Position numbers and translations under genes: made by a program
In this document: piece by piece, positions 1 to 64,000 of the stretch
How the letters are laid out: the number at the start of each line of letters is the position of its first letter
Numbering within the stretch: position 1 is the first letter of the stretch
DNA from: Escherichia coli
GTDB taxonomy: Bacteria > Pseudomonadota > Gammaproteobacteria > Enterobacterales > Enterobacteriaceae
NCBI RefSeq assembly: GCF_003018235.1
Contig: NZ_CP027437.1
DNA length: 64,000 nucleotides
Strand: one strand, 5' to 3'
Notes under the pieces: generated by a model
What the model was told of the DNA's origin: nothing
The model's input: only the letters and a program-made list of their open reading frames with translations
Databases searched by the model: none

Positions 1-1
1 T

Positions 2-601
2 ATGCGTAAATTATGTGCAGTTATTTTGTCTGCAGCTGTCTGGCTGGTTGCTGCTGTTGTGCCAGCGGGTGCCGCAGAGTATCAGTCCACACTGAGTGCC
101 GGATATCTTCATGCCCGTTCCGGGATGTCCGGCAGTGATGATTCAGCCGGATTCAATGTGAAATACCGTTATGAATTAACGGACACACTGGGGATGGTGA
201 CGTCATTCAGCTATGCAGGAGACAGGAATTGCCAGCTGACCCGTTACAGCGATACCCGCTGGCATGAGGATTCCGTGCGTAACCGCTGGTTCAGCGTGAT
301 GGCGGGGCCGTCTGTGCGCGTGAATGAATGGTTCAGCGCGTATGCGATGGCGGGTGTTGCTTACAGCCGTGTGTCGACCTTCTCCGGGGATTATCTTCGC
401 GTGACTGACAACAAGGGAAAAACGCACGATGTGCTGACCGGAAGTGATGACGGTCGCCACAGCAACACGTCACCGGCGTGGGGGGCTGGCGTGCAGTTTA
501 ACCCGACCGAATCCGTGGCCATTGATATTGCTTATGAAGGCTCCGGCAGTGGTGACTGGCGCACTGACGGTTTCATTGTGGGTGTCGGTTATAAATTCTG
601 A
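2..601 (+). CDS. lom: Lom/Ail/OmpX-family outer membrane beta-barrel protein (phage lambda Lom homolog)
   Basis: 199 aa, signal peptide, near-identical over long stretches to lambda Lom as I recall it (STLSAGYLHA..., C-terminal FIVGVGYKF). Confidence 0.85.
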   Translation: MRKLCAVILSAAVWLVAAVVPAGAAEYQSTLSAGYLHARSGMSGSDDSAGFNVKYRYELTDTLGMVTSFSYAGDRNCQLTRYSDTRWHEDSVRNRWFSVMAGPSVRVNEWFSAYAMAGVAYSRVSTFSGDYLRVTDNKGKTHDVLTGSDDGRHSNTSPAWGAGVQFNPTESVAIDIAYEGSGSGDWRTDGFIVGVGYKF

Positions 602-628
602 TTAGCCAGGTGACACAGTGTTATGACA

Positions 629-655
629 GCCCGCCGGTTCAGGCGGGCTTTTTTG
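629..655 (+). terminator. Rho-independent terminator after lom
   Basis: GCCCGCC / GGCGGGC stem followed by a TTTTTT run. Confidence 0.7.
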
Positions 656-665
656 TGGGGGGAAT

Positions 666-1859
666 ATGCCAGTACAGATTTCAGGTGTGCTGAAGGATGG
701 TACAGGAAAACCGGTACCGGAGTGCACCATAGAGCTGAAAGCCGTGAGAACCAGTGAGACGGTGGTGGTCACCACGGTGGCGGAGTGTCAGCCGGGGGAA
801 ACAGGCAGTTACAGCATGCAGGTTGAGCCGGGGCGTTATCGTGTGACCCTGTGCGTGGAAGGTCGCCAGCCAGCATATGCCGGAGAGATTGATGTCATGG
901 CAGACGACAAACCGGGTACCCTGAATGCCTTTCTGCTCCGTGAAACGGATGCTGCGTATTACCCTGATGCACTGAAGAAACTGGAAGCGGCGGCGGATGA
1001 GGCTGTGCGCAGGGCGCGGGAAGCTGCTGAGAAAGCGGAAACTGCCGTGGGGCCACAGGGGCCAAAGGGAGATAAAGGCGAGAAGGGGGAGCAGGGGCCA
1101 AAGGGTGATAAGGGAGACACCGGTGCACAGGGGCCGAAGGGAGAAACCGGCGCTAAGGGTGACAAAGGTGATACAGGCCCCGCAGGTCCGAAAGGTGAGC
1201 GGGGCGACCCTGGCGGCCCACAGGGGCCAAAAGGGGATACGGGAGCCGCAGGTCCGGCAGGCCCACAGGGGCCGAAAGGGGATACCGGAGCCACAGGCCC
1301 GGCAGGCCCACAGGGACCAAAAGGAGATACCGGAGCCGCAGGTCCGGCAGGCCCACAGGGACCGAAAGGAGATACAGGAGCCACCGGTCCGGCAGGCCCA
1401 CAGGGACCGAAAGGAGATACGGGGGCCGCAGGCCCGGCAGGCCCACCGGGACCGAAAGGAGATACCGGAGCCACTGGTCCGGCAGGCCCACTGGGACCGA
1501 AAGGGGATACGGGAGCCACCGGTCCGGCAGGTCCGCAGGGGCCGAAAGGCGATACCGGAGCCACCGGTCCGGCAGGTCCGCAGGGTCCGGCGGGAAGTTC
1601 TGACAGCGGGTTGTTTGGCGTCGGTTCTTTTGTTCTTGCAGCGTATTACCCGACGAGTTACTCGGGGGACATGCCACCGGGCACAACTGTTGCCGGGTCA
1701 TCACTGTCTGCATGCTGCCTTTCGAATGGTACTCCCCTGATTGCGTCCGGTAATGTGGGGGAAACCCGTTTACCGGGGACGTGGCGTGCATGTGGTCCGT
1801 TAATATGGACATCTGCTGCGGGTATCAGACAGGCAGGATTATTTCAGCGCATATCATGA
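666..1859 (+). CDS. stf: Phage side tail fiber protein: lambda Stf-like N-terminal domain, central collagen-like Gly-X-Y region, short C-terminal domain
   Basis: N-terminus [17 protein letters not shown]... resembles lambda Stf; long [11 protein letters not shown] Gly-X-Y repeats; GGGGG Shine-Dalgarno before the ATG. Confidence 0.8.
1215..1583 (+). repeat. Tandem 45-bp (15-aa, [11 protein letters not shown][A/T]GPA) collagen-like repeats, 8 full units plus a partial unit, inside the tail fiber gene; the wider Gly-X-Y region spans about 1053..1595
   Basis: Direct reading of in-frame repeat units with synonymous and A/T variation between copies. Confidence 0.85.
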
Positions 1860-1869
1860 GGAGGTCAGG

Positions 1870-2475
1870 GTGGATAAGGGAAAAGAGATTCTTGCAGTAC
1901 GAAATGCCGGTTACAACGAATACGGCGGTATAAACTGTGAGGTGCAGTTTGAAGGCGCGGTGAATGAAAAAGGTGAAGCGTTATGGCTGCCATATACGGC
2001 AACGGAAACGGATAATACTGAACACGGAAAAGCATTATGGTCTGGTCTGACAGCAGGAAAGTACGGAGATGTGACCGCCTTTGCTGCCACGGAAGCTGTT
2101 CTTGAGGCGGCAAAATCGGTGAAAAGGGAGGAGATTAATCTCTGGCGGGACGTGCAGGAAAATATGGAATACGTGATGGAATTCAACGGAAGAAAATGGG
2201 ATTACGGCAAGAAGACATTGTCCAGGATAAGCACGACGCGCCTGATGGCGGAAAAAAACAGTCTTCCGGAAGGATTTGCGTGGACGGATGGTGAAAATAA
2301 TGTGGTGCCGGTGACGGCGGCGGAAGTTATCGCGCTGTCGGATGCGATAGAGAAGGCGATGTTTGCGAAGGGGGTGGAGATTAACACCAGACAGTTGCAG
2401 ATGAAAGCAGAGGTTGAGGCGCTGACAGAGCTGAAGTCCATCAGAAGTTATGTTGTTGGCTGGCCTGCCAGTTGA
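1870..2475 (+). CDS. Prophage protein in the tail fiber assembly (tfa) position, function unassigned; GTG start
   Basis: 201-aa ORF immediately after stf with a GAGGAGG Shine-Dalgarno; lambda gene order; no confident similarity to lambda Tfa from memory. Confidence 0.45.
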   Translation: MDKGKEILAVRNAGYNEYGGINCEVQFEGAVNEKGEALWLPYTATETDNTEHGKALWSGLTAGKYGDVTAFAATEAVLEAAKSVKREEINLWRDVQENMEYVMEFNGRKWDYGKKTLSRISTTRLMAEKNSLPEGFAWTDGENNVVPVTAAEVIALSDAIEKAMFAKGVEINTRQLQMKAEVEALTELKSIRSYVVGWPAS

Positions 2476-3135
2476 ATAAAAAAAGCGGGGCCACCCCCGG
2501 GCCCCGACATAACGAAGTATCAGATGTTTATAATTATTAGCTTACTAACTGTGCCATATCAGAATACTGCAGGAAGTGATGTTGTTATCATTTTTGCAAG
2601 CAGGGCGTTTCTGGAGGGAATCGATTGGTGATGGAGTGTGCAATGATGAAGGGAATAAGCCTCTGCAAAACAAAAAAAGACTTTAACAAAATCAAGCTCG
2701 CTTAGTGGCGCATCTGCCCGTATCCGCACCAGTCGTCCGGAAAATGATTCAAACACCGGGCGGCAAAAGTATTACCAGTGTAGCAACCTGGAATGCGGCG
2801 TATGCTTCTCAACTCTGGCAGCTTTCCATAAATTCACATCGAAACACGCTTCCGGCGTTCACTCTTCAGAAGGTATCCCGTGGCATGAACTGCCAGCTTC
2901 ACACTGGTGAAACAATCAGATGACTTTTCCTTTACCTCAAATTAACAGGCAGAATTGCCGGAGTAACAAAAAAACGATAGATTACGCGCGGGTGCCTTTC
3001 GGCTGATGGTCGGAGGGAATACCCGAAGGCCAGATGTGGAAAGGCCCCGGAAAACACTTTTGTTTAACCGAGGCCCTAACCGTCTACCCTAAGCAAGTGA
3101 TAGGTTAGCGCCTCCCCGAAAAAGGAGCAAGCGCT

Positions 3136-3276
3136 ATGTCGCAAAAATCGCTGATCGCCATCACGCTCTGCGTGACAGCAACCCTCATCATCTGGATATT
3201 GCACGGTTCGCTGTGTGAGATACGGATGAGTTTCTGGGGAGCGGAGTTTGCGGCGTTCTTACAGTGTAAGCAGTAA
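3136..3276 (+). CDS. Hok/Gef-family type I toxin-like small membrane protein (46 aa: MSQKSLIAITLCVTATLIIWILHGSLCEIRMSFWGAEFAAFLQCKQ)
   Basis: Not in the ORF track (under 60 aa). N-terminal transmembrane helix followed by the Hok signature SLCEIR ... E.AAF, closest in my memory to HokA and Hok of plasmid R1; AAAGGAG Shine-Dalgarno 7 nt upstream. Confidence 0.6.
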   Translation: MSQKSLIAITLCVTATLIIWILHGSLCEIRMSFWGAEFAAFLQCKQ

Positions 3277-3417
3277 GGAGACCGCGACGGGGGAGTAATC
3301 CCCCGTCAATCGGTTGTCAGGGTAAGGTCGAAGTGGCACCCAAATTTAAATAGAGGCCCACCAGTAAGAGTAAGAGCGGTGGGCTTAGCACTTGTTTAAA
3401 TTTGAAAGGAATTCTTT

Positions 3418-3714
3418 ATGAGTGAAATGGTATTTTGTCGCGGCTGCGGCAAGGAAATACATAAAAATGCCATATCTTGCCCCAATTGTGGAGCACCTCA
3501 AAGAACAGCAAGTTCAAAAAGCAGGATTACAGCTGCACTACTGGCTTTCTTTTTTGGTGGTCTCGGTGCACACAAATTTTATTTAGGTAAAGTGGGACAA
3601 GGATTTCTTTATCTTATTTTTTGCTGGACATTCATTCCGGCAATCGTGGCTTTTATTGAGTTTATTATCTATCTATGCACCTCAGATGAAGATTTCGCCC
3701 GCAAATATGGCTGA
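3418..3714 (+). CDS. Small membrane protein with an N-terminal zinc ribbon (CxxC-N11-CxxC) and a TM2 domain (GGLGAHKFYLGK motif)
   Basis: 98-aa ORF with AAGGA Shine-Dalgarno; motif reading only. Confidence 0.6.
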   Translation: MSEMVFCRGCGKEIHKNAISCPNCGAPQRTASSKSRITAALLAFFFGGLGAHKFYLGKVGQGFLYLIFCWTFIPAIVAFIEFIIYLCTSDEDFARKYG

Positions 3715-3739
3715 CATCTAGCGGACGAATCAGAATGAC

Positions 3740-3770
3740 AAACCCGCAACCCGCAGCGTAAAAACTGCGG
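3740..3770 (+). terminator. Rho-independent terminator after the TM2-domain gene
   Basis: CCCGCAG / CTGCGGG stem followed by TTTTCTTTT. Confidence 0.7.
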
Positions 3771-3960
3771 GTTTTCTTTTGCTACCCATCACGAATGAGG
3801 GCACCATAAAGAAAGCCCACAGCATAGTGGTTGCGGGCTTTTTACATTCAAAGATGGACGTTTTATGGACATTGAAAGTTTAAATCCTTTAACTTTCAAC
3901 TGGTTGATGCTAATTTTAACGCACCCGAAGGCGCGTTGGCGATACACTCAATATAAAGGA

Positions 3961-4356
<396 letters not shown>

Positions 4357-4523
4357 TCAAAATGTGTGATGGAAATCTCATAATTTTGTCACTTTTTGTC
4401 AACGAATCTTTTTTGTGAGAAATCGCAGGAAGAGGTGTTTTTTTACTTGAGGAATATCTCAAAGCGAGCCATATTTGATGAGATCGATAGTGACTAAATC
4501 GCTTCAGTTTCACAACTAACAGA

Positions 4524-4556
4524 ATAAAAAAACGGCAGCTCAAGGGCTGCCGTTTT
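4524..4556 (-). terminator. Bidirectional hairpin terminator downstream of bamD
   Basis: ACGGCAGC / GCTGCCGT stem flanked by an A-run and a T-run. Confidence 0.6.
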
Positions 4557-4572
4557 GTGTTTCAGGTTTTTG

Positions 4573-5310
4573 TTATGTATTGCTGCTGTTTGCAGCGATG
4601 ATTTTCGCTACTTTTTCAGCTTGCGCATTCATCTGCATCTGACGGTATGCATTTTCCATCAGCGGCAGCGCATCACGCGTCGCCTGGGTATCCGGGTAGT
4701 CGCGCAACATGCCTTCTACGCGGTTAACGACGGCAACCCATGCACCACGTTCTGTATAGTACTCGGCAACGGAGTATTCATATTTCGCCAGACGATCTTT
4801 CAGGAATACCAGACGTTTGGTGGCATCGGTGGTGTACTGACTGTTCGGATAGCCGCGCACCAGTTTGGAAAAGTCACTAAACGCAGCTCGTGCATGTTGA
4901 GGATCGCGATCGCTACGGTCAACGCCAAAGAACCCTTGCAGCGCACTGTCATCGAGCGCCATATTGGTCAGGCCACGCATGTACATGACATAATCGATAT
5001 TCGGATGGGTCGGGTTAAGGCGAATAAAACGATCGATGGCAGCCTGTGCTAACGGCAAATCGGCGTTTTTATAGTAGGCGTAGATGAGATCCAGCTGCAC
5101 CTGCTGCGAATATGGACCAAACGGATAGCGATTATCTAACGCTTCCAGTTGCGTTATTGCCTGTCTCCAGTTACCGTCCTGCAGCTTTTGTTGTGCAGTC
5201 GCGTAAATTTCATTTGGCGGATTATCAGGTACTTCTTCCTTTGACCCCGAGCAACCCGCCAAAAACAGGCTTAGTGTGGCGGCTGCCACCAGATATTTCA
5301 TGCGCGTCAT
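4573..5310 (-). CDS. bamD: Outer membrane protein assembly factor BamD (lipoprotein, TPR-like)
   Basis: 245 aa with lipobox LAGC. Confidence 0.95.
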
Positions 5311-5444
5311 GACGTTTTGACTTTCCTCAAAATGTAATACGGGAGATTCTCTGTTCCTGCTCCCGGTTAAGACCAGCTACAATAGCACACTATATTAAAC
5401 GGCAAAGCCGTAAAACCCCAACGATAAACGAAGAAGCAGTATAT

Positions 5445-6425
5445 ATGGCACAACGAGTACAGCTCACTGCAACGGTGTCCGAAAACCAACTCGGTCAACG
5501 CTTAGATCAGGCTTTGGCCGAAATGTTCCCGGATTATTCACGTTCGCGGATAAAAGAATGGATCCTCGACCAGCGCGTGCTGGTTAACGGCAAAGTTTGT
5601 GATAAGCCGAAAGAAAAAGTATTGGGTGGCGAGCAGGTTGCCATCAACGCAGAGATTGAAGAAGAAGCGCGTTTTGAACCGCAGGATATCCCGCTGGATA
5701 TCGTCTATGAAGATGAAGACATCATCGTCATTAATAAACCGCGCGACCTGGTGGTTCATCCTGGCGCGGGTAACCCGGATGGCACGGTACTGAATGCGTT
5801 GCTTCATTACTATCCGCCCATTGCCGATGTACCGCGTGCGGGCATCGTCCATCGTCTGGATAAAGACACCACTGGCCTGATGGTTGTGGCAAAAACCGTT
5901 CCGGCTCAGACGCGTTTAGTCGAATCTTTGCAACGGCGTGAAATTACTCGTGAGTATGAAGCGGTGGCAATTGGTCATATGACCGCTGGCGGTACAGTAG
6001 ATGAACCAATCAGCCGCCACCCGACCAAACGTACTCACATGGCGGTACATCCCATGGGCAAACCGGCGGTCACTCACTATCGCATCATGGAACACTTCCG
6101 TGTGCACACGCGTCTGCGGTTGCGTCTGGAAACCGGACGTACGCACCAGATCCGCGTGCATATGGCCCATATCACTCATCCGCTGGTGGGCGATCCGGTT
6201 TATGGTGGCCGTCCGCGTCCGCCAAAAGGTGCTTCGGAAGCGTTTATCTCCACGCTGCGTAAGTTTGACCGCCAGGCGCTTCATGCAACCATGTTGCGTC
6301 TTTATCACCCAATCTCCGGCATCGAAATGGAATGGCATGCGCCTATTCCACAAGATATGGTGGAGCTGATTGAGGTGATGCGCGCCGATTTCGAAGAGCA
6401 TAAGGATGAAGTGGACTGGTTATGA
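5445..6425 (+). CDS. rluD: 23S rRNA pseudouridine synthase RluD
   Basis: 326 aa, S4 domain plus pseudouridine synthase motif HRLDKDTTG. Confidence 0.95.
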   Translation: MAQRVQLTATVSENQLGQRLDQALAEMFPDYSRSRIKEWILDQRVLVNGKVCDKPKEKVLGGEQVAINAEIEEEARFEPQDIPLDIVYEDEDIIVINKPRDLVVHPGAGNPDGTVLNALLHYYPPIADVPRAGIVHRLDKDTTGLMVVAKTVPAQTRLVESLQRREITREYEAVAIGHMTAGGTVDEPISRHPTKRTHMAVHPMGKPAVTHYRIMEHFRVHTRLRLRLETGRTHQIRVHMAHITHPLVGDPVYGGRPRPPKGASEAFISTLRKFDRQALHATMLRLYHPISGIEMEWHAPIPQDMVELIEVMRADFEEHKDEVDWL

Positions 6426-7153
6426 GTAAGCTGATTGTCCCGCAGTGGCCGCTGCCAAAAGGTGTTGCGGCCTGTAGCTCCACTCGTATCGGCGGCGTGA
6501 GCTTGCCCCCGTATGACTCGCTCAACCTCGGTGCTCATTGTGGCGATAACCCGGATCACGTTGAGGAGAATCGTAAGCGACTTTTTGCTGCGGGCAATTT
6601 GCCTTCAAAACCGGTCTGGCTTGAGCAGGTACACGGCAAAGATGTGCTTAAGCTTACTGGCGAACCTTATGCCTCAAAACGAGCAGATGCCTCTTATAGC
6701 AACACGCCGGGCACGGTTTGCGCAGTGATGACTGCCGACTGCCTCCCCGTGCTGTTTTGCAATCGAGCGGGAACGGAAGTCGCCGCCGCTCATGCTGGCT
6801 GGCGTGGACTGTGCTCAGGCGTGCTGGAAGAGACGGTTTCCTGTTTTGCTGATAATCCGGAAAATATTCTCGCCTGGTTAGGGCCGGCAATTGGTCCACG
6901 CGCGTTTGAAGTGGGGGCGGAGGTTCGCGAGGCGTTTATGGCAGTAGACGCCAAAGCGAGTACAGCTTTCATTCAGCATGGTGATAAGTATCTGGCGGAT
7001 ATTTATCTCCTTGCCCGGCAGCGTCTGGCGAACGTCGGTGTCGAACAAATTTTCGGCGGTGACCGTTGTACATATACGGAAAATGAGACTTTCTTCTCTT
7101 ATCGTCGCGACAAGACCACCGGTCGTATGGCAAGTTTCATTTGGCTGATATAA
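6422..7153 (+). CDS. yfiH: YfiH/PgeF family protein (purine nucleoside phosphorylase-like, peptidoglycan editing factor)
   Basis: 243 aa; ATGA start/stop overlap with rluD. Confidence 0.9.
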   Translation: MSKLIVPQWPLPKGVAACSSTRIGGVSLPPYDSLNLGAHCGDNPDHVEENRKRLFAAGNLPSKPVWLEQVHGKDVLKLTGEPYASKRADASYSNTPGTVCAVMTADCLPVLFCNRAGTEVAAAHAGWRGLCSGVLEETVSCFADNPENILAWLGPAIGPRAFEVGAEVREAFMAVDAKASTAFIQHGDKYLADIYLLARQRLANVGVEQIFGGDRCTYTENETFFSYRRDKTTGRMASFIWLI

Positions 7154-7215
7154 CCTAAAGAATCAAGACGATCCGGTACGCGTGATTTTCTTTTCACATT
7201 AATCTGGTCAATAAC

Positions 7216-7243
7216 CTTGAATAATTGAGGGATGACCTCATTT
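7216..7243 (+). promoter_or_regulatory. Sigma32 heat-shock promoter of clpB (-35 CTTGAA, -10 CCTCATTT)
   Basis: Motif match to the sigma32 consensus, about 40 nt upstream of the clpB start. Confidence 0.6.
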
Positions 7244-7282
7244 AATCTCCAGTAGCAACTTTGATCCGTTATGGGAGGAGTT

Positions 7283-9856
7283 ATGCGTCTGGATCGTCTT
7301 ACTAATAAATTCCAGCTTGCTCTTGCCGATGCCCAATCACTTGCACTCGGGCACGACAACCAATTCATCGAACCACTTCATTTAATGAGCGCCCTGCTGA
7401 ATCAGGAAGGGGGTTCGGTTAGTCCTTTATTAACATCCGCTGGCATAAATGCTGGCCAGTTGCGCACAGATATCAATCAGGCATTAAATCGTTTACCGCA
7501 GGTTGAAGGTACTGGTGGTGATGTCCAGCCATCACAGGATCTGGTGCGCGTTCTTAATCTTTGCGACAAGCTGGCGCAAAAACGTGGTGATAACTTTATC
7601 TCGTCAGAACTGTTCGTTCTGGCGGCACTTGAGTCTCGCGGCACGCTGGCCGACATCCTGAAAGCAGCAGGGGCGACCACCGCCAACATTACTCAAGCGA
7701 TTGAACAAATGCGTGGAGGTGAAAGCGTGAACGATCAAGGTGCTGAAGACCAACGTCAGGCTTTGAAAAAATATACCATCGACCTTACCGAACGAGCCGA
7801 ACAGGGCAAACTCGATCCGGTGATTGGTCGTGATGAAGAAATTCGCCGTACCATTCAGGTGCTGCAACGTCGTACTAAAAATAACCCAGTACTGATTGGT
7901 GAACCCGGCGTCGGTAAAACTGCCATCGTTGAAGGTCTGGCGCAGCGTATTATCAACGGCGAAGTGCCGGAAGGGTTGAAAGGCCGCCGCGTACTGGCGC
8001 TGGATATGGGCGCGCTGGTGGCTGGGGCGAAATATCGCGGTGAGTTTGAAGAACGTTTAAAAGGCGTGCTTAACGATCTTGCCAAACAGGAAGGCAACGT
8101 CATCCTGTTTATCGACGAATTACATACCATGGTCGGCGCGGGTAAAGCCGATGGCGCAATGGACGCCGGAAACATGCTGAAACCGGCGCTGGCGCGTGGT
8201 GAATTGCACTGCGTAGGTGCCACGACGCTTGACGAATATCGCCAGTACATCGAAAAAGATGCTGCGCTGGAACGTCGTTTCCAGAAAGTGTTTGTTGCCG
8301 AGCCTTCTGTTGAAGATACCATTGCGATTCTGCGTGGCCTGAAAGAACGTTACGAATTGCACCACCATGTGCAAATTACTGACCCGGCAATTGTTGCAGC
8401 GGCGACGTTGTCTCATCGCTACATTGCTGACCGTCAGCTGCCGGATAAAGCCATCGACCTGATCGATGAAGCAGCATCCAGCATTCGTATGCAGATCGAC
8501 TCAAAACCAGAAGAACTCGACCGACTCGATCGTCGTATCATCCAGCTTAAACTGGAACAACAGGCGTTAATGAAAGAGTCTGATGAAGCCAGTAAAAAAC
8601 GCCTGGATATGCTCAACGAAGAACTGAGCGACAAAGAACGTCAGTACTCCGAGTTAGAAGAAGAGTGGAAAGCAGAGAAAGCATCGCTTTCTGGTACACA
8701 GACCATTAAAGCGGAACTGGAACAGGCGAAAATCGCTATTGAACAGGCTCGCCGTGTGGGTGACCTGGCGCGGATGTCTGAACTGCAATACGGCAAAATC
8801 CCGGAACTGGAAAAGCAACTGGAAGCCGCAACGCAGCTCGAAGGCAAAACTATGCGTCTGTTGCGTAATAAAGTGACCGATGCCGAAATTGCTGAAGTGC
8901 TGGCGCGTTGGACGGGGATTCCGGTTTCTCGCATGATGGAAAGCGAGCGCGAAAAACTGCTGCGTATGGAGCAAGAGCTGCACCATCGCGTTATTGGTCA
9001 GAACGAAGCGGTTGATGCGGTATCTAACGCTATTCGTCGTAGCCGTGCGGGGCTGGCGGATCCAAATCGCCCGATTGGTTCATTCCTGTTCCTCGGCCCA
9101 ACGGGTGTGGGGAAAACTGAGCTTTGTAAGGCGCTGGCGAACTTTATGTTTGATAGCGACGAGGCGATGGTCCGTATCGATATGTCCGAGTTTATGGAGA
9201 AACACTCGGTGTCTCGTCTGGTTGGTGCGCCTCCGGGATATGTCGGTTATGAAGAAGGTGGCTACCTGACCGAAGCGGTGCGTCGTCGTCCGTATTCCGT
9301 CATCCTGCTGGATGAAGTGGAAAAAGCGCATCCGGATGTCTTCAACATTCTGTTGCAGGTACTGGATGATGGGCGTCTGACTGACGGGCAGGGGAGAACG
9401 GTCGACTTCCGTAATACGGTTGTCATTATGACCTCTAACCTCGGTTCCGATTTGATTCAGGAACGCTTCGGTGAACTGGATTATGCGCACATGAAAGAGC
9501 TGGTGCTCGGTGTGGTAAGCCATAACTTCCGTCCGGAATTCATTAACCGTATCGATGAAGTGGTGGTCTTCCATCCGCTGGGTGAACAGCACATTGCGTC
9601 GATTGCGCAGATTCAGTTGAAACGTCTGTACAAACGTCTGGAAGAACGTGGTTATGAAATCCACATTTCTGACGAGGCGCTGAAACTGCTGAGCGAGAAC
9701 GGTTACGATCCGGTCTATGGTGCACGTCCTCTGAAACGTGCTATCCAGCAGCAGATCGAAAACCCGCTGGCACAGCAAATACTGTCTGGTGAATTGGTTC
9801 CGGGTAAAGTTATTCGCCTGGAAGTTAATGAAGACCGGATTGTCGCCGTCCAGTAA
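7283..9856 (+). CDS. clpB: Disaggregase chaperone ClpB (AAA+); internal GTG at 7727 (codon 149) is the known start of the short ClpB isoform
   Basis: 857 aa from the ATG at 7283 (GGGAGGAG Shine-Dalgarno); the ORF track begins 4 codons earlier at 7271; two Walker A motifs. Confidence 0.95.
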
Positions 9857-9863
9857 TGATAAA

Positions 9864-9888
9864 ACGAGCCCTTCGGGGCTCGTTTTTG
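9864..9888 (+). terminator. Rho-independent terminator after clpB
   Basis: ACGAGCCC-TTCG-GGGCTCGT hairpin followed by TTTTT. Confidence 0.8.
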
Positions 9889-9970
9889 TCTATAAATTAG
9901 ACGGAAAAGACTATGCTTAAGATGTTTTGCCTGAAAAATGAGCGAACGATAAAGTTTTTATATTTTTTGC

Positions 9971-9998
9971 TTGTCAGGCCGGAATAACTCCCTATAAT
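9971..9998 (+). promoter_or_regulatory. rRNA operon promoter P1 (-35 TTGTCA, 16-bp spacer, -10 TATAAT, GC-rich discriminator) with an AT-rich UP element upstream
   Basis: Classic rrn P1 architecture read directly. Confidence 0.75.
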
Positions 9999-10088
9999 GC
10001 GCCACCACTGACACGGAACAACGGCAAACACGCCGCCGGGTCAGCGGGGTTCTCCTGAGAATCTCAACAGAGTCAAGCAAGAAAATGC

Positions 10089-10116
10089 TTGACTCTGTAG
10101 CGGGAAAGCGTATTAT
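10089..10116 (+). promoter_or_regulatory. rRNA operon promoter P2 (-35 TTGACT, 16-bp spacer, -10 TATTAT)
   Basis: Motif reading. Confidence 0.65.
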
Positions 10117-10297
10117 GCACACCCCGCGCCGCTGAGAAAAAGCGAGGCGGCACTGCTCTTTAACAATTTATCAGACAATCTGTGTGGGCACTCGAAGATA
10201 CGGATTCTTAACGTCGCAAGACGAAAAATGAATACCAAGTCTCAAGAGTGAACACGTAATTCATTACGAAGTTTAATTCTTTGAGCATCAAACTTTT

Positions 10298-11839
<1,542 letters not shown>

Positions 11840-11924
11840 CCTTAAAGAACTGTGCTTTGCAGTGCTCACACAGATTGTCTGATGAAAAGTGAAAAGCAAG
11901 GCGTCTTGCGAAGCAGACTGATAC

Positions 11925-12000
11925 GTCCCCTTCGTCTAGAGGCCCAGGACACCGCCCTTTCACGGCGGTAACAGGGGTTCGAATCCCCTAGGGGACGCCA
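11925..12000 (+). tRNA. gltW: tRNA-Glu (UUC) in the 16S-23S spacer
   Basis: GTCCCCTTCGTCTAGAGG ... GGGGACGCCA, 76 nt ending in CCA. Confidence 0.95.
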
Positions 12001-12193
12001 CTTGCTGGTTTGTGAGTGAAAGTCACCTGCCTTAATATCTCAAAACTCATCTTCGGGTGACGTTTGAGATATTTGCTCTTTAAAAATCTGGATCAAGCTG
12101 AAAATTGAAACACTGAACAACGAAAGTTGTTCGTGAGTCTCTCAAATTTTCGCAACACGATGATGAATCGAAAGAAACATCTTCGGGTTGTGA

Positions 12194-15097
<2,904 letters not shown>

Positions 15098-15189
15098 ACA
15101 ACGCCGAAGCTGTTTTGGCGGATGAGAGAAGATTTTCAGCCTGATACAGATTAAATCAGAACGCAGAAGCGGTCTGATGAAACAGAATT

Positions 15190-15309
15190 TGCCTGGCGGC
15201 CTTAGCGCGGTGGTCCCACCTGACCCCATGCCGAACTCAGAAGTGAAACGCCGTAGCGCCGATGGTAGTGTGGGGTCTCCCCATGCGAGAGTAGGGAACT
15301 GCCAGGCAT
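15190..15309 (+). rRNA. rrfG: 5S ribosomal RNA
   Basis: TGCCTGGCGGC ... GCCAGGCAT; 120 nt. Confidence 0.97.
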
Positions 15310-15324
15310 CAAATTAAGCAGAAG

Positions 15325-15348
15325 GCCATCCTGACGGATGGCTTTTTT
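15325..15348 (+). terminator. rRNA operon terminator T1
   Basis: GCCATCC-TGAC-GGATGGC hairpin followed by TTTTTT. Confidence 0.8.
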
Positions 15349-15367
15349 GCATTGGCGCAGAAAAAAT

Positions 15368-15396
15368 GCCGGATGCGACGCTGGCGCGTCTTATAC
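15368..15396. repeat. Degenerate REP-like element (GCCGGATGCGACGCTGGCGCGTCTTAT)
   Basis: Resembles the REP consensus GCCGGATGCGGCG...CTTATC but lacks the closing half. Confidence 0.35.
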
Positions 15397-15631
15397 TCCC
15401 ACATAAGCTAGATTCAGCAGCGAATACGGCTTCCCAAACTTGCCCACCTCCATACGTGTCCTCCTTACCAGAAATTTATCCTTAAGCTCCTCAATAACCA
15501 TTTTCCTGCTAACTAAATTCATGGTTAAGGTTGCATAATGATGCGCAACAAATGTATAACATTTTCTTTACCAAAAAAATAAACAACAGCGACCGACAAA
15601 AGCATCGGATTACGGCAGGAGATATAATGGC

Positions 15632-16930
15632 ATGGCTGAAAGTACTGTAACGGCAGACAGCAAACTGACAAGTAGTGATACTCGTCGCCGCATTTGGGCA
15701 ATTGTGGGGGCCTCTTCAGGTAATCTGGTCGAGTGGTTCGATTTCTATGTCTACTCGTTCTGTTCACTCTACTTCGCCCACATCTTCTTCCCTTCCGGGA
15801 ACACGACGACTCAACTACTGCAAACAGCAGGTGTTTTTGCTGCGGGATTTCTGATGCGCCCGATAGGCGGTTGGCTATTTGGCCGCATAGCCGATAAACA
15901 TGGTCGCAAAAAATCGATGCTGTTATCGGTGTGTATGATGTGTTTCGGCTCACTGGTTATCGCCTGTTTGCCAGGCTACGAAACAATCGGTACCTGGGCT
16001 CCGGCATTATTGCTTCTTGCTCGTTTATTCCAGGGATTATCCGTTGGCGGAGAATATGGCACCAGCGCCACCTATATGAGTGAAGTTGCCGTTGAAGGGC
16101 GCAAAGGTTTTTACGCATCATTTCAGTATGTGACGTTGATCGGCGGGCAATTGCTAGCTCTACTGGTTGTCGTGGTTTTACAACACACCATGGAAGACGC
16201 TGCACTCAGAGAGTGGGGATGGCGTATTCCTTTCGCGTTAGGAGCTGTGTTAGCTGTTGTGGCGTTGTGGTTACGTCGTCAGTTAGATGAAACTTCACAA
16301 CAAGAAACACGCGCTTTAAAAGAAGCTGGATCTCTGAAAGGATTATGGCGCAATCGCCGTGCATTCATCATGGTTCTCGGTTTTACCGCTGCGGGCTCCC
16401 TTTGTTTCTATACCTTCACCACTTATATGCAGAAGTATCTGGTAAATACTGCGGGAATGCATGCCAACGTGGCGAGTGGCATTATGACTGCCGCATTGTT
16501 TGTATTCATGCTTATTCAACCACTTATTGGCGCGCTGTCGGATAAGATTGGTCGTCGTACCTCAATGTTATGTTTCGGTTCGCTGGCAACCATTTTTACC
16601 GTTCCTATTCTCTCAGCATTGCAGAACGTTTCTTCGCCTTATGCCGCTTTTGGTCTGGTGATGTGCGCCCTGCTGATAGTGAGTTTTTATACTTCAATCA
16701 GTGGAATACTGAAGGCTGAGATGTTCCCGGCACAGGTTCGCGCATTAGGCGTTGGTCTGTCATATGCGGTCGCCAATGCTATATTTGGTGGCTCAGCAGA
16801 GTATGTAGCGTTGTCGCTGAAATCAATAGGAATGGAAACAGCCTTCTTCTGGTATGTGACCTTGATGGCCGTGGTGGCGTTTCTGGTTTCTTTGATGCTA
16901 CATCGCAAAGGGAAGGGGATGCGCCTTTAA
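15632..16930 (+). CDS. kgtP: Alpha-ketoglutarate:proton symporter (MFS)
   Basis: 432 aa, matches KgtP as recalled. Confidence 0.95.
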
Positions 16931-17250
16931 TTATGCGCCAACTGCCAGACGGTATAGCCAGTAGTTGCACCGGCGACATCCCAGGTAAAATCTTTCCAGC
17001 TCCAGCCGCTCCCCTCGGGGCGGCTATCCCAAAGTTCTTTTGACGCGCCCAGCCCAACAGAGAACATCAGCCCGAAAGTGGCACTGCGATCTCGACTCAT
17101 CCCCTGATGCTGTGCATATTCATTTCCGGCGGCGGAAAGCATCGCCGAGGCGATAAAGTGTTGAGCTTTATCCTGCCCGCTCCAGCTATCGTTAGCCATA
17201 TGGCTGCATCCAGAAAGTAACAATAGCGAACAGACAAAAAGAATACGCAA
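16927..17250 (-). CDS. yfiM: Lipoprotein YfiM (DUF2279-like)
   Basis: Lipobox LLSGC; TTG start at 17250 preceded by GGAGG gives 107 aa, while the ORF track extends to another TTG at 17271; 4-nt convergent overlap with kgtP. Confidence 0.75.
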
Positions 17251-17295
17251 AACGTGGCCTCCAAAAAACAAACCCCGTACAGGACGGGGTTGTGA

Positions 17296-18651
17296 TTACA
17301 GGATGCGGCTAATTAATCGGTCGATGCGGATACGGCGCAAACGACGGATGAGTTTACGAACCTTCACCGGATAATCGGCAATACTTTGCAGATCGCGATA
17401 GTGCTTAACGATGGTGGTATGCTCGCGGATCAGCTCCAGTTCTTTCTCTCGCTGTGGCGCAAGCTCCAGTTGCGGATCGTGGATCAAAATGGCGTTTTCC
17501 AGATCCAGACGCCAGGCGCGCGGGTTCAGGTTATTACCAGTGATCAACATCCACTTATCATCAACCCACATCCCTTTCAGGTGATAGGTGTTGTCGTCAT
17601 CTTTCCATAACCGAACCACTAACTGGTCAGTGTTGACGTAATACTGTAAACGGCTCAGGAAACGACGCAGATTGATCTCATAGAGATAAGGCAATGCGCC
17701 AATTATCTTGAAAGGTTCATCTTCCGGAATGTAGAAGTCATTCGCGGTTTTATCACCAACAATAATTTCGACCTTTTTCCCTTCGCGCAGCAACTGGATG
17801 ATATTGCGCACAAGGATTGCTGGCAGGTTGAAGTATGGCGTACAGATGGTTAGTTTCTGCTCGGCACAAGGCATAAGGTGGAAAATGGTCTTGTTTAACA
17901 GACTCGATTTCCCCAGTCCCACTAGCGGCGTTACGGAAAGCTGATCGTTGTCGGCATCGCCCTGGAAATGATAAGCGGCATCACGCAGCTCCTGGCGGAA
18001 CAGACGAATATCGTTCTTGATTTCCGGGCTTTTTGGCCGATTAACATCATCCAGACGATTAACGCCGCGGCCATTCATAATATTCTGTGTAACCCATTCA
18101 AACATAATGTCTGACATCTTACGGTTACGGATCAGATGATAACGGTCGTAGCGATATTTATCGTGCTGATGCAGGTAAACATCGTTCAGGCTGGCACCGC
18201 TATAAAGTACGCTATCGTCGATGATAAAGCCTTTAAAGTGCAGAACACCAAGGGCTTCACGGGTATTGATTGGAACGCCATAAACCGGAACATCTACGCC
18301 CGGATTTTCCTGCGCCATGCGGCAGTACCAGTCAGCGTTAGTGTTAGATGCCGCAGCGCCAATGCGTCCACGTTGTGCACGATGCCAGTCGACCAGCACC
18401 CGCACATCCAGTTCCGGACGCTGCCTTTTAGCCTCATACAACGCGTTCAGAATGCCTTTGCCACCGTCATCCTGTTCGAGATACAGGGCGACAATGCAAA
18501 TGCGCTGCTTCGCGCTGGCTATTTTTTCCAGCAGCGTCTCCCGGAAGTCGGCGGGAGCGTAAAAGAAATCGACATCATCAACTGATTGAGAAATCTTGGG
18601 TAGTTGGGCAAGGTGTTGTTGATGTTTATTACGCTTAAATTTTGACAACAT
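17296..18651 (-). CDS. pssA: CDP-diacylglycerol-serine O-phosphatidyltransferase (phosphatidylserine synthase, PLD superfamily)
   Basis: 451 aa from the second Met; two HKD motifs. Confidence 0.95.
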   Translation of the reverse strand: MLSKFKRNKHQQHLAQLPKISQSVDDVDFFYAPADFRETLLEKIASAKQRICIVALYLEQDDGGKGILNALYEAKRQRPELDVRVLVDWHRAQRGRIGAAASNTNADWYCRMAQENPGVDVPVYGVPINTREALGVLHFKGFIIDDSVLYSGASLNDVYLHQHDKYRYDRYHLIRNRKMSDIMFEWVTQNIMNGRGVNRLDDVNRPKSPEIKNDIRLFRQELRDAAYHFQGDADNDQLSVTPLVGLGKSSLLNKTIFHLMPCAEQKLTICTPYFNLPAILVRNIIQLLREGKKVEIIVGDKTANDFYIPEDEPFKIIGALPYLYEINLRRFLSRLQYYVNTDQLVVRLWKDDDNTYHLKGMWVDDKWMLITGNNLNPRAWRLDLENAILIHDPQLELAPQREKELELIREHTTIVKHYRDLQSIADYPVKVRKLIRRLRRIRIDRLISRIL

Positions 18652-18764
18652 CACAGTGCATTTCTTCTCTGTTCATTGAAGGGTCCTCTGTGCAATGCAG
18701 ACGACATAAGCGGGCAATAATAACACCAGTCCCGATTAAGTGGTCAACATTTCCAGTACCTTAC

Positions 18765-21425
18765 TCATGATTCCTCGCGCTGGGCAAGATTTAGCGTAAG
18801 CCCAACGATCCCCTCTTCGAGCTGGATATCAACGTTAAACCCGAGCTTGCGGGCCAGCGCCACCATGCCACGATTGTTTGGCATCGTAATACCATTCAGA
18901 CGTTGTAGTCCGTGATCTCGCGTATAGGTAATCAACTTTTCCATTAAGCGTCGACCTAAGCCTAACCCTTTGAGATCCGAGCGAACCAGCACGGCAAATT
19001 CGGCATCGATGTTATCAGGGTCGGAGATCGCACGCGTGACGCCGAGGATCTCTTCCGTTTGTTCAATACGTCGTACTGCTACAAACGCCATTTCCCGATC
19101 GTAGTCGATCTGCGTCATGTTGGCTAAATCTTCATGGGTAAATTCGTTGATCTCGCTAAAGTAGCGGTAATAAAGATCTTCTTTGGTGACTCGCGAAATG
19201 AATTGCTGAAGTTGTGGCTCATCTTCTGGCAAAATCGGGCGGAACAAGCAGCGTTCACCGTTTTTCAATTCTACCCATTCTTCCAGCTGATGCGGATAAG
19301 GGCGCACTGCCAGCCGACTCTCGTTATCGCCTTCAAACGGCGCGATATCCAGCGTGACATCCAGCGCGGTAAATTCACTGCCAGAAGCCAGCAAAGGATG
19401 AATATCCAGACGCTGAATTTCCGGGCAATCGACAATCAAGTTAGAAACCTGCACCAGAAGCTGGCTCAAGCCTGCAACATCTAATGGGCGTAGCGCACTG
19501 CGCGCACGAATCTTTTTACTTTTGATCCCCTGAATAACCAGATAGCGGGCCAGGTTCATGTTCAGCGGCGGTAGTGCGACGACGGCTTGATCTTCAGGAC
19601 GCCACTCCACACCGCCTTCGCCCAGCATGATCAACGGCCCGAAAACCGGATCGTGCTCAACCACAACCCGCAACTCCTGAGCGCCAGCACGGTTAGCCAT
19701 ACTTTGCACCAACAGGCCGTGGATCCGCGCCTGCGGCCAGGCCATTTTTACGCGATCGAAAATAGCGTTTGCCGCTTGCTGGACTTCATTAGCTGTACGC
19801 AGGTAGAGCATTACGCCCTGAACTTCCGATTTATGTGGAATATCCGGCGAACGCAATTTCAGCGCCACCGGATAACCAATCTGTTCGGCAATATGCACCG
19901 CTTCGGTGCTATCGCTGGCAATCCAGGTGGGGAGCGTGTTCATGCCATACGCTTGCAGGATGGGCTGAACTTCATGGGTATCGAGCGACGTAGCCCCTTC
20001 GGCAATCGCCTGTTGCAACAGAAGATGTGCTTCTGCGGTATTGGAGGTCAGATTGCTGGGCAACGCCGGCGTTTCGCGTAGTTGCTTCTGATTACGTCGG
20101 TACTCCACCATATGCATAAAAGCAGTGATGGTTCCTTCCGGCGTGCGATAGGTCGGCAGCCCGGCTTCACTGAATAATCGTCGTGCCTCTTGAGAGGAGT
20201 GCTCGCCGCACCAGTTCGTCAGCAGAGAAACATACTTGCTGCGGGGATGATGCTTTACCGCTTCAATTAATACTTGCGCGCTTTCTGTTGCGGGAGCAGC
20301 GGCGCTGGGCGAATGAATAACCATCAGCGCATCAAAATCCTGGCTGTGGAGCAGAATGTCCAGCGTTTTGACATAATGCTCGCTGCTGGCGTCATCGCGT
20401 AGATCGAGCGGGTTAGAGACTGCCACATGTTCTGGCAGTGCATCGCGCAGTTTCTGGCAGGTTTCTTCGCTTAGTGTTGCCAGCTTGCCATTGCGTGACC
20501 ATAAGGCATCCAGCGCCAGCGCGGCAGGCGCAGCACCGTTGCTGATAATCATCAACCGGTCGCCACGCAGCGGGCGCATATGGCTAAGGGTTTCTACCGC
20601 CGAAAACAGTTCGTGGGTGTCCTGTACCCGCAACAAACCGGCACGCTGAATAGCCGCATCCCACGCCGGATCCATTCCTGCCGTGGTGTTCAACAGACGT
20701 TGAGCCGCCGGGCTACGTCCGCTTTTAATCACCAGAATCGGTTTATTGCGAGAGGCACTACGGGCCGCCGAAACAAAGCGTCGCGCGTCGCTTAACTGTT
20801 CGAGATAGAGCAGGATGGCGCTGGTTTTACTGTCGCGCGCCAGATAGTCGAGCAATTCATCAACGTCGATATCCAGGCTGTCGCCGAGCGCAATAAAGTA
20901 GGAAAAGCCCATCTCACGCTGTTGCGCCCAGTCGAGGATGGTATTGGAGACGGCAGCCGATTGCGAAATAAACGCCAGCTTGCCGCGTTTAATCGGCACA
21001 GGTGAAAAGCTGGCATTTAGACCTTGCCAGGGAGCCAGTAAACCCAGACTGTTTGGTCCTAGCAGGCGCATGTTATGGCGCAGGGCGCAGGCGCGGAGAT
21101 CTTCGTGTTGCGATGCCGGGGCGGAAAGAATAATGCAGGTTTTACAGCCTTTCTCGCCGAGCTCTTCCAGAAGAGCAAGATTACGGCTGGCATTGGTACA
21201 TAAAACCGCAAGGTCGGGTGTAAAGGGCAAGCTGGCAATATCCGGCCAGGCCAACACACCCAACACCGCTTTCCAGGCAGGCGTCACCGGGAGTACCGGT
21301 CCGTTAAAGCCTCCCGCCAGCAGGTTACGCATCATCAGGTAACCTGCGCGATTGGGTTTCATCGATGCGCCAATTACCGCAATCGATTTTGGTCGCAGTA
21401 GTGCTTCCAGTCCTCGCTGACTCAT
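18765..21425 (-). CDS. patZ: Protein lysine acetyltransferase PatZ/Pka (CoA-binding/NDP-forming acyl-CoA synthetase-like domain plus GNAT domain)
   Basis: 886 aa with a C-terminal GNAT motif. Confidence 0.9.
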   Translation of the reverse strand: MSQRGLEALLRPKSIAVIGASMKPNRAGYLMMRNLLAGGFNGPVLPVTPAWKAVLGVLAWPDIASLPFTPDLAVLCTNASRNLALLEELGEKGCKTCIILSAPASQHEDLRACALRHNMRLLGPNSLGLLAPWQGLNASFSPVPIKRGKLAFISQSAAVSNTILDWAQQREMGFSYFIALGDSLDIDVDELLDYLARDSKTSAILLYLEQLSDARRFVSAARSASRNKPILVIKSGRSPAAQRLLNTTAGMDPAWDAAIQRAGLLRVQDTHELFSAVETLSHMRPLRGDRLMIISNGAAPAALALDALWSRNGKLATLSEETCQKLRDALPEHVAVSNPLDLRDDASSEHYVKTLDILLHSQDFDALMVIHSPSAAAPATESAQVLIEAVKHHPRSKYVSLLTNWCGEHSSQEARRLFSEAGLPTYRTPEGTITAFMHMVEYRRNQKQLRETPALPSNLTSNTAEAHLLLQQAIAEGATSLDTHEVQPILQAYGMNTLPTWIASDSTEAVHIAEQIGYPVALKLRSPDIPHKSEVQGVMLYLRTANEVQQAANAIFDRVKMAWPQARIHGLLVQSMANRAGAQELRVVVEHDPVFGPLIMLGEGGVEWRPEDQAVVALPPLNMNLARYLVIQGIKSKKIRARSALRPLDVAGLSQLLVQVSNLIVDCPEIQRLDIHPLLASGSEFTALDVTLDIAPFEGDNESRLAVRPYPHQLEEWVELKNGERCLFRPILPEDEPQLQQFISRVTKEDLYYRYFSEINEFTHEDLANMTQIDYDREMAFVAVRRIEQTEEILGVTRAISDPDNIDAEFAVLVRSDLKGLGLGRRLMEKLITYTRDHGLQRLNGITMPNNRGMVALARKLGFNVDIQLEEGIVGLTLNLAQREES

Positions 21426-21456
21426 ACCGGTCTCCCGCAGAAGTGACCGAATGATT

Positions 21457-22155
21457 TTAAACGCTTTCTAACTGTTCTGCTGTGATGCTACCCAGATGTT
21501 GCGTTTTTCCTGCCAGATAGCGTGTTTTAAAGCGGGTAAAATGCTCGCCTAACCCTGCCGCCGCCCCGGTATCGCCGGCCATATCTAACAGTGCGATGGC
21601 TACCTCGGCAGTACAATATTGGCCTTCAGCCTGGGCTTCACGCAGGCGATAGGCAGAAAGCCGGGAAAGATCGACGGAAATGACGGGAAGATTATCCAGA
21701 TACGGACTTTTACGAAACATCTTGCGAGCTTCAGGCCAGGTACCATCGAGCATGATAAATAGCGGAGGCTTACCGGCAGGTGGTGTGAAGATCACTTCCC
21801 GTTGCTCATCAGCATATGAGGCGGGAAAGACCACCATTGGCTGATAGTCCGGGTTTTGTACCAGATCCAGCAAATCTAGCGAGGGTTCGGTACGCGACCA
21901 TTGAAACGCAACGGTATCAGGCAAAATATCAGCAATCAGACGCCCGGTATTACTGGGCTTCATTGGCTCGGTGTCGAACATCAGCAAACAGAAGCGACTT
22001 TTTGCTTGTGCTGGGGTAATTGTCGAACAGAGACATAATTTCTCTGGCAAAAGACAGCGTTGGCAGCGACGAACGCGATTACCGCGGGCAAGAAAAGGAC
22101 GTGTTGCGCGCGCAATACGCTCGGCGCGTAACTGGAGAACAGCGTTTTCGGTCAT
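21457..22155 (-). CDS. yfiP: DTW-domain protein YfiP (tRNA acp3U aminocarboxypropyltransferase family)
   Basis: 232 aa from the internal Met (MTENAVLQ...); the ORF track extends 17 codons further; DTW motif present. Confidence 0.8.
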   Translation of the reverse strand: MTENAVLQLRAERIARATRPFLARGNRVRRCQRCLLPEKLCLCSTITPAQAKSRFCLLMFDTEPMKPSNTGRLIADILPDTVAFQWSRTEPSLDLLDLVQNPDYQPMVVFPASYADEQREVIFTPPAGKPPLFIMLDGTWPEARKMFRKSPYLDNLPVISVDLSRLSAYRLREAQAEGQYCTAEVAIALLDMAGDTGAAAGLGEHFTRFKTRYLAGKTQHLGSITAEQLESV

Positions 22156-22223
22156 AAGAGAGCGTCGAAAAAACGCCATTGTCGCAGAGGAGAAAACGGG
22201 GCACAAGATGCGCCCCGGTAAGA

Positions 22224-22643
22224 TTAAAGAGATTCGTTCAGCCAGCTATCAAACGGCGCTTTCGGTACTGCGCCATTAAGCATGTCGACAACCTGACCGT
22301 TTTTGAAAATCATGATCGTCGGTATACTACGAATTCCAAAGCGACTGCTCAATTCACGTTCAGCTTCGGTATTCACTTTCACAAAGCGCACTTTACCGCT
22401 ACGCTCTTGCGCGACATCTTCAAAAATTGGTGCGAAATTACGGCAGGGGCCGCACCACGGTGCCCAGAAGTCGATCACCACAGGTAGATCATCTTTCAGC
22501 AATTTGTCGAGCGTTTCACCGGTCGCATTAATCACCTCTCCGTCAAACAAGTCGTGACCGCAGCGTCCGCATTTTGCCGCATCTTCGATCCGATCGTCGG
22601 GAATGCGATTGATGGCCTGACAATGGGTACAAACGGTATTCAT
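22224..22643 (-). CDS. trxC: Thioredoxin 2 (N-terminal zinc-finger CxxC x2, WCGPC active site)
   Basis: 139 aa. Confidence 0.95.
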
Positions 22644-22849
22644 AACTAACCTCGGGATGAGTAAGGAGACTTATCGGCAACGACGCCGGTATGTTTCTAA
22701 TATGTTACATATTATCGGGGACATTGTTCCAGACAACAATCTGTTTTATTCAATAGGTATGATAGTCGCAGGCTTTGGTACGAAATCATGGCGAACCGCG
22801 CGGACTTCGGGTAATCTGCGCGCTTCGCGCAGCGCTGGTGGAGAAAAGC

Positions 22850-23887
22850 ATGAACGATGAAATGAAAGGTAAAAGCGGCAAGGTCAAAGTGATGTATGTC
22901 CGCAGTGATGATGATTCTGATAAACGTACCCACAACCCGCGTACCGGGAAAGGGGGCGGGCGTCCAGGAAAATCTCGTGCTGACGGTGGCCGTCGCCCCG
23001 CCCGCGATGACAAACAGAGTCACCCCCGTGACCGCAAGTGGGAAGATTCGCCGTGGCGCACGGTTTCCCGCGCGCCGGGTGATGAGACGCCGGAAAAGGC
23101 CGATCACGGTGGCATCAGTGGTAAAAGTTTTATTGATCCGGAAGTTTTGCGTCGTCAACGTGCGGAAGAAACCCGCGTCTACGGCGAAAACGCCTGTCAG
23201 GCACTGTTCCAGAGCCGTCCGGAAGCGATTGTTCGCGCCTGGTTTATCCAGAGTGTAACGCCGCGTTTTAAAGAAGCCTTGCGCTGGATGGCAGCAAACC
23301 GCAAAGCGTACCATGTGGTAGATGAAGCGGAACTGACAAAAGCGTCAGGCACGGAACATCACGGCGGCGTTTGCTTCCTGATCAAAAAGCGTAATGGTAC
23401 AACCGTGCAGCAGTGGGTAAGCCAGGCAGGCGCGCAGGATTGTGTACTGGCGCTGGAAAACGAATCTAACCCGCATAACCTGGGCGGCATGATGCGTAGC
23501 TGTGCGCACTTCGGCGTGAAAGGTGTTGTGGTGCAGGATGCAGCACTGCTGGAGTCTGGGGCGGCTATCCGTACCGCAGAAGGCGGCGCAGAGCACGTTC
23601 AGCCGATTACTGGCGACAACATTGTTAACGTGCTGGATGATTTCCGTCAGGCGGGTTACACCGTAGTGACAACTTCCAGCGAGCAGGGGAAACCGCTGTT
23701 CAAAACCAGCCTGCCAGCGAAAATGGTACTGGTGCTGGGTCAGGAATATGAAGGGTTACCGGATGCCGCACGCGATCCGAACGATCTGCGCGTGAAGATT
23801 GACGGTACGGGCAACGTTGCCGGGCTGAATATCTCTGTTGCAACCGGCGTTTTGCTTGGTGAATGGTGGCGTCAGAATAAAGCCTGA
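22850..23887 (+). CDS. yfiF: SpoU/TrmH-family RNA methyltransferase YfiF with a basic N-terminal extension
   Basis: 345 aa from the ATG at 22850 (MNDEMKGK...); the ORF track starts 25 codons upstream. Confidence 0.85.
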
Positions 23888-23934
23888 TAAATCAGCCGGG
23901 TGGCAACTCTGCCATCCGGCATTTTCCCGCAAAT

Positions 23935-24624
23935 TTACTCACTCTCTGCCGGTAATACTGGCATCCAGTCAATCGGCGTCTCGCCATGTTGTTCCAGCCA
24001 CTGATTTGCCAGCACAAAATGGTTACAGCCAAAGAATCCACGATGCGCAGAAAGCGGTGACGGATGCGGTGCTTTCAGTACGTGATGGCGTTGCTTATCT
24101 ATAATCGCCCCTTTCTTTTGCGCATGCGATCCCCACAACAAAAACACCACGCCTTCGCGATGCTGGTTAATCAGGCTGATGACTTTATCAGTAAACGTCT
24201 CCCAACCGAGGCTGGCATGGGAATGCGCCTGACCTGCGCGAACCGTCAACACAGTATTGAGTAGCAGAACGCCCTGACGCGCCCAGCTTTCAAGATAACC
24301 ATGATTAGGGCGGGTGAAACCGGGAATAGTATTTTCCAGCTCTTTATACATATTCAGCAGTGACGGCGGTGTCGCAATGCCGGGGCGAACGGAAAATGCC
24401 AGACCATGCGCCTGTCCCGGTCCGTGATAAGGATCCTGGCCGAGAATCACCACTTTAACGTCACCCAACTCGGTAAAGCGGAACGCGTTAAAGACATCTT
24501 TTTGTGGTGGATAGATAGTGACGCCGGACTGCCGCTCGCTGGCGACGGTCTGTAGGGTATTAAGAAAATAGGGTTGTTGCTTCTCTTCAGCCAGCACGTC
24601 ATGCCAGGTTAATTCGTTTGCCAT
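23935..24624 (-). CDS. ung: Uracil-DNA glycosylase
   Basis: 229 aa; motifs GQDPYH and HPSPLS. Confidence 0.97.
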
Positions 24625-24806
24625 CTCGCTCTCCCGCGAATCTTCAATCCGCCTAGCTTAACTGCTTCTTTCTACAGAACAAAATCATGCTCATTTTTTA
24701 GACTTAAACGAGTGCAAAAAATGTAAATTGGTAAAATTTCACACCTGCATAAGTTGATGTAAAACAATAAAATCCATTTGCGACCATGCTTGATGTGTGG
24801 TTTTTA

Positions 24807-24820
24807 TTGATTTAAATCAA
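24807..24820 (+). promoter_or_regulatory. FNR/CRP-family binding site TTGAT-N4-ATCAA upstream of grcA
   Basis: Perfect palindrome TTGATTTAAATCAA about 110 nt upstream of the grcA start. Confidence 0.65.
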
Positions 24821-24927
24821 AGATTCAAGGGTGTTTGAGGAGTATATATACACTCAAGCAACAATGGTTTTACCAATTGGCCGCGACAGGCTGAACAAAT
24901 CAAATAATTTTGCCGGGGAGGCATCAC

Positions 24928-25311
24928 ATGATTACAGGTATCCAGATTACTAAAGCCGCTAACGACGATCTGCTGAACTCTTTCTGGCTGCTGGACAGCG
25001 AAAAAGGCGAAGCGCGTTGCATCGTTGCGAAAGCAGGTTTTGCAGAAGACGAAGTGGTTGCAGTAAGCAAACTGGGTGACATTGAGTACCGTGAAGTTCC
25101 AGTAGAAGTGAAACCAGAAGTTCGCGTTGAAGGTGGTCAACACCTGAACGTAAACGTTCTGCGTCGTGAAACTCTGGAAGATGCAGTTAAGCATCCGGAA
25201 AAATATCCGCAGCTGACCATCCGTGTATCCGGTTATGCAGTTCGCTTTAACTCTCTGACTCCGGAACAGCAGCGCGACGTTATCGCTCGTACCTTTACTG
25301 AAAGCCTGTAA
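24928..25311 (+). CDS. grcA: Autonomous glycyl radical cofactor (spare part for pyruvate formate-lyase)
   Basis: 127 aa, glycyl-radical motif RVSGYAV; ORF-track start trimmed by 6 codons. Confidence 0.95.
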
Positions 25312-25331
25312 GGCTTAAGTAGCAAGTTACT

Positions 25332-25363
25332 AAGCGGAAGAGGGCGACCTCTTCCGCTTTTTT
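25332..25363 (+). terminator. Hairpin terminator between grcA and eamB, apparently bidirectional
   Basis: AAGCGGAAGAGG / CCTCTTCCGCTT stem followed by TTTTTT. Confidence 0.75.
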
Positions 25364-25365
25364 CA

Positions 25366-25953
25366 TTAATAGAAAATGCGTACCGCGCAATAGACCAGCA
25401 GCAGCGCGAGCACGATATTTAACTGGCGACCATACTGGCGAAACAATCGCTGAAACAGGTGCCCCGCCAGCGCCCAGCACACATTGCCAAACGTCCCAAT
25501 CATCGCCAGCAAAACGCTGACGCCAATTACCCAGCTTAGCGCCTGCGTTTGCGGCAGGACAAACGTCGACAGTGCTGTAATGCCATACAAAATGATTTTG
25601 ACGTTCACAAACTGCAAAGCAAAGCTGGCCCAAAAACTGATTGGTTTTGTCTGAAGCCCATCTTCCTTTGTTGGACTGGTAGCGATTTTCCACGCCAGCC
25701 AGACAATATATGCCGCCCCCGCCCAACTCAACAGATGCACTGCTACCGGGTCGATAACAGCCAGTGAAAACGAAATGCCCGCGCATAGCAACATGACGAT
25801 TAAAAATCCCAGACTCATCCCTGCCAGCACGCGAGTACTCTGACGAAATCCGTGCGTTGTGGCTGAGCTAAGGGCGAGAATATTGTTCGGTCCTGGCGTC
25901 ATGGCGGTAATCAGGGTGTAAGTCCAAAAAGCACTTAAAAGGGTCGGTGTCAC
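25366..25953 (-). CDS. eamB: Cysteine/O-acetylserine exporter (LysE/RhtB family)
   Basis: 195 aa, polytopic membrane protein. Confidence 0.9.
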   Translation of the reverse strand: MTPTLLSAFWTYTLITAMTPGPNNILALSSATTHGFRQSTRVLAGMSLGFLIVMLLCAGISFSLAVIDPVAVHLLSWAGAAYIVWLAWKIATSPTKEDGLQTKPISFWASFALQFVNVKIILYGITALSTFVLPQTQALSWVIGVSVLLAMIGTFGNVCWALAGHLFQRLFRQYGRQLNIVLALLLVYCAVRIFY

Positions 25954-26055
25954 TTGTTATCTCCTCTGTTTTGGTAGACAGTACCCGACACGGAATATTT
26001 AAAAAAATGAATGTTTTTACATTCTAAATTCGATATTTTCGATAGGTTTGGGGTT

Positions 26056-26937
26056 ATGGATCTGCGCCGTTTTATTACGCTTAAAACCGTGGTGGAAGAG
26101 GGTTCCTTTTTGCGAGCTTCGCAAAAATTGTGCTGCACACAATCGACGGTGACTTTTCATATTCAGCAGCTTGAGCAGGAGTTCTCAGTACAGTTATTTG
26201 AGAAAATTGGTCGACGAATGTGCCTTACCCGCGAAGGAAAAAAGCTGCTGCCGCACATTTATGAACTTACCCGAGTGATGGATACCCTTCGTGAGGCTGC
26301 CAAAAAAGAGTCGGATCCGGACGGGGAACTACGCGTTGTTTCAGGCGAAACGTTGCTTTCTTACCGAATGCCGCAGGTGTTGCAGCGTTTTCGGCAACGC
26401 GCACCAAAAGTGCGTTTATCGTTGCAGTCTCTGAACTGTTACGTGATCCGTGATGCGCTACTGAATGATGAGGCTGATGTCGGCGTCTTTTACCGCGTAG
26501 GGAATGATGATGCTCTAAACCGACGAGAATTGGGTGAGCAATCGCTGGTGCTGGTAGCTTCACCGCAAATTGCAGATGTCGATTTTACTGAGCCGGGAAG
26601 ACATAACGCCTGTAGCTTTATTATCAACGAACCGCAATGTGTATTCCGGCAGATATTTGAGAGCACGCTGCGCCAGCGGCGGATCACGGTGGAAAACACC
26701 ATTGAGCTGTTAAGCATTGAAAGTATCAAACGTTGTGTCGCGGCGAATATCGGGGTCAGCTACCTGCCGCGCTTTGCGGTAGCAAAAGAATTGGCGAGCG
26801 GCGAGTTAATCGAATTGCCTTTTGGCGAACAGTCGCAGACGATTACAGCAATGTGCGCACACCATGCTGGAAAAGCGGTTAGCCCGGCGATGCACACTTT
26901 TATTCAGTGTGTTGAAGAGTGTTTTTTGCCGGGATAA
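26056..26937 (+). CDS. yfiE: LysR-family transcriptional regulator YfiE
   Basis: 293 aa from the internal Met (MDLRRFITLK...), N-terminal HTH. Confidence 0.85.
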   Translation: MDLRRFITLKTVVEEGSFLRASQKLCCTQSTVTFHIQQLEQEFSVQLFEKIGRRMCLTREGKKLLPHIYELTRVMDTLREAAKKESDPDGELRVVSGETLLSYRMPQVLQRFRQRAPKVRLSLQSLNCYVIRDALLNDEADVGVFYRVGNDDALNRRELGEQSLVLVASPQIADVDFTEPGRHNACSFIINEPQCVFRQIFESTLRQRRITVENTIELLSIESIKRCVAANIGVSYLPRFAVAKELASGELIELPFGEQSQTITAMCAHHAGKAVSPAMHTFIQCVEECFLPG

Positions 26938-26940
26938 AAA

Positions 26941-26968
26941 TAATGCCGGGCTTAAACCCGGCATTGAG
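26941..26968. terminator. Bidirectional hairpin between convergent yfiE and srmB
   Basis: ATGCCGGGCTTAAACCCGGCAT palindrome. Confidence 0.6.
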
Positions 26969-26969
26969 A

Positions 26970-28304
26970 TTACTCTTCTGTCGTTTGCGGTGGCACGCCC
27001 GTTCCGCTCGGTTTACGGCGCTTACCAATATTTTTGGTGTCGCGATGGCGTTTTTTCACCCGCGGCTTCTCTTTCTCTTTAGCTTTTTTCTTCTCGGCGC
27101 GTTTTGCCAGTACTTTCTTCGATGGCTTGCCGGTTTGCTTCTCGCTTGGCGCACGCGTTTTCGGGCGTAACTCATCAATTACACGAGCTTTAATTGGCTC
27201 TTCAATATAGCGACCAACTTTGCCCAGCAGCAGATGGTCATGGGCTTCTACCAGCGAAATTGCGGTGCCTTTACGACCGGCGCGCGCGGTACGTCCGATA
27301 CGGTGCAAATAAGTATCACCACTGCGCGGCATATCGAAGTTAAAGACGTGGCTGACATCAGGAATGTCGATACCGCGTGCAGCAACATCGGTGGCAACCA
27401 GTACGTTTACGCGGCCTTCGGTCAAACGCTTGATCGCTTCGTTACGCTTGCCTTGTACCATCTCACCTTCGAGATAGCAGTTGTTGATGCCCGCTTCGCG
27501 CAGCCAGTTTGCCAGCTCATGCACACGCTCACGCTTACGCACAAACACAATTGAGCGGGTCGCTTCCGGCTGTTTTAACAGATGCACCAGCAATGCGGTT
27601 TTATGTTCCAGGTCATCGGCGCGGTAATACCACTGATGAATTTTTTTGCGCTCACGGGTGGACGGATTGGCAGAAACCTCCACCGGATCTTCCAGCAGAC
27701 GCTCGGCAAAGTCTTGAATCGCATCGCCTTCCAGAGTTGCCGAAAAGAGCAGGGTCTGTTTACGCCAGCGCGTTTCGCCAGCAATATGTTCGATATCCTG
27801 AGCGAAGCCCATATCCAGCATACGGTCTGCTTCGTCGAGGATCAGCGTTTCAACCGCGCGGCAATCGAAGTTCTCTTCTTTTATGTATTGCAGCAGACGT
27901 CCGGTCGTGGCGACCACGATGTCCTGATTTTCGCTGAACACTTCCGCGTGGTTCATATAGGCTACGCCGCCGGTGATGGTGGCAATATCCAGATGCGTAT
28001 GTTTCGCCAGTTCGCGGGCATGATCGGCTACCTGCATCGCCAGCTCGCGAGTTGGGGTGAGGATCAAAATACGCGGCGGACCGGATTTCTTACGTGGGAA
28101 ATCGAGCAGGTGCTGCAACGCTGGCAGCAGATACGCCGCCGTTTTACCGGTGCCTGTCGGCGCAGAACCGAGTACATCACGGCCATCGAGCGCAGGCGGA
28201 ATGGCGGCAGCCTGAATGGCGGTCGGGCGAGTGAAACCTTTATCCTGGAGGGCTTCCAGCAGGCTTTCGTCGAGTTCAAGTTCGGAAAAAGTCGTTACAG
28301 TCAT
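26970..28304 (-). CDS. srmB: ATP-dependent DEAD-box RNA helicase SrmB
   Basis: 444 aa; DEAD, SAT and Walker A motifs; basic C-terminal tail. Confidence 0.95.
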
Positions 28305-28435
28305 GTTCTACCTCTGTGTGGGGCGCTGATTATAGACGTTACGGCTGCAATCTTCATCTGTTTGTATGGATATCGCTTCTCGGGTATTGTTCTCACCCGG
28401 TGCTATCGCCGTTTTTCCTGCAAGGTTTTATTTTC

Positions 28436-30789
<2,354 letters not shown>

Positions 30790-31077
30790 TTAATTTACTA
30801 AACACGGTTTGGTCAGCATAGCATCATGTTGTGCGATTAAACACCTGCTATTTTAATATTTGTTACAGTGGCTAAACACGCTGACGCAGGGCGGCGAGAA
30901 AAAGAGAAGTTACTGGCTGGTGGAGGATTAGGTGGTGAAATAAAAAGGCCGTTGGGTTACTCTTCAGGCAGTTAAATGGGCATTTCTACACAGATAATGC
31001 GATGTTCAGATTCTGTAGACTTATAATGATAGATAATGATCCGTCTACAGCATGACAAACAAAAACAGATGCGTTAC

Positions 31078-31105
31078 GGAACTTTACAAAAACGAGACAC
31101 TCTAA
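31078..31105 (+). promoter_or_regulatory. SigmaE-dependent promoter (rpoE P2): -35 GGAACTT, 16-bp spacer, -10 TCTAA
   Basis: Consensus match about 85 nt upstream of the rpoE start. Confidence 0.7.
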
Positions 31106-31187
31106 CCCTTTGCTTGCTCAAATTGCAGCTAATGGAGTGGCGTTTCGATAGCGCGTGGAAATTTGGTTTGGGGAGACTTTACCTCGG

Positions 31188-31763
31188 ATGAGCGAGCAGT
31201 TAACGGACCAGGTCCTGGTTGAACGGGTCCAGAAGGGAGATCAGAAAGCCTTTAACTTACTGGTAGTGCGCTATCAGCATAAAGTGGCGAGTCTGGTTTC
31301 CCGCTATGTGCCGTCGGGTGATGTTCCCGATGTGGTACAAGAAGCTTTTATTAAAGCCTATCGTGCGCTGGATTCGTTCCGGGGAGATAGCGCTTTTTAT
31401 ACATGGCTGTATCGGATTGCTGTAAATACAGCGAAAAATTACCTGGTTGCTCAGGGGCGTCGTCCACCTTCCAGTGATGTGGATGCCATTGAAGCTGAAA
31501 ACTTCGAAAGTGGCGGCGCGTTGAAAGAAATTTCGAACCCTGAGAACTTAATGTTGTCAGAAGAACTGAGACAGATAGTTTTCCGAACTATTGAGTCCCT
31601 CCCGGAAGATTTACGCATGGCAATAACCTTGCGGGAGCTGGATGGCCTGAGCTATGAAGAGATAGCCGCTATCATGGATTGTCCGGTAGGTACGGTGCGT
31701 TCACGTATCTTCCGAGCGAGGGAAGCTATTGATAACAAAGTTCAACCGCTTATCAGGCGTTGA
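31188..31763 (+). CDS. rpoE: RNA polymerase sigma factor sigmaE (ECF, envelope stress)
   Basis: 191 aa from the internal Met (MSEQLTDQ...). Confidence 0.95.
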   Translation: MSEQLTDQVLVERVQKGDQKAFNLLVVRYQHKVASLVSRYVPSGDVPDVVQEAFIKAYRALDSFRGDSAFYTWLYRIAVNTAKNYLVAQGRRPPSSDVDAIEAENFESGGALKEISNPENLMLSEELRQIVFRTIESLPEDLRMAITLRELDGLSYEEIAAIMDCPVGTVRSRIFRAREAIDNKVQPLIRR

Positions 31764-31795
31764 CGATAGCGGGATACTGGATAAGGGTATTAGGC

Positions 31796-32446
31796 ATGCA
31801 GAAAGAACAACTTTCCGCTTTAATGGATGGCGAAACGCTGGATAGTGAGCTGCTTAACGAACTGGCTCATAACCCAGAAATGCAGAAAACCTGGGAAAGC
31901 TATCACTTAATCCGTGACTCAATGCGGGGTGATACTCCCGAGGTGCTCCATTTCGATATCTCTTCACGCGTGATGGCCGCCATTGAAGAAGAGCCAGTAC
32001 GTCAACCGGCGACATTGATCCCGGAAGCCCAGCCTGCGCCGCATCAATGGCAGAAAATGCCATTCTGGCAGAAAGTACGTCCGTGGGCGGCACAGCTTAC
32101 CCAAATGGGCGTAGCCGCATGCGTATCGCTTGCAGTTATCGTTGGCGTCCAGCACTATAATGGACAATCTGAAACGTCCCAGCAGCCCGAAACGCCGGTA
32201 TTTAATACACTGCCGATGATGGGTAAAGCCAGCCCGGTTAGCTTGGGAGTACCTTCTGAAGCGACCGCAAATAATGGTCAACAGCAGCAGGTACAGGAGC
32301 AGCGTCGTCGCATTAATGCAATGTTGCAGGATTACGAACTGCAACGCCGACTCCACTCTGAACAGCTTCAGTTTGAGCAGGCGCAAACTCAGCAAGCCGC
32401 TGTACAGGTGCCAGGAATTCAAACTTTAGGAACGCAATCGCAGTAA
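31796..32446 (+). CDS. rseA: Anti-sigma-E factor RseA
   Basis: 216 aa from MQKEQLSAL...; single transmembrane segment. Confidence 0.95.
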   Translation: MQKEQLSALMDGETLDSELLNELAHNPEMQKTWESYHLIRDSMRGDTPEVLHFDISSRVMAAIEEEPVRQPATLIPEAQPAPHQWQKMPFWQKVRPWAAQLTQMGVAACVSLAVIVGVQHYNGQSETSQQPETPVFNTLPMMGKASPVSLGVPSEATANNGQQQQVQEQRRRINAMLQDYELQRRLHSEQLQFEQAQTQQAAVQVPGIQTLGTQSQ

Positions 32447-33402
32447 TGAAGCAACTTTGGTTTGCCATGTCATTAGTGACAGGTAGCCTGTTATTCTCTG
32501 CTAACGCCTCGGCCACTCCCGCGTCCGGGGCGTTATTACAGCAGATGAACCTGGCCAGTCAGTCACTGAATTACGAGCTGTCATTCATCAGCATCAATAA
32601 ACAGGGTGTTGAGTCTCTGCGTTATCGACATGCACGCCTCGATAACCGTCCTCTTGCACAATTGTTGCAAATGGATGGCCCGCGCCGGGAAGTGGTACAG
32701 CGCGGCAATGAAATCAGCTATTTTGAACCGGGACTTGAACCGTTCACGCTTAATGGCGATTACATTGTTGATTCTCTACCATCGCTCATCTATACCGATT
32801 TCAAACGCCTTTCTCCTTACTACGACTTTATCTCCGTCGGGCGCACGCGTATTGCTGATCGTCTTTGCGAAGTCATTCGTGTGGTTGCCCGAGATGGTAC
32901 ACGCTACAGCTACATCGTGTGGATGGACACCGAATCGAAATTACCGATGCGGGTTGATCTCCTTGATCGCGATGGTGAAACGCTGGAACAATTTCGCGTG
33001 ATTGCTTTTAATGTCAATCAGGATATCAGCAGCAGTATGCAGACGCTGGCGAAGGCAAATTTGCCGCCGTTGCTTTCTGTTCCTGTAGGTGAAAAAGCTA
33101 AATTCAGCTGGACGCCAACCTGGTTGCCACAGGGTTTTAGCGAAGTTTCCAGTAGTCGACGTCCGCTACCGACGATGGACAACATGCCTATCGAATCACG
33201 TCTCTATTCCGACGGATTATTCAGCTTCTCGGTAAACGTTAACCGCGCTACGCCATCGAGCACCGATCAGATGTTGCGCACCGGGCGCAGAACCGTCAGT
33301 ACAAGCGTACGTGATAACGCCGAAATCACCATTGTCGGTGAACTGCCGCCGCAAACGGCGAAACGCATTGCCGAGAATATTAAGTTCGGGGCAACGCAAT
33401 GA
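32446..33402 (+). CDS. rseB: SigmaE regulatory protein RseB (periplasmic)
   Basis: 318 aa; TAATG overlap with rseA. Confidence 0.95.
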   Translation: MKQLWFAMSLVTGSLLFSANASATPASGALLQQMNLASQSLNYELSFISINKQGVESLRYRHARLDNRPLAQLLQMDGPRREVVQRGNEISYFEPGLEPFTLNGDYIVDSLPSLIYTDFKRLSPYYDFISVGRTRIADRLCEVIRVVARDGTRYSYIVWMDTESKLPMRVDLLDRDGETLEQFRVIAFNVNQDISSSMQTLAKANLPPLLSVPVGEKAKFSWTPTWLPQGFSEVSSSRRPLPTMDNMPIESRLYSDGLFSFSVNVNRATPSSTDQMLRTGRRTVSTSVRDNAEITIVGELPPQTAKRIAENIKFGATQ

Positions 33403-33878
33403 TCAAAGAGTGGGCTACCGTCGTCTCCTGGGAAAACGGGCAGGCGCTGGTTAGTTGTGATGTTAAAGCCTCATGCAGCAGCTGCGCTTCACGTGCCGGT
33501 TGCGGTAGCCGCGTGTTGAATAAACTTGGCCCGCAAACCACGCATACCATTGTCGTACCCTGTGATGAGCCGTTAGTGCCGGGGCAAAAAGTAGAATTAG
33601 GAATCGCCGAAGGCAGCCTGCTTAGCTCCGCATTACTGGTTTATATGTCGCCGCTGGTGGGATTATTCCTCATCGCTTCACTATTTCAGCTACTCTTTGC
33701 TTCAGATATTGCAGCATTATGCGGTGCGATTCTCGGTGGCGTTGGTGGATTCCTGATTGCACGTGGCTGCTCTCGAAAGTTTGCTGCCCGGGCAGAATGG
33801 CAACCGATCATCTTAAGCGTGGCATTGCCGCCTGGCCTTGTGCGATTTGAAACATCTTCGGAAGACGCGAGCCAGTGA
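33399..33878 (+). CDS. rseC: RseC (SoxR-reducing system / sigmaE regulatory protein)
   Basis: 159 aa; ATGA overlap with rseB. Confidence 0.9.
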   Translation: MIKEWATVVSWENGQALVSCDVKASCSSCASRAGCGSRVLNKLGPQTTHTIVVPCDEPLVPGQKVELGIAEGSLLSSALLVYMSPLVGLFLIASLFQLLFASDIAALCGAILGGVGGFLIARGCSRKFAARAEWQPIILSVALPPGLVRFETSSEDASQ

Positions 33879-34075
33879 TTTCACTGGCTTTGTTGCATTT
33901 TGCATAACAAATGCGAGGACGTTTCCAGATACCACAATCCATACGGTATGAACATTTCCTCGCCTCAATGTTGTAGTGTAGAATGCGGCGTTTCTATTAA
34001 TACAGACGTTAAGCTCAGAACAGCGACTTCTAAAAGCCTGGTTAACCGGGCATTAAGGCACAATAATCATACTTT

Positions 34076-35875
<1,800 letters not shown>

Positions 35876-35890
35876 CCCTTAGGAGTTGGC

Positions 35891-36865
35891 ATGGCGAATA
35901 TGTTTGCCCTGATTCTGGTGATTGCCACACTAGTGACGGGCATTTTATGGTGCGTGGATAAATTCTTTTTCGCACCTAAACGGCGGGAACGTCAGGCAGC
36001 GGCGCAGGCGGCTGCCGGTGACTCACTGGATAAAGCAACACTGAAAAAGGTTGCGCCGAAGCCTGGCTGGCTGGAAACTGGTGCTTCTGTTTTTCCGGTG
36101 CTGGCTATCGTATTGATTGTGCGTTCGTTTATTTATGAACCGTTCCAGATCCCGTCAGGTTCGATGATGCCGACTCTGTTAATCGGTGATTTTATTCTGG
36201 TAGAGAAGTTTGCTTATGGCATTAAAGATCCTATCTACCAGAAAACGCTGATCGAAACCGGTCATCCGAAACGCGGCGATATCGTGGTCTTTAAATATCC
36301 GGAAGATCCAAAGCTTGATTACATCAAGCGCGCGGTGGGTTTACCGGGCGATAAAGTCACTTACGATCCGGTCTCAAAAGAGCTGACGATTCAACCGGGA
36401 TGCAGTTCCGGCCAGGCGTGTGAAAACGCGCTGCCGGTCACCTACTCAAACGTGGAACCGAGCGATTTCGTTCAGACCTTCTCACGCCGTAATGGTGGGG
36501 AAGCGACCAGCGGATTCTTTGAAGTGCCGAAAAACGAAACCAAAGAAAATGGAATTCGTCTTTCCGAGCGTAAAGAGACACTGGGTGATGTGACGCACCG
36601 CATTCTGACAGTGCCGATTGCGCAGGACCAGGTGGGGATGTATTACCAGCAGCCAGGGCAACAACTGGCAACCTGGATTGTTCCGCCGGGACAATACTTC
36701 ATGATGGGTGACAACCGCGACAACAGCGCGGACAGCCGTTACTGGGGCTTTGTGCCGGAAGCGAATCTGGTCGGTCGGGCAACGGCTATCTGGATGAGTT
36801 TCGATAAGCAAGAAGGCGAATGGCCGACAGGTGTGCGCTTAAGTCGCATTGGCGGCATCCATTAA
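35891..36865 (+). CDS. lepB: Signal peptidase I
   Basis: 324 aa; catalytic SGSMMPTL motif. Confidence 0.97.
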   Translation: MANMFALILVIATLVTGILWCVDKFFFAPKRRERQAAAQAAAGDSLDKATLKKVAPKPGWLETGASVFPVLAIVLIVRSFIYEPFQIPSGSMMPTLLIGDFILVEKFAYGIKDPIYQKTLIETGHPKRGDIVVFKYPEDPKLDYIKRAVGLPGDKVTYDPVSKELTIQPGCSSGQACENALPVTYSNVEPSDFVQTFSRRNGGEATSGFFEVPKNETKENGIRLSERKETLGDVTHRILTVPIAQDQVGMYYQQPGQQLATWIVPPGQYFMMGDNRDNSADSRYWGFVPEANLVGRATAIWMSFDKQEGEWPTGVRLSRIGGIH

Positions 36866-36878
36866 TAGCCCATCTTCG

Positions 36879-36915
36879 TTCACGTTGTCGCCGTTATGGC
36901 GACAACGTGAATTAT
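36879..36915 (+). terminator. Perfect 14-bp-stem hairpin after lepB
   Basis: TTCACGTTGTCGCC-GTTAT-GGCGACAACGTGAA followed by a T-rich stretch. Confidence 0.7.
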
Positions 36916-37107
36916 TTATGAGATAAATCTCCCGTGGCTAACGACATCCCCCGTCGTTGTGTATAGAATATTCCCCCGAAGTTTAAGGTTGGCACCTCCA
37001 GGTTGCCACGGCACACGAAACAGCGTTGGTCCCCATATACCGGTAAACTGAAACTGCAGCGAAGCAGTTAGCAGAACCATGTATATCAGGTCTGTTTCGT
37101 GTGCTGA

Positions 37108-38720
<1,613 letters not shown>

Positions 38721-38731
38721 GAGTAACTCCG

Positions 38732-39460
38732 ATGGAAGGCTGGCAGCGCGCATTTGTCCTGCATAGTCGCCCGTGGAGCGAAACCAGCCTGATGCTGGAC
38801 GTCTTCACGGAGGAATCGGGTCGCGTGCGTCTGGTTGCCAAAGGCGCACGCTCTAAACGCTCTACTCTGAAAGGTGCATTACAGCCTTTCACCCCTCTCT
38901 TGCTACGTTTCGGCGGGCGTGGTGAAGTCAAAACGCTGCGCAGTGCTGAAGCTGTCTCGCTGGCGCTGCCATTAAGCGGTATCACGCTTTACAGCGGTCT
39001 GTACATCAACGAACTTCTCTCCCGCGTACTGGAATACGAGACGCGCTTCTCTGAACTCTTTTTCGATTACTTGCACTGCATTCAGTCTCTTGCAGGTGCC
39101 ACTGGTACGCCAGAACCCGCGCTGCGCCGCTTTGAACTGGCACTGCTCGGGCATCTGGGCTATGGCGTCAATTTTACTCATTGTGCGGGTAGCGGCGAGC
39201 CGGTAGATGACACCATGACGTATCGTTATCGCGAAGAAAAAGGGTTTATCGCAAGCGTCGTTATCGACAATAAAACGTTCACCGGAAGGCAGTTAAAAGC
39301 GTTAAACGCGCGGGAATTTCCTGACGCAGACACACTGCGCGCCGCGAAACGCTTTACCCGCATGGCGCTTAAGCCGTATCTTGGCGGTAAACCATTAAAG
39401 AGCAGGGAACTGTTCCGGCAGTTTATGCCTAAGCGAACGGTGAAAACACATTATGAATGA
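38732..39460 (+). CDS. recO: DNA repair protein RecO
   Basis: 242 aa. Confidence 0.95.
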
Positions 39461-39471
39461 TGAGGATTGTC

Positions 39472-40203
39472 ATGGCTGAATTACTGTTAGGCGTCAACAT
39501 TGACCATATTGCAACGCTGCGTAACGCACGCGGTACTGCTTACCCGGATCCGGTGCAGGCGGCGTTTATTGCTGAGCAGGCGGGAGCGGACGGCATTACC
39601 GTGCATTTACGTGAAGATCGCCGCCACATTACTGACCGTGATGTGCGCATCCTGCGTCAGACGCTGGATACCCGCATGAATCTGGAGATGGCGGTGACCG
39701 AAGAGATGCTGGCGATCGCCGTTGAGACGAAGCCACATTTTTGCTGCCTGGTACCGGAAAAGCGTCAGGAAGTAACAACCGAAGGCGGCCTGGACGTCGC
39801 TGGACAGCGTGACAAAATGCGCGATGCCTGTAAACGTCTGGCGGAGGCCGGGATCCAGGTTTCTCTCTTTATCGACGCCGATGAAGAGCAGATCAAAGCT
39901 GCGGCAGAGGTTGGCGCACCGTTTATCGAGATCCACACCGGTTGCTATGCTGATGCCAAAACTGACGCCGAACAGGCGCAAGAGCTGGCGCGTATCGCCA
40001 AAGCCGCGACCTTTGCCGCTAGTCTCGGTCTGAAAGTTAACGCTGGTCACGGTCTGACCTATCACAACGTGAAAGCCATTGCCGCCATCCCTGAGATGCA
40101 TGAACTGAATATCGGTCATGCCATTATTGGTCGTGCAGTGATGACCGGACTGAAAGATGCGGTGGCAGAAATGAAGCGTTTGATGCTGGAAGCGCGTGGC
40201 TAA
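39472..40203 (+). CDS. pdxJ: Pyridoxine 5'-phosphate synthase
   Basis: 243 aa from [21 protein letters not shown]. Confidence 0.95.
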
Positions 40204-40583
40204 TGGCAATATTAGGTTTAGGTACGGATATTGTGGAGATTGCTCGCATAGAAGCGGTGATCGCCCGATCCGGTGAGCGCCTGGCACGCCGCGTATTAAG
40301 CGATAACGAATGGGCAATCTGGAAAACGCACCACCAGCCGGTGCGTTTTCTGGCGAAGCGTTTTGCTGTGAAAGAAGCGGCGGCAAAAGCGTTTGGCACC
40401 GGGATCCGCAATGGTCTGGCGTTTAATCAATTTGAAGTATTCAATGATGAGCTCGGCAAACCACGGCTACGGCTATGGGGTGAGGCATTAAAACTGGCGG
40501 AAAAGCTCGGCGTTGTAAATATGCATGTAACGCTGGCAGATGAACGCCACTATGCTTGTGCCACGGTAATTATTGAAAGTTAA
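40203..40583 (+). CDS. acpS: Holo-[acyl-carrier-protein] synthase
   Basis: 126 aa; TAATG overlap with pdxJ. Confidence 0.95.
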
Positions 40584-40605
40584 AAAAATACCGTTCTCTT
40601 TATAA

Positions 40606-40680
40606 AGTAAAACCCCCGAACTGGTAAGGAACGGGGGTTTTCACTTTACAACTTTAATTTTGTGCAGCACACGATTCCAA
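40606..40680 (-). ncRNA. ohsC: Putative OhsC antisense sRNA (antitoxin of shoB); extent approximate
   Basis: Known K-12 arrangement (divergent from shoB); minus-strand terminator at 40608..40641 and a candidate -10 CATAAT about 40689..40694; boundaries are inferred. Confidence 0.3.
40608..40641. terminator. Bidirectional hairpin terminator (acpS on +; presumed ohsC on -)
   Basis: CCCCCG / CGGGGG stem flanked by an A-run and a T-run. Confidence 0.7.
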
Positions 40681-41004
40681 CAGAAATGATTATGGATCAA
40701 TTTCGTTATCCTGTACAAGCAACTTGCAATCTCTGACATAAAAAACGCGAGCCTTTACGAAGAAATCGACATTGATAAAAAGATTAACGTGACCGCTTTT
40801 TGATAAGTACATTAAAATCGGTTTCGTTATTGGCAATTTTGCTGTGCTTTACACCATGCCACTGAATTCCCCCATTGAAACGAGTGGTGTCGTCAAAGCT
40901 CTGGTGTGGAGTGCAGCACTCGATTCCAATAACTCGCACGTTCAGTTTTGGGGAGATGTAAGGGCTAATCTGAACGGCTGCATTCCTTGTTTAAGGAAAA
41001 ACGA

Positions 41005-41085
41005 ATGACTGATTGCCGATACCTGATTAAACGGGTCATCAAAATCATCATTGCTGTTTTACAGCTGATCCTTCTGTTCTTATAA
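41005..41085 (+). CDS. shoB: ShoB small toxic membrane peptide (type I toxin), 26 aa: MTDCRYLIKRVIKIIIAVLQLILLFL
   Basis: Direct translation matches ShoB as recalled; not in the ORF track because of its size. Confidence 0.85.
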   Translation: MTDCRYLIKRVIKIIIAVLQLILLFL

Positions 41086-41278
41086 CATAAGGAAACGTAC
41101 TTAAGGCGCGTCAGGTTAACCAGCCAGGCGCGCCTTTAATAATTATAAATAAATGTCTGGGCAGATATTATATAAATTCATTTTGTGAATAATTATGCTA
41201 ATGTCATCAATTAAATAAATATAATGGCGTTAAGGCTTTCCTGTAAAATAATTAATACTCTACTTCCAGAGCAGAATA

Positions 41279-41575
<297 letters not shown>

Positions 41576-41594
41576 TTATACGCGCATTCTTTAC

Positions 41595-42443
41595 TCAGAC
41601 CAGTTTTTTCACCAGCGCTTCACTATGACGAATACGTTCTGGTGCCAGTTCCAGATCCTGCTGAATCAGCGCAATGAACAGCAAATCCGTTAACATTCCC
41701 TGCGCGTGACAAGCAGAGATTGAAGCACTGTTTGTCGCTTGTTCTTCGGCAATGGTATACAGGCAATGAGAAGCGCGCTGTTGCAGGGCATTGGGAGTAA
41801 AGCCGGTAATCGCCAGCACTTTTCCGCCCACTCGCAGCATCTCATCTGCCGCCAGGTTTAACTCGCGTCGTACACCGGTGTAAGAAATGGCTAATAACAG
41901 ATCGTCAGGGGACGACGCCTGTACTGTAGCGAGTAGCGCATGCATATCGCGCACTGCGGCAGCATTGAAGCCAATCTTCATCAGCTTCCAGGCAAAGTTT
42001 TGCGCCACCAGACCCGAAGCGCCAATACCGGTCAGAATTATCCGCCGCGCAGAGCGCAACATTGCCACGCACTCATGCAGCTTCTCTTCACTATTAACGT
42101 TTAGCGTTGCGTACATGGCGGCAGTATTTTCTTTAATCAGTTTTTCGCCGACCAGCCGTAACGGATCATCACCGCGGATTTGGTTATGAATGGGCACGGA
42201 GGGAGATTCCGGCTGGCTTGCCAGCGCTTCACTCAACGCCAACTTAAGTGCCGGAAAACCTTTATAGCCGAGTTTTTGTGCGAACTTCACGACGCTGGAC
42301 TGACTGACTCCGGCTTCGTTGGCCAGTTGCTGAGAGCTTAAATGGCGCGCCGTATCAGGTTGTAGCAGCAGATAATCCGCCAGTTTTTTATCACTCTGGG
42401 CAAGCCCCTGGTAACGCTGACGGATACGAAGTAAGCCGTTCAT
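41595..42443 (-). CDS. yfhH: RpiR/MurR-family transcriptional regulator (HTH plus SIS domain) YfhH
   Basis: 282 aa from the internal Met (MNGLLRIRQRY...). Confidence 0.85.
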   Translation of the reverse strand: MNGLLRIRQRYQGLAQSDKKLADYLLLQPDTARHLSSQQLANEAGVSQSSVVKFAQKLGYKGFPALKLALSEALASQPESPSVPIHNQIRGDDPLRLVGEKLIKENTAAMYATLNVNSEEKLHECVAMLRSARRIILTGIGASGLVAQNFAWKLMKIGFNAAAVRDMHALLATVQASSPDDLLLAISYTGVRRELNLAADEMLRVGGKVLAITGFTPNALQQRASHCLYTIAEEQATNSASISACHAQGMLTDLLFIALIQQDLELAPERIRHSEALVKKLV

Positions 42444-42651
42444 ATCTTTCCTCGCGATGAAATAGTGGCGACAACAGGCAATATGAGACACACGCGCGTG
42501 AATTTTATATTCCATTGCTGCTAATTGCCATGAATTAAAAATTCCAGTTAGCCATGATGTGGTCGATTGTTGCCGGAAAAGTAATGATCTATCTGTTAGG
42601 CTATGTAGTAGCGAAAATTAATCAGGATGTTTCAGTCCAGAGGAGTATGGT

Positions 42652-43287
42652 TTGGCAACTCACGAGCGTCGTGTGGTGTTTTTTGACTTAGATGGAACAT
42701 TGCATCAGCAGGATATGTTCGGCAGTTTTTTGCGTTATTTACTGCGTCGCCAACCGCTGAATGCGTTACTTGTCCTGCCGCTGTTGCCGATCATTGCCAT
42801 TGCGTTATTGATAAAAGGTCGTGCGGCACGCTGGCCGATGAGTCTGCTTCTGTGGGGGTGCACTTTTGGTCACAATGAAGCACGTTTACAGACGTTGCAG
42901 GCCGATTTCGTACGCTGGTTTCGTGACAATGTTACCGCCTTTCCGCTGGTGCAGGAGCGTTTAACCACCTACCTGTTAAGTTCCGATGCTGATATCTGGT
43001 TGATTACCGGCTCTCCGCAGCCGCTGGTTGAAGCGGTTTATTTCGATACGCCCTGGCTGCCGCGGATTAATCTTATCGCCAGTCAGATTCAGCGTGGCTA
43101 TGGTGGTTGGGTATTGACGATGCGTTGTCTGGGACATGAAAAGGTCGCGCAACTGGAGCGTAAAATCGGCACGCCACTGCGGTTGTACAGTGGCTATAGC
43201 GACAGTAATCAGGACAACCCGCTGCTTTATTTCTGTCAGCATCGTTGGCGAGTAACCCCGCGCGGTGAACTCCAGCAACTGGAATAG
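42652..43287 (+). CDS. pgpC: Phosphatidylglycerophosphatase C (HAD-like)
   Basis: 211 aa; N-terminal DLDGTL HAD motif. Confidence 0.9.
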   Translation: MATHERRVVFFDLDGTLHQQDMFGSFLRYLLRRQPLNALLVLPLLPIIAIALLIKGRAARWPMSLLLWGCTFGHNEARLQTLQADFVRWFRDNVTAFPLVQERLTTYLLSSDADIWLITGSPQPLVEAVYFDTPWLPRINLIASQIQRGYGGWVLTMRCLGHEKVAQLERKIGTPLRLYSGYSDSNQDNPLLYFCQHRWRVTPRGELQQLE

Positions 43288-43299
43288 AGTAAAGCATAG

Positions 43300-45401
<2,102 letters not shown>

Positions 45402-45566
45402 TTAGTTAATTCTCTGTGTCGTGCGCGTCCCAGCTTGAAAAAACGTAATAATAGTGAAAGGTTTACTCATAAATGAGCGGCATTTTGCGTAAACCTGCGC
45501 CAGTTGGCAACTTATTACAGCCATTGGCGGCACGCGTTGCTAATTCGCGATGGTGATTTTATTTCC

Positions 45567-45582
45567 ACGCAAACGGTTTCGT
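45567..45582 (+). promoter_or_regulatory. PurR operator-like box ACGCAAACGGTTTCGT upstream of purL
   Basis: Close match to the PurR consensus ACGCAAACGTTTGCGT, about 75 nt upstream of the purL start. Confidence 0.6.
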
Positions 45583-45658
45583 CAGCGCATCAGATTCTTT
45601 ATAATGACGCCCGTTTCCCCCCCTTGGGTACACCGAAAGCTTAGAAGACGAGAGACTT

Positions 45659-48600
45659 ATGATGGAAATTCTGCGTGGTTCGCCTGCATTGTCGGCATTC
45701 CGAATCAACAAACTGCTGGCACGTTTTCAGGCTGCCAGGCTCCCGGTTCACACTATTTACGCCGAGTATGTCCATTTTGCTGACCTCAATGCGCCGTTAA
45801 ACGATGATGAGCACGCACAACTTGAACGCCTGCTGAAATATGGCCCGGCACTCGCCAGCCACGCCCCGCAAGGCAAACTCCTGCTGGTGACCCCGCGTCC
45901 TGGCACCATCTCTCCCTGGTCTTCGAAAGCGACCGATATTGCCCATAACTGCGGGCTGCAACAGGTAAACCGTCTTGAGCGCGGCGTGGCTTACTATATA
46001 GAAGCCGGTACGCTGACCAATGAACAATGGCAGCAGGTTACCGCTGAACTGCACGACCGCATGATGGAAACGGTCTTTTTTGCTTTAGATGATGCAGAGC
46101 AGCTGTTTGCACACCATCAACCGACTCCGGTCACCAGCGTTGATTTGCTGGGGCTGGGCCGTCAGGCGCTAATCGACGCTAACCTGCGTCTTGGCCTGGC
46201 ACTGGCGGAAGATGAAATTGACTATTTGCAGGATGCTTTCACAAAGCTTGGTCGTAACCCGAACGACATCGAACTGTATATGTTTGCCCAGGCGAACTCC
46301 GAGCACTGCCGCCACAAAATTTTTAACGCCGACTGGGTTATCGATGGTGAACAGCAGCCGAAATCGCTGTTTAAGATGATCAAAAACACCTTCGAAACTA
46401 CGCCGGATCACGTTCTCTCTGCTTATAAAGATAACGCCGCCGTCATGGAAGGGTCTGAAGTGGGCCGCTACTTTGCTGACCACGAAACGGGCCGCTACGA
46501 TTTCCATCAGGAACCGGCGCATATTCTGATGAAAGTTGAAACCCACAACCACCCGACGGCGATTTCTCCGTGGCCGGGCGCGGCGACCGGTTCCGGCGGT
46601 GAAATCCGCGATGAAGGTGCCACCGGGCGCGGCGCGAAGCCGAAAGCTGGTTTGGTTGGTTTCTCCGTTTCCAACCTGCGAATTCCTGGCTTCGAACAGC
46701 CGTGGGAAGAAGATTTCGGTAAGCCTGAGCGCATTGTCACCGCGCTGGACATCATGACCGAAGGCCCGCTGGGTGGCGCGGCATTTAACAACGAATTTGG
46801 TCGTCCGGCACTGAACGGCTACTTCCGTACTTATGAAGAAAAAGTGAACAGCCACAATGGCGAAGAGCTGCGCGGTTATCACAAACCGATCATGCTGGCG
46901 GGCGGGATCGGCAACATTCGTGCCGATCACGTACAAAAAGGCGAGATCAACGTTGGTGCGAAGCTGGTCGTTCTCGGCGGCCCGGCAATGAACATCGGTC
47001 TTGGCGGCGGCGCGGCGTCTTCCATGGCGTCTGGTCAGTCTGATGCCGACCTCGACTTCGCTTCCGTACAGCGCGACAACCCGGAGATGGAGCGTCGCTG
47101 CCAGGAAGTGATCGACCGTTGCTGGCAGCTTGGTGATGCCAACCCAATCCTGTTTATCCACGACGTTGGCGCAGGCGGTCTTTCTAACGCCATGCCGGAA
47201 CTGGTGAGCGACGGCGGGCGCGGCGGTAAATTCGAACTGCGCGATATCCTGAGCGACGAACCGGGCATGAGCCCGCTGGAAATCTGGTGTAACGAATCCC
47301 AGGAACGCTACGTGCTGGCGGTTGCTGCCGATCAGTTACCGCTGTTTGACGAACTGTGTAAGCGTGAGCGCGCGCCATACGCGGTGATTGGTGAAGCGAC
47401 CGAAGAACTGCATCTTTCTTTGCACGATCGTCATTTTGATAATCAGCCGATCGATCTGCCGCTGGACGTACTGCTTGGTAAAACGCCGAAGATGACCCGC
47501 GAAGTACAAACGCTGAAAGCGAAGGGTGATGCGCTGGTTCGTGAAGGGATTACCATTGCTGACGCGGTGAAACGCGTGCTGCACCTGCCGACCGTGGCGG
47601 AGAAAACTTTCCTGGTGACCATTGGTGACCGCAGCGTAACCGGCATGGTAGCGCGCGATCAGATGGTGGGTCCGTGGCAGGTGCCGGTCGCTAACTGCGC
47701 GGTCACTACCGCCAGCCTTGACAGCTACTATGGTGAAGCGATGGCGATTGGCGAGCGTGCGCCGGTTGCGCTGCTGGATTTCGCCGCCTCTGCCCGTCTG
47801 GCGGTCGGTGAAGCGTTAACCAATATTGCCGCAACACAGATTGGCGATATCAAACGCATTAAACTTTCCGCCAACTGGATGGCGGCGGCAGGCCACCCTG
47901 GTGAAGATGCGGGCCTGTATGAAGCCGTTAAAGCTGTGGGCGAAGAACTTTGTCCGGTGCTGGGCCTGACGATCCCGGTGGGTAAAGACTCTATGTCGAT
48001 GAAAACCCGCTGGCAGGAAGGTAACGAAGAGCGCGAAATGACGTCGCCGCTGTCGCTGGTGATTTCTGCATTTGCCCGTGTGGAAGATGTGCGTCACACC
48101 ATCACGCCGCAGCTTTCTACCGAAGATAACGCATTACTGCTGATTGATCTGGGCAAAGGCAATAACGCGCTGGGCGCAACGGCGCTGGCGCAGGTTTATC
48201 GTCAGCTTGGCGACAAACCGGCAGATGTACGCGACGTTGCCCAACTGAAAGGCTTCTATGACGCGATTCAGGCGCTGGTTGCACAGCGTAAGCTGCTCGC
48301 GTACCACGACCGCTCGGATGGCGGCCTGCTGGTAACGCTGGCGGAAATGGCCTTTGCTGGTCATTGCGGCATTGACGCGGATATCGCCACTCTGGGTGAC
48401 GATCGCCTGGCGGCGTTGTTTAACGAAGAACTGGGTGCGGTGATTCAGGTTCGTGCCGCTGACCGTGAAGCAGTTGAAGCGGTACTGGCACAGCATGGGC
48501 TTGCGGATTGCGTCCATTATGTAGGGCAGGCGGTTTCCGGTGACCGTTTTGTGATTACCGCCAACGGGCAGACTGTATTCAGCGAAAGCCGCACTACGTT

Positions 48601-49546
48601 GCGTGTCTGGTGGGCAGAAACTACCTGGCAGATGCAGCGCCTGCGTGACAACCCGGAGTGTGCCGATCAGGAGCATCAGGCGAAATCAAACGACGCCGAT
48701 CCGGGCCTGAATGTAAAACTGTCGTTCGATATCAACGAAGATGTGGCAGCACCGTATATTGCCACTGGCGCACGTCCGAAAGTTGCTGTGCTGCGTGAGC
48801 AGGGCGTGAACTCGCATGTTGAAATGGCGGCAGCTTTCCACCGTGCAGGCTTCGATGCTATCGACGTGCATATGAGCGACCTGCTGGCTGGACGCACGGG
48901 CCTGGAGGATTTCCACGCCCTGGTAGCGTGCGGTGGTTTCTCCTACGGTGATGTGCTGGGTGCCGGTGAAGGTTGGGCGAAGTCTATCCTGTTCAATGAC
49001 CGTGTACGCGATGAGTTTGCAACCTTCTTCCACCGTCCGCAAACGCTGGCGCTGGGGGTATGTAACGGTTGCCAGATGATGTCTAATCTGCGCGAACTGA
49101 TCCCAGGTAGTGAGTTGTGGCCACGTTTTGTGCGCAATACCTCCGATCGCTTTGAAGCGCGTTTCAGCCTGGTTGAAGTAACCCAAAGCCCGTCTCTGCT
49201 GTTGCAGGGGATGGGGGGCTCGCAAATGCCGATTGCTGTCTCTCATGGTGAAGGGCGCGTGGAAGTGCGTGATGCGGCGCATCTGGCGGCACTGGAAAGC
49301 AAAGGGCTGGTGGCACTGCGCTATGTCGATAACTTCGGTAAAGTCACTGAAACCTACCCGGCTAACCCGAACGGTTCACCGAACGGTATTACGGCGGTTA
49401 CGACTGAAAGTGGTCGAGTCACCATTATGATGCCGCACCCGGAACGTGTTTTCCGTACTGTCAGCAACTCCTGGCATCCGGAAAACTGGGGCGAGGATGG
49501 GCCGTGGATGCGTATTTTCCGCAATGCACGTAAGCAATTGGGATAA
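45659..49546 (+). CDS. purL: Phosphoribosylformylglycinamidine synthase (FGAM synthase, large single-chain type)
   Basis: 1295 aa. Confidence 0.97.
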
Positions 49547-49630
49547 GCCGTCAACCCATTGGTTTTGCAGCCGCATCCGGCATTAAGCACCAACCGCTAT
49601 TATAAGCTCCCAACTTCGGGAGCTTTTTTG

Positions 49631-49744
49631 TGTCTGTAAATCACGACAATGGTTGGTTTACCGTGTCGCTTTCTGGCGACACTTAACTGATTGATTTTAA
49701 TAGCATCTAATAAGTTTATCTTAAGTTGTCTCTTTTTAGCGACA
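49631..49744 (+). promoter_or_regulatory. Three GlrR (QseF) binding sites TGTC-N10-GACA at 49631..49648, 49664..49681 and 49727..49744, upstream of glmY
   Basis: Three exact TGTC-N10-GACA elements read directly. Confidence 0.7.
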
Positions 49745-49833
49745 CAGTGGCTGATTTACAGCCAAATAGCGAAGAAGCCATAACCCCTTCAAAACAGCGT
49801 ACAATCAGTACGTTATCAAACTATTTTCTTTAT

Positions 49834-49849
49834 TGGCACAGTTACTGCA
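49834..49849 (+). promoter_or_regulatory. Sigma54 (-24/-12) promoter TGGCAC-N5-CTGCA for glmY
   Basis: GG at 49835..49836 and GC at 49847..49848; predicted transcription start about 49861. Confidence 0.7.
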
Positions 49850-49860
49850 TAATAGTAACC

Positions 49861-50050
49861 AGTGGCTCATTCACCGACTTATGTCAGCCCCTTCGGGACG
49901 TGCTACATAAAATTCGAATGACGCACAACAAGGTGCCTGCCGTCCAACTTCTGATATCAGCGTAGCTATATCAACCATCGGGCGAAACGTCGAGTTAGGC
50001 ACCGCCTTATTCCATAACAAAGCCGGGTAATTCCCGGCTTTGTTGTATCT
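49861..50050 (+). ncRNA. glmY: GlmY small RNA (regulator of glmS via GlmZ/RapZ)
   Basis: Starts AGTGGCTCATTCACCGACTTATGTCAGCCCCTTCGGG as recalled for GlmY; ends at the terminator AAAGCCGGGTAATTCCCGGCTTTGTT. Confidence 0.85.
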
Positions 50051-50102
50051 GAACTTCCCCTCGGTTAGCATCAGGCTATTCGCGTCTGACGAGAGTAACA
50101 CC

Positions 50103-51530
50103 TTGAAACGCTGGCCCGTTTTTCCCCGCTCATTACGACAACTGGTAATGCTGGCATTTTTGCTGATTCTGCTGCCCCTGTTGGTGCTGGCATGGCAAGC
50201 CTGGCAAAGCCTGAATGCGCTTAGCGATCAGGCGGCGCTGGTTAACCGCACTACGCTTATTGATGCCCGGCGCAGTGAAGCGATGACCAACGCGGCGCTG
50301 GAGATGGAGCGTAGTTACCGTCAGTATTGCGTGCTGGACGACCCTACGCTTGCGAAGGTTTATCAAAGCCAGCGCAAGCGTTACAGCGAAATGCTCGATG
50401 CCCACGCAGGCGTGCTGCCGGACGATAAACTCTACCAGGCATTACGTCAGGATTTGAACAATCTGGCTCAACTTCAGTGTAACAACAGCGGTCCCGATGC
50501 TGCCGCCGCCGCACGTCTTGAAGCCTTTGCCAGTGCCAATACCGAAATGGTGCAGGCCACGCGCACAGTGGTGTTCTCTCGTGGGCAGCAGCTTCAGCGT
50601 GAAATCGCCGAACGTGGGCAATATTTTGGTTGGCAATCGCTTGTGCTATTTCTGGTGAGTCTGGTGATGGTACTGCTTTTCACGCGGATGATTATCGGTC
50701 CGGTAAAAAATATCGAGAGGATGATCAACCGGTTGGGGGAAGGGCGTTCTCTGGGCAATAGCGTTTCGTTCAGTGGACCGAGTGAGTTACGCTCGGTTGG
50801 GCAACGTATTCTTTGGTTAAGTGAGCGCCTGTCATGGCTGGAATCCCAACGTCATCAATTCTTAAGACATTTATCTCATGAATTAAAAACGCCGCTGGCG
50901 AGTATGCGCGAGGGCACTGAATTACTGGCTGACCAGGTTGTCGGGCCGCTTACGCCAGAGCAAAAAGAGGTGGTGAGCATTCTTGATAGCAGCAGCCGCA
51001 ATTTGCAAAAGTTGATCGAACAACTGCTTGATTACAACCGTAAACAGGCGGACGGTGCGGTGGAACTGGAGAATGTTGAGTTAGCGCCACTGGTGGAAAT
51101 GGTGGTTTCTGCTCATAGCCTGCCCGCACGGGCTAAAATGATGCATACCTACGTCGATCTCAAAGCAACAGCTTGCCTGGCGGAGTCAATGCTGCTGATG
51201 AGCGTACTGGATAATCTTTACTCCAATGCGGTGCACTACGGGGCTGAATCCGGTAACATTTGCCTTCGCAGCAGTTTACATGGCGCGCGGGTTTATATTG
51301 ATGTCATCAATACAGGAACACCCATTCCGCAAGAGGAACGCGCCATGATCTTCGAACCCTTTTTTCAGGGAAGCCACCAGCGAAAAGGGGCGGTGAAGGG
51401 CAGCGGTCTGGGATTAAGCATTGCCAGGGATTGTATTCGCCGTATGCAAGGGGAACTGTATCTGGTCGACGAGAGCGGGCAAGACGTTTGCTTCCGCATT
51501 GAATTGCCGTCGTCGAAAAACACGAAATAA
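50103..51530 (+). CDS. glrK: Sensor histidine kinase GlrK (QseE)
   Basis: 475 aa from the TTG at 50103 (MKRWPVFPRS...), which lies downstream of the glmY terminator; the ORF-track start at 50040 would overlap glmY. Confidence 0.9.
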   Translation: MKRWPVFPRSLRQLVMLAFLLILLPLLVLAWQAWQSLNALSDQAALVNRTTLIDARRSEAMTNAALEMERSYRQYCVLDDPTLAKVYQSQRKRYSEMLDAHAGVLPDDKLYQALRQDLNNLAQLQCNNSGPDAAAAARLEAFASANTEMVQATRTVVFSRGQQLQREIAERGQYFGWQSLVLFLVSLVMVLLFTRMIIGPVKNIERMINRLGEGRSLGNSVSFSGPSELRSVGQRILWLSERLSWLESQRHQFLRHLSHELKTPLASMREGTELLADQVVGPLTPEQKEVVSILDSSSRNLQKLIEQLLDYNRKQADGAVELENVELAPLVEMVVSAHSLPARAKMMHTYVDLKATACLAESMLLMSVLDNLYSNAVHYGAESGNICLRSSLHGARVYIDVINTGTPIPQEERAMIFEPFFQGSHQRKGAVKGSGLGLSIARDCIRRMQGELYLVDESGQDVCFRIELPSSKNTK

Positions 51531-51694
51531 TGCTAACAGCCTATCCCATCAGGCTATTTTATTTGCCAGTTTGGCCCTGGGCAGTGCTCGAAATCCTCAC
51601 GTACGACATGTACGCTCCGGTTTCTCCGCGCTGTCCGTATCCAAACTGCCTGCAACAATTACGCCCACTGGGAAAGGCGCTAAGTCTGGTGAAT

Positions 51695-52408
51695 ATGCGA
51701 CACATTTTTCAACGATTATTGCCCCGACGGCTGTGGCTGGCAGGGCTGCCATGTCTGGCATTGCTGGGTTGCGTGCAGAGTCACAATAAGCCAGCCATTG
51801 ATACGCCAGCAGAAGAAAAAATTCCGGTTTATCAACTGGCTGACTATCTTTCTACTGAATGTAGCGACATCTGGGCGCTGCAAGGTAAATCAACCGAAAC
51901 CAATCCGCTTTACTGGCTGCGGGCGATGGATTGTGCTGATCGTTTAATGCCTGCGCAGTCGCGTCAGCAAGCCCGCCAATATGACGACGGCAGCTGGCAA
52001 AATACCTTTAAACAAGGGATTTTGCTCGCCGACGCCAAAATTACGCCGTATGAGCGCCGCCAGCTGGTCGCGCGCATTGATGCGCTAAGTACCGAGATCC
52101 CGGCACAGGTTCGCCCTCTGTATCAACTCTGGCGCGACAGTCAGGCGCTGCAACTGCAACTGGCGGAAGAGCGCCAACGCTACGGCAAGCTCCAGCAATC
52201 CAGCGACAGCGAGCTGGATACTTTGCGCCAGCAATATCACGTTCTACAGCAGCAACTGGAACTCACCACCCGCAAGCTGGAAAACCTGACTGATATTGAA
52301 CGCCAGCTCTCGACCCGCAAACCGGCTGGAAATTTCTCGCCGGATACGCCACACGAGAGTGAAAAGCCCGCGCCATCCACCGATGAGGTCACTCCTGATG
52401 AGCCATAA
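51695..52408 (+). CDS. qseG: Outer membrane lipoprotein GlrP/QseG
   Basis: 237 aa from MRHIFQRLLP...; lipobox LLGC. Confidence 0.85.
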   Translation: MRHIFQRLLPRRLWLAGLPCLALLGCVQSHNKPAIDTPAEEKIPVYQLADYLSTECSDIWALQGKSTETNPLYWLRAMDCADRLMPAQSRQQARQYDDGSWQNTFKQGILLADAKITPYERRQLVARIDALSTEIPAQVRPLYQLWRDSQALQLQLAEERQRYGKLQQSSDSELDTLRQQYHVLQQQLELTTRKLENLTDIERQLSTRKPAGNFSPDTPHESEKPAPSTDEVTPDEP

Positions 52409-53732
52409 ACCTGCGCATTTATTATTGGTCGATGACGATCCGGGATTGCTGAAACTGCTTGGCCTGCGCCTGACCAGCGAAGGCTACAGCGTGGTCACGG
52501 CGGAAAGTGGTGCTGAAGGATTACGGGTACTGAATCGCGAAAAAGTAGATTTAGTTATCAGCGACCTGCGGATGGATGAAATGGATGGTATGCAGCTGTT
52601 TGCTGAAATCCAGAAAGTGCAGCCGGGAATGCCGGTAATTATTCTTACCGCACATGGTTCTATTCCCGATGCCGTTGCTGCAACACAGCAGGGAGTGTTC
52701 AGTTTCCTCACCAAGCCTGTCGATAAAGATGCGCTATATCAGGCAATTGACGATGCGCTGGAACAATCCGCGCCAGCCACCGATGAACGCTGGCGCGAGG
52801 CGATTGTCACCCGCAGCCCGCTGATGCTGCGTTTGCTGGAACAGGCGCGGCTGGTGGCGCAATCAGACGTTAGCGTTTTGATTAACGGCCAGAGCGGCAC
52901 CGGGAAAGAGATTTTCGCCCAGGCTATCCACAACGCCAGCCCGCGCAACAGCAAGCCATTTATTGCTATTAACTGTGGCGCATTACCCGAGCAATTGCTG
53001 GAGTCGGAGCTATTTGGTCATGCGCGTGGCGCGTTTACTGGCGCTGTCAGCAATCGCGAAGGTTTATTCCAGGCGGCGGAAGGCGGTACGCTATTTCTCG
53101 ATGAGATTGGCGATATGCCCGCACCGTTGCAGGTCAAACTGCTGCGCGTGTTGCAGGAGCGTAAAGTGCGCCCGCTGGGCAGTAACCGCGATATTGATAT
53201 CGACGTGCGGATTATTTCCGCCACTCACCGCGACCTGCCAAAAGCGATGGCGCGCGGGGAATTCCGCGAAGATCTCTATTACCGCCTCAACGTTGTCAGC
53301 CTGAAAATTCCGGCACTGGCGGAGCGCACAGAAGACATTCCGCTACTGGCAAATCACCTGTTGCGCCAGGCGGCAAAGCGACATAAACCGTTTGTCCGCG
53401 CGTTCTCTACCGATGCGATGAAACGCCTGATGACCGCGAGCTGGCCGGGTAATGTGCGCCAGTTGGTCAACGTGATTGAACAGTGCGTGGCGCTGACCTC
53501 ATCTCCGGTGATTAGTGATGCGCTGGTGGAGCAGGCGCTGGAGGGTGAAAATACGGCGCTGCCAACCTTTGTTGAGGCACGTAATCAGTTTGAACTCAAC
53601 TATTTGCGTAAGCTGCTGCAAATCACCAAAGGCAACGTCACCCACGCGGCGAGAACGGCGGGGCGCAACCGGACAGAATTTTATAAACTGCTTTCCCGAC
53701 ACGAGCTGGATGCAAACGATTTCAAGGAATGA
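52398..53732 (+). CDS. glrR: Sigma54-dependent response regulator GlrR (QseF)
   Basis: 444 aa from [14 protein letters not shown]; receiver, AAA+ (GESGTGKE-like, GAFTGA) and HTH domains. Confidence 0.95.
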
Positions 53733-53756
53733 ATTGGCGTTATGTGTTACGTTTAG

Positions 53757-54131
<375 letters not shown>

Positions 54132-54144
54132 ACCGCGTCAAGGG

Positions 54145-54169
54145 TTGCCGGATGTTTCCATCCGGCAAC
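54145..54169. terminator. Palindromic hairpin between glnB and hmp (REP-like; no clear T-run)
   Basis: GTTGCCGGATG-TTTCC-ATCCGGCAAC. Confidence 0.4.
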
Positions 54170-54175
54170 ATCAAA

Positions 54176-55366
54176 TCACAGCACCTTATGCGGGCCAAAG
54201 CATTCGTAATGAATGTTTTCCTGCTTCACGCCCAGATCCACTAACTGTTTCGCGGCAAACTGCATGAAGCCAACCGGGCCGCAGAGATAGAACTGCATTG
54301 TCGGATCGCTGAACGCACCTTCCAGTTTGCTCAAATCCATCAGACCTTCGCTATCAAACTGACCTTTAGCGCGATCGGCTTCGCTTGGCTGACGATACCA
54401 GGTGTGCGCGGTAAAGCGCGGCAGTGCTTGCCCCAGTTCCTTAACTTCATCGGCAAAGGCGTGAACATCGCCATTTTCTGCCGCATGGAACCAGTTCACT
54501 TGTGCTGTGTGGCCAGCTTTTGCCAGCGTGTCGAGCATTGCCAGCATTGGCGTTTGACCGACACCGGCAGAGATTAACGTCACTGGTGTGTCATCTGCGA
54601 CAGCCATAAAGAAATCACCTGCTGGAGCAACCAGTTTCACGACATCGCCAACATTGGCGTGATTGTGCAGCCAGTTGGATACCTGCCCACCCTCTTCGCG
54701 TTTCACCGCAATACGATAGCCTTTGCCATCCGGTTTGCGAGTCAAAGAGTACTGACGAATTTCCTGATGCGGGAAACCTTCCGGCTTCAGCCAGACGCCG
54801 AGATATTGCCCCGGACGGTATTCTGCCACTGCGCCACCGTCGACCGGCTCCAGTTCGAAGCTGGTGATAAGTGCGCTGCGCGGTGTTTTAGCCACAATGC
54901 GGAAATCGCGAGTACCTTCCCAGCCACCGGCTTTGCTGGCGTTTTCGTTATAGATTTCCGCCTCGCGATTGATAAATACATTAGCCAGTACGCCATAGGC
55001 TTTACCCCACGCGTCCAGCACTTCCTGGCCCGGGCTGAACATTTCGTCCAGCGTCGCCAACAGGTGTTCACCGACAATGTTGTACTGTTCCGGTTTGATC
55101 TGGAAGCTGGTGTGCTTCTGCGCGATTTTTTCTACCGCTGGCAGCAGCGCAGGCAGGTTTTCAATATTACTGGCGTAGGCGGCAATAGCGTTAAACAGGG
55201 CTTCACGTTGATCGCCATTGCGCTGGTTACTCATGTTAAAAATTTCTTTGAGTTCTGGGTTATGAGTAAACATACGGTCGTAGAAATGGGCGGTTAACTT
55301 TGGCCCCGTTTCCACCAGTAAAGGGATGGTGGCTTTTACTGTAGCGATGGTTTGAGCGTCAAGCAT
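54176..55366 (-). CDS. hmp: Flavohemoglobin (nitric oxide dioxygenase)
   Basis: 396 aa from [11 protein letters not shown]; globin plus FAD/NAD reductase domains. Confidence 0.95.
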
Positions 55367-55394
55367 ATGGTCTTCCTTTTTTTGCATCTTAATT

Positions 55395-55415
55395 GATGTA
55401 TCTCAAATGCATCTT
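55395..55415 (-). promoter_or_regulatory. NsrR operator in the hmp promoter (AAGATGCATTTGAGATACATC on the minus strand)
   Basis: Matches the well-known hmp NsrR site as recalled. Confidence 0.7.
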
Positions 55416-55693
55416 ATAAAAAATAGCCCTGCAATGTAAATGGTTCTTTGGTGTTTTTCAGAAAGAATGTGATGAAGTGAAAAATTTGCATCACAAACCT
55501 GAAAAGAAATCCGTTTCCGGTTGCAAGCTCTTTATTCTCCAAAGCCTTGCGCAGCCTGAAGGTAATCGTTTGCGTAAATTCCTTTGTCAAGACCTGTTAT
55601 CGCACAATGATTCGGTTATACTGTTCGCCGTTGTCCAACAGGACCGCCTATAAAGGCCAAAAATTTTATTGTTAGCTGAGTCAGGAGATGCGG

Positions 55694-56947
55694 ATGTTAA
55701 AGCGTGAAATGAACATTGCCGATTATGATGCCGAACTGTGGCAGGCTATGGAGCAGGAAAAAGTACGTCAGGAAGAGCACATCGAACTGATCGCCTCCGA
55801 AAACTACACCAGCCCGCGCGTAATGCAGGCGCAGGGTTCTCAGCTGACCAACAAATATGCTGAAGGTTATCCGGGCAAACGCTACTACGGCGGTTGCGAG
55901 TATGTTGATATCGTTGAACAACTGGCGATCGATCGTGCGAAAGAACTGTTCGGTGCTGACTACGCTAACGTCCAGCCGCACTCCGGCTCCCAGGCTAACT
56001 TTGCGGTGTACACCGCGCTGCTGGAACCAGGTGATACCGTTCTGGGTATGAACCTGGCGCATGGCGGTCACCTGACTCACGGTTCTCCGGTTAACTTCTC
56101 CGGTAAACTGTACAACATCGTTCCTTACGGTATCGATGCTAGCGGTCATATCGACTACGCCGATCTGGAAAAACAAGCCAAAGAACACAAACCGAAAATG
56201 ATTATCGGTGGCTTCTCTGCATATTCCGGCGTGGTGGACTGGGCGAAAATGCGTGAAATCGCTGACAGCATCGGTGCTTACCTGTTCGTTGATATGGCGC
56301 ACGTTGCGGGCCTGGTTGCTGCTGGCGTCTACCCGAACCCGGTTCCTCATGCTCACGTTGTTACTACCACCACTCACAAAACCCTGGCGGGTCCGCGCGG
56401 TGGCCTGATCCTGGCGAAAGGTGGTAGCGAAGAGCTGTACAAAAAACTGAACTCTGCCGTTTTCCCTGGTGGTCAGGGCGGTCCGTTGATGCACGTAATC
56501 GCCGGTAAAGCGGTTGCTCTGAAAGAAGCGATGGAGCCTGAGTTCAAAACTTACCAGCAGCAGGTCGCTAAAAACGCTAAAGCGATGGTAGAAGTGTTCC
56601 TGGAACGCGGCTACAAAGTGGTTTCCGGCGGCACTGATAACCACCTGTTCCTGGTTGATCTGGTTGATAAAAAACTGACCGGTAAAGAAGCGGACGCCGC
56701 TCTGGGCCGTGCTAACATCACCGTCAACAAAAACAGCGTACCGAACGATCCGAAGAGCCCGTTTGTGACCTCCGGTATTCGCGTGGGTACTCCGGCGATT
56801 ACCCGTCGTGGCTTTAAAGAAGCCGAAGCGAAAGAACTGGCTGGCTGGATGTGTGACGTGCTGGACAGCATCAATGATGAAGCGGTTATTGAGCGCATCA
56901 AAGGTAAAGTTCTCGACATCTGTGCACGTTACCCGGTTTACGCATAA
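55694..56947 (+). CDS. glyA: Serine hydroxymethyltransferase
   Basis: 417 aa from [12 protein letters not shown]. Confidence 0.97.
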
Positions 56948-56969
56948 GCGAAACGGTTAATCTGTTGAA

Positions 56970-56995
56970 AAAAGGCTTCCTTCGGGAAGCCTTTC
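56970..56995 (+). terminator. Terminator hairpin after glyA
   Basis: AAAGGCTTCC-TTCG-GGAAGCCTTT followed by a T-rich stretch. Confidence 0.7.
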
Positions 56996-57010
56996 TACGT
57001 TATCGCGCCA

Positions 57011-58204
57011 TCAAATCTGTCGTAACTGCGCCTCAACATACAAATAGCCAATCCCCAGCACCTGTTGTGCGCGGCTTAATTGCCCAAAGCCAATTTTCGT
57101 CGCTTTCACGCTCGGTCCTTCGTCGCGGTCGAACGGGTTAAATCCCGTCTGGCGAATAATGGTATTAAGCCAGTGCTTACCAAAGGCACAACTGCGACCG
57201 TACAACCAAATCTGATTAATATTGAGGATGTTGAGGAAGTTATACAGACTCAAACCAATGGCATTGGCAGAGCGATCAACCCAACTGGTGATCCACGGTT
57301 CTCCACTCTGCCAGGCAGCGATTAACTGCGCTGTTGTCAGTTTTTCAGGATCAAGCTGAGTATTAACCGGTTGTGATTTTAGCCATACCCGCGCCTGTTT
57401 TTTTAATGCACTTAACGAGGCGACGGTTTCCAGGCAGCCGTAACGTCCACAGTCGCAGACGACGCCATCCGGATTAACGATGGTGTGACCAATCTGTCCG
57501 CTACCATACAAACAGCCGCGATAAATTTGCTCGTTAATCACGAACGACGAGCCAATGCCGTAATCAACGTTGATCACGCAGAAATCCCGTTCCTGCGAAT
57601 TATTTTGCCATTTCTCCGCCAGCGCCAGCATCACGCAGTCATTATCGACCATCACCCGAATGCCGAGCTTCTCTTCCAGCAGATACTTTACCTCAACCGG
57701 CGTTGTCCACGGCGCTTGCGGCATGGTTTGCGACACGCCAGTCACCGGATCAACCTGACCGTGGATTGCCAGCGCCAGGTTGATGGTACGGTCCGGCCAC
57801 AATTTACGGTGGCGATGCCAGCATTTTTCGATTTCGGACAGCAGCGCCTGCGGCGTCGGTGCATCAATCTGTAAATACTCAAATTCACCTTTCGGACTTA
57901 AACAGGCGTTAGCGACCTGACACTCAATACTGGTGGGCGTCACGTTCAGGCACAGCGTCCAGTCACCTTCCGGCGCAATCAGCCATGTACCGCTACTATG
58001 CCCGCGCGTCTGGCTTTCATCGTCGATATTCACCACCCGTTTTTCGCTTTCCAGTTCCTGCAAAATATTACTGACCGCCGGAATCGAAATTTGCGCCAGC
58101 CGGGCCAGGGTTGATTTATTGGCGCGCTTTTGCCGGTACAGCAGTTCCAGAATCACGCATTTGTTATGGTGGCGAATCTGTTGATTATTAATGCAGGCTC
58201 TCAT
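57011..58204 (-). CDS. yphH: ROK-family (NagC/XylR-like) transcriptional regulator YphH
   Basis: 397 aa from MRACINNQQIRHH; N-terminal HTH and ROK sugar-kinase-like fold. Confidence 0.85.
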   Translation of the reverse strand: MRACINNQQIRHHNKCVILELLYRQKRANKSTLARLAQISIPAVSNILQELESEKRVVNIDDESQTRGHSSGTWLIAPEGDWTLCLNVTPTSIECQVANACLSPKGEFEYLQIDAPTPQALLSEIEKCWHRHRKLWPDRTINLALAIHGQVDPVTGVSQTMPQAPWTTPVEVKYLLEEKLGIRVMVDNDCVMLALAEKWQNNSQERDFCVINVDYGIGSSFVINEQIYRGCLYGSGQIGHTIVNPDGVVCDCGRYGCLETVASLSALKKQARVWLKSQPVNTQLDPEKLTTAQLIAAWQSGEPWITSWVDRSANAIGLSLYNFLNILNINQIWLYGRSCAFGKHWLNTIIRQTGFNPFDRDEGPSVKATKIGFGQLSRAQQVLGIGYLYVEAQLRQI

Positions 58205-58321
58205 CTTCACTAAACCTTGTTTAGTTAATTGCGTGATTATTCCGCGAAAACATTGCCAGATTGTTCAATACACTGCCACAAATCTTTTAATTCAGTATGT
58301 CTTGTTAATATTGAGGGCACC

Positions 58322-61300
58322 ATGACTCCAGTAAAAGTGTGGCAAGAGCGCGTTGAGATCCCGACCTATGAAACCGGGCCGCAGGATATACATCCTATGT
58401 TCCTGGAAAATCGCGTTTATCAGGGATCGTCCGGCGCGGTTTATCCCTACGGCGTGACCGATACGCTGAGCGAGCAGAAAACCCTGAAATCCTGGCAGGC
58501 GGTGTGGCTGGAAAACGACTACATCAAAGTGATGATCCTGCCGGAGTTGGGCGGTCGGGTGCATCGCGCATGGGATAAAGTGAAACAGCGCGATTTTGTC
58601 TATCACAATGAAGTCATTAAACCGGCGCTGGTGGGGCTGCTGGGACCGTGGATCTCCGGCGGGATTGAGTTTAACTGGCCGCAACACCATCGCCCGACCA
58701 CCTTTATGCCCGTTGATTTCACCCTCGAAGCCCATGAAGACGGCGCACAGACGGTGTGGGTAGGCGAAACGGAGCCGATGCATGGTTTACAGGTGATGAC
58801 AGGTTTCACCCTGCGTCCTGACCGGGCGGCACTGGAAATCGCCAGCCGCGTCTATAACGGCAACGCCACGCCGCGTCATTTCTTGTGGTGGGCCAACCCG
58901 GCAGTGAAAGGGGGTGAAGGGCATCAGAGCGTCTTCCCGCCGGATGTAACGGCGGTGTTTGATCACGGCAAACGGGCCGTCTCTGCTTTCCCCATCGCCA
59001 CCGGCACTTACTACAAAGTGGACTACTCCGCTGGAGTGGACATTTCTCGCTATAAAAATGTGCCTGTTCCAACCTCATATATGGCTGAAAAATCACAGTA
59101 CGATTTTGTTGGCGCGTGGTGTCACGATGAAGATGGCGGTTTGCTACACGTTGCCAACCACCATATCGCGCCAGGTAAAAAACAGTGGAGCTGGGGACAC
59201 AGTGAATTTGGCCAGGCGTGGGATAAGAGTCTGACCGACAATAACGGCCCGTATATCGAACTGATGACCGGTATTTTTGCCGATAACCAGCCTGATTTTA
59301 CCTGGCTTGATGCGTACGAGGAGAAGCGTTTCGAGCAGTATTTCCTGCCTTATCATTCTCTGGGCATGGTGCAAAATGCCTCCCGCGATGCGGCGATAAA
59401 ACTCCAGCGTAGTGAGCGGGGGATTGAGTGGGGGCTGTATGCCATCTCTCCGTTGAAAGGATACCGTCTGGCGATCCGCGAAATCGGCAAATGCAACGCG
59501 TTACTCGATGATGCCGTGGCCCTGACACCAGCGACCGCCATCCAGGGCGTGTTGCACGGTATCAATCCTGACAGACTGACCATTGAACTCTCCGATGCCG
59601 ACGGCAATATTGTACTGAGTTATCAGGAACATCAGCCGCAGGAGTTGCCGTTGCCGGACGTCGCCAAAGCGCCACTGGCAGCACAAGACATTGCCAGTAC
59701 AGATGAAGCCTGGTTTATCGGTCAGCATCTAGAGCAATATCATCACGCCAGTCGTTCACCGTTCGATTACTACCTGCGCGGTGTGGCGCTGGACCCGCTG
59801 GATTATCGCTGTAACCTGGCGCTGGCGATGCTGGAATATAACCGCGCAGATTTCCCGCAAGCGGTGGTGTATGCCAGTCAGGCGCTGAAACGCGCACATG
59901 CGCTGAACAAAAACCCGCAGAGTGGACAGGCCAGTTTGATTCGCGCCAGTGCTTACGAACGTCAGGGGCAATATCAACAAGCCGAAGAGGATTTCTGGCG
60001 GGCGGTCTGGAGCGGCAACAGTAAAGCAGGTGGCTATTATGGTCTGGCACGGCTGGCGGCGCGTAATGGTAACTTCGACGCTGGTCTGGATTTTTGCCAA
60101 CAAAGTCTTCGCGCCTGCCCAACCAATCAGGAAGTGCTTTGCCTGCATAATCTGCTGCTGGTGTTAAGTGGTCGTCAGGACAACGCGCGTTTGCAGCGCG
60201 AGAAACTGCTGCGTGATTATCCGCTGAACGCCACTCTGTGGTGGCTGAACTGGTTCGATGGTCGTAGCGAATCAGCCTTCGCGCAGTGGCGCGGTCTGTG
60301 TCAGGGACGCGACGTTAACGCCCTGATGACCGCCGGGCAACTGATTAACTGGGGAATGCCCACCCTGGCGGCAGAGATGCTGAACGCACTGGACTGCCAG
60401 CGCACACTGCCGCTTTACCTGCAAGCCAGCTTGCTGCCGAAAGCTGAACGCGGCGAACTGGTCGCAAAAGCCATTGATGTCTTCCCACAGTTTGTCCGTT
60501 TCCCGAATACGCTGGAAGAAGTGGCGGCGCTGGAGAGTATTGAAGAGTGCTGGTTTGCCCGTCATTTACTGGCCTGCTTCTACTACAACAAGCGCAGCTA
60601 CAACAAAGCCATTACTTTATGGCAACGTTGCGTAGAGATGTCGCCGGAGTTTGCCGACGGCTGGCGCGGGTTAGCGATCCATGCGTGGAATAAGCAACAC
60701 GATTATGAGCTGGCCGCGCGTTATCTTGATAATGCTTATCAGCTTGCGCCGCAGGATGCACGTCTGCTTTTTGAACGGGATTTGCTGGATAAGTTAAGCG
60801 GTGTCACACCGGAGAAACGACTGGCGCGTCTGGAAAATAATCTTGAAATTGCGCTGAAACGCGACGACATGACCGCAGAACTGCTCAATTTGTGGCATCT
60901 CACTGGTCAGGCAGACAAAGCGGCGGACATTCTCGCCACGCGCAAATTCCACCCGTGGGAAGGCGGGGAAGGGAAGATCACCAGTCAGTTTATCCTCAAC
61001 CAGTTATTACGCGCCTGGCAGCATCTTGATGCCAGAGAGCCGCAGCAGGCCAGCGAACTGCTTCATGCCGCGCTGCATTATCCGGAGAATTTAAGTGAAG
61101 GCCGTTTACCGGGGCAAACTGATAACGACATCTGGTTCTGGCAGGCGATATGCGCCAACGCGCAGGGCGATGAAACTGAAGCGATGCGTTGTTTACGTCT
61201 GGCGGCGACTGGCGATCGCACCATTAACATTCACAGTTATTACAACGATCAGCCGGTTGATTATCTCTTCTGGCAAGGGATGGCGCTGCGACTGCTGGGC

Positions 61301-61603
61301 GAACAACAAACCGCACAGCAACTGTTTAGTGAAATGAAACAGTGGGCGCAAGAGATGGCGAAAACCAGTATCGAAGCGGATTTCTTTGCCGTCTCGCAAC
61401 CTGACTTGTTGTCGCTGTATGGCGATTTACAACAGCAGCATAAAGAAAAATGCCTGATGGTGGCGATGCTGGCGTCCGCGGGACTCGGGGAGATTGTGCA
61501 CTATGAATCTGCTCGCGCTGAATTGACGGCGATTAATCCGGCCTGGCCGAAAGCGGCATTATTCACCACTGTGATGCCTTTTATTTTTAACTACGTTCAC
61601 TAA
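58322..61603 (+). CDS. yphG: Large uncharacterised protein YphG with TPR-like C-terminal repeats
   Basis: ATG at 58322 with a GAGGG Shine-Dalgarno gives 1093 aa; the ORF track starts at a TTG at 58229 (1124 aa), only 24 bp from the divergent yphH start and without a Shine-Dalgarno. Start is uncertain. Confidence 0.8.
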   Translation: MTPVKVWQERVEIPTYETGPQDIHPMFLENRVYQGSSGAVYPYGVTDTLSEQKTLKSWQAVWLENDYIKVMILPELGGRVHRAWDKVKQRDFVYHNEVIKPALVGLLGPWISGGIEFNWPQHHRPTTFMPVDFTLEAHEDGAQTVWVGETEPMHGLQVMTGFTLRPDRAALEIASRVYNGNATPRHFLWWANPAVKGGEGHQSVFPPDVTAVFDHGKRAVSAFPIATGTYYKVDYSAGVDISRYKNVPVPTSYMAEKSQYDFVGAWCHDEDGGLLHVANHHIAPGKKQWSWGHSEFGQAWDKSLTDNNGPYIELMTGIFADNQPDFTWLDAYEEKRFEQYFLPYHSLGMVQNASRDAAIKLQRSERGIEWGLYAISPLKGYRLAIREIGKCNALLDDAVALTPATAIQGVLHGINPDRLTIELSDADGNIVLSYQEHQPQELPLPDVAKAPLAAQDIASTDEAWFIGQHLEQYHHASRSPFDYYLRGVALDPLDYRCNLALAMLEYNRADFPQAVVYASQALKRAHALNKNPQSGQASLIRASAYERQGQYQQAEEDFWRAVWSGNSKAGGYYGLARLAARNGNFDAGLDFCQQSLRACPTNQEVLCLHNLLLVLSGRQDNARLQREKLLRDYPLNATLWWLNWFDGRSESAFAQWRGLCQGRDVNALMTAGQLINWGMPTLAAEMLNALDCQRTLPLYLQASLLPKAERGELVAKAIDVFPQFVRFPNTLEEVAALESIEECWFARHLLACFYYNKRSYNKAITLWQRCVEMSPEFADGWRGLAIHAWNKQHDYELAARYLDNAYQLAPQDARLLFERDLLDKLSGVTPEKRLARLENNLEIALKRDDMTAELLNLWHLTGQADKAADILATRKFHPWEGGEGKITSQFILNQLLRAWQHLDAREPQQASELLHAALHYPENLSEGRLPGQTDNDIWFWQAICANAQGDETEAMRCLRLAATGDRTINIHSYYNDQPVDYLFWQGMALRLLGEQQTAQQLFSEMKQWAQEMAKTSIEADFFAVSQPDLLSLYGDLQQQHKEKCLMVAMLASAGLGEIVHYESARAELTAINPAWPKAALFTTVMPFIFNYVH

Positions 61604-61699
61604 ACCCTATTAACTGTAATATTTGAGCGGCACGCGCTGCCGCTCACGCTCAAATAATTAAAATAAGCCGTTGTAAATAAAAAACCTACAGGAGGTACT

Positions 61700-62683
61700 A
61701 TGCCTAAAAAAATGAGAACAACCCGTAATCTATTATTAATGGCTACGCTATTAGGTAGCGCACTATTTGCCAGGGCTGCGGATAAAGAAATGACCATTGG
61801 CGCAATATACCTTGATACCCAGGGATATTACGCTGGCGTGCGTCAGGGCGTTCAGGATGCGGCAAAAGATTCTTCAGTACAGGTACAGTTAATTGAAACT
61901 AACGCCCAGGGTGATATTTCGAAAGAAAGTACCTTTGTTGATACCCTCGTGGCGCGTAATGTCGATGCCATTATTTTATCGGCAGTGTCTGAAAATGGCA
62001 GTAGCCGTACCGTTCGTCGCGCCAGTGAAGCGGGTATTCCGGTTATTTGCTACAACACCTGTATTAATCAAAAGGGGGTCGATAAATATGTCTCGGCGTA
62101 TCTGGTCGGCGATCCGCTGGAATTTGGTAAAAAACTGGGTAATGCTGCCGCCGATTATTTTATTGCCAACAAAATTGACCAGCCGAAAATTGCCGTTATC
62201 AATTGCGAAGCCTTTGAAGTTTGTGTGCAACGACGTAAAGGGTTTGAAGAAGTATTAAAAGCCCGTGTTCCCGGCGTGCAAATTGTCGCTAATCAGGAAG
62301 GGACTGTTTTAGATAAAGCGATTTCCGTTGGTGAAAAACTAATTATCTCCACGCCGGATCTCAACGCCATTATGGGCGAATCGGGCGGTGCGACACTCGG
62401 CGCGGTAAAAGCGGTACGTAATCAAAATCAGGCCGGAAAAATTGCTGTTTTCGGTTCGGATATGACAACCGAAATTGCTCAGGAGCTGGAAAACAATCAG
62501 GTGCTGAAAGCGGTAGTGGATATTTCCGGTAAGAAAATGGGCAATGCTGTTTTCGCGCAAACTTTGAAGGTTATCAATAAACAAGCCGACGGTGCAAAAG
62601 TGATTCAGGTGCCTATCGATCTCTATACCAAAACGGAAGACGGTAAACAGTGGCTGGCAACGCACGTTGATAGTCTGCCCTAA
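61700..62683 (+). CDS. yphF: ABC transporter periplasmic sugar-binding protein (LacI/RbsB-type fold) YphF
   Basis: 327 aa with signal peptide. Confidence 0.85.
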   Translation: MPKKMRTTRNLLLMATLLGSALFARAADKEMTIGAIYLDTQGYYAGVRQGVQDAAKDSSVQVQLIETNAQGDISKESTFVDTLVARNVDAIILSAVSENGSSRTVRRASEAGIPVICYNTCINQKGVDKYVSAYLVGDPLEFGKKLGNAAADYFIANKIDQPKIAVINCEAFEVCVQRRKGFEEVLKARVPGVQIVANQEGTVLDKAISVGEKLIISTPDLNAIMGESGGATLGAVKAVRNQNQAGKIAVFGSDMTTEIAQELENNQVLKAVVDISGKKMGNAVFAQTLKVINKQADGAKVIQVPIDLYTKTEDGKQWLATHVDSLP

Positions 62684-62705
62684 TCGCTGATTCGCAGAGG
62701 TCCCT

Positions 62706-64000
62706 ATGTTCACGGCAACAGAGGCAGTCCCGGTAGCAAAAGTGGTGGCAGGAAATAAGCGTTATCCCGGCGTCGTTGCGTTGGATAACGTTAACTTCAC
62801 GCTCAATAAAGGCGAAGTTCGTGCGCTGTTAGGCAAAAACGGCGCGGGCAAATCGACCCTCATTCGAATGCTTACCGGTAGCGAACGTCCGGATAGCGGT
62901 GATATCTGGATTGGCGAGACGCGACTGGAAGGTGACGAAGCTACGTTGACTCGCCGTGCCGCTGAACTGGGGGGTCGTGCGGTTTATCAGGAGTTAAGTC
63001 TGGTGGAGGGACTGACGGTGGCGGAAAACCTCTGCCTCGGTCAGTGGCCCCGCCGCAACGGCATGATTGATTACCTGCAAATGGCGCAGGATGCCCAACG
63101 TTGCTTACAGGCGCTGGGCGTTGACGTTAGCCCTGAACAACTTGTTTCAACGCTAAGCCCGGCGCAAAAGCAACTGGTGGAAATTGCGCGGGTGATGAAG
63201 GGCGAGCCGCGCGTGGTCATTCTTGATGAACCTACCAGTTCGCTTGCCAGTGCGGAAGTTGAACTGGTGATCAGCGCGGTTAAAAAGATGTCGGCACTGG
63301 GCGTGGCGGTGATTTATGTCAGCCACCGGATGGAAGAAATCCGCCGCATTGCCTCCTGTGCCACCGTTATGCGCGATGGTCAGGTGGCGGGCGATGTGAT
63401 GCTCGAAAACACCTCCACGCATCATATTGTGTCGCTAATGCTCGGGCGCGATCACGTTGATATTGCGCCGGTTTCCCCTCAGGAAATTGTCGATCAGGCC
63501 GTGCTGGAAGTCCGTGCGTTACGCCATAAGCCCAAGCTGGAGGATATCAGCTTTACGCTCCGTCGTGGCGAAGTACTCGGCATTGCTGGCCTGCTGGGGG
63601 CAGGGCGCAGTGAATTGTTGAAAGCCATAGTTGGGCTGGAGACGTATGAACAGGGCGAAATTGTTATCAACGGCGAGAAAATCACGCGCCCCGATTACGG
63701 CGACATGCTGAAACGCGGCATTGGCTATACGCCAGAAAACCGCAAAGAAGCGGGGATCATTCCCTGGCTGGGCGTTGACGAAAATACAGTGCTGACCAAT
63801 CGGCAAAAAATCAGCGCCAACGGTGTGCTGCAATGGTCCACCATCCGCCGCCTGACCGAAGAGGTGATGCAGCGGATGACGGTCAAGGCCGCCAGTAGCG
63901 AAACGCCCATCGGCACGCTTTCTGGCGGCAATCAGCAAAAAGTGGTGATCGGTCGTTGGGTCTATGCCGCCAGCCAGATTTTGTTGCTCGACGAGCCAAC
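62706..64000 (+). CDS. yphE: ABC transporter ATP-binding protein YphE (sugar importer type, two ATPase domains); 3' end truncated by the window
   Basis: Walker A GKNGAGKST, LSGGNQQK signature, second Walker A region GLLGAGRSE; open reading frame runs to the window end. Confidence 0.85.
   Translation, partial: MFTATEAVPVAKVVAGNKRYPGVVALDNVNFTLNKGEVRALLGKNGAGKSTLIRMLTGSERPDSGDIWIGETRLEGDEATLTRRAAELGGRAVYQELSLVEGLTVAENLCLGQWPRRNGMIDYLQMAQDAQRCLQALGVDVSPEQLVSTLSPAQKQLVEIARVMKGEPRVVILDEPTSSLASAEVELVISAVKKMSALGVAVIYVSHRMEEIRRIASCATVMRDGQVAGDVMLENTSTHHIVSLMLGRDHVDIAPVSPQEIVDQAVLEVRALRHKPKLEDISFTLRRGEVLGIAGLLGAGRSELLKAIVGLETYEQGEIVINGEKITRPDYGDMLKRGIGYTPENRKEAGIIPWLGVDENTVLTNRQKISANGVLQWSTIRRLTEEVMQRMTVKAASSETPIGTLSGGNQQKVVIGRWVYAASQILLLDEP

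Follow-up and report, generated by a model that had tools for sequence, protein, structure and literature searches.

The window (the whole 64-kb stretch of DNA that was analysed) carries Escherichia coli clpB, which encodes a heat-shock disaggregase, in its ordinary form and with canonical signals for control and coding (probability about 0.96), among them a sigma-32 promoter and a second, internal translation start at a GTG codon. Both the dual start and the sigma-32 promoter are already known, and the two products are already annotated in the reference genome; neither is new. The sole reading that would go beyond current knowledge, offered here as a hypothesis, is the arrangement in which the promoter and the initiation region of the full-length protein are embedded in the sequence of the small RNA RyfD. 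The best explanation of the locus is that, on heat shock, sigma-32 RNA polymerase would bind CTTGAA-N14-CCTCATTTA (7216-7244); that transcription would begin near 7251; that ribosomes would initiate at two in-frame sites of the clpB mRNA, each with its own GGAGG Shine-Dalgarno sequence, AUG 7283 yielding the 857-amino-acid ClpB95; and that transcription would end at a hairpin and T-run at 9865-9887. Heat induction of clpB and the synergy of its hetero-oligomers are taken from the literature. The gene and its transcription signals are as follows:

7283..9856, + strand: clpB CDS for full-length ClpB (ClpB95), a RefSeq CDS of 857 amino acids and 95.6 kDa
7216..7221, + strand: sigma-32 promoter -35 element, CTTGAA, matching the consensus at 6 of 6 positions and invariant in the Enterobacterales alignment
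7236..7244, + strand: sigma-32 promoter -10 element, CCTCATTTA, after a 14-nt spacer, with a 7/8 match to CCCCATNT
7251, + strand: predicted sigma-32 transcription start (A), placed by the geometry of dnaK P1
9865..9887, + strand: clpB intrinsic terminator, CGAGCCC-TTCG-GGGCTCG followed by TTTTT, with a 7-bp GC stem; the fold of 9850-9900 has an energy of -20.3 kcal/mol (z -6.3)

Of 5426 complete E. coli genomes, 5425 match the 2.85 kb around clpB. Record NZ_OZ547043.1 does so with 100% identity; its features follow in the order rluD, yfiH, clpB and a 16S-tRNA(Glu)-23S rRNA operon, and its RefSeq clpB CDS maps exactly onto window positions 7283..9856 on the + strand. The encoded protein is 100% identical to ClpB of strain K-12 (0 amino-acid differences). 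At the DNA level the CDS differs from that of K-12 by 24 synonymous substitutions, none of them inside 7161-7303 or 7700-7745, and a 1-nt indel lies just 3' of the stop codon; the sequence is identical to K-12 across 7161-7303 (promoter and RyfD region) and across 7700-7745 (internal initiation region). The gene thus shares with K-12 clpB (b2592; ClpB95/ClpB80) its protein, promoter, RyfD region and both initiation regions, and the differences are without functional effect.

The domain content is that of a class-1 Hsp100 (ClpB/Hsp104) AAA+ disaggregase, namely an N-terminal domain, two AAA+ modules and a D2-small domain: Pfam matches are Clp_N (3.2e-28), AAA (8.2e-27), AAA_lid_9 (7.8e-35), AAA_2 (4.1e-72) and ClpB_D2-small (3.5e-29). 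The translation contains Walker A and B motifs in both modules (GEPGVGKT with FIDELH; GPTGVGKT with LLDEVEKA), and neither an IGF nor an IGL tripeptide of the ClpP-docking IG[FL] loop occurs in it. Residues 1-160 match ClpB chains of the PDB (E 2.6e-97). Antisense open reading frames of 232, 155 and 110 amino acids within clpB were rejected as genes, as they have no Pfam match.

The promoter core at 7216..7243 reads CTTGAA-N14-CCTCATTT, the -10 element occupying 7236-7243, or 7236-7244 if the following A is counted, and it compares with the published sigma-32 consensus CTTGAA-N13-17-CCCCATNT (PMC4263515). A search for this consensus with at most one mismatch returns a single match on both strands of the 64-kb window, at 7216..7243, whereas dinucleotide shuffles give a mean of 0.28 matches per 64-kb window. 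A sigma-32 promoter at 7216..7243 had been proposed in the earlier note, and its 6/6 match at -35, its 7/8 match at -10 and its uniqueness in the window bear the proposal out; the promoter is conserved from E. coli to Providencia. In Salmonella, RpoH binding at clpB (by ChIP) and heat induction have been reported (PMC11548764), and the sigma-32 promoter of E. coli clpB has been employed in constructs (PMC6941012). With the reference sigma-32 promoter, dnaK P1 (PMC10216364), the clpB promoter shares CTTGAA, the 14-nt length of the spacer and a -10 element of the CCCCATTTA type; it differs in that its -10 element, CCTCATTTA, is one mismatch off the consensus and in that it sits inside the RyfD sequence. 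By analogy with dnaK P1 we infer a transcription start at 7251, 7 nt past the last base of the -10 element. A search of the literature for a measured clpB transcription start returned nothing usable, and 7251 stays a prediction. A terminator-like hairpin at 7226-7240, called by the pattern scan within the sigma-32 promoter, was treated as part of the RyfD fold and not as a terminator.

At the other end of the gene, a GC-rich hairpin and T-run directly after the clpB stop identify an intrinsic terminator. The pattern scan for sigma-70 promoters and terminators missed it; additional pairing between the A and T runs on either side is the probable reason. The CDS itself ends with three in-frame stops, TAA TGA TAA (9854-9862). 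On the 3' side of the terminator, the rRNA operon has its two sigma-70 promoters, both close to consensus, at 9971-9998 and 10089-10116.

Initiation of translation involves the following features:

7274..7278, + strand: Shine-Dalgarno sequence GGAGG serving ATG 7283, with the second-strongest pairing energy of the gene (-10.2 kcal/mol)
7271..7273, + strand: upstream in-frame ATG that opens the mechanically called open reading frame, not the start codon; anti-Shine-Dalgarno pairing energy +0.6 kcal/mol
7283..7726, + strand: region coding for the N-terminal domain, residues 1-148 (PDB 1KHY; Clp_N of Pfam), absent from the short isoform
7715..7719, + strand: internal Shine-Dalgarno sequence GGAGG, formed by codons Gly145 (GGA) and Gly146 (GGT), -10.6 kcal/mol, best in the gene
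7727..9856, + strand: CDS of the short isoform from the internal GTG, codon 149 (709 amino acids, 79.9 kDa, MNDQGA...), named 'ClpB80' in K-12

The GTG at 7727-7729 is in frame with the full-length start, (7727-7283)/3 being 148, and is codon 149. Upstream of it, GGAGGTG occupies 7715-7721, and 7 nt separate the GGAGG core from the GTG, so that a start-capable codon is preceded by a Shine-Dalgarno sequence within the range of 5-10 nt expected of an in-frame internal start. For every NTG triplet in the gene, we scored the pairing energy of the region from -20 to -4 with the anti-Shine-Dalgarno sequence of 16S rRNA. The energies are -10.6 kcal/mol for GTG 7727 and -10.2 kcal/mol for ATG 7283, against -6.4 kcal/mol for the next best (52 NTG triplets in frame, 135 in all frames); only these two of the 135 triplets in clpB have a strong Shine-Dalgarno sequence. 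GGAGG occurs once in the 2.6-kb CDS. The N-domain structure (PDB 1KHY) comprises residues 1-148, which places codon 149 exactly at the domain boundary.

These signals agree with what is published on the protein. Two translation starts in E. coli give rise to ClpB95 and ClpB80, whose hetero-oligomers are more active: mixed hexamers disaggregate proteins better than either isoform alone (PMC6941012, PMC11268196). A secondary Shine-Dalgarno sequence of clpB has been described (PMC11268196), and the alternate start is given as GUG at position 149, with the N-domain comprising residues 1-148 (PMC6168691). Ribosome profiling with retapamulin (Ribo-RET) detects a specific peak of initiation at the internal site already known for clpB (10.1101/520783), and in Salmonella the short form disappears when GTG445 is replaced by CTT, while mutation of the Met143 ATG leaves both isoforms (PMC11005335). 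The K-12 record NC_000913.3 carries 'ClpB80' as a separate CDS (YP_010051194.1, 2731600..2733729 complement) that starts at the equivalent of window position 7727. Hence the claims of the earlier note regarding this site are upheld: the in-frame GTG at codon 149 with its own GGAGGTG is there on direct reading and has the best Shine-Dalgarno energy; it corresponds to the known short ClpB that lacks the N-domain; the Ribo-RET peak and the Salmonella mutation, the published isoform data called for as a check, agree with it; and the comparison with reference clpB for an altered GTG or Shine-Dalgarno sequence finds 7700-7745 identical to K-12, with both present. We conclude that use of GTG 7727 as a second start of the clpB mRNA is supported, the signals coming from the sequence and actual use from the literature. 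The internal in-frame starts of infB and mrcB in E. coli, which like that of clpB were recovered by Ribo-RET (10.1101/520783), likewise produce two N-terminal proteoforms from two sites on one mRNA; clpB differs from them in that its short form drops a whole folded domain (residues 1-148) and in that both forms co-assemble in one hexamer.

Conservation of the internal start was examined at three depths. Within the species, 5380 of 5418 E. coli genomes have exactly the same 46 nt around the internal start. For the Enterobacterales, a metagenome scan with a pattern of the clpB promoter yielded 86 distinct clpB 5' regions with 70-100% nucleotide identity to E. coli over codons 1-186; because the sample was conditioned on the promoter and not on the internal site, it provides a fair test of the latter. 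Val149 is encoded by GTG in 85 of these 86 sequences, the lone exception being GTT in Photorhabdus, and the entropy of this codon (0.09) is the lowest among seven conserved valine codons, which range up to 1.85. Gly145, which supplies the Shine-Dalgarno sequence, is the rare GGA in 79 of the 86 and GGG in 5 more. A wider sample, from a genome scan, comprises 79 gammaproteobacterial and betaproteobacterial loci with 66-100% protein identity, across which the motif R-G-G-x-x-V is conserved at the protein level. Here GTG at codon 149 was observed 36 times, against 35.7 expected from the valine codon usage of each gene, which indicates that the internal start is not universal. In the subset with a strong Shine-Dalgarno sequence, GTG is found in 15 of 21 loci against 9.1 expected (simulated P ~0.006, phylogeny ignored), and the strong and weak Shine-Dalgarno groups of the wider sample differ in GTG enrichment (Fisher 0.011, phylogeny again ignored).

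Selection at synonymous sites on the GTG and its Shine-Dalgarno sequence is thus seen in Enterobacterales and not across all Gammaproteobacteria and Betaproteobacteria. In our reading of these alignments, selection appears to maintain the dual start in Enterobacteriaceae and in a scattering of other lineages, and ClpB does not have it universally; GTG at Val149 would by itself be no evidence for an internal start, Val149 being conserved as an amino acid. The ClpB of Anaplasma, which has no secondary Shine-Dalgarno sequence and a single form (PMC11268196), fits this reading. Mycobacterium tuberculosis makes a ClpB-deltaN of approximately 80 kDa, devoid of the N-domain, from an internal GTG at position 149 (PMC6168691), and so resembles E. 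coli in both codon and product despite its distant lineage.

Several other accounts of the two proteins have to be weighed against initiation at ATG 7283 and GTG 7727. According to the mechanically called open reading frame, the long form would initiate at ATG 7271 (MGGV-MRLD...); this ATG is in frame with clpB with no stop between, lies 3' of the predicted transcription start at 7251, and is kept in most Enterobacterales. However, no Shine-Dalgarno sequence precedes it (+0.6 kcal/mol), and the GGAGG at 7274-7278 falls within the additional codons of the longer frame, in a position suited to initiation at 7283; RefSeq, which starts the gene at 7283 in both records, and PDB ClpB chain 1KHY (residues 1-148, equal to query residues 1-148) begin at MRLD; homology begins at Met1 (MRLD) in all 79 proteobacterial loci; and Photorhabdus and Providencia have TTG or GTG in place of the ATG at 7271. 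The ATG pairs inside a conserved leader hairpin, which explains its conservation. The chance that the long form starts at 7271 is therefore negligible, and the preference expressed in the earlier note for ATG 7283 over the longer frame proves correct. A similar question arises for the short isoform, which might start at the ATG of Met143 (7709), in frame and 18 nt upstream of GTG 7727, the codon that an automated caller chose from Ribo-RET data of Salmonella (PMC11005335). The Shine-Dalgarno energy of this ATG is merely -1.4 kcal/mol, the GGAGG being 3' of it, and the Salmonella mutants are discriminating, in that loss of the Met143 ATG leaves both isoforms in place while loss of the GTG removes the short one (PMC11005335); a start at Met143 has as good as no probability.

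The remaining accounts dispense with the internal initiation site or with the shared mRNA. The GGAGG and GTG could be mere by-products of coding for R-G-G-x-x-V, with the short protein arising by proteolysis, and both the retention of this motif as protein in the 79 loci and the codon-usage frequency of GTG149 in the wider sample (36 vs 35.7) speak for such an account. On the other hand, the synonymous choices are fixed in Enterobacterales (GTG in 85/86, GGA in 79/86), GTG is enriched where the Shine-Dalgarno sequence is strong (15/21 vs 9.1, P ~0.006, phylogeny ignored), initiating ribosomes are detected at the internal site (10.1101/520783), and the Salmonella GTG-to-CTT mutant loses the short form (PMC11005335). 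The published mutagenesis refutes proteolysis for E. coli and Salmonella, and we judge this account very improbable. About equally improbable is a separate, shorter mRNA driven by an internal promoter of clpB, an arrangement put forward for Leptospira, in which weak internal transcripts occur upstream of a putative internal start (PMC6941012). Between 7283 and 7727 there is no sigma-70-like site and no sigma-32-like site at two or fewer mismatches, and an internal promoter is rejected because nothing promoter-like was found in that interval; the strong Shine-Dalgarno sequence and the published mutagenesis suffice to account for the short form without one, although a weak internal promoter might escape recognition from sequence. 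Two initiation sites on one clpB mRNA remain the preferred reading.

The earlier note did not mention RyfD, which overlaps both the sigma-32 promoter and the clpB start codon:

7161..7303, + strand: RyfD small RNA, Rfam RF02768 (Ysr155_RyfD), corresponding to K-12 ryfD at 2734153..2734295 (complement)

The match to RF02768 extends over 7164-7302, scores 125.3 bits where the gathering score is 42, and covers model positions 1-140 of 140; with this full-length match and a position between yfiH and clpB as in Yersinia, the segment is a plain member of the RyfD/Ysr155 family. It contains the whole sigma-32 promoter, and its 3' end lies 21 nt into clpB. The segment is at least 99% identical in 5425 of 5426 E. 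coli genomes, and RF02768 also has matches in E. albertii, Citrobacter, Enterobacter and Photorhabdus, with none in Providencia, Pasteurellaceae or Vibrio. In Yersinia, RyfD is constitutive and hfq-independent (PMC3672283); elsewhere it is described as being without ribosome association (10.1101/2022.09.02.506378), and lpp has recently been proposed as its partner (10.1101/2025.09.11.675593).

The RyfD segment folds with an energy of -52 kcal/mol (z -5.6). In the predicted fold, 7165-7188 pairs with 7278-7300, which comprises the 3' half of the Shine-Dalgarno sequence, the AUG and codons 2-6, and CUCC at 7247-7250 pairs with GGGA at 7274-7277. In an alignment of the region from 62 sequences, the fold pairs 90% of cells; slid controls reach 38-48%. 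RNAalifold and pair counting on the same 62 sequences detect 4 double changes and a covariation score equal to that of shuffles; with the 3' arm of RyfD coding and almost invariant, covariation lends the fold little support. Third-codon-position conservation among the 86 Enterobacterales sequences peaks over clpB codons 1-16 (0.92, against a mean of 0.75), which would fit a structural constraint but is also usual at the beginnings of genes. A conserved TGATATAAC motif at 7146-7154, a putative extended -10 element, would put the start of a transcript at 7161; its conservation is confounded, since the motif overlaps the yfiH stop codon.

This arrangement suggests a way in which the choice of promoter might gate the translation of clpB as well as its transcription, with RyfD as a possible stable by-product of the silenced form; we put this forward tentatively and consider it rather doubtful. 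Transcripts derived from upstream, whether by read-through from rluD-yfiH or from the putative extended -10 promoter TGATATAAC of RyfD, would carry the RyfD fold with the Shine-Dalgarno sequence and AUG sequestered, and would be poorly translatable for ClpB; sigma-32 transcripts would begin near 7251, just past the anti-Shine-Dalgarno CUCC, and, having neither of the sequestering arms, would be translatable. Opening 7270-7295 is predicted to take 28.6 kcal/mol in transcripts that start at 7161 or further upstream, compared to 15.5 kcal/mol in transcripts that start at 7251, which makes the initiation region approximately 13 kcal/mol costlier to open in long transcripts. Likewise, averaged over the 62 sequences, the initiation region is unpaired with a probability of 0.17 in long transcripts and of 0.36 in those from 7251, whose first 100 nt show no unusual stability (z 0). 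The prediction nonetheless has the sigma-32 leader partly paired, which makes the contrast with long transcripts quantitative and not all-or-none. As there is no significant covariation, the argument for gating is one from thermodynamics and sequence conservation. A search of the literature found no paper that describes gating of clpB through RyfD.

For annotation, clpB starts at 7283 and not where the longer open reading frame opens, and ClpB80 from 7727 should be annotated as a second product, as in the K-12 reference; most RefSeq records of E. coli, NZ_OZ547043.1 included, annotate the long form only. Conservation of GTG149 across bacteria is mostly conservation of valine, and the discriminating signal is the Shine-Dalgarno sequence derived from the rare GGA codon of Gly145, which can help to predict in what species two ClpB isoforms are made. 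The embedding of promoter and start codon in RyfD may link an orphan small RNA to the control of clpB translation.

The start of clpB, the heat-shock disaggregase gene, lies within the 3' part of an annotated small RNA, RyfD; the overlap takes in the gene's sigma-32 promoter as well as its first 21 nt. Three features describe this region:

7146-7154, + strand: extended -10-like motif TGATATAAC, overlapping the stop codon of the upstream gene yfiH (TAA, 7151-7153)
7161-7303, + strand: RyfD small RNA, annotated (Rfam RF02768, 125 bits)
7226-7240, + strand: small inverted repeat TGAGG-GATGA-CCTCA, across the spacer and -10 element of the sigma-32 promoter

RyfD folds at -52 kcal/mol, in a structure that pairs the Shine-Dalgarno sequence (SD), AUG and codons 2-6 of clpB with the segment immediately 3' of the yfiH stop codon. 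The sole clear compensatory change in this closing helix is found in a metagenome contig (L129, OLIJ01000125.1), in which a synonymous change of clpB codon 4 (GAT to GAC) is accompanied by A to G in the 5' arm, converting an A-U pair to G-C; in another aligned locus (L159), codon 4 is changed in the same way but the helix shows no compensation. Among 86 Enterobacterales clpB sequences, third-position conservation is highest in codons 1-16 (7283-7330, + strand; 0.92 versus a gene-start mean of 0.75), and the Arg2 codon is invariantly CGT. On sequence comparison, this conservation is consistent with a constraint from RNA structure or from initiation.

The TGATATAAC motif would predict a transcription start at 7161, which is the annotated 5' end of RyfD. 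It is kept in nearly all of 96 Enterobacterales sequences, a conservation confounded by the yfiH coding sequence, and no good -35 element accompanies it. The inverted repeat within the sigma-32 promoter, labelled terminator-like by a pattern scan, coincides with a conserved hairpin of the RyfD model, where pairing reaches 99% across 62 sequences. Elsewhere in the window, sigma-32-like matches with two mismatches, one per element, occur at 4935, 9638, 37614 and 53475 (+ strand) and at 47933 (- strand); these are probably chance matches.

Downstream, clpB is followed by an rRNA operon:

9854-9887, + strand: end of clpB, where the in-frame stops TAA, TGA and TAA directly follow one another, then a strong intrinsic terminator
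9971-9998, + strand: near-consensus sigma-70 promoter (11/12 matches)
10089-10116, + strand: near-consensus sigma-70 promoter (10/12 matches)
from about 10299: 16S rRNA of the operon (16S, tRNA-Glu, 23S)

The two sigma-70 promoters are presumably the tandem P1 and P2 of this operon. Relative to K-12, the window has a 1-nt indel directly 3' of the first clpB stop codon. A sub-threshold match to Rfam Ysr197 (9924-10000) was clipped by the edge of the searched segment.

Across the Gamma- and Betaproteobacterial loci retrieved by genome scan (L003-L082), the frequency of GTG at Val149, the codon of the internal start in E. coli clpB, overall equals the codon-usage expectation; GTG is enriched only in loci with a strong SD. 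The protein motif R-G-G-x-x-V (codons 144-149) is almost universal among these loci, and therefore a latent SD (GGN GGN) is already present everywhere, together with a Val codon.

Follow-up and report, generated by a model that had tools for sequence, protein, structure and literature searches.

The [4Fe-4S] form of FNR becomes dimeric in the absence of oxygen and makes direct contact with RNA polymerase when bound at class II positions. The class II promoters of narK, nirB, dmsA and narG have FNR centred at -41.5, on a TTGAT-N4-ATCAA site that lies over the -35 region and is needed for anaerobic activation. The grcA (formerly yfiD) promoter found in the 64 kb stretch of Escherichia coli DNA analysed here (hereafter the window) likewise carries such a site, TTGATTTAAATCAA, over its -35 region; unlike those promoters it has an extra, damping FNR site upstream and a microaerobic optimum, and the centre of its activating site is quoted as -40.5, not -41.5. 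Another relative is focA-pflB, the operon of the partner enzyme, which shares with grcA the pyruvate formate-lyase pathway, the co-regulation by FNR and ArcA, and an FNR site at the class II position -40.5. Unlike grcA, however, focA-pflB has multiple promoters and an IHF-dependent architecture, and to our knowledge no damping site at -93.5 has been reported for it. In strength of match, the near-consensus sites of narK and nirB score 17.06, as against 17.25 at grcA (Myers 2013, Table S6). A likeness also exists with the tandem-site CRP promoters, in which, as at yfiD, a second activator dimer bound upstream lowers output (PMC3445967); yfiD differs in that the protein is FNR and in that the effect is reported to be independent of the alpha C-terminal domain (PMC3445967).

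The yfiD promoter of E. coli K-12 (Green, Baldwin & Richardson 1998; Marshall 2001; Wyborn 2002) is at the same locus and is itself the element found in the window, and its coordinates correspond one-to-one to those of the window. The two 14-mers, their 53 bp spacing, the -10 element, the leader and the start codon are identical, and only strain-level differences outside the sites set the two sequences apart. The title of the 1998 paper names FNR positions -40.5 and -93.5 at yfiD, and Green 1998 and Marshall 2001, as cited in later papers, describe an upstream FNR site that down-regulates and an expression that peaks microaerobically. When the Green and Marshall constructs were reproduced, mutation of the upstream site (FNR II), or deletion of the DNA upstream of the position corresponding to 24794, raised anaerobic output (PMC10208419), and suppression of activation by upstream-bound FNR at yfiD is also described elsewhere (PMC3445967). 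ArcA enhances yfiD expression, apparently through interference with FNR at the upstream site, and PdhR represses it, a repression that is lifted by pyruvate.

The window is E. coli chromosomal DNA: the 1.1 kb around the palindrome is matched in 5,425 of the 5,426 complete genomes of the species, and the genes annotated under the match are ung, grcA and eamB. ung (23935-24624, minus strand, start codon at 24624) is divergent from grcA, and eamB lies downstream of grcA on the minus strand. The coding sequence of grcA (24928..25311, plus strand; 127 aa) is taken from the open reading frame listing and the RefSeq annotation of the matching genomes; its product, the autonomous glycyl-radical cofactor, has a Pfam Gly_radical domain (E = 3.8e-19) and is 100% identical to GrcA of E. 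coli and of E. albertii. The annotation in 5,425 of the 5,426 genomes, together with this domain, confirms the identification of the downstream gene as that of the glycyl-radical spare-part protein, as the earlier note had it. The ATG at 24928 makes 24927 the final base of the 5' leader. A Shine-Dalgarno sequence, GGAGG (24917..24921, plus strand), lies 6 nt 5' of the ATG and is invariant in nine Escherichia promoters, and a terminator scan places a strong intrinsic terminator at 25332..25359 on the plus strand, its GC-rich stem of 12 pairs leading into a T run. The ung-grcA intergenic region (306 bp) differs from that of K-12 by four substitutions or indels, none of which falls in the FNR sites, the -10 element or the leader, and from FNR II to the grcA ATG the sequence is that of K-12 except for one base between the sites. 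Among E. coli strains the intergenic region varies most at 24781-24799, between the FNR sites. An Rfam search found no RNA family in or near the grcA leader; elsewhere in the window it matched RyfD, a complete rRNA operon with tRNA, AsrC (antisense to rseC), the rncO leader, OhsC and GlmY (7164-7302, 10298-15307, 33363-34194, 36978-37192, 40604-40681 and 49861-50008), all expected for this region of E. coli. On the other side of ung, yfiF ends at 23887; an IS1397 inserted between yfiF and ung in MEI003 (18125-19473 of its locus), the complete genome closest over the grcA region (99.8%), is absent from the window.

The palindrome TTGATTTAAATCAA (24807..24820) has been published as FNR I, a site of the yfiD promoter, and the finding is therefore already known. 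Reading the sequence bears out the exact TTGAT-N4-ATCAA match claimed in the earlier note, and TTGATTTAAATCAA is the sole perfect match to this consensus within the 64 kb. Its centre, at 24813.5, corresponds to -40.5 and lies 114 bp upstream of the A of the grcA ATG, making it the class II activating site; the site is the same in K-12 and in eight other Escherichia promoters. The score quoted above for TTGATTTAAATCAA (PatSer 17.25) is the top score of the genome-wide K-12 table of Myers 2013 (Table S6), where the site is at an FNR ChIP-seq peak; a footnote to that table gives the coordinate as the 'center' of each site, whereas our mapping shows it to be the first base of the 14-mer. The same study places yfiD among the operons directly activated by FNR, with a site at -40.5 and a ChIP-seq peak, and yfiD was also FNR-activated in two earlier transcriptome studies. 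An FNR ChIP-chip peak has been reported at yfiD/ung as well (Grainger 2007). There is hardly any doubt that the region of TTGATTTAAATCAA is the FNR-dependent promoter of grcA/yfiD, and no evidence to the contrary came up. The present analysis contributes the sequence, the matrix rank, the identity to K-12, the mapping to the published sites and start, and the conservation across species of both sites, of their spacing and of the -10 element; FNR occupancy, FNR-dependent expression, the sign of the effect of each site and the regulation by ArcA and PdhR come from published work.

We scanned the window with a symmetrised FNR matrix of 24 columns derived from the 32 ChIP-chip motifs of the new targets of Grainger 2007, none of which comes from yfiD. 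FNR I ranks first of 63,977 positions with 23.76 bits, which is above the best training site, while the top score across 30 shuffled windows is 17.84. The second rank is taken by FNR II, at 24754-24767, with 19.69 bits, and the third by TTGATGTATCTCAA (55393-55406), which lies between hmp and glyA, some 25 bp ahead of the hmp start. TTGATGTATCTCAA is the known hmp FNR box and thus a positive control of the scan; it is predicted, without a ChIP-seq peak, in Table S6 of Myers 2013. The fourth match, TTGAAGGTTATCAA at 62564-62577, has 13.95 bits, about the mean of the per-window maxima of the shuffles. The FNR/CRP weight-matrix scan suggested in the earlier note thus puts the palindrome first for FNR, and the CRP consensus, at up to two mismatches, has no match at either grcA site.

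With one mismatch allowed, TTGAT-N4-ATCAA is matched six times in the window, against 2.08 expected. One of the six is TTGATGTAAAACAA (24754..24767), the lower-affinity, down-regulating FNR II site; its centre, at 24760.5 (-93.5), precedes that of FNR I by exactly 53 bp, on the same helical face, and the site falls 23 bp outside the range covered by the earlier note. Table S6 of Myers 2013 lists it as its reverse complement, TTGTTTTACATCAA, with a PatSer score of 13.87, at 53 bp from FNR I and within the same ChIP-seq peak. Moreover, primer m097, with which the 'FNR II' mutant is made, alters both halves of 24754-24767, at the G of TTGAT and at the C of AACAA (PMC10208419). Both FNR I and FNR II are unchanged in all nine Escherichia promoters compared.

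The start of transcription was placed by mapping published coordinates to the window (genome coordinate = 2739399 minus window coordinate). The supplementary tables of Park 2013 list the 32-mer TGGTAAAACCATTGTTGCTTGAGTGTATATAT at -10/+22 (2714524-2714555), the reverse complement of which is window 24844-24875; +1, a literature value, is therefore 24854 on the plus strand, with a leader of 74 nt. Because +1 is at 24854 the centre of FNR I is at -40.5, in agreement with Myers 2013. Start-site mapping, on which the earlier note had made its reading depend, thus leaves the palindrome at a position compatible with class II activation. Base 24854 is a T, and the geometry of the -10 element would suit 24855 equally, in which case the site is at -41.5; the aerobic sigma-70 ChIP peak at 2714546 corresponds to window position 24853. 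The grcA promoter has class II geometry, its site lying near -41.5 and overlapping the -35 region. Downstream of FNR I, the -10 hexamer is TATATA (24843..24848, plus strand). A scan of 24600-25400 with the sigma-70 consensus found no complete promoter and no recognisable -35 element, the position of which is occupied by FNR I. Since activator-dependent promoters do without a -35 element, they do not match the sigma-70 consensus, and the scan is thus uninformative but fits activator dependence. The three bases before the TATA (24840-24842) read TGn, an extended -10, in most other genera, and GAG or GGG in Escherichia and Citrobacter; GAG or GGG in place of TGn suggests that the Escherichia and Citrobacter promoters should depend more on FNR.

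A search with GrcA, one genome per species, gave 80 loci (the best 80 of 574 hits) from the Enterobacterales and Pasteurellales; the species are related. Among these best 80 of 574 hits, an FNR site with no more than one mismatch is found within 250 bp upstream of grcA in 77 species, against about 2 expected; 46 of the species have a perfect site and 31 a site with one mismatch, the corresponding numbers for shuffled upstream DNA being about 0.06 and 1.9. In 61 of the same 80 species (again the best 80 of 574 hits) a second site is present at a spacing of 52-53 bp, the spacing being 53 bp in the 56 species that were aligned and 52 bp in six more. The alignment of the 56 sequences is ungapped, holds the 53 bp spacing only and is anchored on the FNR sites, so that the invariance of the site cores, such as TTGA/TCAA of FNR I, is partly circular. 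The TATA at 24843-24846 is invariant as well, and begins 29.5 bp downstream of the FNR I centre in 56 of 56 species. Of the 56 species, 89% retain the mismatching A of FNR II (24764, in the AACAA half); the imperfect right half of the site is conserved across the Enterobacterales as AACAA, which becomes AACAT in Yersinia, Serratia and Hafnia, and so is the 53 bp spacing. Between the two sites most columns hold less than 0.7 bits, with a moderately conserved T-rich flank just upstream of FNR I. In an earlier comparative study, nine of the ten gamma-proteobacterial genomes had a predicted Fnr site upstream of yfiD (Ravcheev 2007). The segment between the sites also holds an inverted repeat (24782-24802), hairpin- or terminator-like, with TTGAT as its loop and a T run after it. 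Across 55 distinct species sequences, and with the structure derived from the window sequence, 59% of cells pair, against 38-44% in slid controls; the signal is weak and we do not judge the repeat to be a conserved element.

The grcA loci of seven Pasteurellaceae are arranged differently, with two FNR-like sites 42-44 bp apart, the better one upstream. These sites lie about 80-140 bp upstream of grcA and are followed by a near-consensus -35 element, TTGAAA, and an extended -10, TGATAAAAT; GTTAA repeats spaced by about 11 bp, resembling ArcA boxes, are found upstream of the FNR-like sites.

Taken as a bare 14-bp string, the palindrome might have arisen by chance in AT-rich intergenic DNA and have no regulatory role: shuffled windows are expected to hold 0.15 perfect TTGAT-N4-ATCAA matches and 14 of 100 contained at least one. 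The bare string is weakly improbable, suggestive rather than decisive. However, the score of the site with its flanks (23.76 bits) is above all shuffles, a second site lies at helical-phase spacing, the distance to the invariant -10 is fixed, and ChIP and expression data have been published; conservation in 77 of the 80 species sampled (the top 80 of 574 hits), where about 2 are expected, and the published occupancy have already refuted an accidental origin, the probability of which we consider negligible. A CRP (cAMP receptor protein) site in place of an FNR site is scarcely credible, even though the two proteins are homologous and bind related inverted repeats. FNR sites are told from CRP sites by the first base of each half, T in TTGA as against G in GTGA, and both halves of FNR I, reading TTGA...TCAA, have T, not G. 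A search of the window for TGTGA-N6-TCACA that tolerated two mismatches hit neither grcA site, and FNR occupancy in vivo and FNR-dependent expression have been published. The label 'yfiD/ung' given to the peak in ChIP tables could be taken to mean that the palindrome mainly serves the divergent ung, the start codon of which (24624) is about 190 bp away on the opposite strand, but the peak is so labelled because the intergenic region is common to both genes. On the contrary, the conserved -10, at its fixed distance of 29.5 bp, lies towards grcA, the site accompanies grcA in species that were sampled by the GrcA protein, and Myers 2013 assigns the regulation from -40.5 to yfiD and lists yfiD, not ung, among the activated operons. 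A main role at ung is therefore highly improbable, and the palindrome is best read as the FNR I site of grcA.

The earlier note had also pointed to a further TTGAT half-site at 24790..24794. The string is present, but the functional element it was thought to represent does not stand. The pentamer lies between both full sites, and the merged FNR ChIP-seq summit (2714605-7, window 24792-24794) is close to it, as might be expected of a third FNR contact that cooperates with the perfect site. That summit position, however, is also the one predicted from two sites centred at 24760.5 and 24813.5. The 14-mer that starts at 24790 has only 2.27 bits and ranks 474 with the FNR matrix, and TTGAT is common, since the window holds 192 TTGAT/ATCAA pentamers at a density of about 3 per kb. 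The half-site is polymorphic within E. coli, reading TCGAT in strains A24, TH9F11 and GN03551, and is not conserved across genera, its columns holding 0.95, 0.30, 0.16, 0.09 and 0.23 bits across the 56 species, that is, no more than 0.30 bits in four of five. Moreover, the 'yfiD-P1' promoter starts at window position 24794 and lacks the TTGA, yet is strong and oxygen-responsive (PMC10208419). We consider a functional third contact very unlikely: the half-site at 24790-24794 is a chance occurrence, and the true second element is FNR II, the full site described above (24754-24767).

Sequences downstream of the -10 element point to additional inputs. The 32-mer of Park 2013 that served to place the start is the predicted ArcA-P binding region (24844..24875, minus strand), with three direct-repeat elements over the -10 and the early leader, and the same study reports an ArcA ChIP peak at ung/yfiD. 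The leader also contains AATGGTTTTACCAAT (24863..24877, about +10 to +24), a palindrome that has one mismatch to the PdhR box ATTGGTNNNACCAAT and is the best match to it in the window. The box was grounded on a perfect palindrome in the promoter of pdhR itself, ATTGGTAAGACCAAT. Judged from sequence, with the exact box deduced here, AATGGTTTTACCAAT is a probable operator of the pyruvate-responsive repressor PdhR. The leader block CAACAATGGTTTTACCAATTGGC (24859-24881) is strongly conserved in the Enterobacterales; it contains the PdhR-like box and overlaps the predicted ArcA region. In K-12, the pdhR promoter itself carries ATGATTTCAATCAA (217-230 of the extracted locus) about 55 bp upstream of the perfect PdhR operator, and ATGATTTCAATCAA is listed among the FNR sites that coincide with a ChIP-seq peak (Myers 2013, Table S6). 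The presence of an FNR site and a PdhR operator at the pdhR promoter suggests that pdhR and grcA have in common an FNR-plus-PdhR combination.

We envisage that upon oxygen limitation FNR would gain its [4Fe-4S] cluster and dimerise, and that the dimer bound to TTGATTTAAATCAA at -40.5 would replace the missing -35 element and recruit RNA polymerase by direct contacts, as in class II activation, transcription beginning at about 24854 from the -10 hexamer TATATA. The weaker FNR II site at -93.5 would be filled only at high levels of active FNR, damping the promoter, and the maximum of expression would for that reason be microaerobic. ArcA and the pyruvate-responsive PdhR add further control, in the case of PdhR probably via the leader box. 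The anaerobic induction by FNR put forward in the earlier note has therefore to be qualified. Activation by FNR holds, in view of the site and the ChIP-seq data of Myers 2013, but simple anaerobic induction does not, because FNR at -93.5 suppresses activation from -40.5 and expression, through FNR II, peaks under microaerobic conditions.

Work since 1998 has characterised the FNR site of grcA together with its position, partner site and physiology. The site is included in the standard genome-wide data sets for FNR, and the yfiD promoter is already in use as an oxygen-responsive part in metabolic engineering (PMC10208419). The practical value of the finding is that of a positive control, in that the strongest FNR operator of the E. 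coli genome was correctly recognised from raw sequence in the earlier note. The present analysis also carries a lesson: isolated half-sites of 5 bp are not worth reporting, and what should be sought are full sites with one mismatch at helical-phase spacing.

The grcA promoter combines a perfect activating site with a braking site that departs from the consensus and lies precisely five helical turns further upstream, a design that can be described as a 'band-pass'. With 89% of the aligned species retaining the mismatching A of FNR II, and with the 52-53 bp spacing conserved, this design may be an ancient feature selected in the Enterobacterales; if true, this would be a comparative refinement of a known system, with no new mechanism. 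We advance it tentatively, as a possibility somewhat short of even, together with the possibility that the Pasteurellaceae have rewired the same gene.

What the first reader, a model, noticed from the sequence alone, without database searches (positions are those of the whole stretch)
31078..31187. SigmaE autoregulatory promoter upstream of rpoE-rseABC
GGAACTT-N16-TCTAA (31078..31105) matches the sigmaE consensus. The operon's gene junctions (rseA/rseB TAATG, rseB/rseC ATGA) suggest translational coupling.
Basis: partly seen in the sequence, partly recalled or inferred. Interest (0 to 1): 0.25.

Follow-up and report, generated by a model that had tools for sequence, protein, structure and literature searches.

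The report
Known sigma-E promoter of E. coli rpoE

Summary
GGAACTT-N16-TCTAA lies at 31078-31105; 0 of 100 shuffles gave a match. GAACTT-N16-TCNAA sits at the same offset in 113 of 120 Enterobacterales rpoE loci, while spacer and discriminator vary. The window is E. coli chromosome. This is the classical autoregulated sigma-E promoter, formerly rpoE P2, now P6, one of six promoters ahead of rpoE. Predicted +1 is G31112, giving a 76-nt leader. Verdict: already known, low interest.

- The interval is not intergenic. It lies inside rseD (31036-31191), whose stop overlaps the rpoE ATG. That is the junction with published translational coupling. Sigma-E transcripts start 76 nt after the rseD ATG, so they cannot use it.
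- CsrA is reported to bind the leader.
- A second sigma-E promoter, rseA P3, lies inside rpoE (31534-31561, +1 G31568).

The TAATG and ATGA junctions are real and conserved, but coupling there is only inferred.

One possibly new point: the first 8-9 nt of the sigma-E transcript (GCUUGCUCR) are nearly invariant across about 30 genera and complementary to UGAGCGAGC at the rpoE start. Folding places this helix in 95 of 96 distinct leaders. There is no compensatory covariation, so it remains a hypothesis.

The parts
31053..31077 (+). A-rich block upstream of the -35 (ACAAACAAAAACAGATGCGTTAC), a possible UP-like element
   Evidence: AAAAACA.A.GCGT.AC is conserved in most Enterobacteriaceae in the alignment. 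Rhodius 2006 reports A/T-rich sequence upstream of sigma-E -35 elements. Its function here is inferred.
31078..31084 (+). -35 element GGAACTT of the sigma-E promoter (rpoE P2, now P6)
   Evidence: GAACTT is nearly invariant in 43 representative leaders and present in 113 of 120 loci. The consensus is from PMC1312014.
31085..31100 (+). 16-nt spacer
   Evidence: The length is conserved and the sequence varies freely between genera. 16 nt is the preferred sigma-E spacing.
31101..31105 (+). -10 element TCTAA
   Evidence: At this locus the element is TCTAA in 75 loci, TCAAA in 21, TCCAA in 16 and TCGAA in 1. The consensus is TCAAA.
31106..31111 (+). Discriminator CCCTTT (6 nt)
   Evidence: Variable in sequence among genera. 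A 5/6-nt length is typical.
31112..31112 (+). Predicted transcription start, G (MG1655 coordinate 2,710,088, minus strand)
   Evidence: Consensus geometry, the first base of the invariant block, and coordinate mapping. The start was not mapped experimentally here, and I could not retrieve the published start-site coordinate.
31112..31120 (+). Invariant 5' block GCTTGCTC plus a purine; proposed 5' arm of a closing helix
   Evidence: Alignments, alifold and pair counts.
31112..31187 (+). 76-nt rpoE leader of the sigma-E transcript, with GGA motifs at 31134-36, 31157-59, 31172-74 and 31186-88
   Evidence: Sequence. CsrA is reported to bind three sites in the rpoE leader, one on the Shine-Dalgarno and one on the start codon (Yakhnin 2017 as summarised in PMC7652899). 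Assigning GGA motifs to those sites is my inference.
31170..31175 (+). Shine-Dalgarno GGGGAG of rpoE, predicted to pair with CCUC at 31182-31185
   Evidence: Fold and alifold, which keeps 3 invariant pairs. TTTGGGGAGAC.TTACCTCGGATG is invariant in nearly all genera.
31189..31197 (+). UGAGCGAGC (U and G of the AUG, codons 2-3 and the first base of codon 4); proposed 3' arm of the closing helix
   Evidence: Synonymous variation is zero or near zero at codons 2-6.
31036..31191 (+). rseD, a 51-codon rpoE leader peptide gene; its TGA (31189-31191) overlaps the rpoE ATG (31188-31190)
   Evidence: ORF list, RefSeq annotation, and the published coupling (and the abstract of Yakhnin 2017 recalled from memory). 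The full-length frame is found only in Escherichia, Salmonella and Citrobacter plus sporadic others.
31188..31763 (+). rpoE (sigma-E, an ECF sigma factor)
   Evidence: Pfam Sigma70_r2, Sigma70_r4_2 and Sigma70_ECF; RefSeq annotation.
31534..31568 (+). rseA P3, a second sigma-E promoter inside rpoE: CGAACCC (31534-40), N16, TCAGA (31557-61), +1 G31568
   Evidence: The start lies 228 nt before the rseA ATG at 31796, as published (PMC8595263). The block is conserved, including synonymous sites at codons 113-123.
31796..32446 (+). rseA (anti-sigma-E factor)
   Evidence: Pfam RseA_N and RseA_C; annotation.
32446..33402 (+). rseB; its ATG overlaps the rseA TAA (TAATG, 32444-32448)
   Evidence: The junction is conserved in 56 of 65 loci.
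33399..33878 (+). rseC; its ATG overlaps the rseB TGA (ATGA, 33399-33402)
   Evidence: The junction is conserved in 56 of 62 loci, and the other 6 have TGATG.
33869..33900 (+). Terminator-like hairpin and T-rich tail at the end of rseC, the likely end of the operon
   Evidence: Consensus scan only. Not tested.

Best explanation
The site is the sigma-E-dependent, positively autoregulated promoter of the E. coli rpoE operon, formerly called rpoE P2 and now P6. When the anti-sigma factor RseA is degraded during envelope stress, free sigma-E joins core RNA polymerase. The holoenzyme recognises GGAACTT (31078-84) and TCTAA (31101-05) across a 16-nt spacer and starts transcription at or next to G31112. 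The transcript has a 76-nt leader followed by rpoE, rseA, rseB and rseC, so sigma-E raises its own synthesis and that of its inhibitors. This gives a positive loop with built-in negative feedback. A second sigma-E promoter inside rpoE, rseA P3, reinforces the negative arm. The promoter lies inside the leader gene rseD. Sigma-E-initiated transcripts therefore lack the rseD start codon and cannot use the published rseD-rpoE translational coupling, which only transcripts from the five upstream promoters can use. Translation of rpoE from the leader is further reported to be repressed by CsrA. Shown here: the motif, its geometry, its conservation, the gene layout and the overlap with rseD. Taken from the literature: sigma-E dependence, autoregulation, the six promoters, CsrA binding and rseD coupling. 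Inferred: the exact +1, and the consequence for coupling.
For: The match is exact and unique, with 0 of 100 shuffles matching. The geometry fits the consensus from 28 mapped sigma-E promoters (PMC1312014). GAACTT-N16-TCNAA is at the same offset in 113 of 120 loci from about 30 genera, with a variable spacer and discriminator. The window is E. coli: 5425 of 5426 complete genomes match. The annotated layout is nadB, rseD, rpoE, rseA, rseB, rseC, lepA, and Pfam domains confirm the four proteins. Literature: the autoregulated P6 (ex-P2) promoter is recognised by the sigma-E holoenzyme and is one of six promoters (PMC6358824). [quoted passage not shown] CsrA binds three leader sites (PMC7652899).
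Against: The primary papers (Rouviere 1995, Raina 1995, Klein 2016, Yakhnin 2017) were not readable, and the TSS supplement tables searched did not contain the coordinate. The -10 is 4 of 5 to TCAAA. One review calls the sigmaS-dependent P4 one of the most active rpoE promoters, so this promoter is one input among several. London 2021 writes that this promoter drives the 'entire rseD-rpoE-...' transcript, which conflicts with the coordinates here if +1 is 31112.
Confidence: 0.95

Rival explanations
1. The motif is a chance match, and rpoE is transcribed only from the upstream sigma70, sigma54 and sigmaS promoters.
For: With 2 mismatches allowed, such motifs occur at the chance rate (3 found, 3.65 expected). 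Five other promoters exist upstream.
Against: No shuffle gave an exact match. Position and spacing are kept in 113 of 120 loci while the spacer sequence varies. The literature says the promoter is recognised by the sigma-E holoenzyme.
Confidence: 0.01
2. The conservation of this stretch reflects selection on the RseD peptide and not on a promoter.
For: The motif lies inside the annotated rseD gene. RseD is similar among Escherichia, Salmonella and Citrobacter.
Against: The full-length rseD frame is absent from Klebsiella (0/5), Enterobacter (0/12), Kluyvera (0/7), Kosakonia, Raoultella and most other genera, yet the promoter blocks persist. Within rseD, the codons of the spacer vary while the -35, -10, +1 and Shine-Dalgarno blocks do not. 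RseD's conserved residues read as translations of those blocks (NGTL, CLL, GLGRLYLG). Pfam finds no family for RseD.
Confidence: 0.02
3. Addition to the main reading, not an alternative. The invariant first 8-9 nt of the sigma-E transcript (GCUUGCUCR, 31112-31120) pair with UGAGCGAGC (31189-31197) at the rpoE start, next to a hairpin pairing the Shine-Dalgarno with CCUC. This would occlude the initiation region of the sigma-E isoform, capping runaway autoinduction, and/or form a 5'-terminal helix that protects the mRNA from 5'-end-dependent decay. On longer transcripts, rseD translation would melt this helix, which would explain the coupling.
For: The block is invariant while its flanks vary. 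The helix is in the MFE and centroid folds, in the consensus fold and in 95 of 96 distinct leaders. 99.7% of cells are paired, against 23-44% when the partner is slid. All 5'-side changes keep pairing: C to U gives G.U, and position 9 is always A or G opposite U. The helix starts exactly at the predicted +1. Predicted probability is 1.00 for RNA starting at 31112 or 31100 and 0.00 for RNA starting at 31036 or further upstream. Two distant orthologues, L181 and L187, fold with their 5' end on the start codon or the Shine-Dalgarno using different sequences.
Against: There is no compensatory double change, so the support is conservation and not covariation. The fold z-scores are -1.4 and -0.3. 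The 3' arm is coding and lies in a 45-nt invariant stretch that CsrA sites and ribosome binding could also explain. Synonymous constraint runs on to codon 6, beyond the helix. Shuffling the 5' 9 nt still leaves 63% of the start region paired in the MFE. The distant examples were hand-anchored. I could not read Yakhnin 2017, which may already describe or refute such a structure.
Confidence: 0.3
4. The invariant +1 to +8 block acts at the DNA level, for example in promoter escape or start-site selection by the sigma-E holoenzyme or as a regulator binding site, and not as RNA.
For: It abuts the discriminator and start site. Rhodius 2006 notes weak conservation around +1 in sigma-E promoters.
Against: Rhodius 2006 reports no strong downstream element. 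The exact 8-9-nt complementarity to the start-codon region would then be a coincidence.
Confidence: 0.15

Closest known systems
E. coli K-12 rpoE P2 / P6 promoter (Rouviere 1995, Raina 1995, Rhodius 2006, Klein 2016)
   Same: It is the same locus. The 601-nt query spanning it is 100% identical to several E. coli genomes, and 5425 of 5426 genomes match at 95% identity or more. It has the same flanking genes and the described properties: sigma-E recognised and autoregulated.
   Different: Nothing differs. This is the known element itself.
Sigma-E regulon promoter consensus (GGAACTT-N16-TCAAA; Rhodius 2006, PMC1312014)
   Same: The -35 is 7 of 7, the spacer is 16 nt, the discriminator is 6 nt, the +1 is a purine, and the upstream sequence is A-rich.
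   Different: The -10 is TCTAA and not TCAAA. TCTAA is the commonest form at this locus across genera, in 75 of 113 loci.
rseA P3, the internal sigma-E promoter of the same operon
   Same: It has the same sigma factor, the same 16-nt spacing and a 6-nt discriminator with G at +1. It is also embedded in a coding sequence.
   Different: Its -35 is weaker (CGAACCC) and its -10 is TCAGA. It drives only rseABC, with a 228-nt leader reported to be regulated by RyhB and FnrS.
algU (algT)-mucABCD operon of Pseudomonas, with AlgU-dependent autoregulated promoters (from memory, not tested)
   Same: An orthologous ECF sigma factor, anti-sigma factor and periplasmic regulator operon with positive autoregulation through GAACTT-type promoters. 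AlgU-like orthologues were retrieved.
   Different: Only 13 of 113 distant orthologues showed a motif within 220 nt under my criteria. Leader sequences are unrelated, and there is no rseD.
5'-terminal stem-loops that stabilise mRNAs such as the ompA leader, and leader-to-start-codon helices that underlie translational coupling (from memory; relevant only to the helix hypothesis)
   Same: The predicted helix begins at nt +1 and occludes the start codon.
   Different: No stability or translation data exist here, and no covariation was found.

Membership tests
Sigma-E (RpoE, ECF) dependent promoter | -35 element GGAACTT | tested here: met
   7 of 7 at 31078-31084.
Sigma-E (RpoE, ECF) dependent promoter | Spacer of 15-19 nt, 16 preferred | tested here: met
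   16 nt. 113 of 120 loci have exactly 16.
Sigma-E (RpoE, ECF) dependent promoter | -10 element TCAAA-like | tested here: met
   TCTAA, 4 of 5. The TC and the final AA are kept across the 113 motif-bearing loci.
Sigma-E (RpoE, ECF) dependent promoter | 5/6-nt discriminator and a purine start, with the -35 to +1 distance 25-28 nt | tested here: met
   CCCTTT then G31112, 27 nt after the -35. This is sequence geometry only.
Sigma-E (RpoE, ECF) dependent promoter | Conserved at the orthologous position in related genomes | tested here: met
   113 of 120 Enterobacterales loci.
Sigma-E (RpoE, ECF) dependent promoter | Transcription from this start requires the sigma-E holoenzyme | not testable with these tools
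   Reported in the literature (PMC6358824; PMC1312014). The primary papers were not readable.
rpoE-rseABC (sigma-E / anti-sigma) operon | Gene order: ECF sigma, RseA, RseB, RseC | tested here: met
   Pfam Sigma70_r2/r4_2/ECF, RseA_N and RseA_C, MucB_RseB with its C-terminal domain, and RseC_MucC. RefSeq annotation agrees.
Translationally coupled gene pair | Stop codon of the upstream gene overlaps or abuts the start codon of the downstream gene | tested here: met
   rseD/rpoE ATGA at 31188-91, rseA/rseB TAATG and rseB/rseC ATGA. The last two are conserved in 56 of 65 and 56 of 62 loci. The rseD/rpoE ATGA is uninformative by itself, because rpoE codon 2 is AGC in all loci.
Translationally coupled gene pair | Downstream translation falls when upstream translation is blocked | not testable with these tools
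   Published for rseD-rpoE only. The figure of a more than 50% drop is recalled from the abstract of Yakhnin 2017; the leader-peptide role is cited. I found nothing for rseA/rseB or rseB/rseC.
Structured RNA leader (5'-end to start-codon helix) | Compensatory base-pair changes across relatives | tested here: not met
   0 pairs have changes on both sides, and 3 pairs have one-sided compatible changes. The sequences are too conserved to decide.
Structured RNA leader (5'-end to start-codon helix) | Folds more stably than shuffled sequence | tested here: not met
   z = -1.41 for 94 nt and -0.29 for 149 nt.
Known Rfam family at the promoter or leader | Match at gathering score | tested here: not met
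   No Rfam family matches 31000-31300. The nearest is AsrC at 33363-34194.

The most novel reading that the evidence does not exclude
The sigma-E-initiated rpoE mRNA may be a structurally distinct isoform. Its first 8-9 nt (GCUUGCUCR) are invariant across about 30 enterobacterial genera. They would pair with the rpoE start codon and codons 2-4, next to a hairpin that pairs the Shine-Dalgarno with CCUC, giving a closed initiation region that begins at nt +1. That would restrain translation and/or stabilise the mRNA specifically for the autoregulatory transcript, a post-transcriptional brake on the positive feedback loop. Longer transcripts from the upstream promoters are predicted not to form the helix, and in Escherichia, Salmonella and Citrobacter they can open the region by translating rseD. 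On this reading rseD is a recent overprint on older regulatory RNA and DNA, not a conserved protein.
Probability: 0.3. Interest if true: 0.4.

Novelty: already known. Interest (0 to 1): 0.12.

Why it matters
The promoter is the core of the sigma-E envelope-stress circuit, which is essential in E. coli, and it is textbook material, so confirming it adds nothing new. The promoter sits inside rseD, so the only published translational coupling in this operon cannot act on the autoregulatory transcript. The operon also has a second internal sigma-E promoter. If the 5'-end to start-codon helix is real, it would show that the choice among the six rpoE promoters sets how well the message is translated or how long it lasts, and not only how much of it is made. 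That would be a modest but testable addition to a heavily studied circuit.

Tried and rejected
- Primary papers: Klein 2016, Yakhnin 2017 and Thomason 2015 are not held. I relied on reviews and on Rhodius 2006.
- Published start-site coordinate: searching paper texts for the MG1655 coordinates gave only unrelated numbers. The Cappable-seq and Romero 2014 supplements did not contain them. A search for the promoter sequence string found nothing.
- Covariation from distant orthologues: a metagenome scan returned 120 RpoE/AlgU loci, but only 13 of 113 had a recognisable motif within 220 nt, and most were too diverged to align.
- A short uORF starting at the in-frame ATG 31132, downstream of +1, that might preserve coupling on the sigma-E transcript: rejected. 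That ATG is not conserved (TTG, GTG, ACG, TTT and others in other genera) and has no Shine-Dalgarno.
- 'ATGA' at the rpoE start as evidence for rseD: rejected as uninformative. It follows from Met-Ser (AGC) in all 117 loci.
- A CpxR box over the -35 (GTAAAGTTCCGTAAC, minus strand, 31073-31087): such sites are not more frequent than chance, 5 against 3.3 expected. Only a secondary source says Cpx represses rpoE-rseABC. It remains a lead.
- The sigma70 promoter scan of 30700-34100 found nothing in the nadB-rpoE gap, so I could not place the five upstream promoters.
- Fold stability gave non-significant z-scores.

Full report
**1. The observation**

Reading the window directly gives GGAACTT at 31078-31084, a 16-nt spacer (TACAAAAACGAGACAC) at 31085-31100 and TCTAA at 31101-31105. 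The pattern GGAACTT-N16-TCTAA occurs once in the 64 kb on both strands, and none of 100 dinucleotide-preserving shuffles contained it. With up to two mismatches the pattern is no longer distinctive, 3 found against 3.65 expected. The case therefore rests on the exact match, its position and its conservation.

The rseA TAA and rseB ATG form TAATG at 32444-32448. The rseB TGA and rseC ATG form ATGA at 33399-33402.

**2. Where we are**

A 601-nt query around the site matches 5425 of 5426 complete E. coli genomes, several at 100% identity, always once and on the chromosome.

RefSeq annotation, transferred to window coordinates, gives this layout:

| Gene | Strand | Window coordinates |
|---|---|---|
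| srmB | - | 26970-28304 |
| trmN/yfiC | + | ends 29173 |
| nadB | - | 29158-30780 |
| rseD | + | 31036-31191 |
| rpoE | + | 31188-31763 |
| rseA | + | 31796-32446 |
| rseB | + | 32446-33402 |
| rseC | + | 33399-33878 |
| lepA | + | from 34076 |
| lepB | + | from 35891 |

Pfam confirms an ECF sigma factor, RseA_N and RseA_C, MucB_RseB, and RseC_MucC. It finds no family for the 51-residue RseD.

In MG1655 the rpoE ATG is at 2,710,012 on the minus strand, so window 31112 corresponds to 2,710,088.

**3. What the site is**

Rhodius et al. 2006 derived the sigma-E consensus from 28 start sites mapped by 5' RACE. It consists of GGAACTT, a 15-19-nt spacer with 16 strongly preferred, TCAAA, a 5/6-nt discriminator and a purine at +1, with the -35 to +1 distance 25-28 nt and A/T-rich sequence upstream (PMC1312014).

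The window site has a perfect -35, a 16-nt spacer and a 4-of-5 -10. A 6-nt discriminator (CCCTTT) leads to G31112, 27 nt after the -35, and there is an A-rich tract upstream.

[quoted passage not shown] Klein and Raina (PMC6358824) state three things:
- Two 1995 studies showed the promoter to be recognised by the sigma-E holoenzyme and positively autoregulated.
- It was called rpoE P2 and is now P6.
- rpoE is transcribed from six promoters. P2 depends on sigma54 and QseF, P3 on sigma70 and RcsB, and P4 on sigmaS.

This is the known element. Sigma-E dependence itself cannot be tested with these tools.

**4. Independent check by conservation**

I retrieved rpoE loci from one genome per species using a degenerate pattern inside rpoE codons 11-23, which does not involve the promoter.

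GAACTT-N16-TCNAA is present at the same offset in 113 of 120 loci. The -10 is TCTAA in 75, TCAAA in 21, TCCAA in 16 and TCGAA in 1. The base before GAACTT is G in 83 and T in 30. The other seven loci have one mismatch or a 15-nt spacer.

In an alignment of 39 genus representatives, the spacer and discriminator vary freely while GAACTT and (C)TC.AA are almost invariant. That is the footprint expected of a functional promoter.

**5.

The interval 31078-31187 lies entirely inside rseD, annotated 'rpoE leader peptide'. Its TGA at 31189-31191 overlaps the rpoE ATG at 31188-31190.

According to the literature, rpoE is translationally coupled to this ORF, and the operon is now written rseD-rpoE-rseA-rseB-rseC (PMC8595263). 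The detail that loss of coupling halves rpoE translation is my recollection of the abstract of Yakhnin 2017, which I could not open.

The rseD ATG (31036) lies 76 nt upstream of the predicted +1 (31112). So the sigma-E-initiated transcript cannot encode RseD or use that coupling, which only transcripts from the upstream promoters can use. This follows from the coordinates and is an inference. It conflicts with one sentence in London 2021 saying that this promoter drives the entire rseD-containing transcript.

The full-length rseD frame, defined as an ATG upstream of the -35, has this distribution:

| Genus | Loci with full-length frame |
|---|---|
| Escherichia | 4/4 |
| Salmonella | 1/1 |
| Citrobacter | 14/14 |
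| Klebsiella | 0/5 |
| Enterobacter | 0/12 |
| Kluyvera | 0/7 |
| Kosakonia | 0/5 |
| Raoultella | 0/4 |

It is also absent from most other genera, with sporadic exceptions.

The conserved residues of RseD are translations of the regulatory blocks. NGTL comes from the -35, CLL from the +1 block, and GLGRLYLG from the Shine-Dalgarno-to-ATG stretch. The conservation of this DNA is therefore explained by the promoter and leader, not by the peptide.

**6. The leader**

From G31112 to the ATG is 76 nt. It contains GGA motifs at 31134-36, 31157-59, 31172-74 (inside the Shine-Dalgarno GGGGAG, 31170-75) and 31186-88 (overlapping the ATG).

CsrA is reported to bind three sites in the rpoE leader, one on the Shine-Dalgarno and one on the initiation codon, and to repress translation (PMC7652899). 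All candidate sites lie downstream of 31112, so CsrA control would apply to the sigma-E transcript. The assignment of motifs to sites is mine.

**7. A conserved block at the 5' end**

The alignments show that the first eight transcribed bases, GCTTGCTC, are nearly invariant across all genera, followed by a purine, while the bases on either side vary. A 45-nt stretch from TTTGGGGAGAC through ATGAGCGAGCAGTTAACGGA is also invariant.

GCUUGCUCR is complementary to UGAGCGAGC (31189-31197), which comprises the U and G of the AUG, codons 2-3 and the first base of codon 4.

Support for a helix:
- The MFE and centroid folds of the 94-nt and 149-nt RNAs both contain it. Next to it is a hairpin pairing GGGG of the Shine-Dalgarno with CCUC at 31182-85.
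- RNAalifold on 43 leaders keeps the helix.
- On that structure 99.7% of cells are paired, against 23-44% when the partner is slid by 1-3 columns.
- Every 5'-side substitution is compatible with pairing: C6 to U in four sequences, C8 to U in one, and A or G at position 9 (26 and 17 sequences) opposite U. The single break is in a Sodalis-like endosymbiont.
- The helix is in the MFE of 95 of 96 distinct leaders.
- For E. coli its predicted probability is 1.00 for RNAs starting at 31112 or 31100, and 0.00 for RNAs starting at 31036 or further upstream. In those, the transcribed promoter sequence pairs with the middle of the leader instead.
- Two metagenomic orthologues with different sequences fold with their predicted 5' end on the start codon (L181) or on the Shine-Dalgarno (L187).

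Points against:
- No pair shows a compensatory double change.
- The z-scores are -1.4 and -0.3.
- Shuffling the 5' 9 nt still leaves 63% of the start region paired in the MFE.
- The distant examples were anchored by hand.
- Synonymous constraint at the start runs from codon 2 to codon 6, beyond the helix.

I rate this hypothesis at about 0.3. It may already be covered in a paper I could not read.

**8. Synonymous-site scan as a control**

Across 101 distinct rpoE coding sequences the median synonymous entropy is 0.99 bit. It falls to about zero in three places:
- Codons 2-6, the start region.
- Codons 113-123.
- Codons 182-186.

The second interval is the internal promoter rseA P3. I place it at CGAACCC (31534-40), N16, TCAGA (31557-61), a 6-nt discriminator and +1 at G31568. 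That is exactly 228 nt before the rseA ATG, as published. This shows that the measure detects embedded regulatory elements.

The third interval (31731-31745) is unexplained. It lies in the rseA P3 leader, overlapping the end of the published FnrS pairing region and downstream of the RyhB one.

**9. The coupling remark**

The rseA/rseB TAATG overlap is kept in 56 of 65 loci. The rseB/rseC ATGA overlap is kept in 56 of 62, and the other six have TGATG. The arrangement is conserved and compatible with coupling, but I found no experiment on it, so it remains an inference.

**10. Verdict**

The element is already known. Interest is low (0.12).

The added value lies in four points:
- The correction about rseD.
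- The identification of the second sigma-E promoter.
- The lineage restriction of rseD.
- A testable but unproven leader-helix hypothesis.

Noticed in passing
window 33363-34194 (minus strand): Rfam match to AsrC, 'antisense RNA of rseC mRNA' (RF02746, 502.8 bits, full length). It runs opposite rseC and the rseC-lepA gap, so the 3' end of the operon has an annotated antisense transcript.
   Followed up: no
window 31534-31568: The second sigma-E promoter, rseA P3, lies inside rpoE: CGAACCC-N16-TCAGA with +1 at G31568, 228 nt before the rseA ATG. It is conserved at synonymous sites of rpoE codons 113-123.
   Followed up: yes
window 31731-31745 (rpoE codons 182-186): A third patch of near-zero synonymous variation in rpoE. 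It lies in the rseA P3 leader, overlapping the end of the published FnrS pairing region and downstream of the RyhB one. The cause is unknown.
   Followed up: no
window 31036-31191, and loci L002-L121: The full-length rseD reading frame is restricted to Escherichia, Salmonella and Citrobacter, with sporadic cases in Photorhabdus (2/10) and Pantoea (1/15). Its conserved residues are translations of the -35, +1 and Shine-Dalgarno blocks. This suggests an overprinted ORF and not a conserved protein.
   Followed up: partly
window 30787-30804, 30828-30844, 30861-30878: A perfect palindrome, TGTTTAATTTACTAAACA, lies 7 nt upstream of the nadB ATG (0.14 expected by chance). It fits the NadR operator as I recall it, and also the QseF UAS consensus TGT-N12-ACA quoted in PMC6075780. 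Two further TAAACA-containing sites follow in the nadB-rpoE gap, where the sigma54/QseF-dependent rpoE promoter is reported to lie.
   Followed up: no
window 31073-31087 (minus strand): A CpxR-like direct repeat, GTAAAGTTCCGTAAC, overlaps the -35. A secondary source says Cpx represses rpoE-rseABC. However, one-mismatch sites of this kind are not more frequent than chance in the window, 5 against 3.3 expected.
   Followed up: partly
window 49861-50008: GlmY sRNA (Rfam, 147 bits). glmY and rpoE are the two QseF/sigma54 targets named in PMC6075780, and both lie in this 64-kb window.
   Followed up: no
window 10298-15307; 36978-37192; 7164-7302; 40604-40681 (minus strand): Other Rfam matches: a ribosomal RNA operon (16S, tRNA, 23S, 5S), the rncO leader of rnc, RyfD, and the OhsC antitoxin RNA.
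   Followed up: no
window 33869-33900: A terminator-like hairpin (9 pairs) with a T-rich tail starts within the last codons of rseC. It is the likely end of the operon.
   Followed up: no
locus L071: A contig titled 'Martelella alba BGMRC 2031' (an alphaproteobacterial name) carries an rpoE leader nearly identical to those of Sodalis and Acerihabitans. The record may be mislabelled or contaminated.
   Followed up: no

What the first reader, a model, noticed from the sequence alone, without database searches (positions are those of the whole stretch)
40606..41085. shoB-ohsC type I toxin-antitoxin locus between acpS and yfhL (toxin invisible to the ORF track)
The 26-aa ShoB peptide (MTDCRYLIKRVIKIIIAVLQLILLFL) is encoded at 41005..41085. 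The divergent antisense partner ohsC is expected upstream on the minus strand; I placed it at about 40606..40680 from a minus-strand terminator and a candidate -10, but its boundaries are uncertain. Together with the hok-like gene this gives two type I toxin loci in the window.
Basis: partly seen in the sequence, partly recalled or inferred. Interest (0 to 1): 0.45.

Follow-up and report, generated by a model that had tools for sequence, protein, structure and literature searches.

The report
Known shoB–ohsC toxin–antitoxin locus
The only mildly new point is that this strain carries the minority allele, in which the antitoxin and its target changed together.

Summary
Confirmed, and ordinary. 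The 26-codon shoB ORF lies at 41005..41085 (+) and is 81/81 nt identical to K-12 shoB. Rfam RF02495 (ohsC_RNA) matches 40604..40681 (-) at 95.4 bits against a threshold of 50. Promoters, the Shine-Dalgarno sequence and both terminators match the published elements.

The OhsC 5' end (40662-40681) is complementary to the shoB 5' UTR (40911-40930), 75-94 nt upstream of the ATG. The most likely mechanism, by analogy with tisB/IstR-1 and zorO/OrzO, is that OhsC blocks a standby or accessible site on the 5'-processed mRNA and RNase III then cleaves the duplex. This is inferred, not shown.

One addition. The window carries a "B" haplotype, found in about 31% of 5,426 complete E. coli genomes. An 8-nt block differs from K-12 in both the antitoxin and its target. 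Five pairs are fully compensatory, and one U·U mismatch is fixed. No recombinant and no "repaired" genome was found. A 2024 survey noted the variability but did not check pairing.

Novelty: already known. Interest: low.

The parts
40602..40681 (-). ohsC gene, the OhsC antitoxin sRNA of about 78-80 nt. The 5' end is G at 40681. The 3' end lies in the U-rich tail at 40602-40606.
   Evidence: Rfam RF02495 matches 40604..40681 at 95.4 bits. The K-12 b4608 annotation transfers by alignment.
40662..40681 (-). OhsC 5' pairing region, nt 1-20: GUUGGAAUCGUGUGCUGCAC.
   Evidence: The predicted duplex with the shoB 5' UTR is -34.2 kcal/mol, against a shuffled mean of -16.4 (sd 2.2). Covariation is shown.
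40609..40641 (.). Bidirectional terminator hairpin (AAAACCCCCG, 13-nt loop, CGGGGGTTTT). It ends acpS on the + strand and OhsC on the - strand.
   Evidence: Read directly from the sequence. OhsC folds at -21.8 kcal/mol. It corresponds to the 3' hairpin of the Rfam consensus structure.
40689..40718 (-). ohsC promoter: -10 CATAAT at 40689-40694 and -35 TTGTAC/TGTACA at 40712-40718.
   Evidence: Promoter scan. The hexamers are the same as those reported for ohsC: -10 conserved in 100% of strains, -35 TTGTAC in 33.1% (PMC11264685).
40789..40818 (+). shoB promoter: -35 GTGACC at 40789-40794 and -10 TAAAAT at 40813-40818.
   Evidence: Promoter scan. The hexamers are identical to the published shoB -35 and -10.
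40826..41140 (+). Predicted primary shoB mRNA, about 315 nt. The start site is predicted from the -10 and was not mapped here.
   Evidence: The length agrees with the roughly 320-nt full-length transcript reported for K-12 (PMC5668327). Predicted fold is -112.2 kcal/mol, z = -6.5.
40826..40856 (+). 5' segment of the shoB mRNA (nt 1-31), predicted to pair with nt 77-108 and so bury the OhsC target in the unprocessed transcript.
   Evidence: Consensus fold of 14 sequences. Opening the target costs 19.8 kcal/mol in the full-length mRNA and about 7.5 after removal of 20-45 nt.
40911..40930 (+). OhsC target in the shoB 5' UTR (GUGCAGCACUCGAUUCCAAU), 75-94 nt upstream of the ATG. It pairs as 9 bp, a U·U mismatch at 40920, 9 bp, and a terminal G·U.
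40670..40677 (-). Haplotype-specific 8-nt block in ohsC. The + strand reads CACGATTC here and TGCACCCT in K-12.
   Evidence: Alignment with K-12 and the allele table.
40919..40926 (+). Matching haplotype-specific 8-nt block in the shoB target: CTCGATTC here and TGCACCCT in K-12.
40983..40998 (+). Hairpin that sequesters the Shine-Dalgarno sequence: UUCCUU at 40983-40988 pairs with AAGGAA at 40993-40998.
   Evidence: The six pairs are kept in 14 of 14 sequences (13 of 14 at the outermost pair) and are predicted in both the consensus and single-sequence folds. The published RBS is AAGGAA.
41005..41085 (+). shoB coding sequence: a 26-aa hydrophobic toxin plus the stop codon.
   Evidence: In the closest genome the same position is annotated as ShoB, WP_000128776.1.
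41103..41136 (+). shoB terminator hairpin, followed by UUUAAU.
   Evidence: Folds and inverted repeat I1.

Best explanation
The region 40602..41140 is the chromosomal shoB–ohsC type I toxin–antitoxin module of Escherichia coli.

Shown here by sequence:
- an intact 26-codon shoB;
- a divergent OhsC sRNA gene with its own sigma-70-type promoter and a terminator shared with acpS;
- a 20-nt OhsC 5' end complementary to the shoB 5' UTR, 75-94 nt upstream of the start codon.

Taken from the literature on K-12: ShoB overproduction depolarises and kills cells; OhsC relieves this; the roughly 320-nt primary shoB mRNA is translationally inert; a roughly 280-nt 5'-processed form is active; RNase III cuts within the putative duplex.

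Inferred mechanism:
1. In the primary transcript, the first ~31 nt pair with the target region, and the Shine-Dalgarno sequence sits in a 6-bp hairpin.
2. Removal of about 35-40 nt from the 5' end frees the upstream region. It can then serve as a ribosome standby or loading site.
3. OhsC binds that same region through its 5' end. This blocks ribosome loading and creates an RNase III substrate, so no toxin is made while OhsC is present.

This strain carries the minority 'B' recognition allele. It differs from K-12 by a concerted 8-nt change in both partners and keeps one central U·U mismatch.
For: Identity:
- Rfam ohsC_RNA at 95.4 bits, threshold 50.
- shoB 81/81 nt identical to K-12 b4687.
- Synteny acpS–ohsC–shoB–yfhL as in K-12, and in 5,336 of 5,426 E. 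coli genomes at 80% coverage or more.
- Promoter hexamers and RBS equal the published ones.

Pairing:
- Cognate duplex -34.2 kcal/mol, against shuffles of -16.4 ± 2.2.
- The two 19-mers are the only matches in 64 kb, with 0.01 expected.
- Across 5 distinct haplotypes the 20 intermolecular pairs are 99% paired. Five pairs changed on both sides and three changed in a wobble-compatible way. None of 500 shuffles reached this, and slid registers gave 22-48% paired.
- A sixth, E. albertii-like haplotype from metagenomes also keeps full pairing.
- Non-cognate A/B combinations reach only -21.5 and -23.0 kcal/mol.

Structure:
- Alifold of 14 sequences, and the single-sequence fold (z = -6.5), both bury the target and the Shine-Dalgarno sequence.
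- The cost of opening the target falls from 17-20 to 6-8 kcal/mol after 5' truncation.

Literature:
- 19-nt complementarity through the OhsC 5' end (PMC3919570).
- 320-nt and 280-nt forms, toxicity and depolarisation (PMC5668327).
- RNase III site in the duplex (PMC6212723).
- Standby model proposed for this class of loci (PMC4147584).
Against: No expression or toxicity data exist for this strain, and no tool here can supply them.

The shoB transcription start (40826) and the processing site are predicted, not mapped. The primary paper (Fozo et al. 2008) is not in the held library.

The B-allele duplex has a central U·U mismatch (9 + 9 bp) and is 7 kcal/mol weaker than the K-12 duplex. Sufficiency is argued only by analogy with the Zor/Orz rule, where 17 nt with one internal mismatch suffices.

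The standby mechanism has never been demonstrated for shoB.

Most pairs in the mRNA fold are invariant and so say nothing about structure. Only 2 of 100 show compensatory change.

All five compensatory intermolecular changes belong to one haplotype and may stem from a single event.
Confidence: 0.88

Rival explanations
1. The module is real, but OhsC acts mainly by another route than standby-site competition. One possibility is that it only tags the mRNA for RNase III cleavage and decay. Another is that it interferes with translation of the upstream ORF 40856..41008, whose TGA overlaps the shoB ATG as ATGA. That would be a mok/hok-like translational coupling.
For: An RNase III cleavage site was detected in the shoB/OhsC duplex region in K-12 (PMC6212723). 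A 50-codon ORF (54 from GTG) stays open in all 14 sequences compared, ends in ATGA on the shoB start, and contains the OhsC target.
Against: For the upstream ORF:
- No Shine-Dalgarno sequence precedes its ATG.
- The ATG is ATA in strain E69.
- All substitutions but one are non-synonymous.
- Processing to the active ~280-nt form would remove the ATG, which sits at mRNA nt 31-33.
- OhsC binds about 55 nt downstream of that ATG, so it could not block initiation there.

RNase III cleavage and standby blocking are not mutually exclusive. In tisB and zorO both occur.
Confidence: 0.25
2. In the B haplotype carried by this window, the central U·U mismatch makes OhsC a weak or ineffective antitoxin. 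shoB would then be kept silent mostly by its own 5' UTR structure, and the locus would be drifting towards an uncoupled state.
For: The duplex is interrupted (9 + 9 bp) and 7.2 kcal/mol weaker than the K-12 pair. Whether natural variants keep enough pairing has explicitly not been validated for shoB–ohsC (PMC11264685). The 5' UTR alone is predicted to bury both the target and the Shine-Dalgarno sequence.
Against: - The B pair is present in 1,692-1,694 of 5,426 genomes with all promoters, the RBS and the ORF intact.
- Five of the block positions changed to complementary bases in both genes. That is not expected if pairing were dispensable.
- -34.2 kcal/mol is 8 sd beyond the shuffles.
- In the related Zor/Orz system, 17 nt with one internal mismatch is sufficient.
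- The mismatch is never 'repaired' in any genome. Each U is paired inside its own RNA's local hairpin, so a repair would weaken that hairpin. This suggests the mismatch is tolerated or selected, not decay.
Confidence: 0.1
3. The stretch 40604..40681 is only the acpS terminator plus spacer, and no independent minus-strand sRNA is made. The shoB ORF would then be a chance small ORF in a non-coding RNA (RyfB).
For: The strongest part of the Rfam match is the terminator hairpin shared with acpS. ShoB has no Pfam or NCBIfam model.
Against: - The match covers all 77 model positions, including the 5' part.
- A -10/-35 pair sits at the right distance and is conserved in 100% and about 100% of strains.
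- The 5' part co-varies with the shoB UTR.
- The shoB reading frame is conserved across Escherichia species, with mostly synonymous or conservative I/V/L changes.
- Published work shows that both RNAs and the toxicity exist in K-12.
Confidence: 0.02

Closest known systems
shoB–ohsC (ryfB–ryfC) of E. coli K-12 MG1655, b4687/b4608
   Same: Same genomic site (acpS–yfhL). ShoB is identical in protein and coding DNA. OhsC has the same architecture: 5' pairing region, A/U spacer and shared terminator. Promoter hexamers, RBS and transcript lengths are the same.
   Different: An 8-nt block of the recognition sequence differs in both partners: CACGATTC/CTCGATTC here and TGCACCCT/TGCACCCT in K-12. This leaves one U·U mismatch where K-12 has 19 perfect pairs. 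The ohsC -35 is TTGTAC, not TTGTAA. The 164 bp from the ohsC 5' part to the shoB start site are about 21% divergent, and the shoB terminator stem is a different variant.
tisB/istR-1 (E. coli)
   Same: The sRNA gene is divergent and non-overlapping. About 20 nt of 5'-end complementarity target a site roughly 100 nt upstream of a structurally sequestered RBS. The primary mRNA is inactive and a 5'-processed form is active. RNase III cleaves the duplex.
   Different: The toxins share no sequence relationship. tisB is LexA/SOS-controlled, whereas shoB/ohsC have reported CpxR boxes. The standby mechanism is demonstrated for tisB and only inferred for shoB.
zorO/orzO (E. coli O157:H7)
   Same: Same divergent layout, a long 5' UTR of about 174-180 nt, an 18-nt 5'-end seed, activation by 5' processing, and a recognition region that varies between copies and strains. 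The OhsC body can carry a foreign seed and still work, as the OrzO–OhsC chimera shows.
   Different: It is a different toxin family and a multi-copy locus, so seed variation there prevents cross-talk between paralogues. shoB–ohsC is single-copy, so the two alleles never meet in one cell.
hok/sok
   Same: A type I module with a small membrane toxin, an mRNA that must be processed to become translatable, and an antisense RNA.
   Different: Sok overlaps its target in cis and acts on the mok leader ORF. OhsC is trans-like, with limited complementarity, and the upstream ORF here shows no sign of being functional.

Membership tests
ShoB/OhsC type I toxin–antitoxin | A 26-aa hydrophobic ShoB ORF with its own Shine-Dalgarno sequence | tested here: met
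   41005..41085 encodes MTDCRYLIKRVIKIIIAVLQLILLFL, with AAGGAA 6 nt upstream. It is 81/81 nt identical to K-12 b4687.
ShoB/OhsC type I toxin–antitoxin | An OhsC sRNA that matches the curated covariance model | tested here: met
   RF02495 at 95.4 bits against a gathering score of 50, model positions 1-77 of 77, 40604..40681 (-).
ShoB/OhsC type I toxin–antitoxin | Divergent, non-overlapping genes in the acpS–yfhL intergenic region | tested here: met
   The ORF map, the K-12 annotation and the nearest genome's annotation agree. The ohsC 5' end (40681) and the predicted shoB start (40826) are 144 bp apart, back to back.
ShoB/OhsC type I toxin–antitoxin | About 19 nt of complementarity between the OhsC 5' end and the shoB 5' UTR | tested here: met
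   The complementarity is 19 nt with one internal U·U mismatch plus a terminal G·U, at -34.2 kcal/mol. Covariation across haplotypes supports it. K-12 has 19 perfect pairs (literature).
ShoB/OhsC type I toxin–antitoxin | Published promoter elements: shoB GTGACC/TAAAAT and ohsC TTGTAA-or-TTGTAC/CATAAT | tested here: met
   The promoter scan was compared with Table 2 of PMC11264685.
ShoB/OhsC type I toxin–antitoxin | ShoB overproduction is toxic and depolarising, and OhsC relieves it | not testable with these tools
   Known for K-12 only (PMC5668327). ShoB here is identical in sequence, but OhsC and its target are the B allele.
ShoB/OhsC type I toxin–antitoxin | Transcripts of about 60-80 nt (OhsC) and about 320/280 nt (shoB) are made | not testable with these tools
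   Predicted lengths of 78-80 nt and 315 nt fit the published sizes. No expression data exist for this strain.
Standby-site-controlled type I toxins (tisB/istR-1, zorO/orzO class) | The RBS is sequestered in a stable local structure | tested here: met
   In silico only. The UUCCUU/AAGGAA 6-bp hairpin is predicted in the consensus and single-sequence folds and is kept in 14 of 14 sequences (13 of 14 at the outermost pair).
Standby-site-controlled type I toxins (tisB/istR-1, zorO/orzO class) | The antitoxin target lies far upstream of the RBS and is exposed only after 5' processing | tested here: inconclusive
   The target lies 62-81 nt upstream of the Shine-Dalgarno sequence. The predicted opening cost drops from 17-20 to 6-8 kcal/mol on 5' truncation, which fits the reported inactive 320-nt and active 280-nt forms. 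The processing site is not mapped, and the helix is supported mainly by invariant pairs.
Standby-site-controlled type I toxins (tisB/istR-1, zorO/orzO class) | 30S subunits bind the upstream single-stranded site and the antitoxin competes with them | not testable with these tools
   Never shown for shoB. The reviews state it as a possibility.

The most novel reading that the evidence does not exclude
E. coli maintains two co-adapted, probably mutually non-cross-reacting recognition alleles of a single-copy type I toxin–antitoxin pair.

Frequencies of the ohsC allele in 5,426 genomes:
- K-12-type 'A', perfect 19-nt pairing: about 57%.
- A G·U variant of A: 9%.
- 'B' type, seen in this window: 31%.

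Features of B:
- It differs by a concerted 8-nt block swap in both the OhsC seed and the shoB target. Five pairs are compensatory and a sixth goes from A-U to G-C.
- It carries a fixed U·U mismatch that is never repaired. Repair would weaken each RNA's own hairpin.
- It sits in a 164-bp segment about 21% divergent from every A-type sequence, including those of other Escherichia species. Those A-types differ from each other by only 3-12%.
- The immediately flanking segments have been reshuffled by recombination, yet no A/B recombinant exists.

This would mean that selection keeps the seed and its target matched, and possibly tunes repression strength. It would also supply the natural compensatory-mutation evidence for OhsC–shoB pairing that the 2024 survey said was still missing.
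Probability: 0.5. Interest if true: 0.3.

Novelty: already known. Interest (0 to 1): 0.13.

Why it matters
shoB–ohsC has been annotated in K-12 since 2008 and is present in about 98% of E. coli.

The modest added value is the allele analysis. The natural A, A', B and E. albertii-like haplotypes amount to a ready-made compensatory-mutation series that supports the proposed 20-nt OhsC–shoB duplex. The B allele, with its fixed central mismatch, is an obvious test case for how much pairing this class of antitoxin needs. That question was stated as open in PMC11264685.

Tried and rejected
- The simple terminator scan found no terminator in 40400-41400. This is because of its loop limit of 8 nt or fewer and its T-run rule. 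Both hairpins are evident by folding.
- Pfam and NCBIfam have no model that hits the 26-aa ShoB. Identity rests on DNA alignment to the annotated gene.
- The primary paper (Fozo 2008, PMC2597788) is not held, and a search for RyfB/RyfC returned nothing. Experimental ends come from secondary sources.
- RNAduplex with the whole OhsC gave long, physically meaningless pairings. It was redone with nt 1-22 only.
- Artificial chimeras, B-ohsC + A-shoB and the reverse, were used as queries to look for natural recombinants. The best full-length hits were 94.7% and 95.0%, which are the pure haplotypes (H103 was checked).
- I searched for B alleles with the mismatch repaired at either site and found none. 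The unmodified controls hit 1,694 and 1,692 genomes.
- I considered that the upstream ORF 40856..41008 (ATGA overlap with shoB) is a mok-like leader and rejected it as unsupported. It has no Shine-Dalgarno sequence, its ATG is lost in one lineage, its substitutions are almost all non-synonymous, and its start lies in the part removed by processing.
- The E. albertii and E. whittamii loci from the genome scan were cut off before ohsC. An E. albertii-like pair was recovered from a metagenome contig (L021).

Full report
**What is in the sequence.** The window between acpS (40203..40583, +) and yfhL (minus strand, about 41279..41539) holds a 26-codon ORF at 41005..41085. It encodes MTDCRYLIKRVIKIIIAVLQLILLFL and is preceded by AAGGAA at 40993-40998.

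An Rfam scan of 39000-43000 at permissive threshold, and of the whole window at gathering threshold, gives one relevant hit. This is RF02495 ohsC_RNA at 40604..40681 on the minus strand, 95.4 bits against a gathering score of 50, covering model positions 1-77 of 77.

The K-12 record annotates shoB (b4687, 2700117..2700197, -), ohsC (b4608, 2700520..2700598, +) and acpS in the same order. Aligned to the window, the K-12 ohsC span corresponds to 40602..40681, and the shoB coding sequence is identical at all 81 positions.

The locus is present in essentially all E. coli. In total 5,425 of 5,426 complete genomes match, 5,336 at 80% coverage or more, always on the chromosome and in single copy.

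**Regulatory anatomy.**
- On the minus strand, TGTACA and CATAAT (40717..40689) put a start site at about 40681.
- On the plus strand, GTGACC (40789) and TAAAAT (ending at 40818) predict a shoB start near 40826.
- These are exactly the hexamers listed for the locus in a survey of 2,212 E. coli genomes: shoB -35 GTGACC 99.9%, -10 TAAAAT 99.6%; ohsC -10 CATAAT 100%, -35 TTGTAA 66.8% or TTGTAC 33.1%; RBS AAGGAA 100% (PMC11264685). The window has the minority TTGTAC.
- OhsC ends in the hairpin 40609-40641, which also terminates acpS on the other strand.
- shoB ends in a hairpin at 41103-41136.
- The predicted primary shoB mRNA is about 315 nt and OhsC is 78-80 nt. These fit the published ~320-nt transcript and the annotated 79-nt K-12 OhsC.

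**The pairing.** OhsC nt 1-20 (from 40681 down to 40662) are complementary to shoB mRNA nt 86-105 (40911-40930), which lie 75-94 nt upstream of the ATG.
- The two 19-mers are the only matches to the motif in 64 kb, with 0.01 expected by chance (also family D1).
- The predicted duplex is -34.2 kcal/mol, against -16.4 ± 2.2 for shuffled 5' ends.
- In K-12 the same positions give 19 uninterrupted Watson-Crick pairs at -41.4 kcal/mol. This is the published '19 nt of complementarity' through the OhsC 5' end (PMC3919570).

**Mechanism (inferred).** Published work on K-12 shows four things. ShoB overproduction depolarises and kills. OhsC abolishes this. A ~320-nt primary and a ~280-nt 5'-processed shoB mRNA exist, and only the latter is translated (PMC5668327). 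RNase III cuts in the putative duplex region (PMC6212723).

My folds add a consistent picture.
- In a consensus fold of 14 shoB mRNAs from E. coli and four other Escherichia lineages, nt 1-8 and 15-31 pair with nt 77-108, so the target is buried.
- The single-sequence fold has z = -6.5.
- Opening the target costs 17-20 kcal/mol in the full-length RNA but 6-8 kcal/mol once 20-45 nt are removed from the 5' end.

The layout is that of tisB/IstR-1 and zorO/OrzO. There the freed upstream region is a ribosome standby site, and the antitoxin competes with the ribosome and triggers RNase III cleavage. I take this as the most likely mechanism for shoB as well, but it has not been demonstrated for this system. 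Most helix pairs are invariant and therefore uninformative.

**A mok-like alternative.** A 50-codon upstream ORF at 40856..41008 ends in ATGA on the shoB start. It is open in all 14 sequences. However, it lacks a Shine-Dalgarno sequence, loses its ATG in one lineage, shows almost only non-synonymous changes, and would be decapitated by the activating processing event. I consider it unsupported.

**What differs from K-12.** Over 40400-41400 the window is only 92.1% identical to K-12. The differences are concentrated. An 8-nt block inside the pairing region differs in both genes. In ohsC it is CACGATTC against TGCACCCT (40670-40677). In the shoB target it is CTCGATTC against TGCACCCT (40919-40926). 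The two genes thus changed to almost the same new sequence, which preserves complementarity except for one U·U opposition (40671/40920).

I call the K-12 type A and the window type B. Several lines of evidence describe the two types.
- With the 321-nt core as query, E. coli genomes split bimodally: 1,736 at 95% or more, 3,659 at 80-90%, and only 25 in between.
- Queries of 55 nt, designed so that megablast can seed only across the diagnostic position, count the alleles. The B ohsC site is in 1,692 genomes and the B shoB site in 1,694. The K-12 ohsC site is in 3,087. An A' variant, in which one A-U becomes G·U, is in 508.
- Artificial A/B chimeras find no natural counterpart; the best full-length hits are 94.7% and 95.0%.
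- No genome carries a B allele with the mismatch repaired at either site.
- An independent sample of 73 metagenome contigs gives 32 A/A, 26 B/B, 9 A'/A, 2 of an E69-like type with two G·U pairs, and 1 E. albertii-like type with one G·U. There are again no mixed pairs.
- Counted formally on five distinct haplotypes, the 20 intermolecular pairs are 99% paired. Five pairs changed on both sides and three changed in a wobble-compatible way. None of 500 shuffles reached this, and slid registers gave 22-48% pairing.
- Non-cognate combinations are predicted at only -21.5 and -23.0 kcal/mol.

**Limits on the allele evidence.** All five compensatory changes belong to the single B haplotype and may derive from one event. 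The two sites are only 250 bp apart, so the absence of recombinants is weak evidence on its own.

Two observations still make the pattern more than trivial linkage.
- The segments immediately outside the pair are reshuffled relative to A/B. These are the ohsC 3' part (40604-40661) and the shoB 3' UTR.
- The 164 bp from the OhsC seed to the shoB start site are about 21% divergent between B and every A-type sequence, including other Escherichia species. Those A-types differ from each other by 3-12%.

**The fixed U·U mismatch.** It may have a structural reason. Each U is paired within its own RNA's local hairpin, and repairing it weakens that hairpin. For OhsC the change is -2.4 to -0.4 kcal/mol, and for the shoB target it is -11.4 to -7.0. 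This is a hypothesis only.

**Comparison with the literature and verdict.** The locus is a textbook type I toxin–antitoxin pair that is annotated in K-12 and surveyed across E. coli. Its variability in the pairing region has been noticed, but the authors stated that pairing potential 'cannot yet be said' to be validated for shoB–ohsC (PMC11264685). The co-variation documented here addresses that point in silico, and it may or may not already be implicit in earlier figures I could not read.

Novelty is 'already known' and interest is low.

The ORF at 3136..3276 passes Pfam HOK_GEF and is annotated as a Hok/Gef family protein next to an ogr/Delta-like gene in an identical genome.

Noticed in passing
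window 3136..3276 (+): A 46-aa Hok/Gef-family ORF (MSQKSLIAITLCVTATLIIWILHGSLCEIRMSFWGAEFAAFLQCKQ). It scores 27.8 bits against Pfam HOK_GEF, cut-off 22. A 100%-identical genome annotates it as a Hok/Gef family protein beside an ogr/Delta-like zinc-finger gene, which suggests a P2-like prophage end. Only 84 of 5,426 genomes hold 80% or more of this 800-bp stretch. No Sok-type RNA reached the Rfam threshold.
   Followed up: partly
window 40856..41008 (+) (GTG-extended from 40844): An upstream ORF of 50 codons lies inside the shoB 5' UTR. Its TGA overlaps the shoB ATG as ATGA, and it contains the OhsC target. It is open in all 14 Escherichia sequences compared. However, it has no Shine-Dalgarno sequence, its ATG is lost in strain E69, and its substitutions are almost all non-synonymous. 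It is reminiscent of tisA.
   Followed up: partly
window 40662..40825: The OhsC seed plus the divergent promoter region is about 21% divergent between the B haplotype (this window) and all A-type sequences, including other Escherichia species. Those A-types differ from each other by only 3-12%. The origin of the B segment, whether rapid evolution or import, is unknown.
   Followed up: partly
window 41103..41136 (+): The shoB terminator stem occurs in two forms that differ by compensatory changes: GGCGCG…CGCGCC here and GGTGCG…CGCACC in K-12. The distribution of the two forms does not follow the A/B haplotypes. The window shares its form with an A' strain and with E. albertii, which implies recombination just downstream of shoB.
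   Followed up: partly
L011 (NZ_CP144930.1) and L045 (metagenome contig QZLQ01000519.1): These are natural antitoxin-only variants. In L011 an IS5-like ISKpn26 insertion has replaced shoB. In L045 a clean deletion joins shoB mRNA nt ~34 to the terminator. ohsC is intact in both. L028 shows a frameshifted shoB, but on a contig of 1.7× coverage.
   Followed up: partly
window 40826..40833 with 40926..40933: In the predicted long-range helix between the shoB 5' end and the target region, one pair (alignment columns 8/101) is G-C in B, A-U in K-12 and G·U elsewhere. The last base of the variable block therefore also fits an intramolecular partner.
   Followed up: no
window 7164..7302, 10298..15307, 33363..34194, 36978..37192, 49861..50008: Other Rfam hits above threshold are RyfD, a complete rrn operon (16S, tRNA, StyR-44 spacer element, 23S, 5S), AsrC (antisense to rseC), the rncO leader and GlmY. 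This is the expected E. coli context.
   Followed up: no
window 40400..41400: Only 9 of 5,426 complete E. coli genomes are 99% or more identical to this 1-kb stretch. The combination in the window of a B core, this ohsC 3' part and this shoB terminator form is a rare mosaic.
   Followed up: no

What the first reader, a model, noticed from the sequence alone, without database searches (positions are those of the whole stretch)
45567..45582. PurR box upstream of purL
ACGCAAACGGTTTCGT is close to the 16-bp PurR operator consensus and lies in the purL promoter region.
Basis: partly seen in the sequence, partly recalled or inferred. Interest (0 to 1): 0.2.

Follow-up and report, generated by a model that had tools for sequence, protein, structure and literature searches.

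The report
Known PurR operator at purL promoter
This 16-base sequence is the already documented binding site through which the purine repressor PurR switches off the E. coli purine-synthesis gene purL when purines are plentiful, so it is real but ordinary.

Summary
The observation and the interpretation both hold. ACGCAAACGGTTTCGT is at window 45567-45582, in the 257-bp gap between the divergent genes mltF and purL of an Escherichia coli chromosome. It differs from the palindromic PurR consensus at 2 of 16 positions and keeps the central CG. A weight matrix built from 26 other published PurR sites ranks it first in the window (22.1 of a possible 25.2 bits). Its reverse complement is letter for letter the purL motif in the PurR ChIP-chip table of Cho et al. 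2011 (PMC3159470), where binding was detected only with adenine added. The box is near-invariant in 5403 of 5426 complete E. coli genomes. It is present in 67 of 68 Enterobacterales species sampled without reference to the box. In 66 of those 67 it ends exactly 17 bp before a conserved TATAAT, across a variable spacer, so it covers the -35 position. The most likely mechanism is that PurR with its corepressor blocks RNA polymerase at -35. This is a textbook site, already known and of low interest.

The parts
45567..45582 (.). PurR operator (PUR box) of purL. It is a 16-bp imperfect palindrome, ACGCAAAC|GGTTTCGT, with the central CG at 45574-45575.
   Evidence: Sequence read. Weight-matrix score 22.1 bits, the top of the window. 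Identical to the published ChIP-chip motif for purL. Mean column identity 0.98 across 68 Enterobacterales sequences.
45577..45582 (+). Inferred -35 position of the purL promoter (TTTCGT, a poor match to TTGACA). It lies entirely inside the right half of the PurR box.
   Evidence: Inferred from the fixed 17-bp spacing to the conserved TATAAT. The consensus promoter scan did not call a + strand promoter because this -35 hexamer is weak.
45600..45605 (+). Inferred -10 hexamer (TATAAT) of the purL promoter.
   Evidence: Sequence read. Mean column identity 0.99 in 68 Enterobacterales sequences, while the 17-bp spacer 45583-45599 is 0.54. TATAAT is present in 64 of 67 species. The transcription start was not measured here. 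It is inferred at about 45611-45613.
45659..49546 (+). purL, the regulated gene (phosphoribosylformylglycinamidine synthase, 1295 aa).
   Evidence: ORF. RefSeq annotation of 100% identical DNA.
55560..55575 (.). Second PurR box of the window (AGGTAATCGTTTGCGT), in the hmpA-glyA intergenic region, 119-134 bp upstream of the glyA ATG at 55694. It serves as an internal positive control.
   Evidence: Weight-matrix score 21.5 bits, second in the window. Identical to the glyA motif of Cho et al. Table 1. Context.

Best explanation
The 16-mer is the operator through which the LacI-family purine repressor PurR controls purL in E. coli. When purines are abundant, hypoxanthine or guanine binds the PurR dimer as corepressor. 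The dimer then binds this imperfect palindrome. The right half of the box occupies the -35 position of the purL promoter, exactly 17 bp upstream of the TATAAT -10 hexamer. Bound PurR should therefore prevent RNA polymerase from engaging the promoter and so repress initiation of purL transcription. When purines are scarce, PurR without corepressor leaves the site and purL is transcribed. Shown here: the sequence, its weight-matrix score, its identity to the published in vivo binding motif, its conservation, and its geometry relative to -10. Taken from the literature: PurR occupancy in vivo, the role of the corepressor, and the purR dependence of purL expression. Inferred: the exact transcription start and the steric-occlusion step.
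For: The sequence is present and is the best PurR weight-matrix hit in the window (22.1 bits). The independent known site at glyA ranks second. Cho et al. 2011 (PMC3159470) report a PurR ChIP-chip peak at purL (log2 ratio 1.88), seen only with added adenine, with the motif ACGAAACCGTTTGCGT, which is the exact reverse complement of this box. The same paper states that PurR sites generally lie between the -35 and -10 elements and act on initiation, and that PurR represses the IMP-pathway genes, including purL. A footprint from 120 purL loci collected by a pattern on the PurL N-terminus, and so not selected for the box, gives the following. The box is present in 67 of 68 Enterobacterales with enough upstream DNA, and 52 copies are identical. 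Mean column identity is 0.98 for the box, 0.54 for the adjacent spacer and 0.42 for the upstream flank. The spacing from box to TATAAT is exactly 17 bp in 66 of 67. Thirty-two of 34 Vibrionaceae carry ACGCAAACGGTTGC[GT]T-type boxes. Seventeen Verrucomicrobia and Fibrobacter purL loci score at most 7.2 bits. This matches the reported restriction of PurR orthologues to Enterobacterales, Pasteurellales and Vibrionales (PMC4052901). In Yersinia pestis, deleting purR raises purL mRNA (log2 1.90 and 2.83; PMC10673613), and a Yersinia species in the sample (Y. artesiana, locus L021) carries the identical box. No Rfam family matches the intergenic region.
Against: Nothing found here contradicts this explanation. 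Three limits apply. The original footprinting and operator papers (He et al. 1990; Meng et al. 1990) are not in the held library, so in vitro binding is cited only second-hand. The hexamer at the -35 position (TTTCGT) matches TTGACA at only 2 of 6 positions, and the consensus promoter scan did not call this promoter.
Confidence: 0.96

Rival explanations
1. The 16-mer is a chance match to the PurR consensus and has no regulatory role.
For: Weight-matrix hits of this strength can arise by chance in 64 kb: 2 of 200 simulated windows reached 22.1 bits. The looser 3-mismatch consensus search is not significant on its own: 13 of 100 shuffles gave at least 2 matches.
Against: The hit lies in the 257-bp promoter region of a purine-synthesis gene. 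It is identical to the motif inside a published PurR ChIP-chip peak. It is about 98% conserved across 68 Enterobacterales sequences while its flanks are 42-54% conserved. It is absent upstream of purL in phyla outside the reported range of PurR.
Confidence: 0.01
2. The conserved block is primarily a core promoter element of purL (a -35 or UP-like element), or a site for another LacI-family regulator with a similar AAACG/CGTTT core, such as RbsR, GalR/GalS or CytR. On this reading PurR is not the protein that matters there.
For: The right half of the box coincides with the -35 position. LacI-family motifs share the central CG and flanking A/T tracts. PurR retained the ancestral RbsR-like motif according to PMC4052901, and all-atom modelling separates GalR/GalS sites poorly from PurR sites (PMC2577325). 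The two non-consensus positions of the box are invariant, which suggests an additional constraint.
Against: All 16 bp are conserved, including the left half, which lies upstream of -35. That is more than a -35 hexamer would need. The hexamer itself is a poor -35 (2 of 6). The outer CGC/GCG-type positions match the PurR matrix. PurR occupancy at exactly this motif is adenine-dependent in vivo, and purL is derepressed in purR mutants. A double role as both operator and -35 is compatible with the main explanation rather than a rival to it.
Confidence: 0.02
3. The box regulates the divergent gene mltF rather than, or as well as, purL.
For: The intergenic region is shared. A sigma-70-like match on the - strand (CTGACG, 18 bp, TAAAAT; 45585..45556) overlaps the box.
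Against: The -10 of that - strand match lies in poorly conserved columns. The conserved - strand promoter-like elements are further away: TTGCCA at 45510..45505 and CAAAAT at 45487..45482. That puts the box roughly 90-100 bp upstream of the likely mltF start, which is a poor position for a simple repressor. Cho et al. assign the peak to purL only.
Confidence: 0.01

Closest known systems
E. coli K-12 purL PurR operator (pur regulon PUR box; He et al. 1990 and Meng et al. 1990 as cited in PMC10912719; ChIP-chip in Cho et al. 2011, PMC3159470)
   Same: It is the same site: identical 16 bp (reverse complement ACGAAACCGTTTGCGT), the same mltF-purL intergenic location, and the same regulated gene.
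   Different: Nothing differs. The window may come from a strain other than K-12, but the 30-mer around the box is exact in 5403 of 5426 complete E. coli genomes.
Other pur-regulon operators (purF, purT, purMN, purHD, purC, purEK, glyA)
   Same: All are 16-bp palindromes of the ACGNAAACGTTTGCNT type with a central CG. They mostly lie in the region of the -35 and -10 promoter elements.
   Different: The purL box has G at position 10 and T at position 13 where the consensus has T and G. These two deviations are invariant in Enterobacterales. The purB and purR operators instead lie inside coding sequence and block elongation.
purL PurR box of Vibrionaceae
   Same: It is a homologous operator upstream of the orthologous gene, with the same left half ACGCAAACGG.
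   Different: The right half is closer to the consensus (TTGCTT or TTGCGT). The box ends 29 bp rather than 17 bp before TATAAT, a shift of 12 bp, so it lies just upstream of a TTACRT -35-like hexamer instead of on top of -35.

Membership tests
PurR (LacI-family purine repressor) operator, the PUR box | A 16-bp imperfect palindrome matching ACGCAAACGTTTGCGT or ACGNAAACGTTTGCNT, with a central CpG step | tested here: met
   The site matches the consensus at 14 of 16 positions, with the central CG at 45574-45575. It scores 22.1 of a possible 25.2 bits against a matrix of 26 independent sites, within the upper half of leave-one-out scores of known sites.
PurR (LacI-family purine repressor) operator, the PUR box | Lies in the promoter or early transcribed region of a gene of purine or related nucleotide metabolism | tested here: met
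   The box starts 92 bp upstream of the purL ATG at 45659 and ends 17 bp before a conserved TATAAT.
PurR (LacI-family purine repressor) operator, the PUR box | Bound by PurR, in a corepressor-dependent manner (hypoxanthine or guanine) | not testable with these tools
   Literature only. A ChIP-chip peak at purL was seen only with exogenous adenine, and its motif is identical to this 16-mer (PMC3159470). The identity of the sequences was checked here.
PurR (LacI-family purine repressor) operator, the PUR box | Expression of the downstream gene is repressed in a purR-dependent way | not testable with these tools
   Literature only. purL is listed among the IMP-pathway genes repressed by PurR with hypoxanthine (PMC3159470). 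purL is derepressed in Y. pestis lacking purR (PMC10673613). Meng et al. 1990 is cited for purL.
PurR (LacI-family purine repressor) operator, the PUR box | The site is conserved at the orthologous promoter in lineages that have PurR and is absent in lineages that lack it | tested here: met
   The box is present in 67 of 68 Enterobacterales and 32 of 34 Vibrionaceae. Seventeen Verrucomicrobia and Fibrobacter loci score at most 7.2 bits. The taxonomic range of PurR is taken from PMC4052901.
PurR (LacI-family purine repressor) operator, the PUR box | The same genome encodes PurR | not tested
   purR lies outside this 64-kb window. That E. coli carries purR is established knowledge and is implied by the purR deletion used in PMC3159470.

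The most novel reading that the evidence does not exclude
The two non-consensus bases of the purL box (G at position 10, T at position 13) are invariant across Enterobacterales. The whole box is also locked at exactly 17 bp from the -10 hexamer, whereas in Vibrionaceae it sits 12 bp further upstream. This could mean that in Enterobacterales the right half-site has a second function. It might act as an unusual -35 or RNA polymerase contact, or it might be an affinity-tuned operator that sets a purL-specific repression threshold. In that case operator and promoter would be co-constrained rather than merely overlapping.
Probability: 0.15. Interest if true: 0.25.

Novelty: already known. Interest (0 to 1): 0.05.

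Why it matters
The result matters mainly as a calibration point. A reader working from sequence alone correctly recognised a documented operator, and the weight-matrix scan recovers the known PurR sites of the window (purL and glyA, plus the weak glnB-upstream candidate). Biologically, this site is one of the switches that couples de novo purine synthesis to purine availability in enteric bacteria. Nothing new about that system follows from this finding.

Tried and rejected
I tried to read the primary operator papers (He et al. 1990, PMC213288; He et al. 1993, PMC204761) and Mironov et al. 1999 (PMC148515). None is held in the library.

No supplementary tables of Cho et al. are held, so I could not read the fold-change for purL.

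A literature search for a mapped purL transcription start failed on term syntax and I did not repeat it, so the start site remains inferred.

An Rfam scan of 45350-45750 at E-value up to 1 found nothing. A known RNA element is therefore not an alternative reading.

The terminator-like hairpin at 45535-45552 and the - strand promoter-like match at 45585..45556 fall in unconserved columns, and I treated them as chance matches.

The half-site-like TTTGCGT at 45484-45490 is not a second PurR box, because the best matrix score there is below 0. It coincides with the -10 of the conserved mltF promoter-like element.

PhyloScan (PMC1794230) does not mention purL, glyA or glnB.

Full report
**Observation.** It lies in a 257-bp intergenic region. 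On one side is an ORF on the - strand (43845-45401, 518 aa). On the other is a 1295-aa ORF on the + strand (45659-49546).

A 501-bp query across this region matches 5425 of 5426 complete E. coli genomes at 95-100% identity. It is always chromosomal, and the flanking genes are annotated mltF and purL. The window is therefore E. coli chromosome, and the site is upstream of purL as claimed.

**Is it more than chance?** The site differs from the perfect palindrome ACGCAAACGTTTGCGT at two positions and keeps the central CG. Within three mismatches, that consensus matches only this site and one at 55560-55575. That loose test is weak by itself: 13 of 100 shuffles gave at least two matches.

I therefore built a log-odds matrix from the 26 PurR motifs in Table 1 of Cho et al. 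2011 (PMC3159470). I left out purL and glyA because both lie in this window. Scanning both strands of the window gave these results:
- The purL box ranks first, at 22.1 bits of a possible 25.2.
- The glyA-upstream box at 55560-55575 ranks second, at 21.5 bits.
- The next distinct site scores 12.2 bits.
- Only 2 of 200 first-order Markov simulated windows reached 22.1 bits anywhere (mean of maxima 15.6, sd 2.0).

Inside the mltF-purL intergenic region the next best score is 1.8 bits.

**Identity with the documented site.** Cho et al. 2011 mapped PurR by ChIP-chip in E. coli K-12 MG1655. Their Table 1 lists a binding region assigned to purL (log2 ratio 1.88 with adenine, not detected without). 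Its motif, at 2,693,642-2,693,657, is ACGAAACCGTTTGCGT. That is the exact reverse complement of the window sequence.

Their glyA motif, AGGTAATCGTTTGCGT, is likewise identical to window 55560-55575. That site lies in the hmpA-glyA intergenic region, 119-134 bp upstream of the glyA ATG.

The paper describes purL as one of the previously characterised PurR-bound promoters. It lists purL among the IMP-pathway genes repressed by the PurR-hypoxanthine complex. A 2024 review summarises the same system: a dimeric LacI-family repressor, hypoxanthine and guanine as corepressors, and palindromic PUR boxes upstream of the pur genes (PMC10912719).

**Conservation.** Within E. coli, a 57-mer spanning the box and the -10 region is at least 99% identical in 5394 of 5425 genomes. 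A 30-mer of the box plus 7 bp on each side is found as an exact match of 28 nt or more in 5403 of 5426 genomes.

For a cross-species footprint I collected purL loci without reference to the box. I scanned one genome per species for a degenerate DNA pattern encoding the PurL N-terminus (M[10 protein letters not shown]). The results by group were:
- **Enterobacterales.** Of 68 sequences with 200 bp of upstream DNA (67 species loci plus the E. coli window), 67 carry the box. Fifty-two copies are identical, 12 have G instead of A at position 1, and 3 have other single changes.
- **Vibrionaceae.** Thirty-two of 34 loci carry ACGCAAACGGTTGC[GT]T-type boxes. The two without a box have under 200 bp of upstream DNA held.
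- **Verrucomicrobia and Fibrobacter.** The 17 loci that happened to match the pattern score at most 7.2 bits.

This distribution agrees with the reported restriction of PurR orthologues to Enterobacterales, Pasteurellales and Vibrionales (PMC4052901).

In the Enterobacterales alignment, mean identity to the E. coli base varies sharply by segment:

| Segment | Mean column identity |
|---|---|
| PurR box (45567-45582) | 0.98 |
| 17-bp spacer after the box (45583-45599) | 0.54 |
| 55 bp upstream of the box (45512-45566) | 0.42 |
| TATAAT hexamer (45600-45605) | 0.99 |

This is a classic footprint of a protein-binding site next to a core promoter element.

**Mechanism.** In 66 of 67 Enterobacterales the box ends exactly 17 bp before TATAAT, or a one-mismatch variant of it. 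With the canonical 17-bp spacer, the -35 hexamer position is 45577-45582 (TTTCGT), which lies wholly inside the right half of the box.

That hexamer matches TTGACA at only 2 of 6 positions, which is why the consensus promoter scan did not call this promoter. The promoter therefore appears to rely on a perfect -10.

A PurR dimer bound across 45567-45582 would occupy the DNA that sigma-70 region 4 must contact. The best-supported mechanism is thus corepressor-dependent occlusion of RNA polymerase, repressing initiation. Cho et al. state the same general rule for pur promoters.

The steps rest on different kinds of evidence:
- **Shown here:** sequence, matrix score, identity to the ChIP motif, conservation, and geometry relative to -10.
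- **From the literature:** in vivo occupancy that depends on adenine, and purR-dependent expression. The latter includes derepression of purL in Y. pestis lacking purR (log2 1.90 and 2.83; PMC10673613); a Yersinia species in my sample (Y. artesiana, L021) has the identical box.
- **Inferred:** the transcription start (about 45611-45613) and the steric step.

**Rivals.**
- A chance match is excluded by the conservation and the ChIP identity.
- A known RNA element is excluded by an empty Rfam scan.
- A pure promoter element would not explain conservation of the left half-site.
- Another LacI-family protein is not supported, given adenine-dependent PurR occupancy at exactly this motif.
- Regulation of mltF is unlikely. 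The conserved - strand promoter-like elements (TTGCCA at 45510..45505, 17 bp, CAAAAT at 45487..45482) put the box roughly 90-100 bp upstream of the likely mltF start.

**Comparison and novelty.** This is not merely like the known purL PurR operator. It is that operator. Novelty is 'already known' and interest is low.

There are minor curiosities. The two deviations from the consensus (G10, T13) are invariant in Enterobacterales. Vibrionaceae keep the box 12 bp further upstream of -10. The third-best matrix hit of the window lies just upstream of glnB, which Cho et al. name as a previously characterised PurR target that their ChIP missed.

Noticed in passing
window 53710-53725: ATGCAAACGATTTCAA (+ strand) is the third-best PurR matrix hit of the window (12.2 bits). 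It lies at the very 3' end of glrR (stop codon at 53730-53732), 68-83 bp upstream of the glnB ATG at 53793. Cho et al. name glnB as a previously characterised PurR-bound promoter that their ChIP-chip missed, so this is probably that weak operator. The score alone is within the chance range.
   Followed up: partly
window 55560-55575: The PurR box AGGTAATCGTTTGCGT lies in the hmpA-glyA intergenic region, 119-134 bp upstream of the glyA ATG. It scores 21.5 bits and is identical to the published glyA ChIP-chip motif.
   Followed up: yes
window 45482-45510, - strand: A sigma-70-like promoter points towards mltF: TTGCCA at 45510..45505, a 17-bp spacer, then CAAAAT at 45487..45482. Besides the PurR box, the purL -10 and the purL Shine-Dalgarno region, these are the only strongly conserved islands in the Enterobacterales alignment of the intergenic region.
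   Followed up: partly
loci L002-L121 (Vibrionaceae subset, e.g. L003, L025, L102): Vibrionaceae keep a purL PurR box (ACGCAAACGGTTGCTT or ACGCAAACGGTTGCGT). It ends 29 bp before TATAAT in 30 of 32 loci, against 17 bp in Enterobacterales. It therefore sits just upstream of a TTACRT -35-like hexamer rather than on the -35 position, a shift of 12 bp, roughly one helical turn.
   Followed up: partly
window 45576 and 45579 (box positions 10 and 13): The two positions at which the purL box departs from the PurR consensus are 100% and 97% conserved across 68 Enterobacterales sequences. G10 is also kept in most Vibrionaceae boxes (28 of 32). This suggests selection for this exact, sub-consensus operator rather than drift.
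   Followed up: no
L103 (Zophobihabitans entericus) and L064 (Arsenophonus endosymbiont of Aleurodicus floccissimus): These are exceptions to the conservation. L103 has no PurR-like box within 350 bp upstream of purL (best score -1.5 bits). L064 has the central CG mutated (ACGCAAACAGTTTCGT, 15.4 bits). This may reflect loss or decay of PurR control in these host-associated lineages. Whether purR is present in them was not checked.
   Followed up: no
window 45606-45616: The segment right after the purL -10 (GACGCCCGTTT) is G+C-rich and partly conserved in Enterobacteriaceae. A G+C-rich discriminator is typical of promoters under negative stringent (ppGpp/DksA) control. I did not pursue this.
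   Followed up: no

What the first reader, a model, noticed from the sequence alone, without database searches (positions are those of the whole stretch)
55367..55693. Divergent hmp-glyA control region with an intact NsrR operator
The palindrome AAGATGCATTTGAGATACATC (minus strand, 55395..55415) sits just upstream of the hmp start, matching the NO-responsive NsrR site as I recall it. The same 327-bp region must also hold the glyA promoter.
Basis: partly seen in the sequence, partly recalled or inferred. Interest (0 to 1): 0.25.

Follow-up and report, generated by a model that had tools for sequence, protein, structure and literature searches.

The report
Known NsrR operator at E. coli hmp

Summary
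The window is E. coli chromosome, with hmp on the minus strand (54176..55366), glyA on the plus strand (55694..56947) and a 327-bp gap between them. That gap differs from K-12 MG1655 by one SNP (55552).

The full operator is 23 bp (55393..55415, 11-1-11 layout) and is identical to the ChIP-seq-positive hmp site published for strain CFT073.

A weight matrix built from 25 other published NsrR sites ranks it first in the 64-kb window: 18.5-19.1 bits against 12.5 for the runner-up, with 0.01-0.035 such hits expected by chance.

In 87 of 87 Enterobacteriaceae/Erwiniaceae species an equivalent site lies about 38 nt upstream of the hmp ATG. It is the best 23-mer of every locus, and none of 4,376 control windows exceeds 12.9 bits.

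The operator covers the predicted hmp -10 hexamer and start site and embeds a 9/10 FNR box. The same gap holds conserved MetR-like and PurR boxes and the glyA promoter.

The sequence is only loosely palindromic (7 of 11 symmetric positions).

One minor new point: Escherichia carries the weakest NsrR match of all the species, through the same bases that form the FNR box.

Verdict: already known, low interest.

The parts
54176..55366 (-). hmp (hmpA) coding sequence, NO-inducible flavohaemoprotein / NO dioxygenase
   Evidence: ORF list. NCBIfam NF009805, 628.8 bits. Annotated as hmpA in identical strains and as hmp in K-12.
55372..55378 (-). hmp ribosome-binding site, AAGGAAG
   Evidence: Sequence. 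Conserved at 70-100% across 82 species.
55380..55390 (-). Auxiliary single 11-bp NsrR half-site, AAGATGCAAAA, in the hmp 5' UTR
   Evidence: Listed as 'hmp (19)' with a low PatSer score of 5.00 in Table 2 of PMC5320621. Found only in Escherichia species among the 87 species compared. Poorly conserved elsewhere. Its function was not tested.
55393..55415 (-). NsrR operator, 11-1-11 inverted repeat, AAGATGCATTT-G-AGATACATCAA. The left half matches the AAGATGCATTT motif 11/11 and the right half 7/11.
   Evidence: Identical to the published ChIP-seq-positive site. Top matrix hit of the window. An orthologous site is present in 87 of 87 species.
55393..55406 (-). FNR box TTGAGATACATCAA, 9 of 10 matches to TTGAT-N4-ATCAA, embedded in the right part of the NsrR operator
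   Evidence: Consensus scan. FNR repression of hmp is cited in PMC2884951 and PMC1274295. Boxes with at least 9/10 matches occur only in Escherichia, Salmonella and Citrobacter.
55411..55416 (-). Predicted hmp -10 hexamer, TAAGAT. It overlaps the left half of the operator. The inferred start site is G at 55404, the central base of the operator.
   Evidence: Promoter scan TTTACA-18-TAAGAT. All six bases are conserved at 90% or more. The start site is inferred, not measured here.
55435..55440 (-). Predicted hmp -35 hexamer, TTTACA
   Evidence: Promoter scan. 100% conserved in 82 species.
55478..55512 (.). Conserved block holding two MetR-like boxes, TGAAAAATTTGCA (55478-55490) and TGAAAAGAAATCC (55500-55512), with centres 22 bp apart
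   Evidence: About 90-100% conserved across 82 species. The first box is a 1-mismatch match to TGAA-N5-TTCA. Two MetR sites in the hmp-glyA region are reported in the literature (PMC5002191). The exact published footprints could not be read.
55560..55575 (-). PurR box, ACGCAAACGATTACCT, 13 of 16 matches to ACGCAAACGTTTGCGT
   Evidence: Consensus scan. The core CGTTTGCGTAA is 100% conserved in 82 species, with the next base at 90% or more.
55584..55622 (+). glyA core promoter region: TTGTCA (55584-55589), a scan-predicted -10 AATGAT (55606-55611), and a fully conserved TATACT (55617-55622)
   Evidence: Promoter scan. Conservation profile. Which hexamer is the true -10 was not resolved here.
55694..56947 (+). 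glyA coding sequence, serine hydroxymethyltransferase
   Evidence: ORF list. NCBIfam NF000586, 678 bits. Annotation.

Best explanation
Window 55393..55415 is the operator of NsrR, the nitric-oxide-sensing repressor of the Rrf2 family, at the E. coli hmp promoter.

Shown here:
- The 23-bp 11-1-11 site is identical to the published, ChIP-positive hmp site.
- It is the only strong NsrR-matrix match in 64 kb.
- It is conserved in position and sequence across Enterobacteriaceae.

Inferred from the promoter prediction and conservation: the operator spans about -12 to +12 of the hmp promoter (TTTACA-18-TAAGAT, start near 55404). A bound NsrR dimer would therefore block RNA polymerase.

Taken from the literature: holo-NsrR carries an Fe-S cluster. 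NO nitrosylates the cluster, DNA binding is lost, and hmp is derepressed, producing the NO dioxygenase.

The operator embeds an FNR box, which gives a second, anaerobic repression input. The same 327-bp gap also carries MetR boxes, a PurR box and the glyA promoter, so it is a shared divergent control region.
For: - The site is identical to the CFT073 hmp site (ChIP-seq +, ln P -18.22, peak 3.79-fold), and the same paper lists hmp among the K-12 ChIP-chip targets.
- Matrix with the hmp site left out: 18.5-19.1 bits, rank 1 in the window, runner-up 12.5, 0.01-0.035 expected by chance.
- hmp loci were selected only on the Hmp N-terminal codons. In 87 of 87 with enough flank there is a 17.9-31.1-bit site centred 29-50 nt (mode 38) upstream of the ATG.
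- That site is the best 23-mer of each whole locus, and 4,376 control windows reach at most 12.9 bits.
- The orthologous Salmonella site, AAGATGCATTTGATATACATCAT, is the modelled NsrR target, and an hmp probe covering the NsrR site is shifted by NsrR in an NO-sensitive way in gel-shift assays (PMC10783083).
- The operator overlaps the predicted -10 hexamer.
- The hexamers TTTACA and TAAGAT are 90-100% conserved.
- nsrR is present in 5,425 of 5,426 E. coli genomes.
- The 35-bp core is identical in 5,194 of 5,426 genomes.
- Reviews state that NsrR is the main NO-responsive repressor of hmp.
Against: - Nothing contradicts this reading.
- The published matrix sites were themselves selected with a matrix that included hmp, so leaving hmp out does not make the test fully independent.
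- The right half-site is weak (7/11) and the ChIP enrichment is modest (3.79-fold, against 9.65 for ytfE and 12.00 for hcp).
- The hmp transcription start was not measured here, and the primary mapping and footprint papers were not available.
- The window's own genome cannot be checked for nsrR.
Confidence: 0.95

Rival explanations
1. The element is primarily an FNR operator (TTGAGATACATCAA, 55393..55406) that represses hmp anaerobically, and the NsrR match is incidental.
For: - It matches the FNR consensus at 9 of 10 positions.
- FNR repression of hmp and NO inactivation of FNR are reported in the literature.
- One Escherichia lineage (MOD1-EC7003) carries a perfect 10/10 box at the same position.
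Against: - At one mismatch or fewer the window holds 6 such boxes against 2.08 expected, so the match alone is weak evidence.
- Boxes with at least 9/10 matches are confined to Escherichia, Salmonella and Citrobacter, whereas the NsrR site is present in all 87 species (also stated in PMC1274295).
- The perfectly conserved left half, AAGATGCATTT, lies mostly outside the FNR box.
- NsrR occupies the site in vivo by ChIP.
- FNR is best read as an additional overlapping input, not a replacement. That FNR also acts here is likely (about 0.6). That it is the sole explanation is not.
Confidence: 0.03
2. A chance, AT-rich, loosely palindromic sequence with no regulatory role.
For: The symmetry is weak: 7 of 11 positions, and 551 23-mers in the window are as symmetric or more so. 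No inverted repeat is found with a 6-nt seed.
Against: - The matrix score sits 6 bits above any other position in 64 kb, with 0.01-0.035 expected by chance.
- The site is conserved in 87 of 87 species at a fixed distance from the ATG, and none of 4,376 control windows comes near it.
- Published ChIP data show occupancy.
Confidence: 0.005
3. The conserved sequence acts at the RNA level, as a hairpin in the hmp 5' UTR that controls translation or stability.
For: The right half of the operator and the auxiliary half-site would be transcribed, and they contain a CATC...GATG complement.
Against: - The inferred start at 55404 leaves the perfectly conserved left half untranscribed.
- The possible stem is only 4 bp.
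- The downstream partner (55380-55390) is not conserved outside Escherichia.
- Rfam finds nothing in the intergenic region.
Confidence: 0.01

Closest known systems
E. coli K-12 / CFT073 hmp NsrR binding site (Bodenmiller & Spiro 2006; Partridge et al. 2009; Mehta et al. 2015, PMC5320621)
   Same: Identical 23-bp sequence, the same distance from the hmp ATG, the same divergent glyA neighbour, and the same auxiliary half-site AAGATGCAAAA.
   Different: Nothing in the operator. The window's intergenic region has one SNP relative to K-12 (55552, C here and T in K-12 on the + strand), in a poorly conserved stretch outside all recognised sites.
Salmonella Typhimurium hmp NsrR site, AAGATGCATTTGATATACATCAT (PMC10783083)
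   Same: Orthologous position, identical left half, 11-1-11 layout. An hmp probe covering the NsrR site is shifted by NsrR in an NO-sensitive way in gel-shift assays.
   Different: E. coli has G instead of T at position 14 and A instead of T at position 23. The matrix score is 17.9 bits against 25.2.
ytfE NsrR operator, AAGATGCATTTAAAATGCATCTT (the near-consensus site)
   Same: Same 11-1-11 family and identical left half.
   Different: ytfE is a near-perfect palindrome with ChIP enrichment of 9.65-fold. hmp has a degenerate right half and 3.79-fold enrichment.
FNR site at the hmp promoter (Poole et al. 1996; Cruz-Ramos et al. 2002)
   Same: TTGAGATACATCAA, a 9/10 match to the consensus, overlapping the start-site region. 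From memory, it was reported as centred at +5.5, which agrees with a start at 55404.
   Different: This is not a separate element. It lies inside the NsrR operator, so the two repressors should compete for or share the same DNA.

Membership tests
NsrR (Rrf2-family) operator, enterobacterial 11-1-11 type | 23-bp site made of two inverted 11-bp motifs (AAGATGCATTT-like) separated by 1 bp, scoring within the range of validated sites | tested here: met
   18.5-19.1 bits with the hmp site left out of the matrix; training sites span 12.2-31.6 bits. Left half 11/11, right half 7/11.
NsrR (Rrf2-family) operator, enterobacterial 11-1-11 type | Position overlapping the core promoter of a nitrosative-stress gene, as expected for a repressor | tested here: met
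   The site lies 28-50 nt upstream of the hmp ATG and overlaps the predicted -10 hexamer TAAGAT. The start site itself is inferred, not measured.
NsrR (Rrf2-family) operator, enterobacterial 11-1-11 type | Conservation of the site at orthologous promoters | tested here: met
   87 of 87 species carry it, and it is the top 23-mer of each locus. None of 4,376 control windows exceeds 12.9 bits.
NsrR (Rrf2-family) operator, enterobacterial 11-1-11 type | Cognate regulator gene present in the genome | tested here: met
   nsrR is present in 5,425 of 5,426 complete E. coli genomes. It cannot be checked in the window's own genome, because nsrR lies about 1.7 Mb away in K-12 coordinates.
NsrR (Rrf2-family) operator, enterobacterial 11-1-11 type | Occupancy by NsrR in vivo or in vitro | not testable with these tools
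   Literature only: ChIP-seq peak on the identical sequence in CFT073, ChIP-chip in K-12, and gel shift with a Salmonella hmp probe covering the orthologous site.
NsrR (Rrf2-family) operator, enterobacterial 11-1-11 type | NO-responsive derepression of the downstream gene that depends on the site | not testable with these tools
   Literature only. The primary paper, Bodenmiller & Spiro 2006, is not held.
FNR (CRP/FNR family) binding site | TTGAT-N4-ATCAA with at most 1 mismatch at a promoter-proximal position | tested here: met
   TTGAGATACATCAA at 55393-55406, a 9/10 match. The statistics are weak: 6 such boxes in the window against 2.08 expected.
FNR (CRP/FNR family) binding site | Conservation at orthologous promoters | tested here: inconclusive
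   Boxes with at least 9/10 matches occur only in Escherichia, Salmonella and Citrobacter. Other genera have 3-8 of 10. This agrees with PMC1274295.
MetR (LysR-type) binding sites | Tandem TGAA-N5-TTCA boxes upstream of the regulated promoter | tested here: inconclusive
   One 1-mismatch box (55478-55490) and one weaker box (55500-55512). The consensus alone is uninformative: 22 matches in the window against 28.6 expected. However, the block is 90-100% conserved, and the literature reports two MetR sites in this region.
PurR operator (pur regulon box) | 16-bp ACGCAAACGTTTGCGT-like palindrome near the promoter | tested here: met
   13 of 16 matches at 55560-55575. It is one of only two such matches in the window (the other is upstream of purL), with 0.58 expected. 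The core is 100% conserved.

The most novel reading that the evidence does not exclude
In the Escherichia lineage the hmp operator may have been deliberately weakened for NsrR. Position 14 G and position 23 A cost about 8.6 matrix bits, giving 17.9 bits against 27.1 for the family-majority site, the lowest of 87 species. These same substitutions build the overlapping FNR box.

A lineage-specific extra half-site, AAGATGCAAAA, sits 2 nt downstream and might compensate. If so, this would be an evolutionary trade-off between two Fe-S repressors sharing one stretch of DNA, and it would tune how easily hmp escapes repression.

The pattern is in the data (Spearman -0.47, not corrected for phylogeny). 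Its functional meaning is untested, and parts of it are already hinted at in the literature: the restricted conservation of the FNR site, and low-affinity NsrR promoters that escape repression.
Probability: 0.25. Interest if true: 0.25.

Novelty: already known. Interest (0 to 1): 0.06.

Why it matters
It matters little as a discovery. The hmp-glyA control region is among the best characterised NO-responsive promoters, and the site here is base-for-base the published one. It also shows, with an unbiased 87-species sample, how strictly the operator is conserved. The only mildly new observation is that Escherichia carries the weakest NsrR match in the family because of the bases that create the FNR box. 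That could interest people modelling graded derepression of hmp or building NO biosensors from this promoter.

Tried and rejected
- **Primary papers.** I tried to read Bodenmiller & Spiro 2006 (PMC1347358), Cruz-Ramos 2002 (PMC126088), Lorenz & Stauffer 1995 (PMC177144) and Karlinsey 2012 (PMC3438343). None is held. Exact published footprints and start sites therefore could not be quoted, and the start site (55404) and the '+5.5' FNR position rest on inference and memory.
- **Biosensor literature.** A search for a description of the promoter found nothing useful.
- **Inverted repeats.** The repeat finder found none. This rules out symmetry as the source of significance.
- **MetR consensus scan.** On its own it is no better than chance. 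Only conservation supports those boxes.
- **Rfam.** It finds no RNA family in the intergenic region, which argues against an RNA-level reading.
- **Strain used for context.** CFSAN061763 is not colinear with the first ~15 kb of the window (an IS3 element and an offset near the rrn operon). I used its annotation only for the purL and grcA neighbourhoods.
- **glyA -10 hexamer.** I could not decide between AATGAT (scan prediction, poorly conserved) and TATACT (100% conserved but with a poor -35 at 17 bp).

Full report
**1. What is in the sequence**

The window around the finding is E. coli chromosome. An 851-bp query spanning the region matches 5,425 of 5,426 complete E. coli genomes once each. 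Many matches are at 100% identity, and the flanking genes are annotated hmpA and glyA.

The flanking ORFs score as NO-inducible flavohaemoprotein (NF009805, 628.8 bits) and serine hydroxymethyltransferase (NF000586, 678 bits). glnB lies downstream of hmp, and a ROK-family regulator (yphH in K-12) lies on the far side of glyA.

The mechanical ORF list extends both genes to upstream in-frame ATGs. The K-12 annotation and alignment place the true starts at 55366 (hmp, minus strand) and 55694 (glyA, plus strand). It differs from K-12 MG1655 at a single base, 55552 (C here, T in K-12 on the + strand).

**2.

It is only loosely a palindrome. Taken as the 23-bp 11-1-11 unit, 7 of 11 positions are symmetric. 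In the window, 551 other 23-mers are at least that symmetric, and the repeat finder reports no inverted repeat in the region even with a 6-nt seed. Symmetry alone therefore says nothing.

**3. Match to NsrR**

Table 4 of Mehta et al. 2015 (PMC5320621) lists the hmp NsrR site of strain CFT073 as TTGATGTATCTCAAATGCATCTT, ChIP-seq positive. This is identical to window 55393..55415 on the + strand.

Table 2 of the same paper gives:
- a ChIP-seq peak between glyA and hmp (3.79-fold enrichment);
- a perfect half-site AAGATGCATTT 44 nt from the start codon;
- a weak extra half-site AAGATGCAAAA 19 nt from it, which is window 55380..55390.

The paper also notes that hmp was a target in the K-12 ChIP-chip study.

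I built a symmetrised matrix from the 25 other distinct sites of Table 4 and scanned the whole window. The hmp site ranks first at 18.5 bits, or 19.1 bits with ChIP-positive sites only. The runner-up scores 12.5 bits. In 200 first-order Markov simulations of 64 kb, the mean number of hits at or above the hmp score was 0.035 and 0.01 respectively.

One caveat applies. The published sites were selected with a matrix that included hmp, so leaving hmp out does not make the test fully independent.

**4. Independent evidence from other species**

To sample hmp promoters without reference to the operator, I scanned the species-representative genome collection with a degenerate DNA pattern encoding the Hmp N-terminus, [12 protein letters not shown]. 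This returned 90 loci from Enterobacteriaceae, plus Pantoea and Mixta.

- In all 87 loci with at least 84 nt of upstream flank there is a 17.9-31.1-bit 11-1-11 match centred 29-50 nt (mode 38) upstream of the ATG.
- In all 82 loci with enough flank, glyA is divergent, with a gap of 272-337 bp.
- In 87 of 87 loci this site is the best 23-mer of the entire locus (728 kb scanned in total).
- None of 4,376 control 150-nt windows exceeds 12.9 bits.

The Salmonella version, AAGATGCATTTGATATACATCAT, is the modelled NsrR target, and an hmp probe covering the NsrR site is shifted by NsrR in an NO-sensitive way in gel-shift assays (PMC10783083). Rodionov et al. 2005 (PMC1274295) had already predicted this conserved site by comparative genomics.

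**5. Anatomy of the control region**

A phylogenetic footprint of the 82 intergenic regions resolves discrete conserved blocks. Combined with the consensus scans they read as follows, in window coordinates.

| Element | Coordinates | Support |
|---|---|---|
| hmp ribosome-binding site AAGGAAG | 55372-55378 (-) | conserved |
| NsrR operator | 55393-55415 | |
| hmp -10 TAAGAT | 55411-55416 (-) | promoter scan; at least 90% conserved |
| hmp -35 TTTACA, 18-nt spacer | 55435-55440 (-) | promoter scan; 100% conserved |
| MetR-like boxes TGAAAAATTTGCA and TGAAAAGAAATCC, 22 bp apart | 55478-55512 | 90-100% conserved block |
| PurR box ACGCAAACGATTACCT | 55560-55575 (-) | 13/16 match; CGTTTGCGTAA 100% conserved |
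| glyA promoter zone: TTGTCA, AATGAT, TATACT | 55584-55622 (+) | |

- **hmp promoter.** The predicted hexamers imply a start near G 55404, the central base of the operator. The operator would then span about -12 to +12. This agrees with my recollection that Cruz-Ramos et al. 2002 placed the FNR site at +5.5. That figure is from memory, because the paper is not held.
- **MetR.** The literature reports two MetR sites in this region that control both glyA and hmp (PMC5002191). The consensus alone is not significant: 22 matches in the window against 28.6 expected.
- **PurR.** The box is one of only two matches of 13/16 or better in the window.
- **glyA promoter.** TTGTCA lies at 55584-55589, the scan-predicted -10 AATGAT at 55606-55611, and a 100%-conserved TATACT at 55617-55622. 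I could not decide which hexamer is the true -10.

The K-12 SNP at 55552 falls in a poorly conserved stretch between blocks.

**6. Overlapping FNR box**

TTGAGATACATCAA (55393-55406, minus strand) matches the FNR consensus at 9 of 10 positions. It lies entirely inside the right part of the NsrR operator.

FNR repression of hmp is in the literature. Statistically the match is weak on its own: 6 boxes in the window against 2.08 expected. Two of those six are the pair upstream of grcA. Boxes with at least 9/10 matches occur only in Escherichia, Salmonella and Citrobacter, as Rodionov et al. noted. FNR is therefore an added, lineage-restricted input rather than an alternative identity for the element.

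**7. Mechanism**

- **Shown here:** identity, statistical significance, conservation and promoter overlap of the operator, and the species-wide presence of nsrR (5,425 of 5,426 genomes).
- **From the literature:** NsrR is an Fe-S repressor. NO reacts with the cluster, DNA binding falls, and hmp is derepressed.
- **Inferred:** repression works by occluding the -10 hexamer and start site.

**8. Population variation**

- The 35-bp core (55387-55421) is identical in 5,194 of 5,426 genomes. The rest are unresolved, because megablast needs a 28-nt exact word.
- Over 70 bp (55372-55441), 3,650 genomes are identical and 1,768 differ.
- The checked example, strain 83972, has A8 instead of A7 between the auxiliary half-site and the ribosome-binding site.
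- Five genomes, including MS14384, carry a 29-bp tandem duplication that doubles the FNR box, the right half-site and the auxiliary half-site.

**9. A minor new angle**

Four Escherichia species representatives (E. coli, E. albertii, E. whittamii and Escherichia sp. E1V33) share the E. coli operator, and it is the lowest-scoring of the 87 (17.9 bits, against 27.1 for the family-majority site AAGATGCATTTAAAATACATCAT). The fifth Escherichia lineage, MOD1-EC7003, differs: it scores 22.7 bits and carries the perfect 10/10 FNR box noted above.

The loss comes from G at position 14 (about 6.1 bits) and A at position 23 (about 2.5 bits). These bases are part of the FNR box. Only those four Escherichia loci carry the extra AAGATGC half-site 2 nt downstream.

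Across species, NsrR score and FNR-box match are negatively correlated (Spearman -0.47). This is not corrected for phylogeny, and the position-14 penalty rests on a 25-site matrix. The modest ChIP enrichment at hmp (3.79-fold, against 9.65 for ytfE and 12.00 for hcp) is consistent with a weaker site. This is suggestive, not demonstrated.

**10. Verdict**

The element is already known in full detail, so interest is low.

Noticed in passing
window 42527-42549 (yfhH-pgpC intergenic region; pgpC CDS about 42634-43269): pgpC (yfhB) is listed as an NsrR ChIP target in both K-12 and CFT073, with no motif assigned (PMC5320621 Table 2). My matrix finds only a weak 23-mer here, GCCATGAATTAAAAATTCCAGTT (9.4-11.1 bits). 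That is below the chance maximum for 64 kb (mean 13.7), so the basis of that ChIP signal is unexplained.
   Followed up: partly
window 45567-45582: PurR box ACGCAAACGGTTTCGT (14/16 to consensus), 58-73 nt upstream of the purL start (45640). This is the expected purL operator, and it is the only other match of 13/16 or better in the window besides glyA.
   Followed up: partly
window 24754-24767 and 24807-24820: A perfect FNR box, TTGATTTAAATCAA, and a 1-mismatch box 53 bp upstream of it, both upstream of grcA (yfiD; CDS from 24904). This fits the known dual-FNR-site yfiD promoter, which I recall from memory.
   Followed up: partly
window 55377-55383 (T-run on +, A7 tract in hmp sense): Homopolymer length polymorphism in the hmp 5' UTR, between the auxiliary half-site and the ribosome-binding site. 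It is A7 here and in K-12, and A8 in strain 83972. 1,768 of 5,418 genomes differ from the window somewhere in the 70-bp stretch 55372-55441, and the sampled ones span 71 bp.
   Followed up: partly
L093 (E. coli MS14384) 376-432; corresponds to window about 55380-55409: A 29-bp tandem duplication (ATTTGAGATACATCAATTAAGATGCAAAA in hmp sense) that doubles the FNR box, the right NsrR half-site and the auxiliary half-site. It is present in 5 of 5,426 complete genomes. Its effect on hmp regulation is unknown.
   Followed up: partly
window 55393-55415 compared with L002-L091: The operator shared by four Escherichia species representatives has the lowest NsrR matrix score of 87 species (17.9 against a majority of 27.1). 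The deviating bases create the FNR box, and an extra AAGATGC half-site occurs only in those four loci.
   Followed up: yes
window 7164-7302, 10298-15307, 33363-34194, 36978-37192, 40604-40681, 49861-50008: Rfam gathering-score hits elsewhere in the window: RyfD, a complete rrn operon with tRNA-Glu, the AsrC antisense RNA of rseC, the rncO leader, the OhsC antitoxin next to shoB, and GlmY. All are expected for this E. coli region.
   Followed up: no
window about 8800-15400 compared with L094 (strain CFSAN061763): The strain that is 100% identical over the hmp-glyA region is not colinear with the start of the window. It has an IS3-family transposase downstream of the rrn operon, and the 16S gene is offset by about 1.5 kb relative to the window.
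   Followed up: no
L049 (contig labelled Chryseobacterium sp. 18061): A contig filed under Chryseobacterium carries an enterobacterial-type hmp-glyA locus with a 28-bit NsrR site. This is most likely contamination or a mislabelled assembly.
   Followed up: no
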